A DNA stretch of 64,000 nucleotides from Candidatus Obscuribacteraceae bacterium (GCA_044226015.1 JBGAHS010000002.1:1171435-1235434), one strand, 5' to 3'; positions 1-64,000 are shown, counted from the stretch's first letter. The notes: generated by a model from the sequence alone, not told the origin. Numbers and translations are program-made.

Positions 1-237
1 GAGCAACACGATTCCCAGAAGCAGACCGGCTCCTGGAATTCGTCCGTCGGCGAAAGCATCAGGCAGGTAGTCCGCAGGAACGCACCAGCGCACAAGGCTG
101 GCACTCATCCCAATGAACTCGTTTTCGATGAGCCTACAGCAAAAGCCCAGCACCATGAGGCTGAGCCAAAGTGGAACCAAGAACAGAGCACCACGGATGA
201 TGCTTGTTTTTGTCTTAGCAGTGAGATTGCTAATCAT
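1..237 (-). CDS. Membrane protein, DUF502-like (3' end runs off the window)
   Basis: My own minus-strand translation from ATG at 237: MISNLTAKTKTSIIRGALFLVPLWLSLMVLG...IPGAGLLLGIVLL; open to window edge; not in the ORF track. Confidence 0.55.
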   Translation of the reverse strand, partial: MISNLTAKTKTSIIRGALFLVPLWLSLMVLGFCCRLIENEFIGMSASLVRWCVPADYLPDAFADGRIPGAGLLLGIVLL

Positions 238-364
238 GACTTCTTTCCGAAGAAACGGACCTGCACGGAAACGCCGCATATTTCAGCGGCGTCTCCAATG
301 CAGTCCTGAGAACAGGAATCAAGTAAACGTCCAGGTGGCGTTCGCCCCGGGACTGACCTCGCAC

Positions 365-2299
365 TTACTTGTCGCGAGTTGGATTTTCGTAAAGGTCGTC
401 AATTACCTTCTCGAAACGCTTCAGCAGCACCTTGTTGCGCAGCTTCTGCGTTTCAGTGATGATGCCATCGTCGACGGTGGCAGCCACCGGCATCACCACA
501 AAGTCCTTGACCTGCTCCCACTGTTCGAGCTCCTTGTTGCCTTCCGCGATGGCTTCGCCAACCGCTGCCTTCACCTTGTCGCTGTAGGCATAGTACTCAG
601 CTGGCTGCACACCCTGCGGCGCAGGACCAGCCACAGCCCTCGCCCTTTCCTGATTGGCGAAGACCAGTGCAGTGGTGTATTTGCGCTTGTACGCCACGGG
701 CAGAAGGTAGTGGATGATGGAGAAGTTCTTGAAGGCGTTCTCCACCTTTACGGTCGACACGTACTTACCCTGGGCAGTCTTGTACATGCCGTTCATCCGA
801 CCTTTGATGCTAACGAAGCCATCAGCATCCACCGTAACCAGGTCGCCCGTTCTGTAGAAGCCATCTGCAAAGGCATCGCGGGTCGCTTCCGGATTCTTCC
901 AGTAGCCCAGGAAGATCTGAGGTCCCTTCAATTGGATTTCTCCGCCTTCCAGTTCCTCCTCACCCTCAGCCTTGACGACGCGAACCTCGCACTGAGGAAT
1001 GGGCAGACCAACCGTTCCGACCTTCTTGTTGCCGGGTCGATTGGTGATGATGCCGCCGCAGGTCTCGGTCGCACCGTAGCCCTCTAGCGTCTCGAGCGAG
1101 ATATCCGGACGACCTTGGACATGACCGAGGCGGTCGAAGTAATCGAGTACTTCCTTTGAGATGGGCGCGCTTCCTGAGATGAGCAAGCGCAGGCGCCCAC
1201 CCATCTTCGCCCGTACCCGTGCGAAGAGCGTTCTGTCGAAGAACTTGCCCAAGAGCGAAGACGGCTTCTGGCGAACAGCGAAGTCCAGGAATCGCTTCCA
1301 GCAATTGACCGTACTCTTCGGCAGATGCAGAGCCTTCACCGCGTTGAGCAGCGCTTTGGGTTCGTAGAGTCCATTGCGCATCTTCTCCCAGCCAGCCGGC
1401 ACACCGCAGAGCATGGTCGGTTTGTAGAGGCTGAGGTTCGCAGCCATGCGATCGATTGGCGAGAACCCCATCGGCACCTTGTTCCAGATGCAGACGTAGG
1501 TTCCGTTCAAGCGCTCGTAGACGTGCGCCATCGGCAGGTAGGACAGGTAGAAGTCACTTTCCGAGTCGAGCTTCACGACTGCAGCCAGTCCTTCGAGGCA
1601 GGCCTGGATGTTCCCGTGCGAGATCATGCAACCCTTCGGATTCCCAGAGGAGCCGGAGGTATAGATGAGCGTCGCCAGGTCAGCCTTGGTGATGCCAGCG
1701 AAGCTGTCGCCACCGTCAGCAACCGCACGCTTCATTCGCGCGAGTTCATCGCGTGCTGCTGCCGCTTGAACGAAGATGCCCGGATTGTAGGCTGGCACAA
1801 TCCAGGTCTGGAACGGCACCGGCAGCCCGAGGTGCTTATCCATTTCTTCGACGCAGATCGGCTGTCCGACCTTGACGATTTTTCCATCCTTGTCTTCCGC
1901 TGCCCAGTACTGGAGGTACTTGGGGTCGGTGACGAACACGAACTGCGCCCCGGCGTCCCCGAGGATGAAGTTGATCTGGTCTCGCGAGGAGTTGGGGTAG
2001 ATCGGCACGGTGACCGCTCCCAGACTCTGAATAGCGAGGTCTGCCCAGAGCCACTCCGGAGAGTCTTTCTGAACGTTGTTCTCGCTTCGCGACTGCCAGC
2101 CGAGGATGGCGACCCGGTCTCCGGGTTGGATGCCCTGCTTACGCAGGTAGGACATGAAGGCAGCCACCGCCAGACCGCTTTGCTCCCAGGTGACATCGAC
2201 GAGACGTGGACCGTTGTCGCTGAGATCATTGAGGCGAAGCGCCGTGGTGTTTGCGCTTTGGAAGACGTGGTTCCAGAACCGTTGAATCAGGATTGTCAT
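365..2299 (-). CDS. Long-chain fatty acid-CoA ligase (AMP-dependent synthetase)
   Basis: IYTSGSSGNPKG AMP-binding motif, SYLPMAHVYE, EGYGATE, YRTGDL. Confidence 0.93.
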   Translation of the reverse strand: MTILIQRFWNHVFQSANTTALRLNDLSDNGPRLVDVTWEQSGLAVAAFMSYLRKQGIQPGDRVAILGWQSRSENNVQKDSPEWLWADLAIQSLGAVTVPIYPNSSRDQINFILGDAGAQFVFVTDPKYLQYWAAEDKDGKIVKVGQPICVEEMDKHLGLPVPFQTWIVPAYNPGIFVQAAAARDELARMKRAVADGGDSFAGITKADLATLIYTSGSSGNPKGCMISHGNIQACLEGLAAVVKLDSESDFYLSYLPMAHVYERLNGTYVCIWNKVPMGFSPIDRMAANLSLYKPTMLCGVPAGWEKMRNGLYEPKALLNAVKALHLPKSTVNCWKRFLDFAVRQKPSSLLGKFFDRTLFARVRAKMGGRLRLLISGSAPISKEVLDYFDRLGHVQGRPDISLETLEGYGATETCGGIITNRPGNKKVGTVGLPIPQCEVRVVKAEGEEELEGGEIQLKGPQIFLGYWKNPEATRDAFADGFYRTGDLVTVDADGFVSIKGRMNGMYKTAQGKYVSTVKVENAFKNFSIIHYLLPVAYKRKYTTALVFANQERARAVAGPAPQGVQPAEYYAYSDKVKAAVGEAIAEGNKELEQWEQVKDFVVMPVAATVDDGIITETQKLRNKVLLKRFEKVIDDLYENPTRDK

Positions 2300-2481
2300 T
2301 GTCTGCTTTCCAAAATTGAGGCTGGAGCCAGTTGTGCTGGCTCCGGTTTCGTTGTAGAACGACCTGCCGAGCAGATCGTGATGTCAAAAACGGAAAGACA
2401 GAGCTGGCACTTACACGCCAGCCCTGTCTTGACCTGATAACGCTTGCCGAAAGACAAGCTGTCACTTCACTCTGTTCGAAC

Positions 2482-3465
2482 TTAGGAGTTCTTCTTCTTC
2501 GCCTGGTGGTCGAGGAAGCGCTGCACCGCACGCTTGCATCCTTCGGTATGTGTCAGAGCAGCGAACTGTCCCGACTCGAGGGACATGCTCTCGTCGACAC
2601 CACGCGAGAAAGTGGACTCCATCACATCCATCGCAGCAAACGGCGCAGGGAACTTGGTCTCGTTGCCCATGCTCATCTTCACCAGCAGTCCAGCCGCACC
2701 GCTGAGGAACTTGCGGCCCAGCTTGCTGTCGAAACACTTCCGAGCCAGCCTGGACAGCAAGCTCTGCTTACGCGGTTCGGCAAGATCTCCGCCACCCGCG
2801 ATTTCGATGGCGCGGGACAAAAGCTGCTCCTCGTTGACCAGTTCCTGGACAATGCCTTCGGCGTAGGCTCGCCGTGCCGACCAGGGTTTCAGCGGGTTGA
2901 GCACCATCGTCAGTGCCGACTTGTAGCCGACCGCGCGGGGCATGAGCACGCAGCCACCCCAGCCGGGAATGACTCCAAGACCCACTTCCGGCAAGCCGAA
3001 CACAGTCGACTTGCTGTTGCTGGCGATGCGGTAACCGAAGCGCAGCATCATTTCGAAGCCACCGCCGAGGCAGCGCCCGTTGATAGCGCAGACGGTGTAC
3101 ATGGGCAAGAATCTGATGCTGTCGAGAATCTGCTTGCCTTTGTGGCAGGCTTCGTAGACTTCATCGACTTCCATGGACTGTGCCCGCTGAATCTCCTTGA
3201 TGTCGGCACCTGCAACGAAGCAGTTGGGCTTGCCGGAGTAGAAGACCACACCATGGATTGGTGGCAGGTCTGGGTTGCTCATGGCGCCATCCAGGATACG
3301 CACCACATCCGCGATTTCCTGCATCACAGCCGAGGACAGCAGGTTGACCGTCGGCTTGTCCTGACAGTCGAGCTTGACCAGCGCGACACCTTCACGGTCG
3401 AGCACGCTCAGCTCGACATTGGCGCTGCGGTGGATCAGTCGTGCATTTTGAATCGTCATGTTCAT
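2482..3465 (-). CDS. Enoyl-CoA hydratase/isomerase (FadJ/FadB N-terminal-like, stand-alone)
   Basis: FVAGADIKEI, AINGRCLGGGFE, FGLPEVGLGVIPGWGG crotonase motifs; no dehydrogenase domain follows. Confidence 0.88.
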   Translation of the reverse strand: MNMTIQNARLIHRSANVELSVLDREGVALVKLDCQDKPTVNLLSSAVMQEIADVVRILDGAMSNPDLPPIHGVVFYSGKPNCFVAGADIKEIQRAQSMEVDEVYEACHKGKQILDSIRFLPMYTVCAINGRCLGGGFEMMLRFGYRIASNSKSTVFGLPEVGLGVIPGWGGCVLMPRAVGYKSALTMVLNPLKPWSARRAYAEGIVQELVNEEQLLSRAIEIAGGGDLAEPRKQSLLSRLARKCFDSKLGRKFLSGAAGLLVKMSMGNETKFPAPFAAMDVMESTFSRGVDESMSLESGQFAALTHTEGCKRAVQRFLDHQAKKKNS

Positions 3466-3554
3466 TCCTTGTTCTTGAGGAAAAGTGTTTTGCGCAAACT
3501 GCGCGGAAATCTGCCAGCCTCTGCTTTGATTAGAAGCAGCACTAGCCAGTGAAA

Positions 3555-3625
3555 GGTGGAACTGGAGATTCTTTCAGAAGCTGCCCGTGATGGCTAGCGA
3601 ACCCCTGAATCTCTCCAGCTCCACC
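3555..3625. other. Intergenic imperfect inverted repeat
   Basis: GGTGGAACTGGAGATTC ... GAATCTCTCCAGCTCCACC. Confidence 0.45.
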
Positions 3626-3647
3626 CAGTTGCTCAATTGGACAAGCA

Positions 3648-4559
3648 CTAGCCTGTGATTTCAGGCTGCCGCACGTTGTCGCCCGGACGAGCAAGCCCGA
3701 GCGGGTCAAGCTCACAGACGCGAGTCTTGAGCAGCATCGTCGCCTTCTCAGCGATGTCGCCGTTTTCGTCGGCAGGCAGCTGGTCAGCAGCGATGGGTTC
3801 GCCGATGGTCACTGTGCATCCCGAGCGATAAATCGGCGCCAACAGCAAGCAGGCAACGTATTGCAGCTCGATTGGAATCTTGCGAATCCAATGGCCTGGG
3901 TAGCGTCCATACCGGATGTAGGCCGGCAGGATGTAGGCATTCTCTCCCAGTTTCTTGGCGGTCTCATGTGCGATGAGAACCGCGCCCTTTTTGAAGTAGC
4001 CCATGGCGCCATCGCAGTAGCTGTAGCCCTCCGGGAAGAGCACCAGAATGCGATTGCCGCGGCTCAGCAGGTCGATGGCTGCGTCACGAGCTGCACCGCC
4101 CTTGCCGCGCTCCAACGCGCAGGGAATGACGCCCATGGGTCCGAAGAGCAGCGCACCGAACCCACCGAAGATAGGGTAGAGTCCGACCGTAGCCATATAG
4201 CGCTCGCCCTTGCCGCGCAGCACTTCAGGCATCACAACAACATCTGCGAAGTTGCCGTGATTGGCGCATACAAGGAAGGACTTCCCGTTCAGCTTCTCAA
4301 GGTTTTCCATGCCCTTGATTTTGACCTTGCCGACCAGAAGCCAGAGGAAGAAACGCGTGATTTTGTCACGCCGCGCGAGTCCACTTGCGGTGGGCTCTTC
4401 GATGTTGCCCGAGCGAGACACTCGCTTGATGTAGTCAGCGTTGCGGCGCAGTACGCTGCGTGCCCACAGCCAGGCACAAAACGCCACCACACCGATGGTG
4501 ACAGCAATCCAGGACCAGAGCCCAAGGCCGAAGCCCCAGGCGAAAGTCGTCGCGATCAT
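3648..4559 (-). CDS. PlsC-type (lyso)phospholipid acyltransferase with N-terminal TM
   Basis: NHGNFAD (HxxxxD) and FPEG motifs; start moved to MIATTF with GGAG RBS. Confidence 0.88.
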   Translation of the reverse strand: MIATTFAWGFGLGLWSWIAVTIGVVAFCAWLWARSVLRRNADYIKRVSRSGNIEEPTASGLARRDKITRFFLWLLVGKVKIKGMENLEKLNGKSFLVCANHGNFADVVVMPEVLRGKGERYMATVGLYPIFGGFGALLFGPMGVIPCALERGKGGAARDAAIDLLSRGNRILVLFPEGYSYCDGAMGYFKKGAVLIAHETAKKLGENAYILPAYIRYGRYPGHWIRKIPIELQYVACLLLAPIYRSGCTVTIGEPIAADQLPADENGDIAEKATMLLKTRVCELDPLGLARPGDNVRQPEITG

Positions 4560-4953
4560 GTTCGTCTCCGATTCAGGAAATGAGATGGAAATGTTCGATG
4601 GGCTCGACGCCCTCGAACAGTCAGCGCAAAGACCTACGAGGACTTCTTGCTGACTCACGATGTTTAGCCGCCTTATTTCAAAGGCAGCGAAAAGGGGCTC
4701 CCCACGCGAGAAGCCCCTCTTGTTGCAGGGTCGAAACCCTGGATTAGTGCAGGCTCGGCTGAGCCGAACCATCACCGTCAGCCCGCCTGTTTCTGCACTT
4801 CCATGACCACGCGGACCTTTAGTTCGGTCCAGGAGTCTGGCTGCAGCGTATTGCACGGTCGCTATATCGGCAAGGTAGCCGGCGAAGCGGCTACCCTGCC
4901 CGGTTCCGAAGCAGTGCTGTCGCCCTGCATTCCGGTTCCCTGAAAGGTTGTAG

Positions 4954-6063
4954 TTAGTAGAGCCCGTGCTTGGCGAAGACCGCCTTCACCTTGTGAGTGT
5001 AGTACTGCGGCTTGCCCAGCGGGTTCGGCTGGAAGTCACGCCAGAATCCCAGTTCTGAGATGATGGTGCGAGCACGCTCCAGATTCTCTCCAGTCAGGAG
5101 CCCGTGCAGCGCCAGAACAGAGAGGGCGTCATTGAACGCCAGCAAGACAGCGAGCCACTTCTCATCGCTCGAGAGATGGAAACGCAGCGTCGAAGTATGC
5201 TGAATCGGCGGATGCAACTCAATCACCCCCGCGGTTTCCGGTCCCCAGTGAGAATCGGGGTGAGTCCGCCAGACCCAGCGAGCAGCCCGGTGCAGCCTGC
5301 CTGCCAGTGTGGTGGGGTGGATTTCGTTGCAGCGAATGGCGATCATCTTCTTCGGGTCGCGGCCGAAGTGCTCGATATGGAGCCCAACCGGGCAGTATCC
5401 GTACCGGCTCAGCCCGCCGTCGAAGAGCACGTTGCCCTTGTAGGACAGAGGCACCATCACACCACCGATGCTGCAGCTAGCCCGCACCGCCAGTGGCAGC
5501 GGGAGCGGTTCGTCGGAGAGCATGAGCCGCTCACCATCACGGAACAGGGTCGCTCCGTGCTCGTTGAATAGGATCGGATCTCCATATCGCGAAGTCGCGA
5601 TGCAGCTGTACCCCGACGGCCAGGACTCCAGCCCAGCCTGCTTCTGGAATGCGGCGATGGTATCGCCCAGGGACTCCGTGCCGAGCAGTCCGTACCACTG
5701 GCACTCGCGCCACTCGTCGCCATATCCGCGTACAGCGCGCGTGCACGTGAGCGGGTCGGTGAACGGAGCAGCGAAGATGCCGCGCTTGATACTGACCCGT
5801 TCGCGGAACTTGAGGTCCAGAGTGATATGGAGCAGCTCCTGAGGGCTGTACCCACAGGCGATGAGCGCACCGACGATGGAGCCCCCGCTGGCACCGTGAA
5901 CCTGGCGCCACTTGGAGATGCCGGCGACGTGAGCCGCCAGCTGGAAGCCCACACCGGCCATCAGCGAAGTGACACCACCAGCGCTGATATGAACCTCATA
6001 ATCAGAGGCGACGCCGTTGTTCTTCGCGCCTTGATTTTCATTCAACTGTTTCGAAGAGTTCAT
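4954..6063 (-). CDS. Patatin-like phospholipase
   Basis: SAGG oxyanion loop, GASGG nucleophile elbow, DGG motif. Confidence 0.85.
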   Translation of the reverse strand: MNSSKQLNENQGAKNNGVASDYEVHISAGGVTSLMAGVGFQLAAHVAGISKWRQVHGASGGSIVGALIACGYSPQELLHITLDLKFRERVSIKRGIFAAPFTDPLTCTRAVRGYGDEWRECQWYGLLGTESLGDTIAAFQKQAGLESWPSGYSCIATSRYGDPILFNEHGATLFRDGERLMLSDEPLPLPLAVRASCSIGGVMVPLSYKGNVLFDGGLSRYGYCPVGLHIEHFGRDPKKMIAIRCNEIHPTTLAGRLHRAARWVWRTHPDSHWGPETAGVIELHPPIQHTSTLRFHLSSDEKWLAVLLAFNDALSVLALHGLLTGENLERARTIISELGFWRDFQPNPLGKPQYYTHKVKAVFAKHGLY

Positions 6064-6165
6064 GTTGGTCCTTCTTGGAAAAAAGTGAAGAGACGTGCAC
6101 CCTGGCACGCTCTTCGGTTACGCTGATTGGCTCTAGAAGCCGTTCAGCCCAATGTGCAAAAAAGG

Positions 6166-6194
6166 GAGTCAGGAAGCGTTCCCGCTTCCTGACT
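6166..6194. terminator. Stem-loop between acyltransferase and patatin genes
   Basis: AGTCAGGAAGCG-TTCC-CGCTTCCTGACT, followed by a T-run on the minus strand. Confidence 0.55.
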
Positions 6195-6228
6195 GAGTTG
6201 TTGACACCACTTGTTTCCCGCGGATGAC

Positions 6229-7161
6229 TTAGCGGCTCTGCTCAGCGAGGTCGAGCAGTTCGAGAACACGGTCGCGCAGAAACAGGCTCGCTTCGTCTTC
6301 ATCAGCCGGCAGGGTGCTGCTGTCGATGGGGTCGCCGACGACGACCACACCGCCATACAGAGTGATGTGCGAGCGGTAGTAGGCTTTGAGTTTCTGATCA
6401 CGTTCAGCCGTAACCTTCTCACGCTCTTCTTCGCTCATCTGGTCGAGGTCGAGCTTGAAGACCGGGTCCCAGTTGCGCGGGTCGCGCATGCCCAACCAGG
6501 CAGCCCGAGCCAGGAAGCGCTGAATCCAGTTCGCATTCTTCGGGTCACGTTCGTAGTAAAGAGCGACCGGAACGATATTGATCTTGGCACCGCCAGCCTT
6601 CTCCGAAGCCAATCGCGCAATGCGAACAGCACCAGGCAACCAGCGCTCGGTCAAGCGAGGGTTGTCCGGCAACAGGTTGCCTTCCGGGAAGATGCCGAAG
6701 CTACCATCTTCCTTGGCCAGCACGTCCACGCAAGTAGCTTGAGCAGCCGCGCGTTCAGACTTTTCCTTGAAATTGATCGAGATCGCACCGGTCCAGGCGC
6801 CCAGCACACCGAAGAAGCCCCGCAACTCCTTTCCGGAGGTCAGGGTTCGGAAGTGCCGATTTGTACCATGACGCAGCATCGCGAAGTCGCAGGGCATCTG
6901 GTGGTTGGCGATGTACATGGTTCGCCCCGAAAGAGGCGACTTGCGACGATTCACCACCTTGACCGGACCGACCGTCAGCAGGGTGAGCAGCTTGGTGGAG
7001 AAATTGAAGAAGATTTTGCCCCAGACGGTGGTGTAGGGGGCGGTGTAGCCGCTCTGCGTGAACTTGCGAGCGTGATACTTCCAGACACGGTACCAGCGAA
7101 CAGCAGCTGCGACGCAGAGGAACGCCAGACCGAGCCAGAGGTAGCCTTGAACAGACATCAT
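6229..7161 (-). CDS. PlsC-type acyltransferase
   Basis: NHQMPCD and IFPEG motifs; N-terminal TM. Confidence 0.85.
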   Translation of the reverse strand: MMSVQGYLWLGLAFLCVAAAVRWYRVWKYHARKFTQSGYTAPYTTVWGKIFFNFSTKLLTLLTVGPVKVVNRRKSPLSGRTMYIANHQMPCDFAMLRHGTNRHFRTLTSGKELRGFFGVLGAWTGAISINFKEKSERAAAQATCVDVLAKEDGSFGIFPEGNLLPDNPRLTERWLPGAVRIARLASEKAGGAKINIVPVALYYERDPKNANWIQRFLARAAWLGMRDPRNWDPVFKLDLDQMSEEEREKVTAERDQKLKAYYRSHITLYGGVVVVGDPIDSSTLPADEDEASLFLRDRVLELLDLAEQSR

Positions 7162-7798
7162 CGTTTTCTTCCTTCAAAATGAGGTTTGTTGTGCCAGCTC
7201 CCAATGAGCTAGCGTGCGTCGGCAAAGCCGAACGCCAGAAACGTGATGTAGACTGATCCGAACAGGGATCAGCACATCATTTGGAACGGTTTCTCTCTGT
7301 TTCCACTTCGGTGGAATTTTCACAAGCCTGGTAATGAGATTGGGGGTGCTTTCGTGTTGGAGTTCTGGGGGGGGCTGTAAGTGACAGAGAGGTCTTGAGT
7401 ATGGAACTTAGGCGGCGTCACAGTCAAAGCTGGGACGCAGCGCGGGAACCATCGTAAGTACAAGGGTTTGTCCTAATATCGGCGGGTTTTCACGCCGCCC
7501 GAGTCTGCGTAATTGCACCATCACACACTGAGAATGTTCTCCGCTAAGCTCACACAAATTTTCAGCGGAGAAACCACATGCGCTAACCTATCGCTGCGCC
7601 TCATCTTGGCGTAAACCTTGTCTTTATAAAGCGAACTAAGGCTTACCGCGCGCTGAATTTCACATTTGTCTTCGCAAAGCCTTGCGCACAATTAGCAGTC
7701 AAAATAAACCGGCTCTAACCTGCACTCCAGCCAATACTCCGATATCCAAGCTGGATACCGAGTCCCTTGAAAATTCATGCAGCCCAATAAATCATCGA

Positions 7799-8180
7799 AA
7801 TTAGATCGATATCGATCTAATTCGGGCTTTTTAATAGCTTTTCGATGTCGCGTAGATTTTCTCGGGCTTGCCAACCCCGCAGATTTTCCCCTCTGGAATG
7901 CCAGCAAATTTTCCCGACTTCATCGATATCGATCCAACTTCGCCTTTTAACTAGTCTTTCGACTACGCAGATTTCTTCGTAGCTTGCCAACTCCGTAGAT
8001 TTTCCCCGCCCGAAACCCAGCAAATTTTCCCGACTTCATCGATATCGATCCAACTTCGCCTTTTTACTAGTCTTTCGACTACGCAGATTTCTGCGTAGCT
8101 TGCCAACTCCGTAGATTTTCCCCGCCCGAAACCCAGCAAATTTTCCCGACTTCGTCGATATCGATCCAACTTCGCCTTTT
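7799..8180. repeat. ~116-bp tandem repeat (about 3.3 units) with ATCGATATCGAT palindromic core
   Basis: Cores at 7805, 7922, 8038, 8154; perfect 24-bp palindrome 7799-7822. Confidence 0.9.
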
Positions 8181-8693
8181 TAGGGGGCTTCGTCCCGCTT
8201 TAATGCCTGATCCAAAGAGCTGCCACCAGATCACAGCTTGACGAACAAACTCTTTCTTCTAATGAATTTCTGGGACATTCCCAATTGATACAGAGTGCCA
8301 CCACATATAGCACCACCATTCAGCAGCGAGACTTTCTTAAATGCTCCTACATGAATGCAGTTCTGTTAAGCTTCTGCATCGGATCATCACTATTCTGTAC
8401 TTCTGTTAAGTTATCGCATTGGACACTCTCATAGCTAGCGCCAGTCTGATTAGTCTCACACTATGGGACCTTCACCCCGTAACTGCAGCCCGTGCACCCG
8501 AAGACCCTTGCCCCATGCATCGCCACACGGTAGGGTGAGGCGTCACTCTATCTAGACCGCACCGAGAAACCCCGAAGCCCAGTAAACCCAAACCCTACTG
8601 CTAACACCTGCGCATCTCGTTGATGTTCAGGTGGCTTCATGCTCGGCGCAACTTTGTTTCGATCCACAAAACCAGAAAGAAGAGGAACGAATC

Positions 8694-8933
8694 ATGGCTA
8701 AGAACCGTACCCACCAGGTGCACGCGAAGAAGACGGAACGCATGTCGTTCACAATCACCAAGGAAACCCTCCTGGTGGCTGATCGCAAAGCGCGTCGCGA
8801 AGCCTCGATCGAGGCAGGCACCTACCGCCAGTCCGGCAACGGAGTGCATGGCGGCACTGACAAGCAGCGGAACCGTCGTGACCGTCACGACATCCGCAAG
8901 AAGATGAAGCGCTGGGGAAACTCGGACGAGTAA
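8694..8933 (+). CDS. Small basic (K/R-rich) protein
   Basis: GAGGA RBS before ATG 8694; 79 aa; first gene of a co-oriented run. Confidence 0.7.
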   Translation: MAKNRTHQVHAKKTERMSFTITKETLLVADRKARREASIEAGTYRQSGNGVHGGTDKQRNRRDRHDIRKKMKRWGNSDE

Positions 8934-8988
8934 CTCAAGCGTACTACCAATTCGAACTTCAGCCCTCGTCGAAAGGAATCACCCCATC

Positions 8989-9447
8989 ATGGACACGATG
9001 CTCTGTGTCGTAGATGTCCAGTATCCCTTCGTGCAGCGGGAGGACGACGCGTATATCGCGGCGATCCTCCTTGCTGTTGAGCAAGCAAGAAATGAGGGTA
9101 ACTTCATCGCCCTCATCGAAGACAAAGGAGGAACAATCACTGACGAGCGGGTACTGGCGTCCCTGCAGGGCTACAGCAAAGTCGTTACACTGAGGAAGTG
9201 TCAGTGGGACGGCTCTCTGCAGGTCGCCATCGCAATCAGTGACTTCAAGATGCAGATTGTACGCTTCCGCCTATGCGGTGCGTTCGGTGAGCAATGCGTG
9301 CTTGCTACCGCTGCGGGTCTCCGCGAACGCTTCGAAAGAGCGGACGTGGAGATTATTCGCAGTGCGTGCGTACCAGTTCCTGTTCGTCGTTTCAACAACA
9401 ACGAGTGGGAGCGAGTCGCTAAGCGATTGCGCATTACTGTTTCATGA
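8989..9447 (+). CDS. Isochorismatase-like cysteine hydrolase
   Basis: VVDVQ Asp, central Lys (LRKCQWDGS), CGAFGEQCV Cys motif. Confidence 0.75.
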   Translation: MDTMLCVVDVQYPFVQREDDAYIAAILLAVEQARNEGNFIALIEDKGGTITDERVLASLQGYSKVVTLRKCQWDGSLQVAIAISDFKMQIVRFRLCGAFGEQCVLATAAGLRERFERADVEIIRSACVPVPVRRFNNNEWERVAKRLRITVS

Positions 9448-9465
9448 ACTACAAGGAGCAAGATT

Positions 9466-9837
9466 TTGAATCTCAAAATGATGCTGGTCATTCGAAATGA
9501 CCTGAACATGAGAAAGGGGAAGCTTGCGGCGCAAGCTGCTCACGCTGCCCAGGAGGCAATTCTCGACCGTAGCGCCGAGACACCTCGACTCAAGTCCGAC
9601 CCGCTGATTTTCGCATGGCTCGCTAGCGACTACCGCAAAGTGACCGTACGAGTTGATAGCGAGCAGGAACTGCTGGCGCTCGTCGAAAGAGCGAAGGAAC
9701 TCGGTATCAACGTGCATCTGGTCGAAGACCTCGGTCACACCGAGTTTCACGGGGTCAAGACTTACACCGCAGTAGCCCTCGGTCCTGCCGAATCAGACGC
9801 ACTCGATGCACTGACCGGCGAGCTGAAGCTGCTTTAG
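9466..9837 (+). CDS. pth2: Peptidyl-tRNA hydrolase type 2 (Pth2)
   Basis: VIRNDLNMRKGKLAAQAAHA, RKVTVRV, DLGHTEF, TAVALGP, LTGELKLL. Confidence 0.93.
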   Translation: MNLKMMLVIRNDLNMRKGKLAAQAAHAAQEAILDRSAETPRLKSDPLIFAWLASDYRKVTVRVDSEQELLALVERAKELGINVHLVEDLGHTEFHGVKTYTAVALGPAESDALDALTGELKLL

Positions 9838-9904
9838 CAGCATCGCCCTGTCCCCTGGCAGAGCGATGGTCTTTCTCAACAATCCCAATTCAAGGAGAGA
9901 TGCC

Positions 9905-10204
9905 ATGACGAACGCTCTGCTCTGTGAAGTCCAGATCACTGGCTGCCTGTCTGCCGACCTCTTCTACATCGAGGTCCCGGACCAGGGCTCCGATGATGCG
10001 AATGTCGCCGCCGCACATAACCGCTATGCGGAGCTGTTCGGCGGTCCGTTCCGTTCGCACTACTGCGACCAGTGCCACGACAGCACCTCCATGTGCGTCG
10101 AAGTGCTGAGCACTAAGCGCAGCCGCAAGGTGCGCTCCCGTGCAGCAATCGGGCGGCACGACGCAAATGGTCAGGAGTACGTAATCCATCGGCTTCGCAA
10201 CTAG
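9905..10204 (+). CDS. Hypothetical protein with CxxC
   Basis: AGGAGA RBS; YCDQCHD; codon style like neighbours. Confidence 0.55.
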   Translation: MTNALLCEVQITGCLSADLFYIEVPDQGSDDANVAAAHNRYAELFGGPFRSHYCDQCHDSTSMCVEVLSTKRSRKVRSRAAIGRHDANGQEYVIHRLRN

Positions 10205-10261
10205 CACACAGCTACCTCGTTGCTGGCAGTGACCGCCGCCTCCTGGCACGGTCACCGCTGG

Positions 10262-10430
10262 CGACGTGGTGTGTGCCTCATGCCTCATCCCTGCGTGATG
10301 TGGTGTGTAACTCAAGCTACATCTGCTTGATGTGGCGTGCCTAATGCCGCACCTGCGTGGTGTGGTGTGCCTCAAGCCACATCCGCGTGATGTGGTGTGT
10401 GCCTTTAGCCGCAGCTCACATCTGCGCTAC
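10262..10430. repeat. Imperfect ~30-33 bp tandem repeat (about 5 units)
   Basis: Recurring GTGGTGTG(TG)CCTCA(T/A)GCC.CATC.GCGTGAT units. Confidence 0.7.
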
Positions 10431-10506
10431 CAAGTGACACATCGCCACTACAGGCGGTGCGTACTGTTTATTTTTCTGAAAACACTAACCGGAGAATACG
10501 ACACGA

Positions 10507-13500
10507 ATGTGTACAGCAATCATCGGCTTCATTATGCTTATGAGCCTGCTGGTGAGACGCCTCATCAGCGGACCTTCTAGCATGAAGCCAAAAAAACAAG
10601 CAAAGTGCCCCTTCCGCTTTCTTGCGCGGAAAGAGACCGAACCCGTCAAGCAGTCTGCGGACGGGCTTGGCTGGGAAGAGAACTTTCTCTTCGGCAGCCA
10701 CCAACACGAAGTGGCCTTCATCGACCAGGCGGCCCAGGACATCCACCGCGTCCAGCAGAACAACCGCAAGTCCGGCAAAGCTGCCTGCATCTTCCGAGCC
10801 TTCCACGCCAAGCCACTTGCGGCGATGAAGAATGCGGAACTGCACGTTGCTGAAGACATCCCCGCGGAGCTACGCGTGGGCATCCTACAGCCAGGCAAGA
10901 AGTACAGCAGCACGCTGCGCTTCTCGAACGCCGCCGGCACAATGAAATCAGACCTCGGCAAAGATCTGCGAGGCATCGCGCTGCGTGTCCACACCGAAGA
11001 GGGTGAACACGACCTACTCGCCACCAACGGGCGAGCTTCGCATGCGCGTAATGCGTGGCAATTCATCGCATTCGCACTTGCGATGTCGGGGTCAAAGTTG
11101 CTCATGCCGTTCCGGCTCATCTGGAGTGTTGGTCTTTTCGAAGCTGTCCGTATGATTCGCACGGCAAGCCGCCAGGCGTCGCGCAAGATCAACAGTGCAG
11201 CCACAGAGACCTACTTCAGCCGTGCCGCGTACGCAGTGGGCGAGCGCGCCGTGAAGTTCCAACTGACGCCTTGTGCGACTGAGGAACTGGGCATCGAGCG
11301 AACGCCAGAATACCTGCATGCCGATCTGGTTGAGCGGCTGAAGCGCGGACCTGTGGTCTTCAACCTGCAGGTTCAATACTTCAAAAACGAGACGGAAACG
11401 CCTGTCGAAGACGGCTCCGTCGAGTGGAACACTCCGCTCATCACCATCGCGCAAGTCGTGATTCCGCAACAAGACCTGTATTCTCAGGAAGCCGTTGCGG
11501 TGCAAGTCGAGGTCGACAACCTCGAGTTCAACCCCTGGAATGTAACGACGGGATTCCGTCCACTGGGCAGCCAGAACCGTGCGCGGCTCCTCGTCTACAA
11601 GGCGAGCGCAGCGTTGCGGAAAGGCGGCTCAGATTCCGGTCTTTCACAGAAAGGACAAAATTCCATGAGTCATGACGATCAGCAACGACGCTGTCCGTTC
11701 GGATTCGGCGGCAAGAATCAGCCTGACGGCACACAGCCTGACGGCAGCGAAGCGAAGATCTGGCGCCCTCGTTCGCGCCGGGTCGGCTTCAGGTTGGTCA
11801 GCTATGTGCTGCTCAACGCTTTCTACTGGGTTATGGAGACGATCAACCGCGGTCTCTCCCGTGACCCGAACCGCAAGGTGTCCTGGGACAAGTGGCCCAC
11901 GCCGCTCGGACTGATGTACCTTCTCGCAAAGATCTGGTACGTGCGCTCCAACGCCCTCACGGACCCCTACGACTATGCCACCAACGACGTGAAGGACATG
12001 GGTCCGGAACCCGAGGCGGCGAAACACGGCTACCTGCCCGACGGCAGCTGGGCGCTCGATAACGATGACCCTCAGATGGGAACACCCGGCACGCGTTTCG
12101 GCTCCAATATTCCGCCGAAGAAGGTGCGCCCTGACGTGGAGGAGATGACTCCAAGCGCTCGGGAAGCGGGCAAGCTGCGCTGGCGTCGGCTCGACGAGAA
12201 CGGCAAGGAAATCACCATTCCTGCGCTGATTCTCAGCGACCTCGCTGGCGGCTGGATTCAGTTCCAGTTCCACAACTTCGGCGGAAACACACTGCGTGAC
12301 CCCGTCACACAGTGCCCGCATCTGATGAAGCGCGACCCCAAGGACAACTGGCCGGGCAACGTTGCTCGCATCGACCGAACCACTGCGGACCCGACGCGCG
12401 TGACGGATAACGGTCGCCCCACGCCGATCAACGAGAAGACGGTAGCGTGGGTGCAGGGTCAGATCTACGGCAACAACGGCGACGAGCAGAACGCGCTGCG
12501 CTCCTTCGAGGGCGGCAAATTCGCGCTCGAAGCCGACCTGCGCCTACCGGAAGATCCGAACAAGCCGGGCATCGACCACACCGGTTTCAACAACAACTAC
12601 AACCCGCTGCTGAGCTTCTTGCACTGGCTCTTCGTGCAAGAGCACAACGCCATCGCCGACCATTACGCCTACTTCTACCCGGAGTGGGATGATGAAAAGC
12701 TTTTCCAGATGGCGCGCAAGGTCAACGTTGCGCAAATCGCCCGCATCCACACCATCCAGTGGACGGAAGACCTGCTGCAACATCCGACCCTGCAACTCGG
12801 CATGCACACTGACTGGTACGGCTTCCTCGGTCAGCGCACCAAGATGTACCTGATGCGCCTGGCGCATCGGTCGCCCTTCGTTGCTCGGCTCATCAAGCCG
12901 TTGCAAGGACAGGACGCCATCTGGGGCATGCCCGGCTCGAAGTGGGAACACCACGACGGTCCGTTCCAGGTGCCGAAGCACTTCCGGATGGTCTATCGCC
13001 TCCATGAGCTCATCCTCAGCGAGCGAGAAATCGTCCAGCCCGGCACAGACAAGCTGCTCGAGCGCGTGGATCTGATCAACTTCGTCCACAGCAACACGCG
13101 TCCGCTCGTCGCCAAATACGGCTACGAAACGCTCGCCTACAGCTTCGTGCGCAAGTCGTGTGGCGCTCTCACGCTGCACAACTTCCCGCGCGCGCTGACG
13201 CAGTTCGAAAACCAGCAGGACGGCGAGTTGACCGACCTGGCGGAACGGGACCTCCTTCGTGAGCGCACCGACGGCACCGGCACTTATAACGAGTTCCGGC
13301 AGTCTGTGGGTGAACCGCCCGTTACGTCCTTCCTCGAGCTGACCGGCGGCGACGCCGAGCTTGCTCGTGAGCTGGAAATCAAATACGAAGGCGACGTGGA
13401 CAAGGTGGACGCGGGCATCGGCATTCTCGCCGAACCCAAGCCTGCCGGCTTCGCGCTCGGCTTCTGCCAATTCTACCAATTCGTCCTGAATGCCCCTCGT

Positions 13501-14655
13501 CGAGTGAAGAGCAATCGACACCTGACGGAAGGCTTCACCTACGCCGAATACGCGGAAGGCATGGACTGGGTGGAACACGGTGGTGGCATGCTCGGTGCCA
13601 TGGCTCGGCACTTGCCGGGTCTCCGTTCACAGATGGAGGGCGTCACTCGCGCGTTCTCGCCCTGGAAGGAAACGGAAACCTTCCCGCATCGTCAATTGCA
13701 GGAAACGCACAAGGACACGGCCAACGTGTTCAAGGCGGACCTGCGCACCTTTGTTCTGGCAGTCGTTACGGCTGTCCTGGCGACCATGTCCGGCGCGATA
13801 CCCGCTTGGGTAGCGACGGGTGCGGTAGCGTGTATCACGCTCATCCCACTGGCTCTGACTGTGCGCCGTATGCTCGCCATGCGGTTCATGCAGATTTGCT
13901 GGAAGAAGTGCTACACAGACAAGCGTGGGTTCATGTTCGGAACATTGACTCGCGCCGAGAACTCCATCAACAGTGCGGCGCACTTCGGTGCTCTGCACGC
14001 GCTCGCGGTGATGGTCGGTTCGCTCGGATTGGCTGCGTTCTTTGGCTCCAGCTTCCCGCTGCTGTCTGCGCTGCTGGTTCTTGTGTCCATCAGCTCGCTC
14101 GGGGTGCGCAAGTGGTCGAAGTCTTTTGCTGCGAACGCACAGGTGCTGCGAATTGCCCTGCGTAATCGCATGCGAGACGGTCAACCGCAAATCGACCCCT
14201 GCGACATTGCAGGCAGCTCCGCCTTCGAAAAGCGGTTCTGCTTCAATCGTGAGCTGCCAGCTCGCGTTCGGGCTTCGGCGAGCAAAGACAACCATGTTTA
14301 CAGCTGCTACGGCGACGTAGACATGGAAGAATTTGAGCGCCTCTTCCGGACTTACGCACCGGGTCGCGACCACCTGACTGCCTACGACTTCAATCGCATG
14401 GCAGAACAGGAGTCGCTCTATGCCGGCAGCAACTTCATGAGCCGCTTCGTAGCTCGCTTGTCGATGCTGCGTCGTTCTCACGAAGTGCTGCACCTGTTCG
14501 GCGACACCATCGTCGAAGAGGACAAGAAGCTGGTTCCGGCAATCAGCAAGGGCATGCTGCTGAGCTTCTACCAGGGCACTGCCCAAGCTCAGCTGAAGCG
14601 GGAGCACGAAGAAGGGGACACTGACCCCAGCCCGCAGCCCCGTCAGTCCAGGTAA
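10507..14655 (+). CDS. Fusion: catalase-related heme domain + alpha-dioxygenase-like heme peroxidase + TM helices + caleosin-like domain
   Basis: RAFHAK, LRFSN, FNPWN, RPLGSQNRAR.LVY (catalase-related); WIQFQFHN, IHTIQWT, VYRLH, YNEFR, RRVKSNRHLT (alpha-DOX-like); YGDVDMEEFERLFRTYA, ISKGMLLSFYQG (caleosin-like). Confidence 0.85.
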   Translation: MCTAIIGFIMLMSLLVRRLISGPSSMKPKKQAKCPFRFLARKETEPVKQSADGLGWEENFLFGSHQHEVAFIDQAAQDIHRVQQNNRKSGKAACIFRAFHAKPLAAMKNAELHVAEDIPAELRVGILQPGKKYSSTLRFSNAAGTMKSDLGKDLRGIALRVHTEEGEHDLLATNGRASHARNAWQFIAFALAMSGSKLLMPFRLIWSVGLFEAVRMIRTASRQASRKINSAATETYFSRAAYAVGERAVKFQLTPCATEELGIERTPEYLHADLVERLKRGPVVFNLQVQYFKNETETPVEDGSVEWNTPLITIAQVVIPQQDLYSQEAVAVQVEVDNLEFNPWNVTTGFRPLGSQNRARLLVYKASAALRKGGSDSGLSQKGQNSMSHDDQQRRCPFGFGGKNQPDGTQPDGSEAKIWRPRSRRVGFRLVSYVLLNAFYWVMETINRGLSRDPNRKVSWDKWPTPLGLMYLLAKIWYVRSNALTDPYDYATNDVKDMGPEPEAAKHGYLPDGSWALDNDDPQMGTPGTRFGSNIPPKKVRPDVEEMTPSAREAGKLRWRRLDENGKEITIPALILSDLAGGWIQFQFHNFGGNTLRDPVTQCPHLMKRDPKDNWPGNVARIDRTTADPTRVTDNGRPTPINEKTVAWVQGQIYGNNGDEQNALRSFEGGKFALEADLRLPEDPNKPGIDHTGFNNNYNPLLSFLHWLFVQEHNAIADHYAYFYPEWDDEKLFQMARKVNVAQIARIHTIQWTEDLLQHPTLQLGMHTDWYGFLGQRTKMYLMRLAHRSPFVARLIKPLQGQDAIWGMPGSKWEHHDGPFQVPKHFRMVYRLHELILSEREIVQPGTDKLLERVDLINFVHSNTRPLVAKYGYETLAYSFVRKSCGALTLHNFPRALTQFENQQDGELTDLAERDLLRERTDGTGTYNEFRQSVGEPPVTSFLELTGGDAELARELEIKYEGDVDKVDAGIGILAEPKPAGFALGFCQFYQFVLNAPRRVKSNRHLTEGFTYAEYAEGMDWVEHGGGMLGAMARHLPGLRSQMEGVTRAFSPWKETETFPHRQLQETHKDTANVFKADLRTFVLAVVTAVLATMSGAIPAWVATGAVACITLIPLALTVRRMLAMRFMQICWKKCYTDKRGFMFGTLTRAENSINSAAHFGALHALAVMVGSLGLAAFFGSSFPLLSALLVLVSISSLGVRKWSKSFAANAQVLRIALRNRMRDGQPQIDPCDIAGSSAFEKRFCFNRELPARVRASASKDNHVYSCYGDVDMEEFERLFRTYAPGRDHLTAYDFNRMAEQESLYAGSNFMSRFVARLSMLRRSHEVLHLFGDTIVEEDKKLVPAISKGMLLSFYQGTAQAQLKREHEEGDTDPSPQPRQSR

Positions 14656-14825
14656 CGAGCATCTGGATTAGGTTCAGGTAGACGAACCGGGAGAGCATTC
14701 GACGCAAGTCGGATGCTTTCCTTTTTCGACTCTTATTACTACCACTTATCATACGAAAGGGCATAGGAGAAATAGAAAAATTTCGATCTCAAGTGAATCC
14801 GCAATCATCGTGTGTTTGCTCAAAC

Positions 14826-15090
14826 TGATCGATATCGATCAAAAACGCTGTTTTGCAATCCCCGAAACCTAGCAAATTGGCCGAAACTGATCGATATCGA
14901 TCAAAAATCCGCTTTGCAGATTTCGGAACTCAAGAGCTGAAACTCCTGACATTCACACAAAGAAAATGCCCCTTTTCATCGATCCCCAAATCCCAATAAA
15001 TTGTCGGGATTTGATCGATATCGATCAAAAACACGGTTTCGCGATCCTCGAAACCCAAAAAATTGCCCCAAAAAGATCGATATCGATCAA
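14826..15090. repeat. Cluster of four GATCGATATCGATC palindromic repeats on a 62-bp register
   Basis: Cores at 14827, 14889, 15013, 15075. Confidence 0.88.
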
Positions 15091-15224
15091 AATCCCGATT
15101 TGGAAGCCTGCTAAGGAGTGTTCGATGCGCGAAGAAAAACCCCAGAATCTGCTCCTGCTTGCCAACCGCAACGGTTGATATAATTTGCCATCTCATTCCA
15201 AACACTTGTTCTGGAGCTTGCCTC

Positions 15225-15581
15225 ATGACTAGCAATACGCGACAAGAAATTCTTGACCTGGAAGAACGCCTGCGAGCAGCAGAATTAGCTCACGACCCAG
15301 AATTTTTTGAAACGTACCTGGACGACCATATGATCATGGTTTCGAAGGGTGAAGCAAGCTCGCCAAAACAGCACATTATCAAAGCCCATCAACCCGAACT
15401 AGGAACAAAATTTACCCGGGTTGTGATGACAGATATGAAAGTAATTGATCACGGCGACTCAGCTGTAGTCACCTGCAAAGGAACTTACGAGGGTCCGCGC
15501 GGCGTACAAGACTTGAAATTCATGCGAGTTTGGGTAAAAAAAACAGACGGCTGGCGAATCATCGCAGGAACAATCTCATAA
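15225..15581 (+). CDS. NTF2-like / DUF4440 protein
   Basis: ILDLEERL..A, GDSAVV, FMRVWVKKTDGWRII; GGAG RBS. Confidence 0.8.
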   Translation: MTSNTRQEILDLEERLRAAELAHDPEFFETYLDDHMIMVSKGEASSPKQHIIKAHQPELGTKFTRVVMTDMKVIDHGDSAVVTCKGTYEGPRGVQDLKFMRVWVKKTDGWRIIAGTIS

Positions 15582-15719
15582 AACTCGCCCCCAAGCTCAA
15601 ACTCAAGCGCACAAGCTAAACCTCCAACTATCCACTAGGCTCCTGCTCAGGCCCCCAAGCTTAAACCTCGACTCAAATCACCGCCAAAACCCACCTCCAA
15701 GCTCAAAGGAAATTTTCTG

Positions 15720-15938
15720 ATGACACAGTGTTATAAATGCGCAGGAAACGGCAAAATCACTTGTGAAACTTGCTCCGGGTACAAACAAATAAACTGCACC
15801 AGCTGCAGTGGCACAGGCAAGTACGGCACAGACCAATGTCAGACTTGCTATGGAAACAAACGGATCCAATGCACTGTATGCGGAGGCTGGGGAAAGGTAT
15901 CGTGCCCCCAGTGTTACGGCAGTGGCAATCAACCTTAA
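15720..15938 (+). CDS. Small DnaJ-type cysteine-rich zinc-finger protein
   Basis: Six CxxCxGx(G/K) units in 72 aa; AAGGA RBS. Confidence 0.75.
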   Translation: MTQCYKCAGNGKITCETCSGYKQINCTSCSGTGKYGTDQCQTCYGNKRIQCTVCGGWGKVSCPQCYGSGNQP

Positions 15939-16049
15939 GAGTATCTACATCAGGTTCCATTTGCGACCATGCACCCTAACAGCTGTTTATGCAACAGCTC
16001 AGGCGAACGAACTTAGCTCTCTAAAGATGCGTAACCCTGCATCACCATC

Positions 16050-18260
16050 TCATCTCATCCAATCGGGCAAACCGTTGTAATTCTTGCCTTCGGAACTCTC
16101 AGAAACACCCACAGGACCAGACTTAGAAGCCGCTGCTGTGTCATCCCGCTCAATCTCTGAATTTTGCACACTCGATGCAGAATCACCCGGTTCACTCAGA
16201 TTCGGTTCACTCAGATACGGAATGGACTCTATCTGTGTCTGCAAAAGCGATAGCAAAAACTCACCACGCTCTCTAATCTCATCATCATCATGGTCAAGCA
16301 TATAAGCAAAAATAGCAGACTGTTTCGGGCGTTCGAAATCGTTTCTCTTAAACATCAGTGACTCTCCATCACCCGCGAATTTAGACCACATTTGCGGATC
16401 CTTCAGCAAACAAAGCAACGAAGAATCGATTATCCAAGCAGAAAAATTGTCTAGATAAGGTCCAAAGTGCTTCCCTTCACGAGACGGATGCTGATAATTC
16501 GGATGGCCTCTTTCATTGCTGAGAAATCCGCTTAGCTCTGGCACAAACATTCCGTCATAATCGACTAAAACAAAATCACCATCGCGAATGATAATGTTTC
16601 CATGCTGCAAATCTGAATGGGCAACTCCAACTCTTCTCAGCTCACCCATCATAAATCCGAAGCGATATCGCAGGTCTTCAATTACACGCTGTTCAGTGTA
16701 GTTCTGGTCTATGTATGTGTAAATGGATAAGCCATCCACCCACTCCATTTTGAGAATCGGGAACCACTGTCCCTTGAGCATAATTCCCTTATCAAGAAAA
16801 TACAGATTTACAGTGTAAGGCAAATCATCCGCACAAATGAATCTGCTTGTGCGCTTGTAGCGCTCTTCCTGGTCCTTCATTGCGGAATTGAAGCACCGAA
16901 CAGCATACGAAATACCATTGGCTTCGAGCTGATAAACGCTTGCAAAAGCACCTGTTGCTACCTTCGGCAAACCGAGGATGCTAGTCTCGACAACGCCCAT
17001 TTGCAGCTCGGGGTCACTAAAACAGGTTTCAGGATTTTGCACGGCCTCATTATAGTCTTGCAGACTTGGCCAAAAGGGCTTTGTAGAATGTTGCTTGTTC
17101 TCGGGAAGATCCCTGAACCAATCAATCGAGGGATTTGCGGGTGTTCTCACATTACTGTTGACGCGGGCTTGCACCGGATTGTACTGAACAGGTTTTCCAC
17201 CCGCAATCAGAAGCTCTCTGTTCAACTCATCAAGAATAAATCGGATAAGATCACCCGAACTGGGCTGAAACTTGCCCGTCCATTCACAAGCAATAGTTGT
17301 CGTCTTGAGATTAGGAAGAGCCCCAATTTCCCAGCGAATCAACAGTTCGTCCTTAAGGGAGGCATACTCTGAATAATACTCATATTCACTGAATGCTATC
17401 TTTGTCTCTATGATACTAGGGGTGGTTGCATCATTGCTACATTCCCCAACCCATCGAAGTGATTTTATGTTACTGATCGGCTCGCTGAGATGACCCTCTC
17501 GCTGCAAAAGTCCAATCAAAGTCTTTTTTACATCGATTTCGTTAATATCTGCATAGGCTCTGATCGGCACATTCACCGCAGAAAGGGAAGAGGATTGCGA
17601 GAATGCCGAGCGCAAGCTCGACCCCCCCTGAATTAGCCCGACTACCGGTTGATGCGTTTGTGCCGGCACAGGTACACTATGGGACAAAGTCACTACGTTC
17701 GAAATCTGGGGCGCTGGCTGCCACGCGCTCGGAACAGTGGTCGACGAAATTGCTCGATTGAATATCGAAGCAAGCTCGATATCTATTTCATCTTCCACTG
17801 ATTTTAATACCAAATCTATAAAATTCTTCCACTCACTCGATGGATCTGTCCCCCATGAGTATTGTGTCTGCACCTCAACAACAAGCTTCTGAGCCTCTCT
17901 TATATACCACCTGACCATAAATGAAAAATGGATATAGGAACCCTGAATAAGAAAAACACTGAAGGTTGCATCGATTTTTTCGGGAGTCATTTCATCAATG
18001 TCTGCACTCCACTTGCAATCGATATCGTTTGACTTGACCAATCCACCTTTCTTGCAAATCTTCGAAATTATCCTGGAAGCATCATCAAGGTAGATCCCGG
18101 AGTATTGTTTCTTGCACAGGTCATGCAAATCGCTCGGACTAAGCGCCTTCCAATCGGCCAGCCGCTTCTCCTTTCCCTGCTCGGAACTCGCGAAGGTCAG
18201 TACACTGAGCACTCCGGACAACATGAGAATTAAGCTGATAAGTTCAAAAGCGGTCATCAC
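16050..18260 (-). CDS. Membrane-anchored protein with C-terminal protein kinase-like domain
   Basis: N-terminal TM; TGAFASVY, HSDLQHGNIII, LVDYDG, ERGHPNYQHP. Confidence 0.8.
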   Translation of the reverse strand: MMTAFELISLILMLSGVLSVLTFASSEQGKEKRLADWKALSPSDLHDLCKKQYSGIYLDDASRIISKICKKGGLVKSNDIDCKWSADIDEMTPEKIDATFSVFLIQGSYIHFSFMVRWYIREAQKLVVEVQTQYSWGTDPSSEWKNFIDLVLKSVEDEIDIELASIFNRAISSTTVPSAWQPAPQISNVVTLSHSVPVPAQTHQPVVGLIQGGSSLRSAFSQSSSLSAVNVPIRAYADINEIDVKKTLIGLLQREGHLSEPISNIKSLRWVGECSNDATTPSIIETKIAFSEYEYYSEYASLKDELLIRWEIGALPNLKTTTIACEWTGKFQPSSGDLIRFILDELNRELLIAGGKPVQYNPVQARVNSNVRTPANPSIDWFRDLPENKQHSTKPFWPSLQDYNEAVQNPETCFSDPELQMGVVETSILGLPKVATGAFASVYQLEANGISYAVRCFNSAMKDQEERYKRTSRFICADDLPYTVNLYFLDKGIMLKGQWFPILKMEWVDGLSIYTYIDQNYTEQRVIEDLRYRFGFMMGELRRVGVAHSDLQHGNIIIRDGDFVLVDYDGMFVPELSGFLSNERGHPNYQHPSREGKHFGPYLDNFSAWIIDSSLLCLLKDPQMWSKFAGDGESLMFKRNDFERPKQSAIFAYMLDHDDDEIRERGEFLLSLLQTQIESIPYLSEPNLSEPGDSASSVQNSEIERDDTAAASKSGPVGVSESSEGKNYNGLPDWMR

Positions 18261-18483
18261 AAGCTCTCATAACAGAGTCAATATGCCCGCTTAATGGCAA
18301 AATCGGCGACGGATAAAGCAACTGAAGTCATTAGTCGAACTCAGAAGCAGTTTGCACTTTTGTTGCACGTTAGCTCGATTATTCTTCAAGTGTTCCAGTT
18401 GGAACACCCAATCTCTTACTAAATACAACTTCGAAAGTGACGGACCCGTCACTCTTGTTTCTTCCATCACGGGGGCTTGCACA

Positions 18484-19956
18484 ATGGCTGAGAACGAAAT
18501 CAACCAAAACCAGGAATCGCAGATCGAAAAATCAGGTGCTGCAGAATCCAGTAATCTCAATGCGAATGATTATCAGCAAGGTGCGAACGCTGCTTCCCTC
18601 GATTCACAAAAACAGGCCACCGATGACCTGGTCAAAAACAATTCTCTCCCTTCACTTCAGCTAGCCGACAATTCGAAAAACAATGGCTCGGACATTTCAA
18701 ATAAAGACGGCAAGCCATCAGACAATATGAGCAAAGAAGGCAATTCTACCGATAACAAGGAAGGCAAAGTCGGCGAAAAGAATTCCGCAGGTGATAAAGG
18801 TCAATCCGAAGGAAAAAACTCGCAGTCACAAAAGACTGACAGCGACCACGCCATGCCAAATGGTAAATCAGATTCATCAAGCGGACAGCCTAACGGCAAG
18901 TCAGCCCAAGAAGGTACCCCTCGTGGAGACGGACAGGGCGGACAGCCTAACGGTAAATCAGCCGAAGAAGGATCCCCTCATGGAGATGGCAAAGGCGGTC
19001 AGCCAAACGGCAAGTCAGCCCAAGAAGGCACCCCTCGTGGAGACGGACAGGGCGGACAGCCTAACGGCAAGTCAGCCCAAGAAGGTACCCCTCGCGGAGA
19101 CGGACAGGGCGGACAGCCTAACGGCAAGTCAGCCCAAGAAGGCACCCCTCGTGGAGACGGACAGGGCGGTCAGCCAAACGGCAAGTCTTCTGAAAAAGAA
19201 TCGCAAAGCAATTCTCCCAAAGGTGACTCCCAACATGGTGTTCCAAACGGCAAAGAAGCCGACAATAACGGAAGCCCTAAGGGTGACTCCCAGCATGGTG
19301 TTCCAAACGGCAAAGAAGCAGACAATAGCGGAAGCCCTAAAGGCAACTCACAGCATGGTGTTCCAAACGGCAAAGAAGCAGACAATAGCGGAAGCCCTAA
19401 GGGTGACTCACAGCATGGTGTTCCAAACGGCAAAGAAGCCGACAATAGCGGAAGCCCTAAGGGTGACTCACAGCATGGTGTTCCAAACGGCAAAGAAGCC
19501 GACAAGAACTCAAGCTCTGGAAAACCTGGCTCCGGAACAGAAAAAAATGAAAACGGCAAACCCGGATCGAGCGAAGCTAAGCCAAATAACAATCTAGATC
19601 CATCCAGCGAAAAAGGTACCCCGAAAGATTACGAGAAATCCTCTCTGCCGCCCGACAACGGAGGATCCAAAGGATCCAAAGATTACGGGACAAAAGAGAA
19701 TAAACAAATCGACTCAAAAGATGGGCACGGCACACACGACAACAAAGAACTAAACGATCAGAAGAATAAGAACGGACAGATGGAATCAAAAGACAGTTCC
19801 GACTCGAAGGAACACAACGACCCCAATAGCAAACAAAAAGATGTGCCATCCGAACAAAAGGAAAAGGACGGACAGAAGAGCAAAGCCGAGTCAAAGAACC
19901 ATCTACCAGACATGTTCATCACTGGTCTCGACGCCAGCAAGAAGGTAAGAAAATAG
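18484..19956 (+). CDS. Low-complexity repetitive protein (20-aa PNGK repeats)
   Basis: S/N/D/K/G-rich ORF with two blocks of 60-bp repeats. Confidence 0.75.
   Translation: MAENEINQNQESQIEKSGAAESSNLNANDYQQGANAASLDSQKQATDDLVKNNSLPSLQLADNSKNNGSDISNKDGKPSDNMSKEGNSTDNKEGKVGEKNSAGDKGQSEGKNSQSQKTDSDHAMPNGKSDSSSGQPNGKSAQEGTPRGDGQGGQPNGKSAEEGSPHGDGKGGQPNGKSAQEGTPRGDGQGGQPNGKSAQEGTPRGDGQGGQPNGKSAQEGTPRGDGQGGQPNGKSSEKESQSNSPKGDSQHGVPNGKEADNNGSPKGDSQHGVPNGKEADNSGSPKGNSQHGVPNGKEADNSGSPKGDSQHGVPNGKEADNSGSPKGDSQHGVPNGKEADKNSSSGKPGSGTEKNENGKPGSSEAKPNNNLDPSSEKGTPKDYEKSSLPPDNGGSKGSKDYGTKENKQIDSKDGHGTHDNKELNDQKNKNGQMESKDSSDSKEHNDPNSKQKDVPSEQKEKDGQKSKAESKNHLPDMFITGLDASKKVRK
18883..19503 (+). repeat. Intragenic 60-bp tandem repeats, two unit types
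   Basis: About 5x GQPNGKSAQEGTPRGDGQGG, then about 5x SPKGDSQHGVPNGKEADNSG. Confidence 0.9.
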
Positions 19957-20160
19957 AACCTCAACGTCAACCAATAATCCCGTTGCTTTTAGAGACTCTG
20001 CGCCCCCCGGAAGGATAACATTCGTGTTATCCTTCTTCACTTTTATTGAAAACAAATGGGTACAAAAAGTGATCAAAGTGCGATAGATAGCGCGTTTATA
20101 TCATCCACATTTAATTAAGCTGTATAGCATATTGTATGCATAATTGAATTTATTCAATTT

Positions 20161-20850
20161 GTGGCACCTATGATTTCAATCAAAATCGGAACTCTAGCGA
20201 TTTGCTTTCTTGCGGTCTTCGCACCTGCAGCTAGAGCGTGGCGATCCCCAAATTACGCGAACACCAACAACTATGCAGCTTACCGAGCGCATCAATATTG
20301 GCAATCTCAGTCACATAGTTCACACGCTTCATTCGCGCCTCCTATGCCGAGATATACTCCTGAACCCTACATCGCTCCGCCAAGAATTCCTCCACCTGAG
20401 CCAGTGCAAGCGAGTGATTTTTGGGGCGGAGGCAAAGACCACAACTTCTATTGGGGTGGCGGAAGCGACACCGAATATTATTGGGGAAACAGGCAAACAT
20501 CCTCTTCTCCTTACCTCCATGGAAGTATACATCGAGACAATTATTCAATGTACACGCCACCATTGCACTGTGACACGCCAATCACTCATTTCCTTGAAGC
20601 ACCGAAATCTGGTCCAGCTAACGGTTTGCATGACGAGTTCAAGAAAGCGGATGAATTGCTAATTACAATGCATGACAGAAATGAACTGGGAACCATGGAT
20701 ATGGATTTGTATTCTCAGCAATTACTAAATATCAAAAAGGACTATTGCGAGGCTATCAAAGGTAAAACCGAAGTATCGGATCGAAGAGCTCGTGCCATCA
20801 AAGCGCAAATCTCAACACTCATTGCAGAACTGCACAAAAGACGATTCTGA
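20161..20850 (+). CDS. Hypothetical secreted protein
   Basis: Signal-peptide-like N-terminus (AICFLAVFAPAARA); (F/Y)WGGG repeats. Confidence 0.65.
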   Translation: MAPMISIKIGTLAICFLAVFAPAARAWRSPNYANTNNYAAYRAHQYWQSQSHSSHASFAPPMPRYTPEPYIAPPRIPPPEPVQASDFWGGGKDHNFYWGGGSDTEYYWGNRQTSSSPYLHGSIHRDNYSMYTPPLHCDTPITHFLEAPKSGPANGLHDEFKKADELLITMHDRNELGTMDMDLYSQQLLNIKKDYCEAIKGKTEVSDRRARAIKAQISTLIAELHKRRF

Positions 20851-20988
20851 AACCGAGTTTCAAGCACCAGGGTCGAGGCTTGCTGGAGTCATTCCATGGG
20901 AAAACTCCCAAGATTTGATTCCTGTTGCACCTTATTTGCACACCCCTATTTCTATTATCAGTCCATCGATAGCGTTGGAGTAATTGAA

Positions 20989-21186
20989 ATGGAAAGACAA
21001 GGATTGGCTCCTCAGCCGAGAGATGAGGCTAAAGAAAGCGCACTTGTGCAGCAATGTTGGGCGGAAGAACTCCACCTGAGCCGAGCAGATGTAGCAAACA
21101 AATCTCTTAAAGATGTCAGATCACTTACGAAAGAAGATCAAGACAAAGTTTATAGATGCATCGCAAAAAAGGTTGGCGAATCCTAG
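20989..21186 (+). CDS. Small hypothetical protein
   Basis: GGAG RBS before ATG 20989; 65 aa. Confidence 0.4.
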   Translation: MERQGLAPQPRDEAKESALVQQCWAEELHLSRADVANKSLKDVRSLTKEDQDKVYRCIAKKVGES

Positions 21187-21273
21187 ATAAAAAAAGCGGA
21201 TCCCATCGGCGCACAATCCGGATCCCGTTAGCGTGGTCAGAGTATCCATATGCGGAACTTCTGTTTCGCATAT

Positions 21274-21622
21274 GGGGCTTCTTGACCGATTTGATCAAAA
21301 ACCCTCTTTATTGGGTTTCGGGGATCTCAAAATCAGGATTTTGATCGATATCGATCTAGTGGAGGCAATTAGTTGGCTTTCCGGCTCTGATGTTAAGGGG
21401 GCGCAATTCTCCTCATGAGATCTCCCTCAGCGTCGACAGCGGATCCGCATTCGAAACTTGGGTTACGCCAAGGGGCTTCTTCACCGATTTGATCAAAAAC
21501 CCTCTTTATTGGGTTTCGGGAATCTCAAACTCAGGATTTTGATCGATATCGATCTAGTGGAGGCAATTAGTTGGCTTTCCGGCTCTGATGTTAAGGGGGC
21601 GCAATTCTCCTCATGAGATCTC
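21274..21622. repeat. ~150-bp direct repeat x2 (198-bp period) containing GATCGATATCGATC
   Basis: Copies ~21274-21424 and ~21472-21622, nearly identical; cores at 21343 and 21541. Confidence 0.9.
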
Positions 21623-21854
21623 GTTCAAAGAAATTCACTCCACTACACGCACTAGTATCTCAATCGAAAAATCGAAAATTCGAAAAATAACAAAGCACAA
21701 ATCAAATATCAAATCATCAAGATAGAACCCCCAAAACCCGCATGGGGCTGCCGGTTATTCCGGCAGCCCCCGCGAATGCATCAAGCAGAATGACTAAGCA
21801 CAGATTGACTAGGCACAGATTGACTAAGCACAGGTCTATCGTTGCTGGTCGATG

Positions 21855-22478
21855 CTACCGCGTGAAGCCATGCTTTTTCATGTCTTCAATGTCCTTTTCA
21901 CTTGGCGCCTTGTACGTTCCCATGATCCAATCCGCCAGCGGAGTCACCACGCAGAAGTTCACACGCGGATACACGTGGTGCATGTAGTGATAGCGAGCCA
22001 GATAGAGACACAGTGACGACTTTGCGAACCAGCGAGCACGCTTATCCCGGTTGGTATGCATTTGCACATGAATAAAGTTCCATGTGACGTGATGCACCGC
22101 CAGTGACACCATGAAGGTCACACCGACCACACACAAAGAAAGCCCCACAGTGGTTGCAATGCCGCAGCAGTAAGCAGCGATAAACAGGGGCGCCCAAGCC
22201 CAACTCGCGGCGAGTTGCCCAAACAAAATTCGCAGATGGATGTTTACCGTCAGACAGTCGCCCTCCGCCTCATCGAAATGACGCCCGGGAAAGCACTCGC
22301 CGTGATGGAAAGTGCGATGCTCATGCAGCGTTTCATTGAAGAACTTAAACCGCTTGCTGAACCATGTGGGCTTGTGCATGAAGACGCCGTGGCTGATCCA
22401 CTCGATGAAGGAAATCAGGACATAGGAAAAGGCGAGCGAAGCGATGAAAACAACCGCCCAGAAGAGATTCGAAGTCAT
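21855..22478 (-). CDS. Fatty acid hydroxylase / sterol desaturase superfamily protein
   Basis: His boxes EWISHGVFMH, HRTFHH, HVQMH, YHYMHH with TM segments. Confidence 0.8.
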   Translation of the reverse strand: MTSNLFWAVVFIASLAFSYVLISFIEWISHGVFMHKPTWFSKRFKFFNETLHEHRTFHHGECFPGRHFDEAEGDCLTVNIHLRILFGQLAASWAWAPLFIAAYCCGIATTVGLSLCVVGVTFMVSLAVHHVTWNFIHVQMHTNRDKRARWFAKSSLCLYLARYHYMHHVYPRVNFCVVTPLADWIMGTYKAPSEKDIEDMKKHGFTR

Positions 22479-22532
22479 AGTTGTAAGTAAAGTAAATCGG
22501 TTAAAGAAGAAACAGCGCCCTGCATGGGTTCG

Positions 22533-23321
22533 CTAATCTATAGACTCAGGTTTCAGTTTCAGAATTTCAGTCCGCAGCATTTCTGCCGCCTCCTTATCCG
22601 CCGAAGGCAATTTATCACTGCTGATGGGCTTACCGAACCGCACAACGACACCCCGACGGAAGGACAGAAAACCAAGCAGCAGCATCAGATACTGCAACCG
22701 AATGGGGAATCGTTTGATCCACGGGCCCGGATATCTGCCGTAGCGAATGAACACCGGCAAGAGAAAGCTTTCGCGCTGGGTCTCACGCGCAACTGCCTTG
22801 CAAATGTTAACTGCACCGGTGCGGCAGCGCCCCATTTCACCATCGAGATAAGTCCAGCCCTCTGGAAAAATCACCTGAGGCTCACCATTGAGAACGACCT
22901 TCAGACCGGACTTGCGGCTTGCTGCGTAGGCGCCCATTTTGGAGACCAGCCAACCGAACAAACCGAAGAAACCAGACATCACACCAGGGTCAGCCATGTA
23001 GCGCATCCGCCGTTCATTGAGAACGGGTGGCAACACAAAGATGTCTGCGAAATGAGAATGGTTCGGCGTGATCTGATAGCTGTACTCCGCAGGAACCGCA
23101 CTGAGATTCTCACCCCCCAGGACCCTAACCCTGCCGACGAAAACCCAGGTCAGAAAGCTCGAGAGCCGACGTTGCCAGCGCCAACCACGCACCGTAGGCG
23201 GTGGCGGTACATACCCAGGCGTCCGCAACTCAGAAAGCTTGGCGCGAAACTGCGTCAGGCGTCCACGCTGAGAGTAACACACTGCAAGCAGCGCAGAGAG
23301 TGGAATAATCCAATTGAGCAT
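22533..23321 (-). CDS. PlsC-type acyltransferase (paralog of 3648-4559)
   Basis: NHSHFAD, IFPEG, shared IRYGRYPG.WI.+.PI.LQY segment. Confidence 0.88.
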   Translation of the reverse strand: MLNWIIPLSALLAVCYSQRGRLTQFRAKLSELRTPGYVPPPPTVRGWRWQRRLSSFLTWVFVGRVRVLGGENLSAVPAEYSYQITPNHSHFADIFVLPPVLNERRMRYMADPGVMSGFFGLFGWLVSKMGAYAASRKSGLKVVLNGEPQVIFPEGWTYLDGEMGRCRTGAVNICKAVARETQRESFLLPVFIRYGRYPGPWIKRFPIRLQYLMLLLGFLSFRRGVVVRFGKPISSDKLPSADKEAAEMLRTEILKLKPESID

Positions 23322-23390
23322 AGAGAAAGAAGTTGAATTTTACCTGGACTGTGTTTCGCTCTCGACCCGCCAGGAAGGTCGAGCGTTTTC

Positions 23391-24503
23391 TTACAGAAGT
23401 CCGTATTCTCTGAACACCTGCGAAGCTACGTCAGCAAGATGTTGTGGCTTCTTCTTGCAGGGCACAGGGTGGCGGTCGCGCCAGAATCCAATCTTGCCCA
23501 TAAGTTCACGAGCAGTCATCAGGCGCTCGCCATGCAACAAGCCGGCGAAGGCAAGTCGGTTAAGACAAGCCTCGAAGCTCACCATGATGCCGTACCATTT
23601 CTCATCCGGCGTAAGCTTGAACTTAAGTGTGTGCACGTGGTCGATCTCTGATCGTACTTCCATGACGCCGGTGGTCTCATCACCCCAGTCAAAACGAGGG
23701 CTAATGAGCCAGAGTCGCCGCGCCCAACGATACAGCCGCCTCATCATCGGCTTCAGGCTTGGCTCGCTGACGCGACAAGCCAGAACATGGTCAGGACGCG
23801 CTCCGAAGCGCCGTATGTTGATACCCACCGGGCAAAACCCGTCCTCCGTTAGCGCGCCATCGAAGAGGTGCAGCCCCTTGTAGCGAAGGGCTGAGATGAC
23901 ACCAGGAATGGTGGCACTAGCGCGCACGGCAAGTCCGAGGGACGCAGGAGTGTCCGAGAGCACGGTCTCCTTGCCAGAGCGCTCATCGATATGAAACACA
24001 CCATCTTTGTTGAAGACCACCGGAGAACCGTTCTTGCTCGTAGCGAGAGTAGAAAAGTTAGCCGGCCATTGACCATCCAGCCCCAACTCGCTGGCGTATT
24101 TTTCAATCACGTTGCCGAGTCCAGCACTGCTGTATAGTCCGGTTAGCCGAGACTCGGTCCAATCAGCGTGAGAAGGCCGAACAGCGGGGGCACCAAAGCA
24201 AGCGAACACAGGACTTAGCAAACCGCCATTAAAGGACATCATCCTATCGAAGTCGTGGTCCAGGGCGACGCGCAATAGCTGTGCGGATTTCATACCGCAA
24301 GCCAGAAGCGCGGTTACGACAGCTCCGCCACTTACACCGAAGAGCCTGCGCCACTTGTTGATACCCGCGAGTTCGCAGGCAGCAGCGGTACCGACACCCG
24401 CCAGCACGGCGGCAGATCCTCCGCTGCTAATTGCCAGCTCAAGGTCGTTGAGATCAAGCTCGGACTGACCTCGCCGACATTGAAACATACAGGATTTTTT
24501 CAT
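23391..24503 (-). CDS. Patatin-like phospholipase (paralog of 4954-6063)
   Basis: SSGG, GVSGG, FDGA; shared CPVG, WG.ET.GV, DEKW, GFWRD segments. Confidence 0.85.
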   Translation of the reverse strand: MKKSCMFQCRRGQSELDLNDLELAISSGGSAAVLAGVGTAAACELAGINKWRRLFGVSGGAVVTALLACGMKSAQLLRVALDHDFDRMMSFNGGLLSPVFACFGAPAVRPSHADWTESRLTGLYSSAGLGNVIEKYASELGLDGQWPANFSTLATSKNGSPVVFNKDGVFHIDERSGKETVLSDTPASLGLAVRASATIPGVISALRYKGLHLFDGALTEDGFCPVGINIRRFGARPDHVLACRVSEPSLKPMMRRLYRWARRLWLISPRFDWGDETTGVMEVRSEIDHVHTLKFKLTPDEKWYGIMVSFEACLNRLAFAGLLHGERLMTARELMGKIGFWRDRHPVPCKKKPQHLADVASQVFREYGLL

Positions 24504-24598
24504 GATATTTGAAGTAAGAATTCAGCAGAAACATATCCGATTTCTCGGGGAAAACTTTGTGGGGTCTGGGCAGTGTTCTGCCCAGACCCCAGCGAGGT

Positions 24599-25066
24599 TC
24601 ACGCGAAGCGCACATTCGGGCGATGCGCGAACTTGTGCCACACGTCAGAACCCTCTTCATCGTTGCAAGCGTCCTTGACCACGTCGATGCGACTGTCTTC
24701 CAGACGGTCAGCAACACCCAGAACAGTGCGTTGCACGCACTGCAGTGTATTCACACCGCAGACTCGGTACACGTTCTGAAAGTACTCGTTGCCAATGCAC
24801 GCCTCCAAGAGCTCTTCAGAGCCGTCGTCTTCGCGCTTGGTCTCAATCGCCACTTTATCGTAGCCTTCGACCAACTGTAGAAGACGTTCGTGCGTAGCGG
24901 GGTATTTGGCATACTCCAAAATCACGATCGGATGATTCGCAGCTCTGGCACTGCGAATTTCTGCAGCGACACAATCGATAGTTGCTTCATTCAGACTGGC
25001 TCGAAATCCAGGCTGCATGTCGATAACCACGAGAATGTACGGTGATGTATTTTTTGTTTCGTTCAT
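24599..25066 (-). CDS. Isochorismatase-like cysteine hydrolase (paralog of 8989-9447)
   Basis: VIDMQ, K.EDDGS, CGVNTLQCV. Confidence 0.78.
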   Translation of the reverse strand: MNETKNTSPYILVVIDMQPGFRASLNEATIDCVAAEIRSARAANHPIVILEYAKYPATHERLLQLVEGYDKVAIETKREDDGSEELLEACIGNEYFQNVYRVCGVNTLQCVQRTVLGVADRLEDSRIDVVKDACNDEEGSDVWHKFAHRPNVRFA

Positions 25067-25099
25067 ATTCTTGTTTGGTTTTAGAGTTTGATTTTAGTT

Positions 25100-25200
25100 T
25101 TGCTTCGGTTTTGGAAATCGGTTTAGTTCGGCTTCCGTTCGGTTTTGGTTCGGCTTCTGTTCGGGTTTAGTTCGGTTTTGGTCCGGTTTTAATTCGGCTC
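25100..25200. repeat. Low-complexity TTCGGTTT(T/A)G repeats
   Basis: Repeated ~10-nt units upstream of the cysteine hydrolase. Confidence 0.6.
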
Positions 25201-25687
25201 ATGCGAGCTGGAGAGAAAAGCCTCAAAAGGCTTCTCTGTTCAACGCGCACAACGCGCACAAGAGCCCAGAAGGTCTTAGACTACTTCTGAGCACAGATGG
25301 AAACTGAATTTTGCTGGGTGGGGGTTTGGGGGTGACGGGCTGCTTTTAGGGATTTGTGATCTGGAATAACTTCAATCTAGTCGGTAGTAGCGCCAATTCA
25401 AAAAACTGCCTCCACAGCCGCGAAGGAGCAGCCCCCAACACTTACAGGCTCAAGCCCCACCCGAGCCCAGGCATTCGCTCCCCAGATTTTATGGAAATGC
25501 CCGTCTCGCATCGACGCGAAGTTCCGCTACGCCAACTCACGTCAACCTTGAAGCCACACCTCCGAACACCGTCGCCACGCGGAAAAAAGTCTACCGGAAC
25601 CAAACAAGCACGAGCGCGTCTCTGCGCGAAAGTAAAAGTCCTGGTTCGCCTTGCGGCGAGTAAAGCAGGTTAGAGAAGGAGGAGTTC

Positions 25688-26314
25688 ATGAAGCTTTTGG
25701 CCCCATTACTGGCTGCATCATTGGCACTTTGTGCAAGTACGGCCTTTGCACAAACAACAGAAACTACCACGACCACCACAACCATAGAAACAACAGAAGC
25801 TGTAAGCCCCGTTGTTCTGCCAGCTGGTGTCACATACAAAATCGTGGATCCTACAAAATCAGTCATTGTCGGACAATATGTCGTCGGACAAACAATAACA
25901 CCAGGTTTCTACGTAATTGACGAAACCACAGGAAAAGTAGTAGCAACGGTAAACGACGCTGGCAAATTAATGCTATTGAGCAGTATGCCGTCTGTGGTGC
26001 CTCACAACTTCCTCGTTGTAGATGGTGCACTAGTCTATTATTCCTCAGACTATGCGTATCGCAGAGCTAAACTAGAGCTCGAAGTCGCATCTGACTACGC
26101 CGGCGGTCGTCTCACACATGAGCAAGCCCGAAACTTGCGCCAGAAGCTTGCGGTCATAGCGTCACTTGAAACCAAACGCAAGTCTGATTTGACCTACAGC
26201 AAAGGCACGATGAAATCAATCGAAAAGAAATTTGCCGATGTGGAAACGTACAAGGCAAAGTATGTTGCTTCAACAAACACCAAGAAAGCAAAAATTGGTA
26301 TTCGGGTAGACTAA
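25688..26314 (+). CDS. Hypothetical secreted protein
   Basis: GGAGGAG RBS, signal peptide (ASTAFA), poly-Thr linker. Confidence 0.75.
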   Translation: MKLLAPLLAASLALCASTAFAQTTETTTTTTTIETTEAVSPVVLPAGVTYKIVDPTKSVIVGQYVVGQTITPGFYVIDETTGKVVATVNDAGKLMLLSSMPSVVPHNFLVVDGALVYYSSDYAYRRAKLELEVASDYAGGRLTHEQARNLRQKLAVIASLETKRKSDLTYSKGTMKSIEKKFADVETYKAKYVASTNTKKAKIGIRVD

Positions 26315-26858
26315 ATCCAGAACAGCTCAAATCTTGATTTCTGTGTGAGATCAGAACAGTGGTAGCGGTGTCCAAGCGCCGCTATCACTGTTTGTAATTC
26401 TCTGTGCTACATCACCCAGCAACTTCAAGGGGATACCGCTTCTCGAGCGTTCGTCGGCGGCTTCAACGGCTGCTTAAAACACAAAATCTAGGAAACCCGA
26501 CTTCCAATGCGTCCATGAGAGCGTTTGCTACTCCTCTTCGCCTTGAATTGGAATGCTACTCCACTTCGCCTTGAATTGGAATCTACAAATTAGTAGAAAC
26601 TTCATCGTACCGTTTGAGTTTCACCGTTTTCCGCGCCAGCACCTGCCACGATGCTTTTCCGAAAACTGACGGGAGAAAACAATGAGCGGCCCTTCGCAAA
26701 ACCACTCTGCAAAATACTGAGCTCTTGCCGACCAGATCGCCGAGTTCGTTCACCCAGAATCGAGGAATGCATCAATGGGTAAAGATGCTGCCGACTTTAG
26801 GCAATCAAAGGGGAGCGGCGCGGTAAACTCAAACCTCTCCAACGAATCCACGGAAGCA

Positions 26859-28067
26859 ATGAATCCAAGCATTTCCCTCTTGCAGCCCTACCCCTTCGAA
26901 AAGCTAGCAGCGCTATTTGATGGTGTAAGCCCAGCCAAAAAGAAAGCGATTCTCTGGTCAATCGGCGAACCGAAGCATGATGCACCAGAATTCGTTTTCG
27001 AGCTTATAAAGAGGGAGTTAGGAGGACTCAGCAACTATCCACTCACGGCTGGAATGCCGGAACTCCGCGCCGCCATAAGAGACTGGCTCATCCAACGTTT
27101 CAAACTAGACAGCAGCATCTTGCATGCCGACAAGCACATCGTTCCAGTAAATGGCACCCGCGAGGCTTTGTTCGCGTTCTGCCATTTCATCATCAATCCC
27201 TCAAGCGATGCGCTTGTACTGATGCCCAACCCCTTCTATCAAATTTACGAGGGCGCTGCCTATCTCGCCGGCGCAAGACCCTGGTACATGAACCTGAATC
27301 CGGACAGCCTCTTGCCAGATTTCGACGAAGTTCCTGAAGAAGTTTGGCAGAAATCTCAGCTCATCTATATCAGCTCTCCGGGCAACCCAACAGGAGCCGT
27401 TTTGAGCCTTCAGGACATGCAGAAACTGATCAAACTGAGCGACCAATTCAACTTTGTAATTGCTTCAGACGAGTGTTATTCCGAAATCTATCCGGATGAG
27501 AACAATCCACCCTGCGGATTGCTGGAAGCCGCGCACCAGATGGGACGAAACGACTTCAAAAACTGTGTCGTTTTTCACAGTCTATCTAAGCGCTCGAGCC
27601 TTCCTGGTATGCGCTCTGGCTTTGTTGCGGGCGATGCGGAATTGATTCGCAAATTCAAACTTTATCGCACCTACCACGGCTGCGCCATGTCCCCACCTTT
27701 TCAGAAAGCAAGCATTGCTGCATGGCAAGACGAAAATCATGTCGTTGCAAACCGCGCTTTATATAGAGAAAAATTCAAGTTGGTTCACAATATTTTGGGT
27801 GAATTTCTCGATGTAAAACAGCCAGCAGGCTCGTTTTACCTCTGGCCGAAAACGCCGTTCGCCGACACAATGTTCGCCAAGTTTTTGTATCGCGATCAAA
27901 ATTTGACCGTTCTTCCTGGCTCATACCTGTCTCGCGATTTCAACGAAGTTAACCCTGGCGTTAACAGACTGAGAATGGCTCTGGTTGCGCCAATTGACGA
28001 ATGCAGAGAAGGGGCAGAACGTTTGAGAGAGTTCATTGTGGCGTGCCAGTCTGGGTCAGTGCACTAA
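26859..28067 (+). CDS. dapC: Succinyldiaminopimelate transaminase (class I PLP)
   Basis: LQPYPFEKL, SIGEPKH, PNPFYQIYEGA, SDECYSE, HSLSKRS..PG.RSG; precedes dapD/dapE. Confidence 0.9.
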   Translation: MNPSISLLQPYPFEKLAALFDGVSPAKKKAILWSIGEPKHDAPEFVFELIKRELGGLSNYPLTAGMPELRAAIRDWLIQRFKLDSSILHADKHIVPVNGTREALFAFCHFIINPSSDALVLMPNPFYQIYEGAAYLAGARPWYMNLNPDSLLPDFDEVPEEVWQKSQLIYISSPGNPTGAVLSLQDMQKLIKLSDQFNFVIASDECYSEIYPDENNPPCGLLEAAHQMGRNDFKNCVVFHSLSKRSSLPGMRSGFVAGDAELIRKFKLYRTYHGCAMSPPFQKASIAAWQDENHVVANRALYREKFKLVHNILGEFLDVKQPAGSFYLWPKTPFADTMFAKFLYRDQNLTVLPGSYLSRDFNEVNPGVNRLRMALVAPIDECREGAERLREFIVACQSGSVH

Positions 28068-28082
28068 AGAAAGGAGCAAAGT

Positions 28083-28907
28083 GTGGACATAAAAGACATC
28101 ATCGAAGAGGCGTTTGAAAATCGAGCAAAGATAAGTCCATCCAATGCTGAGCAGAAAGTCCGTGAGGCAGTTCGCGAAGCAATTATGGGGCTTGATCGCG
28201 GTTCACTTCGTGTCGCAGATAAAGAAAGCGGCTCCTGGAAGGTGAACGAATGGCTCAAGAAAGCAGTATTGCTGTCATTCCGCCTGGAAGATAATGCCCT
28301 GATGGAAGGCGGACACACAAATTATTGGGACAAAGTACCTTCGAAATTTGCTGATTTCACTGCCGAAGATTTCCAAAACGCCGGATACAGAATTGTGCCA
28401 CCAGCTGCAGTGCGACGTGGATCATATATAGCAGAGAATGTCGTCTGCATGCCAGCGTTCGTTAACATAGGCGCGTATGTTGATTCCGGAACCATGATCG
28501 ACACCTGGGCAACAGTGGGATCATGCGCACAAATAGGTAAGAATGTTCACCTCTCTGGTGGCGCAGGAATAGGTGGAGTTCTGGAACCATTGCAAGCAAG
28601 CCCAACCATAATTGAAGACAATTGCTTCGTCGGTGCACGTTCAGAAGTCGTCGAAGGAGTAATCGTCGAGGAAGGTTCCGTAATCTCCATGGGAGTGTTC
28701 TTGGGACAAAGCACGCGTATCTACAATCGCCTCACTGGTGAAATCAGCTACGGTCGCATTCCAGCTGGCTCTGTCGTAGTGCCAGGAAACTTGCCATCAG
28801 CTGATGGCAAATACAGCTTGTACTGTGCGGTCATCGTGAAACAGGTCGATGAAAAAACCAGAGGGAAAGTTTCAATCAACGAATTGCTTCGCTCGGTCCA
28901 AGACTGA
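28083..28907 (+). CDS. dapD: Tetrahydrodipicolinate N-succinyltransferase
   Basis: [43 protein letters not shown]. Confidence 0.96.
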
Positions 28908-28989
28908 TACTCTAGCCCATTAATTCGTTGGACTCAGAGCCAGTACCAGACCGGCATCGGGTGAACCGAACAGAAGGATCTGCCTCTAA

Positions 28990-29240
28990 TCACGATGAAC
29001 AAGCAACTGAACCATTGGCAACAAGCGCCTGAAAAATCTCACTGAACAGTCACAATGAACAATCACAATGAACATCCAACTAAAAGATCACGCTGAACGA
29101 TTGCCAACAAACACACTGAAACATCACACGAAACAGTCACAATGAGCATCCTCGCTAAACGATCACGTTGAAAGATCACACTGAATGATTGCCAACAAGC
29201 ACGCTGAACCATCGCGCTGGACTATGACTGAACAAACTAA
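28990..29240. repeat. Degenerate short tandem repeats in dapD-dapE spacer
   Basis: Recurring ATCAC(A/G)CTGAAC, TCACAATGAAC and ATTG(G/C)CAACAA units. Confidence 0.65.
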
Positions 29241-29270
29241 TTTCAATCTTCAATCAAAAAGGAATTGAAA

Positions 29271-30392
29271 ATGAAGACACTGGAACTGGCTAAAGAACTG
29301 ATAAATCGCCCTTCTGTGACACCGGAAGATGCTGGCTGCCAGACATTTCTTGCAGATCTGTTAGCAAAATCTGGTTTCAGAAACGAGCATCTGAGATACG
29401 AGGACGTGGATAATCTATGGTCCACGCACGGACAGGGCGCGCCACTCTTTGTCTTCCTTGGACACACTGACGTTGTACCCACAGGCTCTGAAGCAGACTG
29501 GAAACATCCCCCTTTCACCGCTACCGAGGACAATGGCTACCTCTACGGTCGAGGATCCGCAGACATGAAAGGGTGCATCGCATCTTTCGTAAATGCTGCA
29601 ATCGACTTTGTCTCAAAAAAACCCGACCACAAAGGTACGCTAGCAATACTTTTGACCAGTGACGAAGAGGGAATTGGAATCAACGGCACAGCTGCCGTGA
29701 TACGAGAGTTCGAAACACGTAAGACAAAAATTGATTATTGCTTGGTTGGTGAGCCTAGCTCTGAAGAGCAACTTGGAGATGTTATAAAAGTGGGACGTCG
29801 CGGTTCTCTCACCGGCAAGCTGGATATCAAAGGAATCCAGGGGCATGTTGCCTATCCACACTTGGCGCGCAATCCAGTCCATCAAGCTCTGGGCGCACTC
29901 AAGCAGCTTGCGGACCGCGAGTGGGACAAAGGCAACGATTTTTTTCCGCCCACAAGCTTCCAGATAAGCAACGTCAGTGCAGGTACTGGAGCGGATAACG
30001 TCATACCTGGACAGATGAACCTGATTTTTAATTTTCGATATTCAAGCGAACTGAACGCTGATTTGATAAAAGCAGAGGTCCACAAGATACTCGATGAGGC
30101 AGGACTCGAATACACGTTGAATTGGCGCTTGTCAGGACTTCCCTTCCTTACTGCCAGAGGAGAATTAGTGGAAGCGATCGCAGCAGGAATAGAATCTTGC
30201 GTCGGAGCCAAGCCCCAACTTCTTACGACGGGAGGCACATCTGACGGGCGATTCGTCGCACCTACAGGGGCGCAAGTTGCGGAATTCGGACTTATTAATC
30301 GCACCATTCACAAAGTGAATGAGTGCATAAAAATTGAACACCTGGATTCATTGAAATCGACCTACGAGGATGTTTTGCAAAGGTTGCTATAG
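29271..30392 (+). CDS. dapE: Succinyl-diaminopimelate desuccinylase
   Basis: GHTDVVP, GRGSADMKG, TSDEEG, GEPS, GRRGSL, QGHVAYPH, TGGTSDGRF. Confidence 0.96.
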   Translation: MKTLELAKELINRPSVTPEDAGCQTFLADLLAKSGFRNEHLRYEDVDNLWSTHGQGAPLFVFLGHTDVVPTGSEADWKHPPFTATEDNGYLYGRGSADMKGCIASFVNAAIDFVSKKPDHKGTLAILLTSDEEGIGINGTAAVIREFETRKTKIDYCLVGEPSSEEQLGDVIKVGRRGSLTGKLDIKGIQGHVAYPHLARNPVHQALGALKQLADREWDKGNDFFPPTSFQISNVSAGTGADNVIPGQMNLIFNFRYSSELNADLIKAEVHKILDEAGLEYTLNWRLSGLPFLTARGELVEAIAAGIESCVGAKPQLLTTGGTSDGRFVAPTGAQVAEFGLINRTIHKVNECIKIEHLDSLKSTYEDVLQRLL

Positions 30393-30500
30393 CAATAGCT
30401 CTTTAGCAACTGAACTTCAGCAGTAACAAAAACTCTGGGGCATTCCCATACAACTAGCCGATCAGACAAAACCCAAACAGTTTCCCAACCTGACAACACC

Positions 30501-32486
30501 ATGAACAAGAAATTTGAAGCAGAATATGGAACATGGAAATCGCCAATTAGCAGCGATTTAATAGTATCAAATATGGTGCGAATGGGTAAAGTCTGCCTTG
30601 ATGGAGACACAGTCTATTGGCTCGAAACGCGACCTGAAGAAGCTGGCAGAGACATGGTTAGTTCATCGAGAGATGATCTCATAACAGACGTCACTCCTCT
30701 TCCACTCAATGTCAGAACGAGAGTTCACGAGTTCGGGGGCGGCAGCTTCAGCGCATTCGACGGACAGATATTCTTTTCCAATCTAATAGACCAGCGAATA
30801 TATGTGCAATCAAGAGATTCCAACGGCAAATTCAGCGAGCCATCTCCGCTGACTCCTGGTTTCTCAGAAACCGCCAGACATCTTCGCTTTGCCGACATTA
30901 CGATCGATCGCCAGCGCGAGAGACTGATTGTCGTTCAGGAAGATCATCGCGAAACTGATTCGACGCCCCCAGCTTGTTTAGTGGCAGTGCCGCTGGACGG
31001 AAGCGCAGCCATCACAAAACTAGTCGATGGATACGACTTCTATTCGTCACCGAAAGTTAGTCCAGACGGAACTAAACTTGCCTGGTTCTGCTGGAATCAT
31101 CCAAACATGCCCTGGTATGGTACTGACCTGTGGCTTGCAGATCTGGCAGCAGATGGCAGTTTAGAAAACCAGAGAATGGTTGCCGGTGGAGTGGATGAGG
31201 CGATATTTCAGCCCGAGTGGTCGCCTTCAGGACAACTATATTTTTGCTCGGATCTCAGTGGCTGGTGGAACATATACCGACTCGACCAAAATGAAAAAGT
31301 AGAGCGTGTTCTCGAAATCGAGGCAGAATGCGGCTTTCCACATATGTATTTCGGACACTCAAGTTACGCTTTTGTGGACAACGAACGAATAATTTTCACC
31401 TACGCTAAGCACGGCATGTTCGGACTCGCCGAACTAAACACAGTGCAAAAGACGTTTGCACCGATACAAAGTAAGTTTGGTGAGATAACATTCCTTCGCG
31501 CAAACGCAGAGAGAGCTGTTTTTCGTGGTGGCGCACCCGACCAGCCAGTTTCCATTATTGAAATGGATGTAAAAACGAAATCCTTCAAAACCTTGCGACA
31601 ATCATTCGATTTATCCAGCTCAGACAGCGATTTTCCTGGATGCCTATCTTATGCTGAGCCCATAGAATTTCCCACAGAGAACGGACTGAATGCTCATGCA
31701 TTTTTCTATCCCGCAAGAAATGAGAATTATGTAGCACCTGCTAACACGCTCCCCCCGCTGATAGTGCGCATCCACGGCGGTCCCAATAATCAGCACTTTA
31801 ATACACTCGACCTCACAATTCAGTATTGGACCAGCCGAGGCTTTGCACTGGTCGATGTGAACTATGGGGGCAGTACCGGATTCGGTAGAGAATACAGGCA
31901 AAGACTGAGGGGTAACTGGGGAGTTGTCGACAATCAAGACGCTGTGAACGCGGCGCGATATTTGGCAAACAAAGGGCTTGTGGACCCAAACAAAATGATT
32001 ATTACGGGGCTTAGCGCCGGCGGGTACGCCACCATATGCGGCGTCACTTTTTACAATGATTTTGCCTGCGGTTCAGCACAATTCGGAGTCAGCGATATGG
32101 AATCGATGGCCCAGTTATTCCATAAGTTCCAGTCAAACTTCCTACAGACGATGATTGCCCCCTTTCCGGAACAACGAGAGGTGTACAAGAAACGATCGGC
32201 TATCAACTTTGTGGATCAAATAAATTGCCCTATTTTGCTTTCTCACGGATTGCTAGATACTATTGTTCCAATTGACCAATCTGAGCGACTCGCGCATTCT
32301 CTGAACGAAAAGAAAAAGCCATATGCCTATGTGAAGTTTGATGATGAACCTCACGTTTTTCGTAAAGCTGCGAACGTGAAAAAATTCATTGAAATGGAAC
32401 TGGCGTTTTTTGGTGCTGTGCTTGGGTTTCAGCCTGCAGATCAAATTCCTCCTGTCAAAATCGAACATTTTCACCCGAGAAACTGA
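30501..32486 (+). CDS. S9 family prolyl oligopeptidase / acylaminoacyl peptidase
   Basis: IHGGP, NYGGSTGFGR, GLSAGG, HG..D..V, EPH. Confidence 0.9.
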   Translation: MNKKFEAEYGTWKSPISSDLIVSNMVRMGKVCLDGDTVYWLETRPEEAGRDMVSSSRDDLITDVTPLPLNVRTRVHEFGGGSFSAFDGQIFFSNLIDQRIYVQSRDSNGKFSEPSPLTPGFSETARHLRFADITIDRQRERLIVVQEDHRETDSTPPACLVAVPLDGSAAITKLVDGYDFYSSPKVSPDGTKLAWFCWNHPNMPWYGTDLWLADLAADGSLENQRMVAGGVDEAIFQPEWSPSGQLYFCSDLSGWWNIYRLDQNEKVERVLEIEAECGFPHMYFGHSSYAFVDNERIIFTYAKHGMFGLAELNTVQKTFAPIQSKFGEITFLRANAERAVFRGGAPDQPVSIIEMDVKTKSFKTLRQSFDLSSSDSDFPGCLSYAEPIEFPTENGLNAHAFFYPARNENYVAPANTLPPLIVRIHGGPNNQHFNTLDLTIQYWTSRGFALVDVNYGGSTGFGREYRQRLRGNWGVVDNQDAVNAARYLANKGLVDPNKMIITGLSAGGYATICGVTFYNDFACGSAQFGVSDMESMAQLFHKFQSNFLQTMIAPFPEQREVYKKRSAINFVDQINCPILLSHGLLDTIVPIDQSERLAHSLNEKKKPYAYVKFDDEPHVFRKAANVKKFIEMELAFFGAVLGFQPADQIPPVKIEHFHPRN

Positions 32487-32866
32487 AGCGCCCGGCCCCT
32501 GTAGTTTAAGCGTTTGCGGACCTCGACTTAATATGAGCCTGCGGTAATTTGTTAAGACACAGTCCTAGCGAGAGCCTTCCGCCAGCTATGTCAACTGCGA
32601 TGTACGCTTAAGCAGAACCTGAATGGCACTATCCGCGGTGTAGCAGAATTGAAACACCGCCTGGACTGCGTTTGCAGCTCAGGCGCTGGTTTGACTTTCT
32701 AGCTCTGCAGCAACTAAGGTCGAATAACTACTCTACTTTCATCAACCTCGGAAAAGATCTCTCAAGCTAACCCGCTGCTGCATTTGCGCAAATAAAAAAT
32801 CCCGCAATGGATTGCCAACGCAGCCGGGCGAACTGTCTTTTCAAGCCAATCCGAAAGGAGTCGCTT

Positions 32867-33796
32867 ATGGATAAGTCATCTGTTCGCCCGCCGGCCCAAA
32901 AATACGAATTCGTTCTTGGCGCTGGCGGTGTCGAAGGTCCCGCTCACATCGGGGTTCTTCGTTGCCTTGAAGAAAGGCAAGTTCCTCTCGGTAAGATAAC
33001 GGGTGCATCAGTTGGCGCGCTCATCGCGACGTTCATCGCCAACGGATACAACTCGAAACAGCTGCAGGAAATCTTCCTCAGCGAGAGCTTCCGTTATCCC
33101 AGCTGGGACCTCTGGTCGAAATGCATCCGCATGCCCGACCCGAGCAATCTCTTCTTCCCGTGGACCTTTGACCAGTCGACCTGGATGAACTACTTCATCA
33201 AGAACGCTTGGCCCTGGGTCGTGGACTTCAAGCCCTGGCTGACTCACGTAGTCAACGAGTATGGGCTGAAGCCGCAAGACAACCTGCGTCTCGTCGCCGC
33301 TGACGCTCTCACGCGCAAGCCGGTCGTCTTCCAGGGTTGCGACTATGACCTCGTCGACGGGCTCACTGCCTCTACTGCAGCGATATCCGGTCTCGGCATG
33401 CGTCCCCTCTGGATTCCGCCCAATGGAAATCACAGGGATGGACACGATGATTGTGAATCTGTCGGCGGGCATCTGCTCATCGATGGATTTTACTTCCACC
33501 CGATTCCGGCGACGCTCTGTGAGACGAAGCCCGCGATCGTGTCGAAGATCGGTTTTGCAACTCAACTGCCGAACGAGCGCTTGTCCCCCTGGGACTTCGC
33601 GATGCATCTTCGTGAGATGATGCTGGCGGTGCAGTTCGACGCGATGTTTCCGGATCCGCCCGGGCACATCATCATCGAGTCCGGAATGCGCAATGTGGCT
33701 TCGACGAATTTCGGCGTGTCGTTGCGCACGCTGGAAACCTTGATCGATCACGCGTACAAAGCAGCAAATGAAAAGCTGGCGCGTGAACTGCCCTAA
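32867..33796 (+). CDS. Patatin-like phospholipase
   Basis: LGAGG..G.AHIGV, GASVG, LIDG; AAGGAG RBS. Confidence 0.85.
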   Translation: MDKSSVRPPAQKYEFVLGAGGVEGPAHIGVLRCLEERQVPLGKITGASVGALIATFIANGYNSKQLQEIFLSESFRYPSWDLWSKCIRMPDPSNLFFPWTFDQSTWMNYFIKNAWPWVVDFKPWLTHVVNEYGLKPQDNLRLVAADALTRKPVVFQGCDYDLVDGLTASTAAISGLGMRPLWIPPNGNHRDGHDDCESVGGHLLIDGFYFHPIPATLCETKPAIVSKIGFATQLPNERLSPWDFAMHLREMMLAVQFDAMFPDPPGHIIIESGMRNVASTNFGVSLRTLETLIDHAYKAANEKLARELP

Positions 33797-34059
33797 CAGG
33801 TAGGCAGATTGCAGCATGCGGAATTTACCTGGCGTGCAATGAAGAACTGGCTCAATGCCTGGATCTTCATTGCACGTACTTTTTCTCTCCGGATCTACTA
33901 TGCCACTACGTAGACAACAGGTAGTGTACGACAGCCACTGCTGAGGAGTCCCAAAGCGCAACTGCAAATGCGTAGCTCCCAAAGCGCGTAGCAGCTCCCT
34001 AAAGCCACGAGCTAATACGTAACAGCTCCCTAAAGCGTCACCTGCATATGCGTAACTCC

Positions 34060-34740
34060 TCAATGGATTCTAAGGCGATAACCTATTCGCGGAATATTTT
34101 CGATGTACGAACTATCATCTGCATCACCGTCGTCGATTTTTTTGCGCAGGCGCTTTATAGCCGTACGTAGAGCTTCTGGTCCAGCCTCGCTGTCATCACT
34201 CCAGACCCGTGAAAGAAGGGCATCGGTACTAAATACGGTATCAGGATTGCGCATCAAGAACTCCAGTAAAGCAAAGTCTCTGGGCATAAGTTGAATCTCT
34301 TTGCCATCCTTGCTTATGCGGTGCTTTGCGATATCGAGTTTCAGACTTCCCACTTCCAACATGTTTGAGTTCATTGCCACCGGGCGCCTTAAGAGAGCCC
34401 TTACACGCGCAGACAGCTCCTTGAGGCTAAACGGTTTTGTAAGATAATCATCCGCACCTGCATCAAGACCTGAGACCCGGTCGGTGATTGCATCACGCCC
34501 GGTCAAGATCAACACCGGCATGCTTCCTTTGCTTAGGCGGTAACGTCTGCATATTTCAAGTCCACTGATCCCGGGCAATTCCCAATCTAGTATTGCAAGG
34601 TCGTAGGATGAAGATTTGATTCGGTCGTAGCCATCATTACCATCTGTACAGAGCACCACTTCGTAATGCTCTGTGGCAAGCCATGAACTGATGGTTGCAG
34701 CCATCTCAGCATCGTCTTCAACTAGCAGAATCTTTGCCAT
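34060..34740 (-). CDS. OmpR-family two-component response regulator
   Basis: ILLVEDD, LDWELPG, GADDYLTKPF, winged-helix C-terminus IGYRL; no adjacent kinase. Confidence 0.93.
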   Translation of the reverse strand: MAKILLVEDDAEMAATISSWLATEHYEVVLCTDGNDGYDRIKSSSYDLAILDWELPGISGLEICRRYRLSKGSMPVLILTGRDAITDRVSGLDAGADDYLTKPFSLKELSARVRALLRRPVAMNSNMLEVGSLKLDIAKHRISKDGKEIQLMPRDFALLEFLMRNPDTVFSTDALLSRVWSDDSEAGPEALRTAIKRLRKKIDDGDADDSSYIENIPRIGYRLRIH

Positions 34741-34890
34741 AGTAAGTGGGGCGGGGTTTAACAGCAAGCACAGTCTAGCATTATCTCATTTAATCTGATG
34801 GTCTCAGTTTCGCCACAGATCAACCACAGTTCCACCATTTGTTTTTCCTAGTATTCAGTCATCGGGAATGCCTGCAGCGCAGGCGAACAA

Positions 34891-35595
34891 ATGGGGAGAA
34901 GCGACATGGGCAAAGAACTTACAGAAGCAAAAAATCAAGAAGTAGAAACAAGTTCCTCAAATGAGCAAAGCAGCGCCAAAGGCAGATTGCTGGAAGATTA
35001 TCTGAATTCCTCGGATTTCAAAACTCAAAATGATATTGGAGACAAATTCTCGGGCGGAACAGATGCAGCAAAAGATCCATCTGGACTGAAAGATGGAAAA
35101 GCACTCGAGAAAAAAGATAACGAATCAGGGTCACCCAGTGGCTTACCTGAACTGTCGATAAGTGATGCAAAGAACAACAACAACAATGAAAAAGGCAAAA
35201 ATTCCGAAAAAGAAGAAATTTCCGACTCTCAAGACGCTAGCGAACAGGTAGCCGAAAAAGGCGAGGGCGAAAACAAGTCAAAAGATGATGACGATTCGAA
35301 ACAACAAGGCTCAGAAGTGGAAAGCAACAAGCCTTACGACAGCCCTCAAAAGAAACGAGAAGAAGGAAAACAAGAAAACGAGGATGAAGCCGGGAAATCA
35401 GCTGAATCGGGTGCTCCTCAACTCAAGACTGACGAATCTGGAAAAACTAGTGAATCTGAAAGCGGCAGAGAAAAATCTGACCAAACCGACGACGATGTGG
35501 ACACTGACAAGCCTGCTAGTTCTCCCCAGGAAAAGGGTGGAAATGAACAGAGCAAAGCTGGCAATTACCTGCCCGAATTAGTACTGGTCGCCTAA
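34891..35595 (+). CDS. Low-complexity acidic hypothetical protein
   Basis: E/K/S/D-rich; LPELSI and terminal YLPELVLVA motifs. Confidence 0.65.
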   Translation: MGRSDMGKELTEAKNQEVETSSSNEQSSAKGRLLEDYLNSSDFKTQNDIGDKFSGGTDAAKDPSGLKDGKALEKKDNESGSPSGLPELSISDAKNNNNNEKGKNSEKEEISDSQDASEQVAEKGEGENKSKDDDDSKQQGSEVESNKPYDSPQKKREEGKQENEDEAGKSAESGAPQLKTDESGKTSESESGREKSDQTDDDVDTDKPASSPQEKGGNEQSKAGNYLPELVLVA

Positions 35596-35717
35596 AGGCG
35601 ATATTGACTAAATACCTTACTAGTTTTCCTAGACGATGCCCAAGCCTCGCAGCGGTTGTAACCCAACCGCTGCTTCCTGCTTTACGTCGCTGCTAAGTTT
35701 CGGGCACTTCAAACACG

Positions 35718-35743
35718 AAATTTGATCGATATCGATCAAATTT
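35718..35743. repeat. 26-bp perfect palindrome, solitary member of the GATCGATATCGATC family
   Basis: AAATTTGATCGATATCGATCAAATTT. Confidence 0.9.
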
Positions 35744-36143
35744 GAACTTTTTACTCCCTTTCCGAGCGCTATCGCATGACAACACCAGGTCTGCTCAACG
35801 ACCCATCCCTCGCCTCTGGTAGATCCCTGACATCCTCGCTTAACATCTGCTAAGGCTTCCCTCGCTAGCTGCGTTAACTTCCATCCAGTTGTAAAGTAAC
35901 AATTGCATCGAAATTATTGCTTCTTGGGCTGCCAATTCCTTAGCTTAAGGACGCAATTTCCTCTCCCCACTTTCACAGGTCTAAACCCAGAGCCACTCAA
36001 AACCTACGCCAAAATCCTCTCGGCAGTGTCTGCTCTGGTTTTGAATTGCTATTCAGTTGCGCGCGCATCTGAGTAGTAATGTGCCTTTTGGAAGTGTGGA
36101 CAAGGAAGTTGAAGTCTCAAATCCTAACCTGGAGAAAATGCAC

Positions 36144-36506
36144 ATGAACGTTCTGCTCTTCATCCCCGCGTTGCTTCTCGGCTTCCCGTTCGTCGTCGGG
36201 TCCTGGATCGCCGCGTCCCGCGTCTACAAGTTCCTCGCCTCGAAGTTCAGCGGCCAGACCTCCTTCGTGGTCACGCTCTGCCTCGCGGCCGCTGTCCTCA
36301 GCCTCCTCACCGCTCCGGCGTGGCTCATCGGCTGGCAGGGTTACGCGATCGTCTGCGCCGTCTACGTCATCTTCGTCGGTGTCGGCGCTCCGCACATCCG
36401 TCGCCTCCTGAAGTTCCTCGCCATCGAGCTGGACTCCGACCCGACCAACGACGTCCCGCTGCCGGAAGACGAGGTCAAAACGAAGGACGCCCCCAAGAAG
36501 GACTAA
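36144..36506 (+). CDS. Small membrane protein (about 3 TM)
   Basis: GGAG RBS; hydrophobic segments; almost exclusively C/G-ending codons. Confidence 0.7.
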   Translation: MNVLLFIPALLLGFPFVVGSWIAASRVYKFLASKFSGQTSFVVTLCLAAAVLSLLTAPAWLIGWQGYAIVCAVYVIFVGVGAPHIRRLLKFLAIELDSDPTNDVPLPEDEVKTKDAPKKD

Positions 36507-36677
36507 CAATCCTTCGACATGCGTCGCGTCTGAGTACCAAGTACTGAGTAAGTAACAAGCCCAGTAGGGAAGAACCCAGTTCTTCCCTACTGGTGCTTTG
36601 CTTTCTTGCCTCAAAATCCGACGTTTTGTTTTTTCAGCCATTCTCTTATACGTTATAGTATTACGCCGCAGCGTCAA

Positions 36678-36794
36678 GTATCCTTCGATGCCGCCAGGAT
36701 GATATTGACCCCAAGCAGGATCCCAACAGACTCGCCACGCGTATCCTTCGATGCCGCCAGGATGATATTGACCCCAAGCAGGATCCCAACAGAC
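36678..36794. repeat. 54-bp exact direct repeat x2
   Basis: GTATCCTTCGATGCC...CCCAACAGAC at 36678 and 36741. Confidence 0.9.
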
Positions 36795-36884
36795 GGACCT
36801 AAGCAAGCACCTGTGCCAGCCAGCAGCTAGACGCGGATCCCTCCTTTAAGTAGAATCATCCTCAGCGTTTCGGGAACGTTCAGC

Positions 36885-38378
36885 TTGGACGATAATCAAA
36901 AAATTCAAAGCACTCAGACATTCGCCGAAAGGCTTGCCCTGAAGCTTGACCACAAGAATAGCGTCCCGCTATATCGGCAACTCAGTGAACGACTGCGCGA
37001 GATGATTCTCAGCCTGAAACTTATGCCAGGAGAACTCTTACCTTCGACTCGCGAACTCGCCATAGCTCTCAATGTCTCGAGAAAAACTGTTTTTCGCTGT
37101 TATGAGGACCTGCAGAGTCAGGGCTTCATCAAAACCGAATCTGGCTTAGGAACTTACGTAAACAACTCAAACTTTGCCAACACCAAGAGCACCGGCGAAA
37201 ACGTCATCCAGCACAGGCTGACCGCATATGCCCAAAGTTTGCTGAACTTGCCGGACGAACCAAGCCATCAAGGTGACCATCCCGAACTGCATTTCGGCGC
37301 TCCACCAGTGTCCGAGCTGCCACTGAGCGCATGGCGCCAAATGCTTCTAAAACAACTCAGAAAAACTGATTTAGACCAGTTCTATTATGATACGGAGGCA
37401 TTCGGTTATCTGCCCCTTCGTCAGGCACTTGCTTCTTATCTCATGCGTTCTCGCGCTCTGCATTGCGATGCTGAAAACCTTATCGTTTTTTCGCATGCTT
37501 TGAGCCCACTGCGTTTGCTCGCCAAAATCATGGTCGATGCAGGAGATTCGGTGGCAATGGAAAACCCCGGCTTCCCGTTTGCAAGACAAGTTTTTAGCTC
37601 AATCGGTGCAAAAATAATTCCAGTTGGTGTTGATGCTCAAGGATTGCGTGTACAAGAGTTAGCGGCTCTAAAAGAGCCTGTGAAGCTGGTTTATGTTACA
37701 CCATCCCATCAGGATCCCTGTGGTGTAATGATGAGTCTTGAGCGAAGAAAAGAACTGCTTGCTTGGGCAAAATCGAGCAACTGTTTGATTCTCGAAGACG
37801 ACTATGACAGCGAGTTTCGCTATACAGGCTCAACACTGCCCGCTCTAATGGCTCTTGATGAGAATGAATCGGTGATTTACATTGGCGATATGTGGAAAAC
37901 ACTGTTTCCGCTAGTAAATGTCGGTTACCTCGTTTTACCATCTGGGCTTCGTTCTGTTTTCAAAAAGGCGCAATCTATTAGTTGGACCAAAGCAAGCACC
38001 AGTCTTCCTTTTTTTGATCAGCTGGCACTTACTGATTTCATGAATGATGGTCTTCTCGAAAGACATTTGCGAAAAACCAAATCAACATACGCTAGCCGTT
38101 ACAGAAACCTCATAGTAGGACTGAGTAAGCATTTCAACAATCGAATTGACTATGCAAAAGAAAGCAGCAGCATGCAGCTGTTGATAAAGTTCAAACAACC
38201 TATAAGTGATTCAGAGGTAAAAGCAACTTCGGAAGCTGCCGGCTTATCCGTAGTCTCAACAAGAGCATATTATCAAGGCAATTTTGTTCAAAACGAGTAC
38301 TTACTTGCTTTCGTGATGCTTGAAGAAACAGAGATGAGCCGCCGCCTCAAACTCTGGTCGACTTTGCTTTTTGAATAG
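36885..38378 (+). CDS. MocR/GabR family regulator (GntR HTH + PLP aminotransferase-like)
   Basis: LYRQL, LPSTRELA..L.VSR.TV, YVTPSHQ, EDDYDSEFRY. Confidence 0.92.
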   Translation: MDDNQKIQSTQTFAERLALKLDHKNSVPLYRQLSERLREMILSLKLMPGELLPSTRELAIALNVSRKTVFRCYEDLQSQGFIKTESGLGTYVNNSNFANTKSTGENVIQHRLTAYAQSLLNLPDEPSHQGDHPELHFGAPPVSELPLSAWRQMLLKQLRKTDLDQFYYDTEAFGYLPLRQALASYLMRSRALHCDAENLIVFSHALSPLRLLAKIMVDAGDSVAMENPGFPFARQVFSSIGAKIIPVGVDAQGLRVQELAALKEPVKLVYVTPSHQDPCGVMMSLERRKELLAWAKSSNCLILEDDYDSEFRYTGSTLPALMALDENESVIYIGDMWKTLFPLVNVGYLVLPSGLRSVFKKAQSISWTKASTSLPFFDQLALTDFMNDGLLERHLRKTKSTYASRYRNLIVGLSKHFNNRIDYAKESSSMQLLIKFKQPISDSEVKATSEAAGLSVVSTRAYYQGNFVQNEYLLAFVMLEETEMSRRLKLWSTLLFE

Positions 38379-38839
38379 CATGGTAACAGATCGTTCGCTT
38401 GGGTAGCGCACAATCTAATCCCTCGCTTACCCGGCCTGGCAGCGAATAACAGCTTTTTTGCAGCAATTGGAACGCTGGTGACAGCTCCCTTAGATTAAAG
38501 GGTCCAGTGAAAACGGCATTTGTATCTCAAACGCACTTAGTCATTTCTACGACGGTGCTTTGCGCCAAAGGAGTCCACCTTAGCGTCTTGTTGGAGTCCA
38601 CAATAAACAATCCGTGAATTCATCCAGACTAGCGTATTTCAACGACCAACTGGCGTTGTGATCCCCTCTGGACGCGCACTAAGCTCAACTTACATCCACT
38701 TACCCACTCAAACCCCAAAGCAGCAGTTCCAACAAAACGAAACAGAACTAAACCCCAACCCAAGTTTGCGCTCATGCGTCACGCATAGAGCCACTATTGA
38801 TTTAATTGCCATTTCCCCTATTAGCAAAGAACTCCAGAA

Positions 38840-41056
38840 ATGACTTTTGAAGACACTATCGGAATGTTACTAGCATTGGTTATCGTACTCGGATTTGCCT
38901 TCATGACCCTGCGGCACGAAAAGTGCCACAAACTGCAACTCAGATTCAACGAAAAGGTCTATGCACTCTCTCTCGCGGTGAACCAGTATCGCAGTCTCAA
39001 TTTCGAACTCCAACAAGGACCCAGCGGACTCAACAAAGACAATTGCAAATTCGTGAACTCCAGCCTTGAGGAACACAAAATTGCAAAAGATGCTTGGGCT
39101 AAATTCCTGAGCACCTACACACTTGCAGTTGCGAAGCTGAAAAGCGCTCAAGATTTTCAACACGAAGTGTCTGGAGTTCCAACCTGGTGGAGACTTCCAA
39201 CCTTGCTGGAAATTGCCCTGAAGAATCTCTTCGAAGGTGAATGCAAGGATTTGCCAGACAAACTGACAACAGAAGCAACTGCCGCGAGGGAAGCAATCCA
39301 ACGGTTTGTTACAGCACAAAAGACGAATGATGCGCAACTCTGCAAACTTAATAATCAAATAAGCGGGAACAGTAAGACTATCGTTCCATTGTTCGAAGAG
39401 CTGAAACTATGGGGTCCGACCAGCCCGAGGTACCAGACAGCAGTTACTAACGTGCAAGAGCAATACCTAGAGTTGGAACAGTCCCTAAAGCTGGATCCAC
39501 TTGATCCGAAACAGGAAGCTGTCGCAAATCTAGGAAAGCAGATTGCAAAGCTCACAGCGTTACTGCACAGAGCTCTGCGTCTATTCATTTCTCTTGAAGA
39601 GATGAGATACGCTGTCGTTCGGTTGGAAACGCGAATTGAGTCGATGCGAAACGACCAACCGCTTTCGACAATGACTAATGTACGTTATATCCAAAACGGA
39701 TTCACTCTGGACGAGCCTGGTTTCGAAGTACAGAGCATGCTTGATGATTGTCGAACGCTTCTGGGACTCATGGACAAAGCCCTCCTTAACAGGCGCTTGT
39801 ATTCTTTCAGTAAGTACCATAAGTTGTGTTCAACGAAAACTGAACAGTTGAAGCGTTTGCTCGCAGAAATACTGGACGACAAGTGTTTCGTAGACGAGCA
39901 GATGCAAGCGGTCAAAAAGCAATCCACTGTTGAAGACCGGAAGTCTGACAGGAAGCATTGGACCAAGATCCGCCGATTATACAAGGCTCAGCACTGGCAT
40001 GCAGCAATGCTCAGTGTGAAAGAATTCCTGCTTGAGCACACGCCACGCGTGCAAGCAAGAGAGCAAGTCGGAAAGTTGGCAGATTCTTTCGCGCAGGTAC
40101 TTCGTGTTCTGCAAGCTTATCCGAACGCGATTTCCTTCGAGCTTGATGCTGCTTTTCAGTTGATAACAACTGAGATTAGTTGTCTGCACCAGCAGGCAGC
40201 AAGCAGCAAGGCAGACTGGGCATCGCTAGCAAAGGAAGCTCAAGAACTGGACTTCCGTCTCGTGGGTTCTTCACCTGAATCACTTCTCTTCCGCGGACAG
40301 GCAGAGTTTAATGCCTACGAACAAGCTCAAACTGAGCTGAATAAGCTCATAGAGACAGTGCGCAGATTGGACGAAGAGTTTGCCTTTTGGTGTGGTGAGG
40401 AAGCCGCAAACAAACAGCAAGAGGTGCAGAAACAAGCTTCAGAACTCATCGAAGATGCGAAGATAATCAAACAAGATTGGCAGCAATTAACTGCGCAAAT
40501 TCTTAAGAACATGGAGCTCTTGGAAGAAGCAAACACTTTACTCGAATTGGCAAAGGAGAAACATAGACTTCAAGAATTGCAAATCGAAAAACTCGAAGCT
40601 CAGCTATCGACCTGTCAAAAGGACGAAGCATACAGTCGAGTGATTTGTGGCACCAAATTCGGTGCCTGCATCTACATTCAGGATGAACAGCCTCAGAAAC
40701 TGCTTGCAAAAGCAAAGGCAAGCTTGAAGGGTCGAGACTATGAATCCATGCATCTTGATCTCCAGCAGGCGCGCGCACGCCTGTCTTCAGAGAACGTTGA
40801 GGCATGGTGGTTGTGCTTACAATTGATGGCTAACAGCGATGTAGCTTGCGCGCGTTCATTCGCCCTCAAGCATGGTTACACTCCTGGAGGCTTTGATTTG
40901 TGGTCCCAAGAGAAACTGAAGACAGACCATGAAGAACTCTATGTTCCTTCAAGTCATGCCTGTGCACACAAAGGGGGAAGCGCTTATCCAGTGATCTACC
41001 CCAACGATTTTCCTGTCATGAGCGATTATGAAGGCGGGCTAGTGCCAGCCGGATGA
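38840..41056 (+). CDS. Membrane-anchored long alpha-helical protein
   Basis: N-terminal TM; helical composition; aligns by eye with 50173-52026. Confidence 0.75.
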   Translation: MTFEDTIGMLLALVIVLGFAFMTLRHEKCHKLQLRFNEKVYALSLAVNQYRSLNFELQQGPSGLNKDNCKFVNSSLEEHKIAKDAWAKFLSTYTLAVAKLKSAQDFQHEVSGVPTWWRLPTLLEIALKNLFEGECKDLPDKLTTEATAAREAIQRFVTAQKTNDAQLCKLNNQISGNSKTIVPLFEELKLWGPTSPRYQTAVTNVQEQYLELEQSLKLDPLDPKQEAVANLGKQIAKLTALLHRALRLFISLEEMRYAVVRLETRIESMRNDQPLSTMTNVRYIQNGFTLDEPGFEVQSMLDDCRTLLGLMDKALLNRRLYSFSKYHKLCSTKTEQLKRLLAEILDDKCFVDEQMQAVKKQSTVEDRKSDRKHWTKIRRLYKAQHWHAAMLSVKEFLLEHTPRVQAREQVGKLADSFAQVLRVLQAYPNAISFELDAAFQLITTEISCLHQQAASSKADWASLAKEAQELDFRLVGSSPESLLFRGQAEFNAYEQAQTELNKLIETVRRLDEEFAFWCGEEAANKQQEVQKQASELIEDAKIIKQDWQQLTAQILKNMELLEEANTLLELAKEKHRLQELQIEKLEAQLSTCQKDEAYSRVICGTKFGACIYIQDEQPQKLLAKAKASLKGRDYESMHLDLQQARARLSSENVEAWWLCLQLMANSDVACARSFALKHGYTPGGFDLWSQEKLKTDHEELYVPSSHACAHKGGSAYPVIYPNDFPVMSDYEGGLVPAG

Positions 41057-41088
41057 TTCGTCTTTCACGTTGCCTGAAGGGAGGCTTC

Positions 41089-43029
41089 ATGAATAGCTAT
41101 TTTTTGACTCGTCTTAGCAGCGAGCAGAAGAAAAAATTGGATGAGAAATCCATTGCCTACTTTGAATTCGCCCTCGGCGATGAGAATGGTTTGCTCCTGC
41201 AAGCTGACGCCATGGAATCAGCCCTGGAGGTTCTAGAGCTGATTGCGGAAGAACAAGTTGCCACAAACTACGAAGGTATTTTTCGTACCAGGGTAAGAGC
41301 TACTCACTCCGAACTCGCCTCAGCTGCGAACGTGGGCTCCTGGAAAGGCAAGAACAAGCATGGCATGTTGCAGATAGTTCAACAGCTGTTCTTGCCATAC
41401 TTGCAAAAACAGATCGTTTTGGAAAATCGCCACGGAGTTGTTGCACCCATCAACGATGGCAACTTCCACATTCACATCTACTCTGCACCTGTCAAAACAT
41501 CAGGTTGCAACACTCCCAAAACGATCTGGGGAATTCCCACTCAGTCCTCTAGCAATTCCTGGAGTCCAAGCGGCAAAGGGACTTGCTTCTACGACGGCAA
41601 ATACGCCGTTGCAGAACTTCTCGAGCAGAACAATCTGTATGTTTTCCATAATCTAGCGGAGAGTGGAAATGTTAATGAGGAGATGCTGTTCTCAGTTCTC
41701 CTCGATCGTGTTTTGCAACACCTGCAGCCTGAGCAATCAGAAGCCCAGGCAAAGCACCTGTTTATCGATGCTTGTTCGTACTTTCGCTGCGCTGGACTCA
41801 CCGAAGCCAGCGGTTCTGCCGACGAGCTTCAGGTATCAATCCGAGAGCTTAAGAAAGAGTTGAAGAAATGCTCACGCGCAGCCGCTGCTGAAGAACTCAA
41901 ACTTCTTCGCAATGAGAAAATTTCAACTGATGAAATCTTTGCAGCGGAATACGAGAATCTTCTCAAAGTTCCAAAAGTAACAGATGTTCAAGTTGAAAAC
42001 GGCGTCATCATCGTTTCAACAGAAGTACTTTACGCAAAGGATCCGCGATCGGACAAATATCACGAGATTGGCGCATTCAAGATTCACCTTTCACCCGAAA
42101 ATGAGAGCCCCCGCTGGTTCAATCAGACGCGGCTGGTAAAATCAATTGGTACGAAACCAATGCAAGCGGTGCACGTCTTTAACAGCGGCATGGCCTGCCT
42201 CGGAAACACAGAAGCCTTGTTCAAAGACTTGTTTAAGCAGCGAGAATGGGCGCTCGCAGCGCAGGTAGCCATAGAATTTGCCGAGAGCGTAAATCAGCGT
42301 CAGCGCGACAATGCTGGTTTACATGTAACCGAGTGGCCGGAAGCTGCTGATGCTGATGTTGCGCGCCGCGATAAACGCATCAGTCGACCCAAAAAGTTAA
42401 CTGATGCACAACTCGCGTACAAGCCGCAGTACATCTCTGCTTGTGCCGATCGTGTGAACTCGCTGATTAAAGATTCTCTCTGTCAGATCGAATCGATACG
42501 CAGAACAGTTGAAGAACTTCAAGCTGAGCTCGTTTCCCTTTTGCGGAACCGCGCCTCAAAATTGAAACAGGCGACTCGTAAGAAACTCTGCAATCGAGAT
42601 GAAATTGCAGCGGAATTCGACGCGCTGTTAAGAGTCCCGAAAGTAACTGGCGTTCGTGTACAAGATCGCAGTGTCACAATTTCGACTGAGACACTGTTTT
42701 GCACCTGTCCAAATTCCAAACTCAAACGAGAAATTGGCAGTTTCCTGATCAAAATCAATCTGGATGGAAGCGGAGATTGCGTGCGCTGGATAAATACCAG
42801 CCGCCAGGTCAAAGCTCTCTTTCAGAAGCAAAACGCCGTCCGAGTGCTAAGTAGCGGGCGTGCGCTGTTCAGCGATATTCGCGAATCCTTCCCGGATCTG
42901 ATTGCTGACTTCAAGTTGGCAATTCTTGCACAGCTGGCAATTGAATTCATCGAACAAATTGATGCCGATGAGCCAGCTTCCTCTTTCCTTGATCAATGGC
43001 CAGAGTCCCAAACCTCAGGAGCAATCTAA
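41089..43029 (+). CDS. Prokaryotic E2-like protein with two tandem E2-fold repeats
   Basis: HVFNSGMACLG (E2 His...Cys signature) in repeat 1; internal duplication; GGAGG RBS; stop overlaps the JAB start (TAATG). Confidence 0.7.
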   Translation: MNSYFLTRLSSEQKKKLDEKSIAYFEFALGDENGLLLQADAMESALEVLELIAEEQVATNYEGIFRTRVRATHSELASAANVGSWKGKNKHGMLQIVQQLFLPYLQKQIVLENRHGVVAPINDGNFHIHIYSAPVKTSGCNTPKTIWGIPTQSSSNSWSPSGKGTCFYDGKYAVAELLEQNNLYVFHNLAESGNVNEEMLFSVLLDRVLQHLQPEQSEAQAKHLFIDACSYFRCAGLTEASGSADELQVSIRELKKELKKCSRAAAAEELKLLRNEKISTDEIFAAEYENLLKVPKVTDVQVENGVIIVSTEVLYAKDPRSDKYHEIGAFKIHLSPENESPRWFNQTRLVKSIGTKPMQAVHVFNSGMACLGNTEALFKDLFKQREWALAAQVAIEFAESVNQRQRDNAGLHVTEWPEAADADVARRDKRISRPKKLTDAQLAYKPQYISACADRVNSLIKDSLCQIESIRRTVEELQAELVSLLRNRASKLKQATRKKLCNRDEIAAEFDALLRVPKVTGVRVQDRSVTISTETLFCTCPNSKLKREIGSFLIKINLDGSGDCVRWINTSRQVKALFQKQNAVRVLSSGRALFSDIRESFPDLIADFKLAILAQLAIEFIEQIDADEPASSFLDQWPESQTSGAI

Positions 43030-44240
43030 TGTATTTTTCAAGAAGAGAACAGCCTCTTACACCCCACAGTTTCAATACGCAGGTCAGGTTTCTGCCCAAA
43101 GCAGAACCGAAGAAACCGCGAATTGTTCTTTCCCGACTAGCATTTGCACAGATGACTGTGTATGTGAAAATCGCACAGGAAGAAGTCGGTTGGATGGGCA
43201 CAGTGAAGCGCCTTCCAGATGGTGACTTTCTGATTGAAAAGTGTTTCTTGTTCAAGCAGAAGGTCCATGCAACTGAAACTGAAATCAGCACAGAAGGATT
43301 CTCTGAACTCTCAATGGAGCTGCTCAACACAGCGACTGATGACGAAGACGAATCGAACTGGGAGGTGAACAAGCTCCGTTTCTGGGGTCATTCACACGTC
43401 AGAATGGCTACAGGACCCTCAGACACAGACCAGCGTGCGATGCTCACCTCATTCGGCAAGGGACACTCTAACAACACCGGGCAGCTTCGTTTTTGCTTCG
43501 AAGAATGCGGTTATCCTTGGGTGATTCGCGGTATCTTCAACAAATTCGGTGAAGCGAACTTTGATGTTTATCTTTATTCTGAAGGCTTGCACTTTGCGGA
43601 CGTTGAGTGGACGGTAGAAGACCCTAGCGCAGAAGAGATTGCTTTACAGAAGCAGGTCGATACGCTCTGTTTAGCCATCCAAACAGGACTGTTTCCAAAT
43701 AAAGAAACAACAAAACCTGCCAAGGTTGCCACTCTCGGAGAGCCTGAGTCCGACTCAAGCGTCTGTCCTCAAAGGAAGAGTCCTAATACCTTCGGTTTTG
43801 GCATCGATCGTGAACTGAGGTATTGGCCTCACATTACTCCGGAATTGCGTACCGCCATTCAACAAGAATTCGACAAGAAGGTTGTAAGTGTGCGTCGTCA
43901 TTCAGAAGAGCCGCAGCAAACGAAATCCGGATGGCGGTCCATGTTTCAACAACGTACTAGCAGCGCACAGGTTCAAACCAACTCTGCAGATTCCTCAACT
44001 TCGACCGAGCAATATCCAAGCGAGTTCGGTGATGAAGTCTACGGGCGAGGCTCAGCTCCCGACATGGGCTCAGCCTCTGCAAGACCAGCTCTTCAAATCG
44101 GCAAAGAACATCGAGCCGAAACACCGCGAACAAATGAAGTGCGGTGGATTGCACCAAAACCAAAAGAAACGCCCAAAACGACCAGCATTTCTGAAACCTT
44201 GCGCACGGCATGGAGCGAGCTCCTCGACTTCCTCTCCTAG
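43029..44240 (+). CDS. JAB/MPN+ (JAMM) metalloprotease with low-complexity tail
   Basis: EEVGWMG catalytic Glu and WGHSHVRMATGPSDTD (HxH-x7-S-x2-D). Confidence 0.88.
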   Translation: MYFSRREQPLTPHSFNTQVRFLPKAEPKKPRIVLSRLAFAQMTVYVKIAQEEVGWMGTVKRLPDGDFLIEKCFLFKQKVHATETEISTEGFSELSMELLNTATDDEDESNWEVNKLRFWGHSHVRMATGPSDTDQRAMLTSFGKGHSNNTGQLRFCFEECGYPWVIRGIFNKFGEANFDVYLYSEGLHFADVEWTVEDPSAEEIALQKQVDTLCLAIQTGLFPNKETTKPAKVATLGEPESDSSVCPQRKSPNTFGFGIDRELRYWPHITPELRTAIQQEFDKKVVSVRRHSEEPQQTKSGWRSMFQQRTSSAQVQTNSADSSTSTEQYPSEFGDEVYGRGSAPDMGSASARPALQIGKEHRAETPRTNEVRWIAPKPKETPKTTSISETLRTAWSELLDFLS

Positions 44241-44315
44241 AACGGTCGATAGAGCTTAGTGTTCTCAGATTCTATTTCAACAAAAACCACACACACTTTT
44301 TTGAAAGTAGTACAC

Positions 44316-45002
44316 ATGATTGATACGCAACGACATCTGTCAGTTTTTGATCCAGATGCTTTTGGCAGCAAGATTGTCGACGTAATCGGTGTCGGTGCTA
44401 CCGGCTCGAAGGTTGTACTCAGCCTGGCTAAGCTGGGCATCCAAAACATTCGTGCATGGGACGCCGACGTTCTCGAAGCGCACAACATCTGCAACCAGGC
44501 ATACGCAAAAGAAGATATCGGCCTGAAAAAGGTCGAAGCTCTGAAGGAAATGGTCTGGCGCCAAGCCGGCTTGAACCTGGATGCAAGAGCTGAATATGTT
44601 GACGGCACACAAGAACTCGGTCCAATCGTATTCTTGCTAACCGACACTATGTCCTCCCGCAAGAAGATCTGGGAAGGCAGCTTGCGCTTCAAATCGCGTG
44701 TCAAGCTAGTGGTGGAAACCCGCCTTGGCGCTGAGTCGTCGTACATTTACAGTATCAACCCTTGCTCACTGCCTGAAGTACAGGGTTGGGAAAGCACACT
44801 CTGCGATGACGATAAAGTTGAGCGCTCCGCATGTGGAAGCAAGATTTCCGTCGGTCCCAGCGCTGGAATTCTCGCAGAGAAGGCTGTATGGCAATTGATT
44901 CGCTGGTTCGCCATCGAGAACGGTCAGGATGACGTTCTTGACCATGAGATCATCGAGTCCTTCCGTCCACCTGCAATCTACACCAGACAGTTCGAAGATT
45001 GA
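44316..45002 (+). CDS. ThiF/MoeB-family E1-like adenylyltransferase
   Basis: VIGVGATGS, LAKLGI, WDADVLEAHNICNQ, IGLKKVEAL, SACGSKISVGP. Confidence 0.9.
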   Translation: MIDTQRHLSVFDPDAFGSKIVDVIGVGATGSKVVLSLAKLGIQNIRAWDADVLEAHNICNQAYAKEDIGLKKVEALKEMVWRQAGLNLDARAEYVDGTQELGPIVFLLTDTMSSRKKIWEGSLRFKSRVKLVVETRLGAESSYIYSINPCSLPEVQGWESTLCDDDKVERSACGSKISVGPSAGILAEKAVWQLIRWFAIENGQDDVLDHEIIESFRPPAIYTRQFED

Positions 45003-45202
45003 GAGAATTTGACTCCAAACAGATCTTCATCAGCAGAACCGCCACCGCTATCGGTGGCTTAGCCTTCAACCGATAGCGCCTGGCGACGTTATCGACTGAA
45101 GACACAAAACTGGATGCGACAGCGCTCAGCTCTGCATCCAAGACAACTTAACTAAAAACTCTATCCAAGACATACTCATCCTTTACGAAAGAGCAGTTAA
45201 AC

Positions 45203-45457
45203 ATGTCCACTGAAAACAGTAATAAAAACGGTGTCGATAGCGCTCCTGAAATGCTCAGCGTGCGAGTCGGCAAAATGCCTGGCAACATCACAATCAAGAA
45301 GGTCTCCCCAGGCTCAACAGCGGCTGACGTGTTGCGCATGGCAGACCTTGACCCCAGCGACCACGAAGTGCGTGTCAATGGAGTTCCAGCCAACCTGACT
45401 CAAAAATTGCGGCACAACGATGCGGTGTTGTTGTTCAAGCCACTGGCCGGCAACTAG
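45203..45457 (+). CDS. Ubiquitin-like beta-grasp protein, copy 1
   Basis: VRV...GSTAADVL...EVRVNG...L.HND.VLL; C-terminus LAGN; follows E1. Confidence 0.85.
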   Translation: MSTENSNKNGVDSAPEMLSVRVGKMPGNITIKKVSPGSTAADVLRMADLDPSDHEVRVNGVPANLTQKLRHNDAVLLFKPLAGN

Positions 45458-45482
45458 CAAAACGACACGCATCAATTCTCAA

Positions 45483-45508
45483 GCAGGAGTGCCTTCTGAC
45501 ACTCCTGC
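45483..45508 (+). terminator. Stem-loop after Ubl-1
   Basis: GCAGGAGTG-CCTTCTGA-CACTCCTGC; no U-tract. Confidence 0.4.
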
Positions 45509-45554
45509 AATCGATTCTACACATCCAAAACTATTGAAGGAAAAGAGATAAAGC

Positions 45555-46478
45555 ATGGGAACTTTCATTAATGTGTTCGTTCTTGGACCACTCCTGGGAC
45601 TGCTTACTATTCAGTTGCTGGCTCGGGTACACCAAATCAAGAATCGTGTTTTGCCGAAGCCCAAGAATGAGCTGCGAGTGCTAGTAAATGGCGTCGCTGT
45701 GATTTTCGAACTGATTGGCATGTGCGCAATCAGCATGTTTTTGGGCGCCGGAATTCTCGCTCTGTCAGTGCCAATGCTGTTGATCGCTCAGCTTATCATT
45801 GCCGGTGAAGATGCTGGCGAAGATAACGTCAAAGCAAAAATGGTTATTGAAACCTACCAGCGATGGTCTACCAGGTTCAAGCTCGTCGCCCAGATTACGT
45901 TCAATCATGGACGGGTGCTAGTACAATCGTACACAAGTAGCCGTTCTCCTCGATCCTCCGAGAACGCAACAGTCGGCACGACAGAAAAAACTCCTACCCG
46001 TGCTGAGCCGATTAGCTGCCCACGAAAACCATTGAGTGAGCAAGAATTGCTACAGCAACTGGTGGCAAAGGTTGCACAGTTACAACAATGGGCATCGCGC
46101 CCAGAATCTGACCGTGTAGCCGTTGCTGAACTGACAAAGCAGGCGCGCGACCTGGAGGAAGCACTCAATGCTGAAGTGCAAAAGCTTGAAACCGGCACCA
46201 CCGACTGGAAAGACATCTGCTCTCACATCGAAGGTCTAAACCGCCATCAGCTACCGGCAGAGCTATCCAGCGCACTCAATGAACTGGTTCAAGAGCGTGC
46301 CGCCAAGCTTGACACCAATCGGGATGATGTTGCTCTGCTTTCGAGCGAGTTGCGCGCCACAGCAGACAACCTGAAGCAAAAGCTCACCACGCGGTCTCTC
46401 TCTCCTGAAGAAGTGATCAGCTCTGCTAATGCAGCACTGGATTCGGCTGAGCAAGTCTGCTCAAAATCCCAAAGCTAA
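45555..46478 (+). CDS. Membrane protein (about 3 TM) with C-terminal coiled-coil domain
   Basis: Hydrophobic N-terminus; C-terminal ~150 aa align with the downstream coiled-coil paralogs. Confidence 0.75.
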   Translation: MGTFINVFVLGPLLGLLTIQLLARVHQIKNRVLPKPKNELRVLVNGVAVIFELIGMCAISMFLGAGILALSVPMLLIAQLIIAGEDAGEDNVKAKMVIETYQRWSTRFKLVAQITFNHGRVLVQSYTSSRSPRSSENATVGTTEKTPTRAEPISCPRKPLSEQELLQQLVAKVAQLQQWASRPESDRVAVAELTKQARDLEEALNAEVQKLETGTTDWKDICSHIEGLNRHQLPAELSSALNELVQERAAKLDTNRDDVALLSSELRATADNLKQKLTTRSLSPEEVISSANAALDSAEQVCSKSQS

Positions 46479-46514
46479 GTAGCACACAAGCACGATGACA
46501 TAGATTTCGTCTAA

Positions 46515-46572
46515 CAGCAGGTCGCAATGTCTGCTGGGCTCCCAAAAGGCAGGCCCAAACGGGCCTGTCTTT
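46515..46572 (+). promoter_or_regulatory. Double-hairpin leader element, copy 1
   Basis: CAGCAGG..TCTGCTG and AAAGGCAGGCCC-AAAC-GGGCCTGTCTTT; compensatory changes versus copy 2. Confidence 0.6.
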
Positions 46573-46630
46573 CTGGAAATTTGTACACACTCAAAATGTT
46601 CACAAGCACACCTAACTGAAAGAACCGAAA

Positions 46631-47164
46631 ATGGGACTCTACACAGCCAAGACTAACTCAATGGAAGCGCTGAACGACGTACTGGCACAAGTACAAAAGC
46701 TCCAAGCAAATGTCGGTCTTACCGAGACAGAGCGAGCTGAACGTCAGCGCCTGCAAGCTGAAGTACAGTCAAAACAACAAGCCCTGCAAACAGCGACGCA
46801 GCGCCTGAAGTCTACGACTGAGATTTGCGAGCAAACCGCGGCACGTATCCAGACGATCGCTGATATCAGCGCTTCCCTTGGCACCGAAATGGCTGCATTG
46901 CCAACTGACCTGCAGACTCAATGCGCCGCCGTGAACGACCATTTGACTGGCTTGTCCTCTAAGCTGTCCGAACTGGCAAACTCATGCCAAAACGACAAAG
47001 CGACGGCAAGAGAAGTGGTCGAGCAAAAGAAAGGCGAACTCCAGTCTGCCAAGGAAGCTCTCCTCGCTGATATCAACAAGCAACGCCCTTCAGCTGAAGA
47101 CGCCATTCTTGATGCAGAAGCAGCAATCGCCGAAGCGGCACAAGTCTCATCGAACCAGGACTAA
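46631..47164 (+). CDS. Coiled-coil protein, copy 1
   Basis: A/Q/E/L-rich heptads; near-identical to 47711-48241. Confidence 0.85.
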   Translation: MGLYTAKTNSMEALNDVLAQVQKLQANVGLTETERAERQRLQAEVQSKQQALQTATQRLKSTTEICEQTAARIQTIADISASLGTEMAALPTDLQTQCAAVNDHLTGLSSKLSELANSCQNDKATAREVVEQKKGELQSAKEALLADINKQRPSAEDAILDAEAAIAEAAQVSSNQD

Positions 47165-47251
47165 AGTTCCCGTCCGAGTTCAAATTCGCTCAGCCCATGT
47201 TTATTGCCTGTAACCATTTCACAAAATCCTCTTGTAACAGGACAGCTATAG

Positions 47252-47503
47252 ATGACCATCAACAAAAACAACAGCGGCGTTGAGCCCACTCCAGAGATGC
47301 TCAGTGTGCGAGTCGGCAAAATGCCTGGCAATATCACAATCAAGAAAGTCTCAACCGGTTCAACAGCTTCTGACGTGTTGCGCATGGCAGACCTTGATCC
47401 GACCGATCACGAAGTGCGTGTCAACGGAGTTCCTGCCAATTTGACTCAAGAGCTGCGTCATAACGATGCGGTGTTGTTATTCAAGCCTCTGGCGGGCAAC
47501 TAG
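47252..47503 (+). CDS. Ubiquitin-like beta-grasp protein, copy 2
   Basis: Near-identical to 45203-45457; same LAGN end. Confidence 0.85.
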   Translation: MTINKNNSGVEPTPEMLSVRVGKMPGNITIKKVSTGSTASDVLRMADLDPTDHEVRVNGVPANLTQELRHNDAVLLFKPLAGN

Positions 47504-47521
47504 CAACAGGCTCTGCAGTCA

Positions 47522-47554
47522 GCTGAGCAAGTTTGCTCAAAATCCCAAAGCTAA
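47522..47554 (+). pseudogene. Remnant 3' end of a deleted copy of the 45555-46478 gene
   Basis: GCTGAGCAAGTTTGCTCAAAATCCCAAAGCTAA matches 46446-46478 with one mismatch. Confidence 0.7.
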
Positions 47555-47593
47555 GTTGTGCTTACAAAGCACAATGATATCGATTTGGTCTAA

Positions 47594-47651
47594 CAGCAGA
47601 TCGCAATGTCTGCTGGATTCCCAACAGACAGACCCAAACGGGTCTGTCTGT
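47594..47651 (+). promoter_or_regulatory. Double-hairpin leader element, copy 2
   Basis: CAGCAGA..TCTGCTG and ACAGACAGACCC-AAAC-GGGTCTGTCTGT. Confidence 0.6.
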
Positions 47652-47710
47652 TTGCAAATTTGTACACAGTGTCAAATGTTCACAAGCACACCTAACTGAA
47701 AGAACCGAAA

Positions 47711-48241
47711 ATGGGACTCTACACCAAGGCTGACTCAATGGAAGCGCTGAACGACGTACTGGCTCAAGTAAAGAAGCTGCAAGCAGAAACCAGCCTCACC
47801 GAGACAGAGCGTGCTGAACGTCAGCGCCTGCAAGCTGAAGTACAGTCAAAACAACAAGCCCTGCAAACAGCGACGCAGCGCCTGAAGTCTACGACTGAGA
47901 TTTGCGAGCAGACCGCGGCACGTATCCAAACTATCGCTGACATTGCAGCGTCACTCAGCACCGAAATGGCTGCATTGCCAACGGACCTGCAGACTCAATG
48001 CACCGCCGTGAACGACCATTTGACCGGCTTATCCACTAAGTTGTCCGAACTGGCAAACTCATGTCAAAACGACAAATCGGCGGCCAGAGAAGCGGTAGAG
48101 CAAAAGAAAGGCGAGCTGCAGTCTGCAAAGGAAGCTCTCCTCGCTGATATCAACAAGCAACGCCCTTCAGCTGAAGACGCCATTCTTGATGCAGACGCAG
48201 CAATCGCCGAAGCAGCACGAGTCTCAGCGAACCAGAACTAA
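47711..48241 (+). CDS. Coiled-coil protein, copy 2
   Basis: Paralog of 46631-47164. Confidence 0.85.
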   Translation: MGLYTKADSMEALNDVLAQVKKLQAETSLTETERAERQRLQAEVQSKQQALQTATQRLKSTTEICEQTAARIQTIADIAASLSTEMAALPTDLQTQCTAVNDHLTGLSTKLSELANSCQNDKSAAREAVEQKKGELQSAKEALLADINKQRPSAEDAILDADAAIAEAARVSANQN

Positions 48242-48343
48242 AGTTCTCGCCTAGTTTACCCTGGCAAATAGCATCCAACTACATGAATGCTATTTGCCTC
48301 TCTACGAATTTCCACCAAATCCGTTAACAACGAAAGACATCAA

Positions 48344-49126
48344 ATGAGCCAATCATCCTATTTCCTGCCAGCCTTGACTGCCGCAGACGCACAAACCCTG
48401 GAAGCTGCTGGCTGCATCTGTGCATTGACCACAATCAACCATGAGACTGGATACATCATCAATCCTGGAGACCTGGAATTGGCAATCCAGCGCTTGAACG
48501 CCGTAGTCGATCAAATGAATTCGACAGGTCAGTTCGGCGTCATGCGCGTGACTCTCCTTCGCACAGACGTAGCGACGGCTCGCACGAAGCAGCGAGGCAC
48601 TTCTTCGAAAGATAGCTCTATGGAAGCGCTGTCCACTGTACTTGCCCAGGTGCAACGGCTTCAGGCGCAGGTCAATCTCACAGACACTGAACGTGATGAA
48701 CGTCTACGCTTACAAGCTGAAGTTCAGTCGAAACAGAAAGATCTGGAAACCGCAACTCAGCGCCTGAAGTCAACTGTTGCGATCTACAATCAAACCGCAG
48801 CGCGCATTCGTACAATCGCAGAAATTGCGGGTGCACTGGGCACAGAAATGGAAGCTTTGCCTGCTGAACTGCAGGGTCAATGCAGCTCTGTCAACGAGCA
48901 TCTAAACGGTCTGGCAGCCAAACTCACCGATCTGGCAAATTCCTGCCAAAACGACAAAGCCGCAGCGCTGCAAGCAGTCGAGGGAAAGAAATCCGAGCTT
49001 CAAGCCGCTAAGGATGCTCTGGTCAACGACATGAGCAAGAAACGAGTTTCGGCTGAAGAAGCCCTGCTCGATGCAGAAACCGCGCTCAACGACGCAGAGA
49101 GCGTCGCATTCAAGCAACAAAGTTGA
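48344..49126 (+). CDS. Coiled-coil paralog with an N-terminal domain shared with the E2-like protein
   Basis: SMEAL..VLAQVQ.LQ... domain; N-terminal SYFL... ~70 aa similar to the 41089 protein. Confidence 0.8.
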   Translation: MSQSSYFLPALTAADAQTLEAAGCICALTTINHETGYIINPGDLELAIQRLNAVVDQMNSTGQFGVMRVTLLRTDVATARTKQRGTSSKDSSMEALSTVLAQVQRLQAQVNLTDTERDERLRLQAEVQSKQKDLETATQRLKSTVAIYNQTAARIRTIAEIAGALGTEMEALPAELQGQCSSVNEHLNGLAAKLTDLANSCQNDKAAALQAVEGKKSELQAAKDALVNDMSKKRVSAEEALLDAETALNDAESVAFKQQS

Positions 49127-49197
49127 AGCAGCTTTGGCTTTCTATCTCTCTCGCCTGTCTTAACGACTTCCTCACTGGCTCGATGCGAGTGAGCTCA

Positions 49198-49230
49198 GGA
49201 AAAGACCGATGTTAATCGTCGGTCTTTTCC
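49198..49230 (+). terminator. Probable intrinsic terminator closing the Ubl operon
   Basis: GGAAAAGACCGA-TGTTAATCG-TCGGTCTTTTCC. Confidence 0.65.
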
Positions 49231-49361
49231 ATTATGATCAAAAATTGCCTACGAATTCCTGAATCGAAAGAAAACGGATCCGAACGGCAGAAAGGGCGCG
49301 AGCATTGCTTGCGTCCTTTCCTATTTTCCTTGAAAATGACTTTTGAATGAAAGAGTTACTT

Positions 49362-49838
49362 ATGAAGCGCTTTGCTCTGGTACTTTTGTCTCTAGTTTCG
49401 TTCGGGCTTGTTGGCTGTGGAAACAATAGACACTTCGATGAAATCCCAAGCTTCGGCGAAAGCAAATTCGAGCAACTCGACCGCAATCACGACGGAACAG
49501 TTGTCGAAAGCGAACTTCTGGAAGCAGCGACTGCGCCTGAATTCAACGAATCCGAACGAGAACTCATCAAGTCAATACACGAGAATATCGCGGGAATCGG
49601 CCACATCACAGCAAGCGAGGAGTTCACTCACGAAGCTTCGGATGGCGGAACGTTCGTAAAAGTGCATCATTCCCACGGGATAGATCAGTTTGAGTTTAAG
49701 GAACTCGGCGAAAATCAGCAGATTAGACGAACAAACATGAAAGTACTGCTGCTTGTGTACATCGTGATTTGTCTAACAATTTCTACGGGCATGTGCTTTG
49801 GAGAGCGGATGCAAAAGGAACGACAAGGCGCGTCATGA
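49362..49838 (+). CDS. Putative lipoprotein with EF-hand-like motif and C-terminal TM
   Basis: LVGC lipobox; DRNHDGTVVESE. Confidence 0.65.
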   Translation: MKRFALVLLSLVSFGLVGCGNNRHFDEIPSFGESKFEQLDRNHDGTVVESELLEAATAPEFNESERELIKSIHENIAGIGHITASEEFTHEASDGGTFVKVHHSHGIDQFEFKELGENQQIRRTNMKVLLLVYIVICLTISTGMCFGERMQKERQGAS

Positions 49839-50172
49839 TCACTCCGTCCTCATGTGCTTAAGCCTTTTCCGCTGAACCTACACAAAATGCAGGGAGACAG
49901 GATCAGAAATCCTCCTCCCTGATTTACTCCTCGAAATACCAATTAGTGGCAAGCTGCCTGGTTTTTCGAGGAGACTTTCATAAACGATTATAAAAACAGC
50001 ACACCTACTACTCGCATTAGTACCCGAGTCCTGAAATAAAGTAGCAAAGAAGACCAAGTTCAAAAGTCCTCGTAGAGCATTTCAGAAGATGGAAAGCGAA
50101 GAGGGCGGGACAAGCTTACGCTCATCCCGCCCTCCCGCATCAGCTCAGTTTAGCCATAAGCCAAACTAAAGC

Positions 50173-52026
50173 TTAGTTCCACGGTGCCTTGAAATCAGGA
50201 GCAGGCCCGAAGTCAGCGCCACCACCATTGGTGCCGTTCAAATCGGGTTGCCACAGACCTCCGGCCGAGGTGGCACGCTTGCTGACAAAACCGTCGACCC
50301 ATTCCGTGCAGGTTTTGTCATCGCGGTAACCGTTGTTCCAGGCAGTGCGCTGGGCAACCCGGTCGTTGCTGTTCCGCATTTGCCGCAGAAGATTGAACCA
50401 GCCAATGTTATTGACTGCCCCAAGCTCTTTGCGCAATGAACGGACAGCCTCAGAATAACCGACCTGCTCGCCAGCACGCCAGGCGCGAACAGCCGCATCG
50501 TAGCGAGCCGAAGCCTCATCGAGGTGGCTGCTAAAATTGCTGTCGCGTCGGCTTGCATCTGCACCGCTGTAGTTCCGTCCATTGATGGTGCAGCTAAAGG
50601 CGTTCCACGCGCTGCTCTGCTTGAGCTGGGTCTTCAGCTCGGACAACTCATCCCACTTCTTGTTGTCGTCGTTGACTGCCTGCTTCGCATCCTTCAACTT
50701 CTGGATGCCGTCTTCTGCGTCTCGCTTCACCTGACGCCAATCCTGCTTGGTCAAGCGAATCTGACGTTCGATGCGAGTAGAGATGTCGTTTATAACGTTG
50801 ACCTTCTGCTTCGTTGCATCAGTCAATTCGTTATGCAGACTTTGAGACAGGAAGCTCAACGGAGGGGTTCCGTTGCGATCCGCATCTTCAAAGTCACGAC
50901 GGAAGTTCTTCACGGCAACCAGCGCATCATCGTAATCACGACGAGACTGCACAGCCTCGTCGCGAACAGCGTTCAACGACTTCTCAATACTCTGACCACT
51001 GGACTTCAGGTCAGTCCAATTAGAGTGGTCTTGCTTGAGCGACTCAGCAAGGCTGTTGAGCTGATTCTTCAGCGACTCGAACTTCTGGTCAGTGCTCGTC
51101 GAAGTGAAGTTCGCATTGTCTTCCAACGAGCGCGCAACATCTCGCTGCAGACGCTGACAGTACGCAACTACCTCACGCGTTTCGCGGCGATCCTCAATGC
51201 GCTGATTAAGCGCATCCATCCGACGAGCTGCACTCACGAACTTGTGTTCGAAGTAAGCTGCCTTGACGGAAGATTCGTAGCTGCTATCGCTGCCCTCGGA
51301 CTTCTGCAAAATCGCCGTCAATTCACTCTCTACCCGCTTCTTAGAGCTGAAAGCGCGATCGATGCAAGCAGTGGCGGACGCAGCAGAAGACTTGGCGTTT
51401 TTCAGAGAAGCAGCAGCTGAACGCGGGTCACCAGCTTCCAACGCCCCATCGATACTGTCCAGTGAGCGGCGGGCAGCCGAGATGTGCGCGTCTGGGTTGT
51501 TGTCCTCCTCTTCAAGGCGCAGCTTCTCCGAGCGCGAAGAAGTACCAGGATAGTTGAGGTCGATCGTTTGCCGGCGCGCTTGCTCAACACGCTCTTCGGC
51601 ATTGCTGAGAGCGGAACGAGCGCCGCTGTCAGTCTTCACCTCGATAGCCAGATTCAGATCAGACAGCACTGATTGGAAGTGCCCCTCCGCTTCCGCGGAG
51701 ATTTTGTCGGCGGCCTGCGGGTCGCGCGAAAGTACGGTTTCCGCCGTCTTCAGCTCACGTTCAGCCGAGTCGAAGCGACTCTGGTAGGGCTGAAACTTGA
51801 GGCCGGTTCCTGAAAGGGTGCCTTGCTGTCGCAAGATTTGCGCCTGCAGCTGGTGGCAGGCAGCGATGTGCGCCTGGCTGCTGGTTTTCGCCGCCTCGAC
51901 ATTGTGCCGATGGATGGCGTAGCCGATGATGCTGCCGATGATCACAACGGCGGCGATGGCGATAGCGATGATGACGCCCTGATTCGCCTGCCCCCGTCGA
52001 TTCCGATTCGTGTTACTCATGTTCAT
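50173..52026 (-). CDS. Membrane-anchored long alpha-helical protein, paralog of 38840-41056
   Basis: N-terminal TM; shared KQDW.Q and W..L..M.NS....A...GY segments. Confidence 0.8.
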   Translation of the reverse strand: MNMSNTNRNRRGQANQGVIIAIAIAAVVIIGSIIGYAIHRHNVEAAKTSSQAHIAACHQLQAQILRQQGTLSGTGLKFQPYQSRFDSAERELKTAETVLSRDPQAADKISAEAEGHFQSVLSDLNLAIEVKTDSGARSALSNAEERVEQARRQTIDLNYPGTSSRSEKLRLEEEDNNPDAHISAARRSLDSIDGALEAGDPRSAAASLKNAKSSAASATACIDRAFSSKKRVESELTAILQKSEGSDSSYESSVKAAYFEHKFVSAARRMDALNQRIEDRRETREVVAYCQRLQRDVARSLEDNANFTSTSTDQKFESLKNQLNSLAESLKQDHSNWTDLKSSGQSIEKSLNAVRDEAVQSRRDYDDALVAVKNFRRDFEDADRNGTPPLSFLSQSLHNELTDATKQKVNVINDISTRIERQIRLTKQDWRQVKRDAEDGIQKLKDAKQAVNDDNKKWDELSELKTQLKQSSAWNAFSCTINGRNYSGADASRRDSNFSSHLDEASARYDAAVRAWRAGEQVGYSEAVRSLRKELGAVNNIGWFNLLRQMRNSNDRVAQRTAWNNGYRDDKTCTEWVDGFVSKRATSAGGLWQPDLNGTNGGGADFGPAPDFKAPWN

Positions 52027-52256
52027 TGAATTCTCCGGTTTGTAGAAGAAGAAACGTGTGTTCGAACTTCCGGCTCCACCTACTCAGTGGTGCCGGCTTG
52101 GCGAACTCCAGTAGTCCGCCGCTTCCGCGTTTGAACTCCCGACTCCAACTCAGTGGGCCGGTCCTGGCTAGCTCAAGAGAGCCGCCTCTTTTGCGCGGGC
52201 TGGTCAACTCCAACGGAGTTCACCAACTATGCCTCGCGCGTCGACAATCTGGCATC

Positions 52257-52862
52257 CTAATGGTGCCGTGTCACGAAGCTGCGGGATAGTTCGCCGATGG
52301 TGCGCACAGCCACCTCGCGAGCGAATTCGGCCGGGTCTGGATTCGGGTTCTCCCAATCCAACCATGACCCTGACTCCCGCAGTACACGTGCCTGATCTGC
52401 ATCGTCGAATCCTGCCGCTTTCAGCGAACGACCGACGCGCATTCCCGCCGTGTAGGTATACCGTTCGGTTCCCTCGTAATGTCGCTTACTGCGAACGACG
52501 ACCAGCACACAGTATGTGTAGGTTGGGAACCCTCTGAGATAGCGATAAGCATCCAACTGCTGTGTCGCGACTGCTGCACCATCCATGCCACCATCTTCCT
52601 GACGAGTGAACGTCACAAAGAAAGCGACTCCGTTCTTGTTACCAAGTCGGGTCAGCTGGCGCTGGAGATTGCTGCGCTCGATGAGGGGCGAGTCGTCGTC
52701 GAAAGTCCATGATGGACTGACCCAAACTCGCTGGTCGTCGAGATAATCTTTTACTCGTGGTTTCATAAATTGCTCCGGTAGACGCAATCGAAAAAACTCT
52801 TCTAGTTCTATCGATGGAACGATAGCAGCAAGTGACCGAGGACCAACATTTGTTGGATGCAT
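52257..52862 (-). CDS. Hypothetical protein, possibly TPM-domain-like
   Basis: L..L....GVAFFVTF, VLVVV..KR, AGMRVG..L...GF pattern reminiscent of TPM alpha/beta domains. Confidence 0.45.
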   Translation of the reverse strand: MHPTNVGPRSLAAIVPSIELEEFFRLRLPEQFMKPRVKDYLDDQRVWVSPSWTFDDDSPLIERSNLQRQLTRLGNKNGVAFFVTFTRQEDGGMDGAAVATQQLDAYRYLRGFPTYTYCVLVVVRSKRHYEGTERYTYTAGMRVGRSLKAAGFDDADQARVLRESGSWLDWENPNPDPAEFAREVAVRTIGELSRSFVTRHH

Positions 52863-53338
52863 TCAGGTTCTACTGCGGTCTCGGGTGCTGGGTTTGCGTT
52901 CCTGGGCTGAGATGTAAGAGAAGAGACTCCTTACCCTCCACGTTTGACCCCTCAATATTCAAGGGTTGTAACTGTCGGAGCATAACAGCACCACGCCCTC
53001 CAGCCCAGCCAGCACAAGCGACAGCACTGTGGGACTGGCAGCGTAATGCTCCCAACTACATCACAAGAGTCGCTAGCACTAGCTATGAGGAGACCTCTTA
53101 AGCTAACTAGCGCCTTAATAATGAATCTCCTGTCATGTCCGCGCTCCAACCCATGAATACGGGAATTGAGCTTCCTGCCAAACTGTAGCAATCAAAACCA
53201 AGTAGATCCGATTTGAACCTAATTCGATCCTCTTAGCCAAGACAATATGCAAAGTCTTTCTACAGAACTATCGTCTAACCCAGAGTATTGGCATCCAAGA
53301 GGTTAAGATCAGTCCGACAATATCCGGGGATGCCAAAA

Positions 53339-54121
53339 ATGCTCAAGAATAAAACCGCACTAGTGACTGGTTCAACCAGCGGTATAGGATTGGGAATGGC
53401 TCGCAAATTAGCCATGAACGGCGCAAATGTGATTCTAAATGGATTCGGCGACCATGTAGAAATTGAAAAACTACGCACATCGATTGAAAACGAATTTTCA
53501 GTGAAAGCCGCCTACATAAACGCTGACCTGAGTAAAAGCAACGAGATAGAAACGCTCACGAATAAGGCTCTGGAACTTTTCGACAGCGTGGACATATTGG
53601 TAAACAACGCCGGAGTACAACACACTGCTTCTGTTGAAGATTTTCCCGCAGATAAGTGGGACTTGATTATCGCGCTGAATCTCTCTGCCGCCTTCCATCT
53701 GACTCGACTGCTTCTGCCAGGAATGAAGAAAAACAACTGGGGCAGAATTATCAATATCGCATCGGTTCATGGCTTGGTTGCATCTATGCAGAAAGCTGCC
53801 TATGTTGCAGCAAAGCATGGAATCGTCGGTTTAACGAAAGTAGTAGCTCTTGAATGCGCAGAAAGTGGTATCACCTGTAATGCCATTTGTCCTGGCTGGG
53901 TGCTCACGCCACTAGTGGAAAAACAAATTGAAGCACTAGCTCAACAAAGAGGAATCAGCATCGATGCGGCTTCTGATGAGCTTCTTAGCGCAAAACAACC
54001 AAGCAAGCGCTTTACCGAAATCGATCATCTTGCAGAACTAACAATTTTCCTTTGCAGTGAACATGCCTCAAACATGACGGGCGCGAGCATCCCCATGGAC
54101 GGTGCTTGGACAGCGCATTAG
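53339..54121 (+). CDS. bdhA: 3-hydroxybutyrate dehydrogenase (SDR)
   Basis: TGSTSGIGLG, NNAGVQH, IASVHGLVAS..KAAYVAAKHG, CPGWVLTPLV. Confidence 0.92.
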   Translation: MLKNKTALVTGSTSGIGLGMARKLAMNGANVILNGFGDHVEIEKLRTSIENEFSVKAAYINADLSKSNEIETLTNKALELFDSVDILVNNAGVQHTASVEDFPADKWDLIIALNLSAAFHLTRLLLPGMKKNNWGRIINIASVHGLVASMQKAAYVAAKHGIVGLTKVVALECAESGITCNAICPGWVLTPLVEKQIEALAQQRGISIDAASDELLSAKQPSKRFTEIDHLAELTIFLCSEHASNMTGASIPMDGAWTAH

Positions 54122-54139
54122 ACTGGCAAGCAACCCCTA

Positions 54140-55426
54140 TCACTGGTGCGGTAGTTTATCCAACTGTTTCACTATTGGCTCATCAAAGCTCTTCTTCAAT
54201 TGAAGTGCAAGGTCACGGCTGGAGTTCGCATTTACTGCCGCAATACGATCTCTAAATACACGGTACTTCTTTTCGTCTTGCTGCACCGTGTTGTATTGAA
54301 CAGCCTCATTGAGGAACTGCAAAGACTCTCCATACAAATGCATAGCCGCCAGTTCCTGTCCAAGCTTAAAGGCTACCGCTGAGTGAAAATGTGGATGCAT
54401 TGCGTAAGCCGCAGCAAGCTGAGCACAAGCATTCTTTCGATTTCCGCGAATTGAAAACAAATCGGCCAGACGAATTCTGAAAAGAGTCGAACGAAAGCCA
54501 CCGCCATTGGTGCCAGGTTCCGACAACTTAAAAGAGAGGTCGTTGATAGCGGCTTGCAGAACACGCTTATCAGCATATTCCATCAAGTCATAGACCTGGT
54601 GCTTCGCCTCTGATAGAGTTTGTGCATCGTGCTGCCAGTAGAGCCCGAGCAACGAAGGCACAATTGCCTTGTCATATTGCTTTGCTCCCAGGTAAACTCG
54701 TCCAAGCAAAAGATTCATTTCATCATCCATAGGTGACTCTTGCAAAGCTCGAGTTATGCCTTCCACCACTTCTGATTGTTTTCTTCCTGTCTTCACCAGA
54801 GCCAAGGCGTTTATGCGCAGAGCGAGCGGTTCTTTTGGGTTACGTTTGAGTTCCTGATTTACCAGACTGAGCGCAGAGCCTATTTTGCCTTCGTTGTATT
54901 CCAGCATCGCTAGCGTAGCAAAGGTGCCTGGGTAGGGGTCTGATGTCTGAATCGCTTCACTTAACTCTTTTCGAGCATTAGAAAGCGCCTTTTGCTTGCT
55001 CTCCCGGCTAAAAGTGATGGCCGCTAGATTTTTTCTGGCAGCATAGAAGAGAACAGCCGGGTCACGCGGATATTTGTCTTGCAAATAGAGAAACATCAGT
55101 GCCGAACTAAACTGGTCGTGCGCAAAAATTTTCTTAAACTGATTCAAAACAAAATCAGCGCTACTTTTATCAGCCGCTGCATACTGGTCGTTAGCCAGTC
55201 CGTAGAGACCTTTGCTCGCCAGAGCCTCCCCCGCCGTGAGACAGGTAAAGGGGTCAGCAGGATTCTTGCTCAATTCTGTAGACAGAAAGTTAATGTCAGA
55301 ATCTGTCGCCTTTAGCCCCCTCGACAGTCGTGACCTCAATTCGTCGACCCCCGGAGAGGCCAAAACAGCCATATGTCCAGAAAGGATCATTAGAAATATA
55401 GAGAATAGTTGACACCCTTTTTTCAA
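54140..55426 (-). CDS. Secreted TPR-like protein
   Basis: Signal-like N-terminus; TPR-like helices (LLGRVY...YDKA). Confidence 0.7.
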   Translation of the reverse strand: MKKGCQLFSIFLMILSGHMAVLASPGVDELRSRLSRGLKATDSDINFLSTELSKNPADPFTCLTAGEALASKGLYGLANDQYAAADKSSADFVLNQFKKIFAHDQFSSALMFLYLQDKYPRDPAVLFYAARKNLAAITFSRESKQKALSNARKELSEAIQTSDPYPGTFATLAMLEYNEGKIGSALSLVNQELKRNPKEPLALRINALALVKTGRKQSEVVEGITRALQESPMDDEMNLLLGRVYLGAKQYDKAIVPSLLGLYWQHDAQTLSEAKHQVYDLMEYADKRVLQAAINDLSFKLSEPGTNGGGFRSTLFRIRLADLFSIRGNRKNACAQLAAAYAMHPHFHSAVAFKLGQELAAMHLYGESLQFLNEAVQYNTVQQDEKKYRVFRDRIAAVNANSSRDLALQLKKSFDEPIVKQLDKLPHQ

Positions 55427-55584
55427 ACGAAATCCCTCTTCTCTTTAGAATCAAGCTTTTCAGGCTTCTGAGTCTAGCAGATGTCTAAGTCGGGCTCAAT
55501 TGACAAAACAAGGCTGGTAAGCTACAAAATTAAATAGGGTTAATAATTATCACAGTCTGTTCCTTATCCGGGGCTCTCACCTTT

Positions 55585-57858
55585 ATGAAGACTCGTGCAA
55601 AACAGGGTTCTACACTCTCTTTGGTTGTGGCGTGCACCATCGTCCTAGTCTTACTAGGCATTGGCTTTATAGCACTTACATTTCTTTTTGGTGGTCATCG
55701 CGAAGCGCAACACGCTGCCGACTCTGGCAGCTTGAACGTTTCCAAACGAGCAATTTTGTCTCCGGCGGTGCAATCATCCGCCTTAGAGTCAGACGTGGGG
55801 CGTGCTATGGCAGCCAACTTGTCTGCGCCAAATGGCTCAAACATCAACATGGGCACGGGAGTGAACTTGTTGAGCTTCAACCGCATGGTCGCTCAAGCCA
55901 TGTTGGTCGCTCTTAACGCCGAGGCAGAAGGCCAGGGTCAAGCGAACGCCCAACAAGCCTTCAATTTCGTCGAAGGTAGTGCTGGCAGTATCGGTGCTCA
56001 GTTGAAGACACTGTTGAGCGACAACAGTGCTGGAGCCTGGGCTGAAGACGACTACAACGAAGTCAGCGGAAACGTACTGAAGATGTTGGGCGGCCAGGGC
56101 GCCCCCACATACAATCCGGCAGACTTCCAAGTCGCCTACATGAACCAGAGAGCTAACGATTTCACTGGTACCAACGTTGATATGTCGGCATTCGACCCCT
56201 CATCAACGACGTACAGAAACGAGATACTGCCCATAAAGGACTACACCGATCCAAATCAAAGAAACAACTTCAACTCGAAGTCTTTCGTGAAGGGTTCGGG
56301 CAGTTCTGCCAACGTATCATTCCTGGCAGGTTTCACAACGATAACCACGGCTGGCTGCAATTTCATGGGAGTTCCAACCAACCCGGGAATGCAACCTCAC
56401 CTTGAGTCTACCAACCTCTTCAGCCAGGAAACATCTCAACCAGGTCAGGGCTCTGTGTACCTGCCTCCTAACGCCTTCAGGATCGGTGGCACGGCAACAG
56501 CCACCCCAGCCCAGGACAATGGAATGACAAAGGCTCACGTTGTGTCTGTGTCAATGATCGGCACTCCGCAGACTCCATTCCCTCTGCAGATTCCAGGCGG
56601 CTACATCGTCATCGACAATTCAGCCACCCAGAACTTCTCCGGACACACTCCAAATACAGATAACGTCGCAGCCCACGAACTGGGCACGGGCATCCTTGTA
56701 GATAAAGCAACAGGTTACTTCTCCTACGGTTCTGACCCGAATGGAAAAGGAAACTTGATCGACCAGTGGCAAACATACGACCACGATCCGAACAACTTCC
56801 AGCCCTCGGCTTCAGACCCTCCGTATCAGGGAATCTACAACTCAAGCGGAAACGCCCTAGCATCAGCAAGCGAAGCTGCGAAGATCCCCTACGTGCCCAA
56901 CCCAACTACTCCTCCATCAATTCTCTGCACTGATAACAATTCCAGTGCTCCAGGAGGAGATCCAACTTGTATTCAAGAAGCTAGTGGAACCGCATCAGTT
57001 CTGTCACCATTTGACCGTGCCTATCATCCAAACTCGCTCGCCAATGGTGGGGGCACTATGTCGACTACCGATTCAACAGCCAGCGAACTCGCCCAATGCC
57101 AGGTTATCGATCTCTATGGACCGACACCACACGGTGGTGGTCCAGCTATGGATTACAACTACAACTTCGGCCCTACCGGCATCAGACGCTATCCTAACGG
57201 ATTGCCCAGCCAGGCTAATCAATACGCATGGCAAGGTCCTCCCGGCGGCGGCTTCGGAATGTCTCCTGACTCTGTTCCAGCTTCAGTCCACACAAACTCA
57301 AGCTCAACCTGCAAAGTCACCGAAGATGGAACCATTCAACAATACTTCCAACAAGTTGAAGCTGGTAACCACATTGAGGTTGACCGCGGAGCAAGCAACA
57401 CATCAGTACTCTCATTCTTGAGACAACGCATGCTGGAAATCCTGCCGACTGCTACCGCAGCTCAGATGGATCAAATTCTGCAAACTCCTATCGGTCTGGG
57501 CAAAACCTACTTCATCTACCTGAAGAATGGTGCTCTGACGATGGATACAACAGGTCCAGCCTACAGAGGTGGTCAATCCGCAAACGCTTTACAGGCTGAT
57601 GGTTACGAACACAAAGTAAAATCAGACTACCCAATTTTGGAAGGTGTAGCAAACCCATATTACGCATATGGCATCCACGACAGATTGTTCACCACCTGGG
57701 GAAGCAACTCTAATAAAGACGACCTGCAAGGCGAAATCACAGCTACTCAAACAGCCTCATTCCAACCAGCTTCTGGTGCTTATGGACTGCTTGGTATCGT
57801 GCGGTTCACCGAAACAAGTACCGCTAGTGGAAGCCTCGGCTTCAACAACCGCGACTAG
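55585..57858 (+). CDS. Large exported protein with TadE/TadG-like N-terminus
   Basis: KQGSTL + TM + EAQHAADSGSL prepilin/Tad-like pattern; S/G/N/P-rich body. Confidence 0.65.
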   Translation: MKTRAKQGSTLSLVVACTIVLVLLGIGFIALTFLFGGHREAQHAADSGSLNVSKRAILSPAVQSSALESDVGRAMAANLSAPNGSNINMGTGVNLLSFNRMVAQAMLVALNAEAEGQGQANAQQAFNFVEGSAGSIGAQLKTLLSDNSAGAWAEDDYNEVSGNVLKMLGGQGAPTYNPADFQVAYMNQRANDFTGTNVDMSAFDPSSTTYRNEILPIKDYTDPNQRNNFNSKSFVKGSGSSANVSFLAGFTTITTAGCNFMGVPTNPGMQPHLESTNLFSQETSQPGQGSVYLPPNAFRIGGTATATPAQDNGMTKAHVVSVSMIGTPQTPFPLQIPGGYIVIDNSATQNFSGHTPNTDNVAAHELGTGILVDKATGYFSYGSDPNGKGNLIDQWQTYDHDPNNFQPSASDPPYQGIYNSSGNALASASEAAKIPYVPNPTTPPSILCTDNNSSAPGGDPTCIQEASGTASVLSPFDRAYHPNSLANGGGTMSTTDSTASELAQCQVIDLYGPTPHGGGPAMDYNYNFGPTGIRRYPNGLPSQANQYAWQGPPGGGFGMSPDSVPASVHTNSSSTCKVTEDGTIQQYFQQVEAGNHIEVDRGASNTSVLSFLRQRMLEILPTATAAQMDQILQTPIGLGKTYFIYLKNGALTMDTTGPAYRGGQSANALQADGYEHKVKSDYPILEGVANPYYAYGIHDRLFTTWGSNSNKDDLQGEITATQTASFQPASGAYGLLGIVRFTETSTASGSLGFNNRD

Positions 57859-57952
57859 TTTAGCCTTAGAGGCAAAAAAACTGCAGGGAGGGTAGAGATA
57901 CCCTCCCTGTTTGTTATTTGATATCATCATGAAAGGTGAAGGGGGTATTATC

Positions 57953-58441
57953 GTGCGCACCTACATACTTATTCTCGCTCTGCTAAGTTCGGCTCAGCTC
58001 TGCCCTCCAGCCCATAGCCAATTTGGCGTGCCACAAAAAGAGTCACCTGCAGAAAAGCTGAAAAAATCCAAAGCGAAATTCAAGACCCAAGCGGTGACCG
58101 CGCTCAGACCAATCCCAAACGTTCCGGCATATCCTGCTCCTCAAAACGCTCAGAAGTTCATTCGAGCGCAACAATACAGCGCTCTCGGACAAGGTGATAA
58201 CTGCATCGTTCAGTCATTCTTGTTAAGGGACCCGCCTGACACAGTGCGCGAATTCTATAGAACACAGCTCACAAACAATGGGTGGATGCTTCAACCTGCC
58301 AACGCAGCAGGAACACAGCTGCTTGCCAGACGGCGCAAAGATGGTTCATCGTGCCATGTGATGGTTGCGCCTAGCCCAGAAAAAGGCTGGAAGTCTTTCG
58401 TGCAACTAAGGTACGTGCAATTCCACCCATTAGAAGATTGA
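57953..58441 (+). CDS. Hypothetical secreted protein
   Basis: Signal peptide; VREFY..QL...GW motif. Confidence 0.65.
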   Translation: MRTYILILALLSSAQLCPPAHSQFGVPQKESPAEKLKKSKAKFKTQAVTALRPIPNVPAYPAPQNAQKFIRAQQYSALGQGDNCIVQSFLLRDPPDTVREFYRTQLTNNGWMLQPANAAGTQLLARRRKDGSSCHVMVAPSPEKGWKSFVQLRYVQFHPLED

Positions 58442-59334
58442 TGAAATTCAAAATCATAACTAACCTGATTCTTGCCAGCTTCATTGCTTGTGCTTTTCCA
58501 GTCAACTCAAACGCAAATCAACTTTCGCTAGGAAAAGAGTCCAAAGTCCCGGGCACAATCATGATTCCAGTGGTCAGCTTCAGTAGCCTGAACGGCATTA
58601 CGATTGAAGACCTTTATAAAAAACGCAGTGAAGCAGTTTTCAAATATAAGCAATTACTATCAGACACTTACGAACCATCCGATTCAATTTTTGGTTCTTG
58701 CGAATCAAAGAAACCCTGGTGGGGAACCTGGGGAATGTACGTCTACAGGCAAGGACAGCGTGCAATAGTCGGTCCTTCTAAAGAATCAATCTACCTCTTC
58801 AATCCCTTTAGATTGGTCTCCGCAGAGCAACACAGCGTTGGTTTATGGGACCCACGTTCGCTCTCTGATGCGGACCTCAGAGACCCTAAATTCCCTTTTG
58901 TCTGGGAGTCAGGTCCTGTTTTGTTCAACCCAAAATTGCGTACAGCGCAAGTCTGGTACAACGTCTCAAAGTTCAATAATCAATTGCTTGAATATCAGAA
59001 AAACATGCGGGTTCATTTAACGAGCATAAATGGATTTAGCCTTATTGCATACAACGCCAGAGACTTTGGCCTCAACTACATTTACATGGACCCTATTAAG
59101 AGTATAAACATGCGACGCTGGCGCGCACAGGCAGTCCCAATTACCCAGTTTCTGCACTGCGGTGGCTCCTGTGGTTACCCCGGCGGTTGCAACAACATGA
59201 GCCCATTTATAGAAGAACTCGACAAAAACAGTTTCCGCAAACTCCCTGCCAGAGCCTATTTGAAGCTATGGTCTATTGAACCGGAAACTGTTAGTAATCC
59301 TCCAGATTTTACCTACATCATTGATTTCAAATAG
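58441..59334 (+). CDS. Hypothetical secreted protein with HCGGSCGYPGGCNN motif
   Basis: Signal peptide; coupled to upstream stop. Confidence 0.7.
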   Translation: MKFKIITNLILASFIACAFPVNSNANQLSLGKESKVPGTIMIPVVSFSSLNGITIEDLYKKRSEAVFKYKQLLSDTYEPSDSIFGSCESKKPWWGTWGMYVYRQGQRAIVGPSKESIYLFNPFRLVSAEQHSVGLWDPRSLSDADLRDPKFPFVWESGPVLFNPKLRTAQVWYNVSKFNNQLLEYQKNMRVHLTSINGFSLIAYNARDFGLNYIYMDPIKSINMRRWRAQAVPITQFLHCGGSCGYPGGCNNMSPFIEELDKNSFRKLPARAYLKLWSIEPETVSNPPDFTYIIDFK

Positions 59335-59416
59335 CTTTGAACATTGTGTAATTTAGAGATTGATTGCTGTGATGGTGATGGTATAAACCGATAAACGTCA
59401 TAAGTTTGGAGAAAAA

Positions 59417-60346
59417 ATGAGCGAAGAAACCGCAGCAGAAAGCTCCCCAGCAAATAACTATTTTGGCTTGCCCGAAGAATTTTCAAGCCCAGAAAACTCG
59501 CGTGTAGCCATCGTCCCTTGTCCATACGAAGCAACGACGAGTTATGGCAAGGGAACTGCAAATGGTCCCGCGGCCATCTTGGAGGCGAGCCAGCAGGTTG
59601 AGCTCTTCGATGATGAACTCTGGGTCGAGCCACATGTTGTAGGTATTCAAACCTGTAGTCCAGTTATCATGGATGCGCAAACTGCAGAAATGGAGAATCC
59701 ATTCTTGCAGTTACAAGAAGCTGTAGCACCACTGGTCGAGTTCAACAAATTTCCGATAATTCTCGGTGGCGAGCATTCACTCACGCTGGGCGCAGTTAAA
59801 GCGTGCCTTGGACGATATCCCGACCTTTCGATTCTCCAAGTTGACGCCCACGCAGACCTTCGCAAATCGTATGAGGATAAGGATTATAGCCACGCGTGCG
59901 TTAGCTATCATCTCTACAAAACTCTGCCGCAACCTAACATTACCCAAGTAGGTATTCGCAATATTAGCAAGGGCGAAGCTGAATGGATGGAAGAAGAACA
60001 GCCCAACATCCACATCTTCTGGGCACGCCATCAAGAAAAATGGAATTTTTCGGAAATCATCTCGACCTTATCTGACAATGTCTATCTCACAATCGATGTC
60101 GACGGACTTGATTCAGCTTTGATGCCTGCAACAGGAACACCAGAGCCCGGCGGCATGAACTGGTATCAATTGATGGACCTCATCAAACAACTCTGCATTC
60201 GTAAAAATGTTGTTGCTGCAGACATCGTAGAGTATGCCCCTATCGATAACTTTCACGCTCCCTCGTTTCTTTGCGCAAAGCTTATCTATAAAATAATAGG
60301 CTACCGCTTTGCTCTAGACCTCGGAGTGACGAAAAAATATCTGTAA
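59417..60346 (+). CDS. speB: Agmatinase (ureohydrolase)
   Basis: GGEHS, DAHADLR, DVDGLD, TGTPEPGG. Confidence 0.92.
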   Translation: MSEETAAESSPANNYFGLPEEFSSPENSRVAIVPCPYEATTSYGKGTANGPAAILEASQQVELFDDELWVEPHVVGIQTCSPVIMDAQTAEMENPFLQLQEAVAPLVEFNKFPIILGGEHSLTLGAVKACLGRYPDLSILQVDAHADLRKSYEDKDYSHACVSYHLYKTLPQPNITQVGIRNISKGEAEWMEEEQPNIHIFWARHQEKWNFSEIISTLSDNVYLTIDVDGLDSALMPATGTPEPGGMNWYQLMDLIKQLCIRKNVVAADIVEYAPIDNFHAPSFLCAKLIYKIIGYRFALDLGVTKKYL

Positions 60347-60569
60347 ATGAAAGACCGCAGCTTTCGCCGCGGTCTTCAAAATTTGTGCTTCTCAGGTTTT
60401 CACCTTTGAATATTGCTTCCTCCATCGATTGCTACCCACCCCAGGCAGCTCTCTAGGATTTTGAAACAGCCACTGCCAGGTTGAGTACACCACACCCCTG
60501 ATGTATTTCGTCCTGTCAGTTGCTCTGACAAACGTCTATATACGAGTAATTCAAAATTTGGACAAGAAT

Positions 60570-61040
60570 ATGGAAATTTTGGAACTCCACAGTTTAATGC
60601 AAGAAACTCTTGCCGAAGCAAAACGCTGCGAAATGGACGTGCCGGTTGGAGCCATCATCGTCAAAGACGGGGAAATAATTTCACGCGGCTTTAATCAAAG
60701 AGAGCAATTAAACGACCCCATTGGTCACGCAGAAATCATAGCCATAAAACAGGCTGCCCTGAAACTGGGAAGCTGGCGCCTCAGTGGTTGCATCCTGTTT
60801 TGCACGCTAGAGCCCTGCCCAATGTGTGCCGAAGCAGCAATACAAAGCCGCATTAGCAAGATTGTGTTTTCAGCTTACGACCCTGTTGCGGGCGCTGCAG
60901 GAACAGTGTTCAATCTGTTCGCAAATAGAAAGGCTTTACCAACACCAGAGTTGATTGGTGGCATACTGGAAAAAGAAGGAGTCGCGTTGCTAAAAGATTT
61001 TTTCGAGCAACGAAGAAAAGAAAATGATGCCAAAAAGTAA
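60570..61040 (+). CDS. tadA: tRNA adenosine(34) deaminase-like nucleoside deaminase
   Basis: VPVGA, HAE, TLEPCPMC, LLKDFFEQRR. Confidence 0.85.
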   Translation: MEILELHSLMQETLAEAKRCEMDVPVGAIIVKDGEIISRGFNQREQLNDPIGHAEIIAIKQAALKLGSWRLSGCILFCTLEPCPMCAEAAIQSRISKIVFSAYDPVAGAAGTVFNLFANRKALPTPELIGGILEKEGVALLKDFFEQRRKENDAKK

Positions 61041-62694
61041 ACCGCCAGTTTTCCTCCTCAGCCTTCTGGTTTGCCTGATTGCCAGCCCGAAGACGATTAG
61101 CGCGGAAGGGCTTCCTGAGGCTAAGCCCAAGAAACAGATTAGCTACGCAAATGATCTGCTGGCGCTTCGTCCAGACGAATCCATACGCCATCTCTGCGCT
61201 CCCTTAAATGAGGCTTTGAGGAAGTCTGATTTCAAACTCGCAGCAAACATCATGCGCTGTATTGCACTCTCATTCAGATTCGACGAAAACGATAGAGCCG
61301 CTTGCCAGGCAGCTTTAATGGCAACAAGGTTAGATCCGAACAACGCTCTGGCAGAGTTTCAGGCTGCAGAATATTTGAACAGAAACGGAGAACAAACACT
61401 CAGCGAGAGCATCCTCGAAAAGATTGCAGAGGGCAAAGATGAGCGCCTGGCTCTTCGAGCCTCAGCGTTTCTAGCGCATCAGAAGGGTTACACCGGAAAA
61501 GCAATGGAACTGATGCAGCGCTACCTGGAGAAGTATCCAGATGATCAACGGACATTGCTGCGCCTTTGCTACATCTATCAAAACATCGACGATCGCGATG
61601 ATGCTGCCATTTCGTACAAACGCTTAGCAGAACTCAGTGACACTGAATACTTGCGCCAGATTTACCTCGGCAGAGCAGCAGAAGTAGAAAACAAACTAAA
61701 CGATGCCATCAAGGCATATCAAAAAGCAGGAAACTTCCTTCCTTACGACCCCCTCTGGCACTCACAGCTCGCAGCAATATTTTTGAAACAGCAGAAATTG
61801 AAAGAAGCAGATTATCAATTGAAACAATGCTTTGAATGCAGCAGATTACTGAGCAGCGCATATTCCAACTGGGCAGTAAAAGAATCCTTCTTCGGTAGCT
61901 CTAAGCAAGCCCATCAAGCTATCGCTTACATTCAAGAATTACGACCAAATGCCAGCGAGATTTGGCTGGTAAATGGAATTATTTTGGAGCGAGAGAACCG
62001 CAGCAAAGAAGCAGTTGAGTCCTTTCGCAAATCACTAAGCTTGAATTGCCACAACAGTTCTGTCTACCAACATCTCTTGCAAGCAGCAGAGTTTTCCGCT
62101 AGCACAAAACGCAAAGAACTCTGCAAACAGTGGGTTGACGCCTGCCCAAGCTCAGGACTAGCTGCAATCGAATTGGCAAATGCAATTGCCAGAGAGAATG
62201 ATCCCGCAGCAACCCGGAAAGCATATGAGAAAGCCCGAGATCTCGTTCGGAACAGACGCCCCCCGTCCGATCCCAACTACAGAATCGCAATCTGCAAAAT
62301 GCGCGCACAACTGTCTGTAATCTATTACAAGAACAAAGAGAAGGAATCTGCACTGGAAGAAGCAAAGGCTTTCAATTCATTGCGACCAGAATCTGCTGCG
62401 AACATGGGGATGCGTCCTCCAAAAATAGATCTCAGCAAAATTAAAGACAAGGAACTAAAAGCAGCTGAGCATGCCCTTCTAGCCGATGTGCTCAGTGAAA
62501 CCAGAGATCTGAATGATGCTGAAAAAGAATACCGCGAAGCAATAAAGCAAGACCCCAACGACAGCATGTATCATTCCTGCCTTCTGAAAGTTCTGCTAGA
62601 CAAAAAAGATTTCGCCGCAGCTGCCGCTGAAGATGCAAAAGTAAGTCACCAAATTGTGAGTCATGTGGGTGACATCTTCAGCAAGAAGAAATGA
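61024..62694 (+). CDS. Secreted TPR-repeat protein
   Basis: Signal peptide; multiple TPR-like A...Y..A...P units. Confidence 0.78.
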   Translation: MMPKSKPPVFLLSLLVCLIASPKTISAEGLPEAKPKKQISYANDLLALRPDESIRHLCAPLNEALRKSDFKLAANIMRCIALSFRFDENDRAACQAALMATRLDPNNALAEFQAAEYLNRNGEQTLSESILEKIAEGKDERLALRASAFLAHQKGYTGKAMELMQRYLEKYPDDQRTLLRLCYIYQNIDDRDDAAISYKRLAELSDTEYLRQIYLGRAAEVENKLNDAIKAYQKAGNFLPYDPLWHSQLAAIFLKQQKLKEADYQLKQCFECSRLLSSAYSNWAVKESFFGSSKQAHQAIAYIQELRPNASEIWLVNGIILERENRSKEAVESFRKSLSLNCHNSSVYQHLLQAAEFSASTKRKELCKQWVDACPSSGLAAIELANAIARENDPAATRKAYEKARDLVRNRRPPSDPNYRIAICKMRAQLSVIYYKNKEKESALEEAKAFNSLRPESAANMGMRPPKIDLSKIKDKELKAAEHALLADVLSETRDLNDAEKEYREAIKQDPNDSMYHSCLLKVLLDKKDFAAAAAEDAKVSHQIVSHVGDIFSKKK

Positions 62695-62962
62695 AGCTTA
62701 GTTCCTTGCAGAGGCTCACGCGAAGTCCATATCCACCAAATTGACGAAATTACGAAGACCTCTTTTAAATCTAATACGCAGCCTGGCTCGTAGCGCCTGC
62801 GTCCTACGCTAGGCTGCGAGTATTCCAGGTTCCCCTTACTCTTTTGGAGACTAACCCGTAGATTAGCCTCACTCAAACGCGATTGAGTCCACGCAACTTC
62901 CCCTGGAGGAAGCCGCGATCGCGCATCCTCGGACTTAGGTCCACATCTTGGAAGGGTTTACT

Positions 62963-63727
62963 ATGCTACGCCCAATTTCCGTTGTTGACTGGGATGCATG
63001 CCGACTCCCACACTACGACCGCGAAGCCCTGCTGTTAGCCTTCAAGAATGTCGAGCTAGACATCGGAGACGAACACGGCACTCCTGCAGAAGTTGTTGCG
63101 CGCTACGATTCCGCATTCAAACTTCAGCAAGAGCACAAGTTTACGGAGGCTGTTGAGCTTTACCGCCAGGTAGAGGAACTAGCGCAAGCCAGTGGCAATC
63201 CGGTTCTGGCAATGATGGCGCAACACCAGCGCTTTGTTTGCACCCAGACTGGACACATGCTCATCCGCGAGCTGGCATTGCTCATCAACTACCTCCCCAC
63301 TCTCTACGAAGAACTCGAAGCACCAACAGCTCATGCCATGCGGCTGACGGTCGCCATGAAAGAATTCGAGTCCCTCGTCCGCAGCAATCACATGCTTCTC
63401 AAAGCTCAGGAGCAAGGACGCTACGCCAGAACTCGACTCTCTGCCATCGAAGAGATGATTGCCGAGTGTTCGTTCGAACGTGCAGAGAATTTCGCTCGGG
63501 AAACCGCCCGTGTGCTCGCCGAATCACTCGGCGAAGACCACTGGTGGCGAGCTATTCTCTTGCTCAAGCAAGCAGAGTGCTTGAAAGCACTGAACAAGCT
63601 CGAAGAAGCCCGCGCAGTCCTCAAGGTCTGCGACATGATTTTTGCTGAATGGTGCTGCTCTGAAGAGCACATTCTCTTTCCCTACGTGCGTCAATTCGTG
63701 GTGCTGAGCCGCTCGGTTGGCGCTTGA
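62963..63727 (+). CDS. Hypothetical helical-repeat (TPR-like) protein
   Basis: LGEDHW, AECLKALNKLEEAR. Confidence 0.6.
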   Translation: MLRPISVVDWDACRLPHYDREALLLAFKNVELDIGDEHGTPAEVVARYDSAFKLQQEHKFTEAVELYRQVEELAQASGNPVLAMMAQHQRFVCTQTGHMLIRELALLINYLPTLYEELEAPTAHAMRLTVAMKEFESLVRSNHMLLKAQEQGRYARTRLSAIEEMIAECSFERAENFARETARVLAESLGEDHWWRAILLLKQAECLKALNKLEEARAVLKVCDMIFAEWCCSEEHILFPYVRQFVVLSRSVGA

Positions 63728-63770
63728 TTCCCACTTACAAACATCATCACTTGACTGGAGAAATCTAGAA

Positions 63771-63944
63771 ATGTCGAAAGACAAAAACGAAGAAACGAAG
63801 CAGGACCCTCGCGAACAGCAACCCAGCGCTCCCGCCAACTCGGGAACGTCGGCGAGCGACGCGAAACCTGCCGACAGCCCGAAGCCCAGCGACAGCCGCC
63901 CTGACTGGCTCGGATGCGGACCTACCGGTTTCGGTGGCTGCTAA
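63771..63944 (+). CDS. Small protein, disordered with Cys/Gly-rich C-terminus
   Basis: GGAG RBS; ends DWLGCGPTGFGGC. Confidence 0.5.
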   Translation: MSKDKNEETKQDPREQQPSAPANSGTSASDAKPADSPKPSDSRPDWLGCGPTGFGGC

Positions 63945-64000
63945 TTCGCTTGCCTGATTAACGCATATTGGTGCAAGAGTGTTCTTTGCACCGATTCTTC

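Follow-up and report, generated by a model that had tools for sequence, protein, structure and literature searches.

It is an open question by what means E3-less bacterial ubiquitin-like systems position the E2 enzyme and select targets, and the locus described here raises it through a small domain found at the start of both its E2 protein and its last coiled-coil protein. The window, that is, the whole stretch of DNA analysed, is 64,000 nucleotides long and comes from Candidatus Obscuribacteraceae bacterium (GCA_044226015.1 JBGAHS010000002.1:1171435-1235434); close relatives are annotated as Obscuribacterales or Melainabacteria. The features are as follows, all on the + strand:

36885..38378, +, GntR/MocR-type regulator, upstream, as it is in the related loci L021 and L059
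38840..41056, +, CC0, 738 aa; one membrane segment at the N-terminus and long stretches predicted as coiled coil
41089..43029, +, E2 protein, 646 aa
41089..41310, +, shared domain copy 1, about 72 aa at the start of the E2 protein, with GGAGG preceding the ATG
41326..41727, +, mid domain, about 130 aa, unnamed, candidate substrate-binding module
41938..42351, +, E2 domain with an H-V-x6-C-L-G motif (His codon 42172, Cys codon 42196)
42610..43017, +, pseudo-E2 domain, a homologue of the preceding E2 domain in which the His and Cys are missing
42996..44240, +, JAB/JAMM peptidase with an intact E...HSH...S..D motif; the start may be 43029
44316..45002, +, single-domain ThiF-type E1 (Pfam ThiF, E=9.5e-12) with a conserved SACG cysteine
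45203..45457, +, ubiquitin-like protein 1 (Ubl1), ending Gly-Asn (ThiS, E=0.008)
45555..46478, +, protein of the short coiled-coil (CC) family with a membrane anchor, by hydropathy and alignment
46631..47164, +, CC1, stand-alone CC-family protein
47252..47503, +, ubiquitin-like protein 2 (Ubl2), 85% DNA identity to Ubl1
47711..48241, +, CC2, recent tandem duplicate of CC1
48344..49126, +, domain+CC protein, 260 aa, a CC-family body preceded by the shared domain
48344..48577, +, shared domain copy 2, opening the last coiled-coil protein; the start position is common to its relatives

The locus has no recognised E3 gene, and none of the PADLOC models fits the operon apart from partial matches to the E1. 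The JAB/JAMM peptidase of the window has no Pfam match and was identified by its motif. The tandem duplication behind CC1 and CC2 has a unit of approximately 1.08 kb (91% over 300 nt), and Ubl1 and Ubl2 are likewise recent duplicates.

The sequence-only reading had proposed an uncharacterised domain common to the E2 and the last coiled-coil protein, and both stretches lie where it placed them, in frame, with the likely ATG codons at 41089 and 48344 and the SYFL motif beginning at 41095 and 48356. The two N-termini align without gaps and share 14 identities in 64 residues, exactly the matches that had been listed. The local alignment score of 63 was reached by none of 5000 shuffles (mean 23, SD 4), and the score of 67 between the full-length E2 and the full-length domain+CC protein was reached by 2 of 1000. 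The pairwise BLASTP comparison of the two copies is weak (E=0.012), which speaks for chance similarity, and phmmer, run with single sequences against all 65,903 six-frame ORFs in the genome, gave no link between the two proteins. Profiles, named beforehand as a check, find each other: with six E2 sequences the coiled-coil protein is the best non-self hit among the 65,903 ORFs (E=0.0018), and with two coiled-coil sequences the E2 is the best non-self ORF in the genome (E=0.002). HHalign of nine domain+CC proteins against 29 E2s, a set that excludes the E2 of the window, gives 99.1% over 70 columns (E=6.5e-19), and this match between independent sets refutes chance similarity, a reading with next to no probability. 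Homology of the N-terminal domain on the two proteins is established at the sequence level by the agreement of the shuffles, the reciprocal profile matches and the HHalign comparison.

The E2 protein is composed of the shared domain, the mid domain, a coiled coil, the Cys-bearing E2 domain, another coiled coil and the Cys-less pseudo-E2 domain, in that order. The E2 label has no match in domain libraries, and the Pfam and PDB sequence searches returned nothing. The label is supported by an HHalign comparison of its profile with 16 cyanobacterial E2s matching UQ_con (17 loci were fetched and one was not extractable), which gives 90% over 51 columns (E=1.6e-6) and a score of 43.5, where none of 60 column shuffles exceeded 17.3. 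This match spans the active site, namely the HP-x-V...G-x-x-C-L segment plus the helices that follow. The first E2 domain and the pseudo-E2 domain form an internal repeat (E=1e-24), and the comparisons support reading the 646-aa protein as one Cys-bearing and one Cys-less E2 domain. The mid domain has no match in Pfam or the PDB and is present in 0–5 copies per E2 across the relatives.

The shared domain is 72 aa long with a predicted βαββαββ fold (AlphaFold pLDDT 91.8) and no match in Pfam, NCBIfam or the PDB. A Pfam search of 18 members gave nothing below E=0.03, that of 82 full proteins carrying the domain gave no relevant match, and a search for conserved catalytic residues within it found none. 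In fold it shows a weak resemblance to ACT domains and ring-building motifs (RBM1 of PrgK/EscJ), both of which are known to oligomerise, in keeping with a self-association role. The shared domain differs from these in its extra C-terminal β-hairpin and its predicted cytoplasmic location, and the fold-match scores stay within the range of a common arrangement.

A profile search of 1.84e9 proteins gave 156 matches at E<=0.001, and 147 of the best 150, which were inspected, carry the domain. These carriers comprise 117 E2-like proteins, six of the coiled-coil family, eight pieces of domain plus mid and 16 of the domain alone, the last two groups (24 carriers) being mostly fragments. The domain is N-terminal or directly behind a membrane anchor in nearly all matches; in the membrane-anchored E2 class a hydrophobic N-terminal segment leads directly into it. 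It occurs almost only in one apparently undescribed family of ubiquitin-like operons, where most of its carriers are E2 and pseudo-E2 proteins, a point that the sequence-only reading had missed.

The hallmark of this family is a Gly-Asn Ubl, a single-domain E1, a JAB peptidase and a coiled-coil E2 with a Cys-less pseudo-E2. Across the relatives, 52 of 53 Ubl domains end in Gly-Asn, the JAMM motif is intact in all 35 examined and the E1 cysteine motif is kept in 33 of 33. A Clp ATPase follows the E1 in 19 of the 33 E1 loci and in none of the five CC-bearing loci. The Cys-bearing E2 and the pseudo-E2 are two separate genes in most relatives, and both genes of such a split pair carry the shared domain in 28 of 38 complete pairs, three of them weakly (16–24 bits). 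One copy is present in eight pairs (on the first gene in two, on the second in six) and none in two, so that ten pairs in all lack two copies. This tally omits four pairs cut by contig ends and the repeat loci L034 and L061, and it is biased, since the loci are related and most were retrieved by way of a shared-domain match. Orphan E2 pairs, with no E1 or Ubl nearby, also keep both copies. In the fused E2s a second copy before the pseudo-E2 was found at threshold in 0 of 7, with a 3.9-bit trace in L031; its absence is expected if fusion makes a linker dispensable. The CC0 gene stands before the E2 in the fused-type and orphan-pair loci.

The CC family is present in five of 104 family genomes, and all five encode a fused E2 together with a membrane CC protein and a domain+CC protein; in four of them the three genes share a contig. 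The arrangement of two carriers, a core component and a second gene, is found in four complete fused-type operons; the overlapping contigs L055 and L058 hold an operon with a single carrier gene. The operon family is seen in Obscuribacterales/Melainabacteria, with single named proteins in Paceibacterota and Thermoanaerobaculia. No description of it was found in the literature covered, mostly main texts available without subscription, and the shared domain is a new, unnamed family that marks a seemingly new form of bacterial ubiquitin-like conjugation.

E1 architecture, E2 motif and gene content set the operon apart from Bil, Bub and PRTRC; the comparisons that follow hold for the accessible portions of the cited sources and of PMC11354881, which was also drawn on. 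Bil systems resemble it in having separate Ubl, E1, E2 and JAB genes, no E3 and a Cys-based E2 (PMC10557695; bioRxiv 2024.11.21.623953), and a Ubl with one residue after the terminal Gly that is to be trimmed. Bil types I and II are ruled out by the E1, which here is one ThiF domain of 228 aa and not IAD-AAD-CYS, and by the E2 motif, which is APHV..G..CLG and not CEHH, the motif of type II. The E2 here is also multidomain, contains coiled coil and is paired with a pseudo-E2, and the operon additionally contains genes for membrane and coiled-coil proteins or for a Clp ATPase. Bub systems (6E/DUF6527) share Ubls with 1–3 β-grasp repeats and a Cys-less E2-like domain (bioRxiv 2024.11.21.623953, 2024.11.21.623966), as well as a Ubl joined to a different protein, from which JAB frees it, the counterpart here being a Ubl-CC fusion in genome G003. 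Neither the E1 nor the E2 of Bub has a Cys, and both work through oxyesters (bioRxiv 2024.11.21.623953, 2024.11.21.623966), unlike the E1 (Cys in 33/33) and one E2 (Cys at 42196) of the present family; together with the lack of a DUF6527 match, these cysteines rule out Bub. Ubl-E2, JAB-E1 and E2-E1 fusions of the Bub kind are also missing here. Class 6D/PRTRC has a comparable stand-alone Ubl, E1, JAB and Cys-bearing E2 (Iyer et al. 2006, PMC1779556), and differs in that the E2 here has a His upstream of the Cys, as in classical E2s. PRTRC is ruled out, with no Prok-E2_D match and a PRTRC ThiF score of 31 against a cut-off of 144.75.

The family joins an E2/pseudo-E2 pair, membrane anchoring and, often (19 of 33 E1 loci), an adjacent Clp ATPase, a feature set that parallels eukaryotic ubiquitin biology and is absent from the Bil, Bub and CBASS descriptions compared, as far as their accessible portions go. 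Eukaryotic Ubc13-Mms2 is composed of an E2 and an inactive E2, and Spc24-Spc25 is a coiled-coil-RWD heterodimer in which the coiled coil leads into an E2-like domain. The resemblance to these pairs, an active plus an inactive E2 fold and a coiled coil leading into an E2-like domain, is by analogy, and sequence comparison gave nothing beyond non-significant coiled-coil matches.

The copy on the coiled-coil protein is not explained by truncation of an E2, as the CC body is not homologous to the coiled coil of the E2 (HHalign at most 2%); nor was a relationship of the CC body to CC0 or PspA found. These results indicate that the shared domain was shuffled onto the CC body. It could be a passenger there with no role, left by a duplication that carried the 5' end of the E2 gene to a CC gene. 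In favour of this, the region is prone to duplication, as the 1.08 kb tandem and the second Ubl attest; CC bodies are also found on their own, with a membrane anchor or joined to Ubl; and divergence of the CC copy outpaces both that of the E2 copy and that of the CC body to which it is fused. Such a passenger is nonetheless quite improbable, given that the copy is intact in all five CC-bearing family genomes and in four more divergent domain+CC proteins (23–50% full-length identity to that of the window), with dN below dS in three of four pairs. Core and hairpin residues are preserved as well: in alignments whose rows include near-duplicates, F5, G34 and the long β2-β3 loop are kept in 11/11 CC-copy and 14/14 fused-E2 rows, and the T/S-x-Y-x-G hairpin in 10/11 and 14/14. 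The CC copies lack the short loop typical of most pseudo-E2 copies, and most fall among the fused-E2 copies in a tree of low power.

What the domain does can be approached from its genomic setting. An assembly or co-localisation role is supported by genomic logic: the confinement of the domain to the system, the presence of two carriers, the move to the CC protein and the retention of class-marking residues. The proposed docking role is partly supported, reasonable and precedented, with binding between the two copies putative. The precedent is the effector-associated domains (EAD1-10), for which homotypic coupling of components has been proposed (Kaur et al. 2020, PMC7159879), EAD1 being located on the Ubl-E2 protein of FtsH ternary systems (PMC7159879). 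In the accessible part of that source, EADs are similarly small non-enzymatic terminal domains, with copies on both a core component and a further gene within one operon (PMC7159879). The shared domain differs from them in its mixed α/β fold and in its second carrier, a pseudo-E2 or coiled-coil protein and not an enzymatic effector, and the operon has no MoxR, vWA or GTPase core and no RING E3. It is not considered an EAD member because it has no sequence match to EADs and its copies are not closer within an operon, but by analogy its pattern may work as theirs does.

Self-association is tentatively favoured, since split pairs have two carriers and the CC protein carries the second copy where the E2s are fused; the domain may well be a tag that joins the E2 with other carriers, and putative homotypic binding is the most economical, if still doubtful, reading of it. 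Against this stand the eight one-copy pairs, the single-carrier operon, the faster divergence of the CC copy and the failure of same-operon copies to be closer: in five genomes their identity is 19 (window), 29, 30, 33 and 23%, compared with 20–35% across operons. The same low mutual identity, lack of same-operon closeness and single-carrier operons are in line with copies that do not bind each other but each bind one and the same other partner (CC0, membrane CC protein, E1, Ubl or the membrane), as is the position of the domain directly behind a hydrophobic segment in the membrane-anchored E2 class. This possibility is rather unlikely, as only the core enzymes and Ubl are present in every operon type, with CC0 and CC in some, and the orphan E2 pairs keep both copies with no E1 or Ubl nearby. 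A sensor or target-binding role, such as an ACT-like ligand sensor or an invader receptor, with the CC copy as a second receptor or a decoy regulating the E2, is unlikely. The sequence-only reading had also suggested E3-independent targeting, which is plausible since no E3 gene was recognised; it is not specific to the shared domain, as Bil also lacks E3s and the mid repeats are a rival receptor. Substrate choice may rest instead on the mid domain. For the coiled-coil proteins, a role as scaffold or local substrate is more likely than one as adaptors that choose targets.

Under self-association, a single ancestral E2 would have oligomerised through the shared domain and its own coiled coil, and duplication of the E2 would have given an active/inactive pair with the domain on each. 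In the fused type, found here, the pseudo-E2 lacks a copy, and one would have been shuffled onto a short coiled-coil protein. The JAB peptidase would trim the last Asn of the Ubl to expose the Gly, E1 would activate the trimmed Ubl and the Cys-bearing E2 would then take it up. Through the domain+CC protein the E2 would be tied to the membrane-anchored CC-family protein, which would place conjugation at the membrane without an E3. A broader model, put forward as speculative, is that the undescribed family forms a membrane-attached platform in which the E2 pair and scaffolds co-assemble, possibly as a ring, with the shared domain positioning the E2 as an E3 would, the mid repeats picking substrates and, in most split-type operons, the linked Clp reading the tag as p97 or the proteasome does. 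The shared domain offers a small deletable handle on E2 placement in E3-less systems. The Ubl fused to a CC body in G003 ties the CC family to the Ubl pathway, and could represent a polyprotein cleaved by JAB or a mimic of a conjugate.

The E2 protein encoded in the window carries a second unnamed domain, termed mid, of about 130 aa, which is located between the shared N-terminal domain (~72 aa, common to this E2 and the last coiled-coil protein) and the coiled coil; across related E2s its copy number varies from 0 to 5. Searches of Pfam and PDB with mid returned no match in either database, and the domain is a candidate substrate receptor.
Window 41326-41727: mid domain

Gene sets of the same operon family were also identified on two metagenome contigs, L056 and L057, with the content E2-E2-JAB(-E1-Ubl ending near Gly-Asn). 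Both E2s of each set retain the Cys residue, and the shared domain is absent from both.
L056:6208-11503: gene set
L057:1834-5045: gene set
The L056 set has nuclease and SNF2 genes as neighbours, phage-like in appearance. In the Atlas, unnamed clusters with many phage proteins were linked, at a score of 0.91, to the portion comprising the coiled coil and E2.

Of 33 loci, 19 have a ClpA/B/C-type AAA+ gene immediately after E1; no locus that encodes the short coiled-coil (CC) protein family is among these 19.
L028:275-2794: ClpA/B/C-type AAA+ gene after E1
L029:6479-9061: ClpA/B/C-type AAA+ gene after E1
17 further loci: ClpA/B/C-type AAA+ gene after E1

Genome G003 encodes an in-frame fusion of a Ubl with a CC-family body (246 aa), whereas in the window these are separate genes. 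Release of the Ubl from this fusion by JAB would be expected.
L021:2486-3226 (-): Ubl-CC fusion
The window also contains a recent tandem duplication at 46434-48241, with a unit of about 1.08 kb and one identical 51-nt stretch; a leftover of the 3' end of the membrane CC gene, at 47510-47556, lies behind the second Ubl gene.

The window's genome contains three paralogues of CC0, the membrane-anchored long coiled-coil protein encoded before E2; two gave E-values of 3e-20 and 2e-16 and the third was found via the 50173 protein.
Window 50173-52026 (-): CC0 paralogue
L107:5084-8236: CC0 paralogue
L108:4678-7794: CC0 paralogue
Behind each of the two longer paralogues (1040-1050 aa) stand 2-3 coiled-coil genes in tandem, whose products of about 220-240 aa resemble PspA only faintly (HHalign 10%). 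Elsewhere, four loci (L039, L040, L043, L062) feature an extra E2/pseudo-E2 gene pair upstream of a complete operon in the same orientation, and four others (L033, L041, L064, L066) encode CC0 and an E2/pseudo-E2 pair but lack E1, JAB and Ubl genes in the vicinity.

Other window genes encode a 1382-aa fusion of catalase-like and animal haem peroxidase domains and two patatin-like phospholipases.
Window 10507-14655 (+): catalase-like/animal haem peroxidase fusion
Window 23391-24503 (-): patatin-like phospholipase
Window 32807-33796 (+): patatin-like phospholipase
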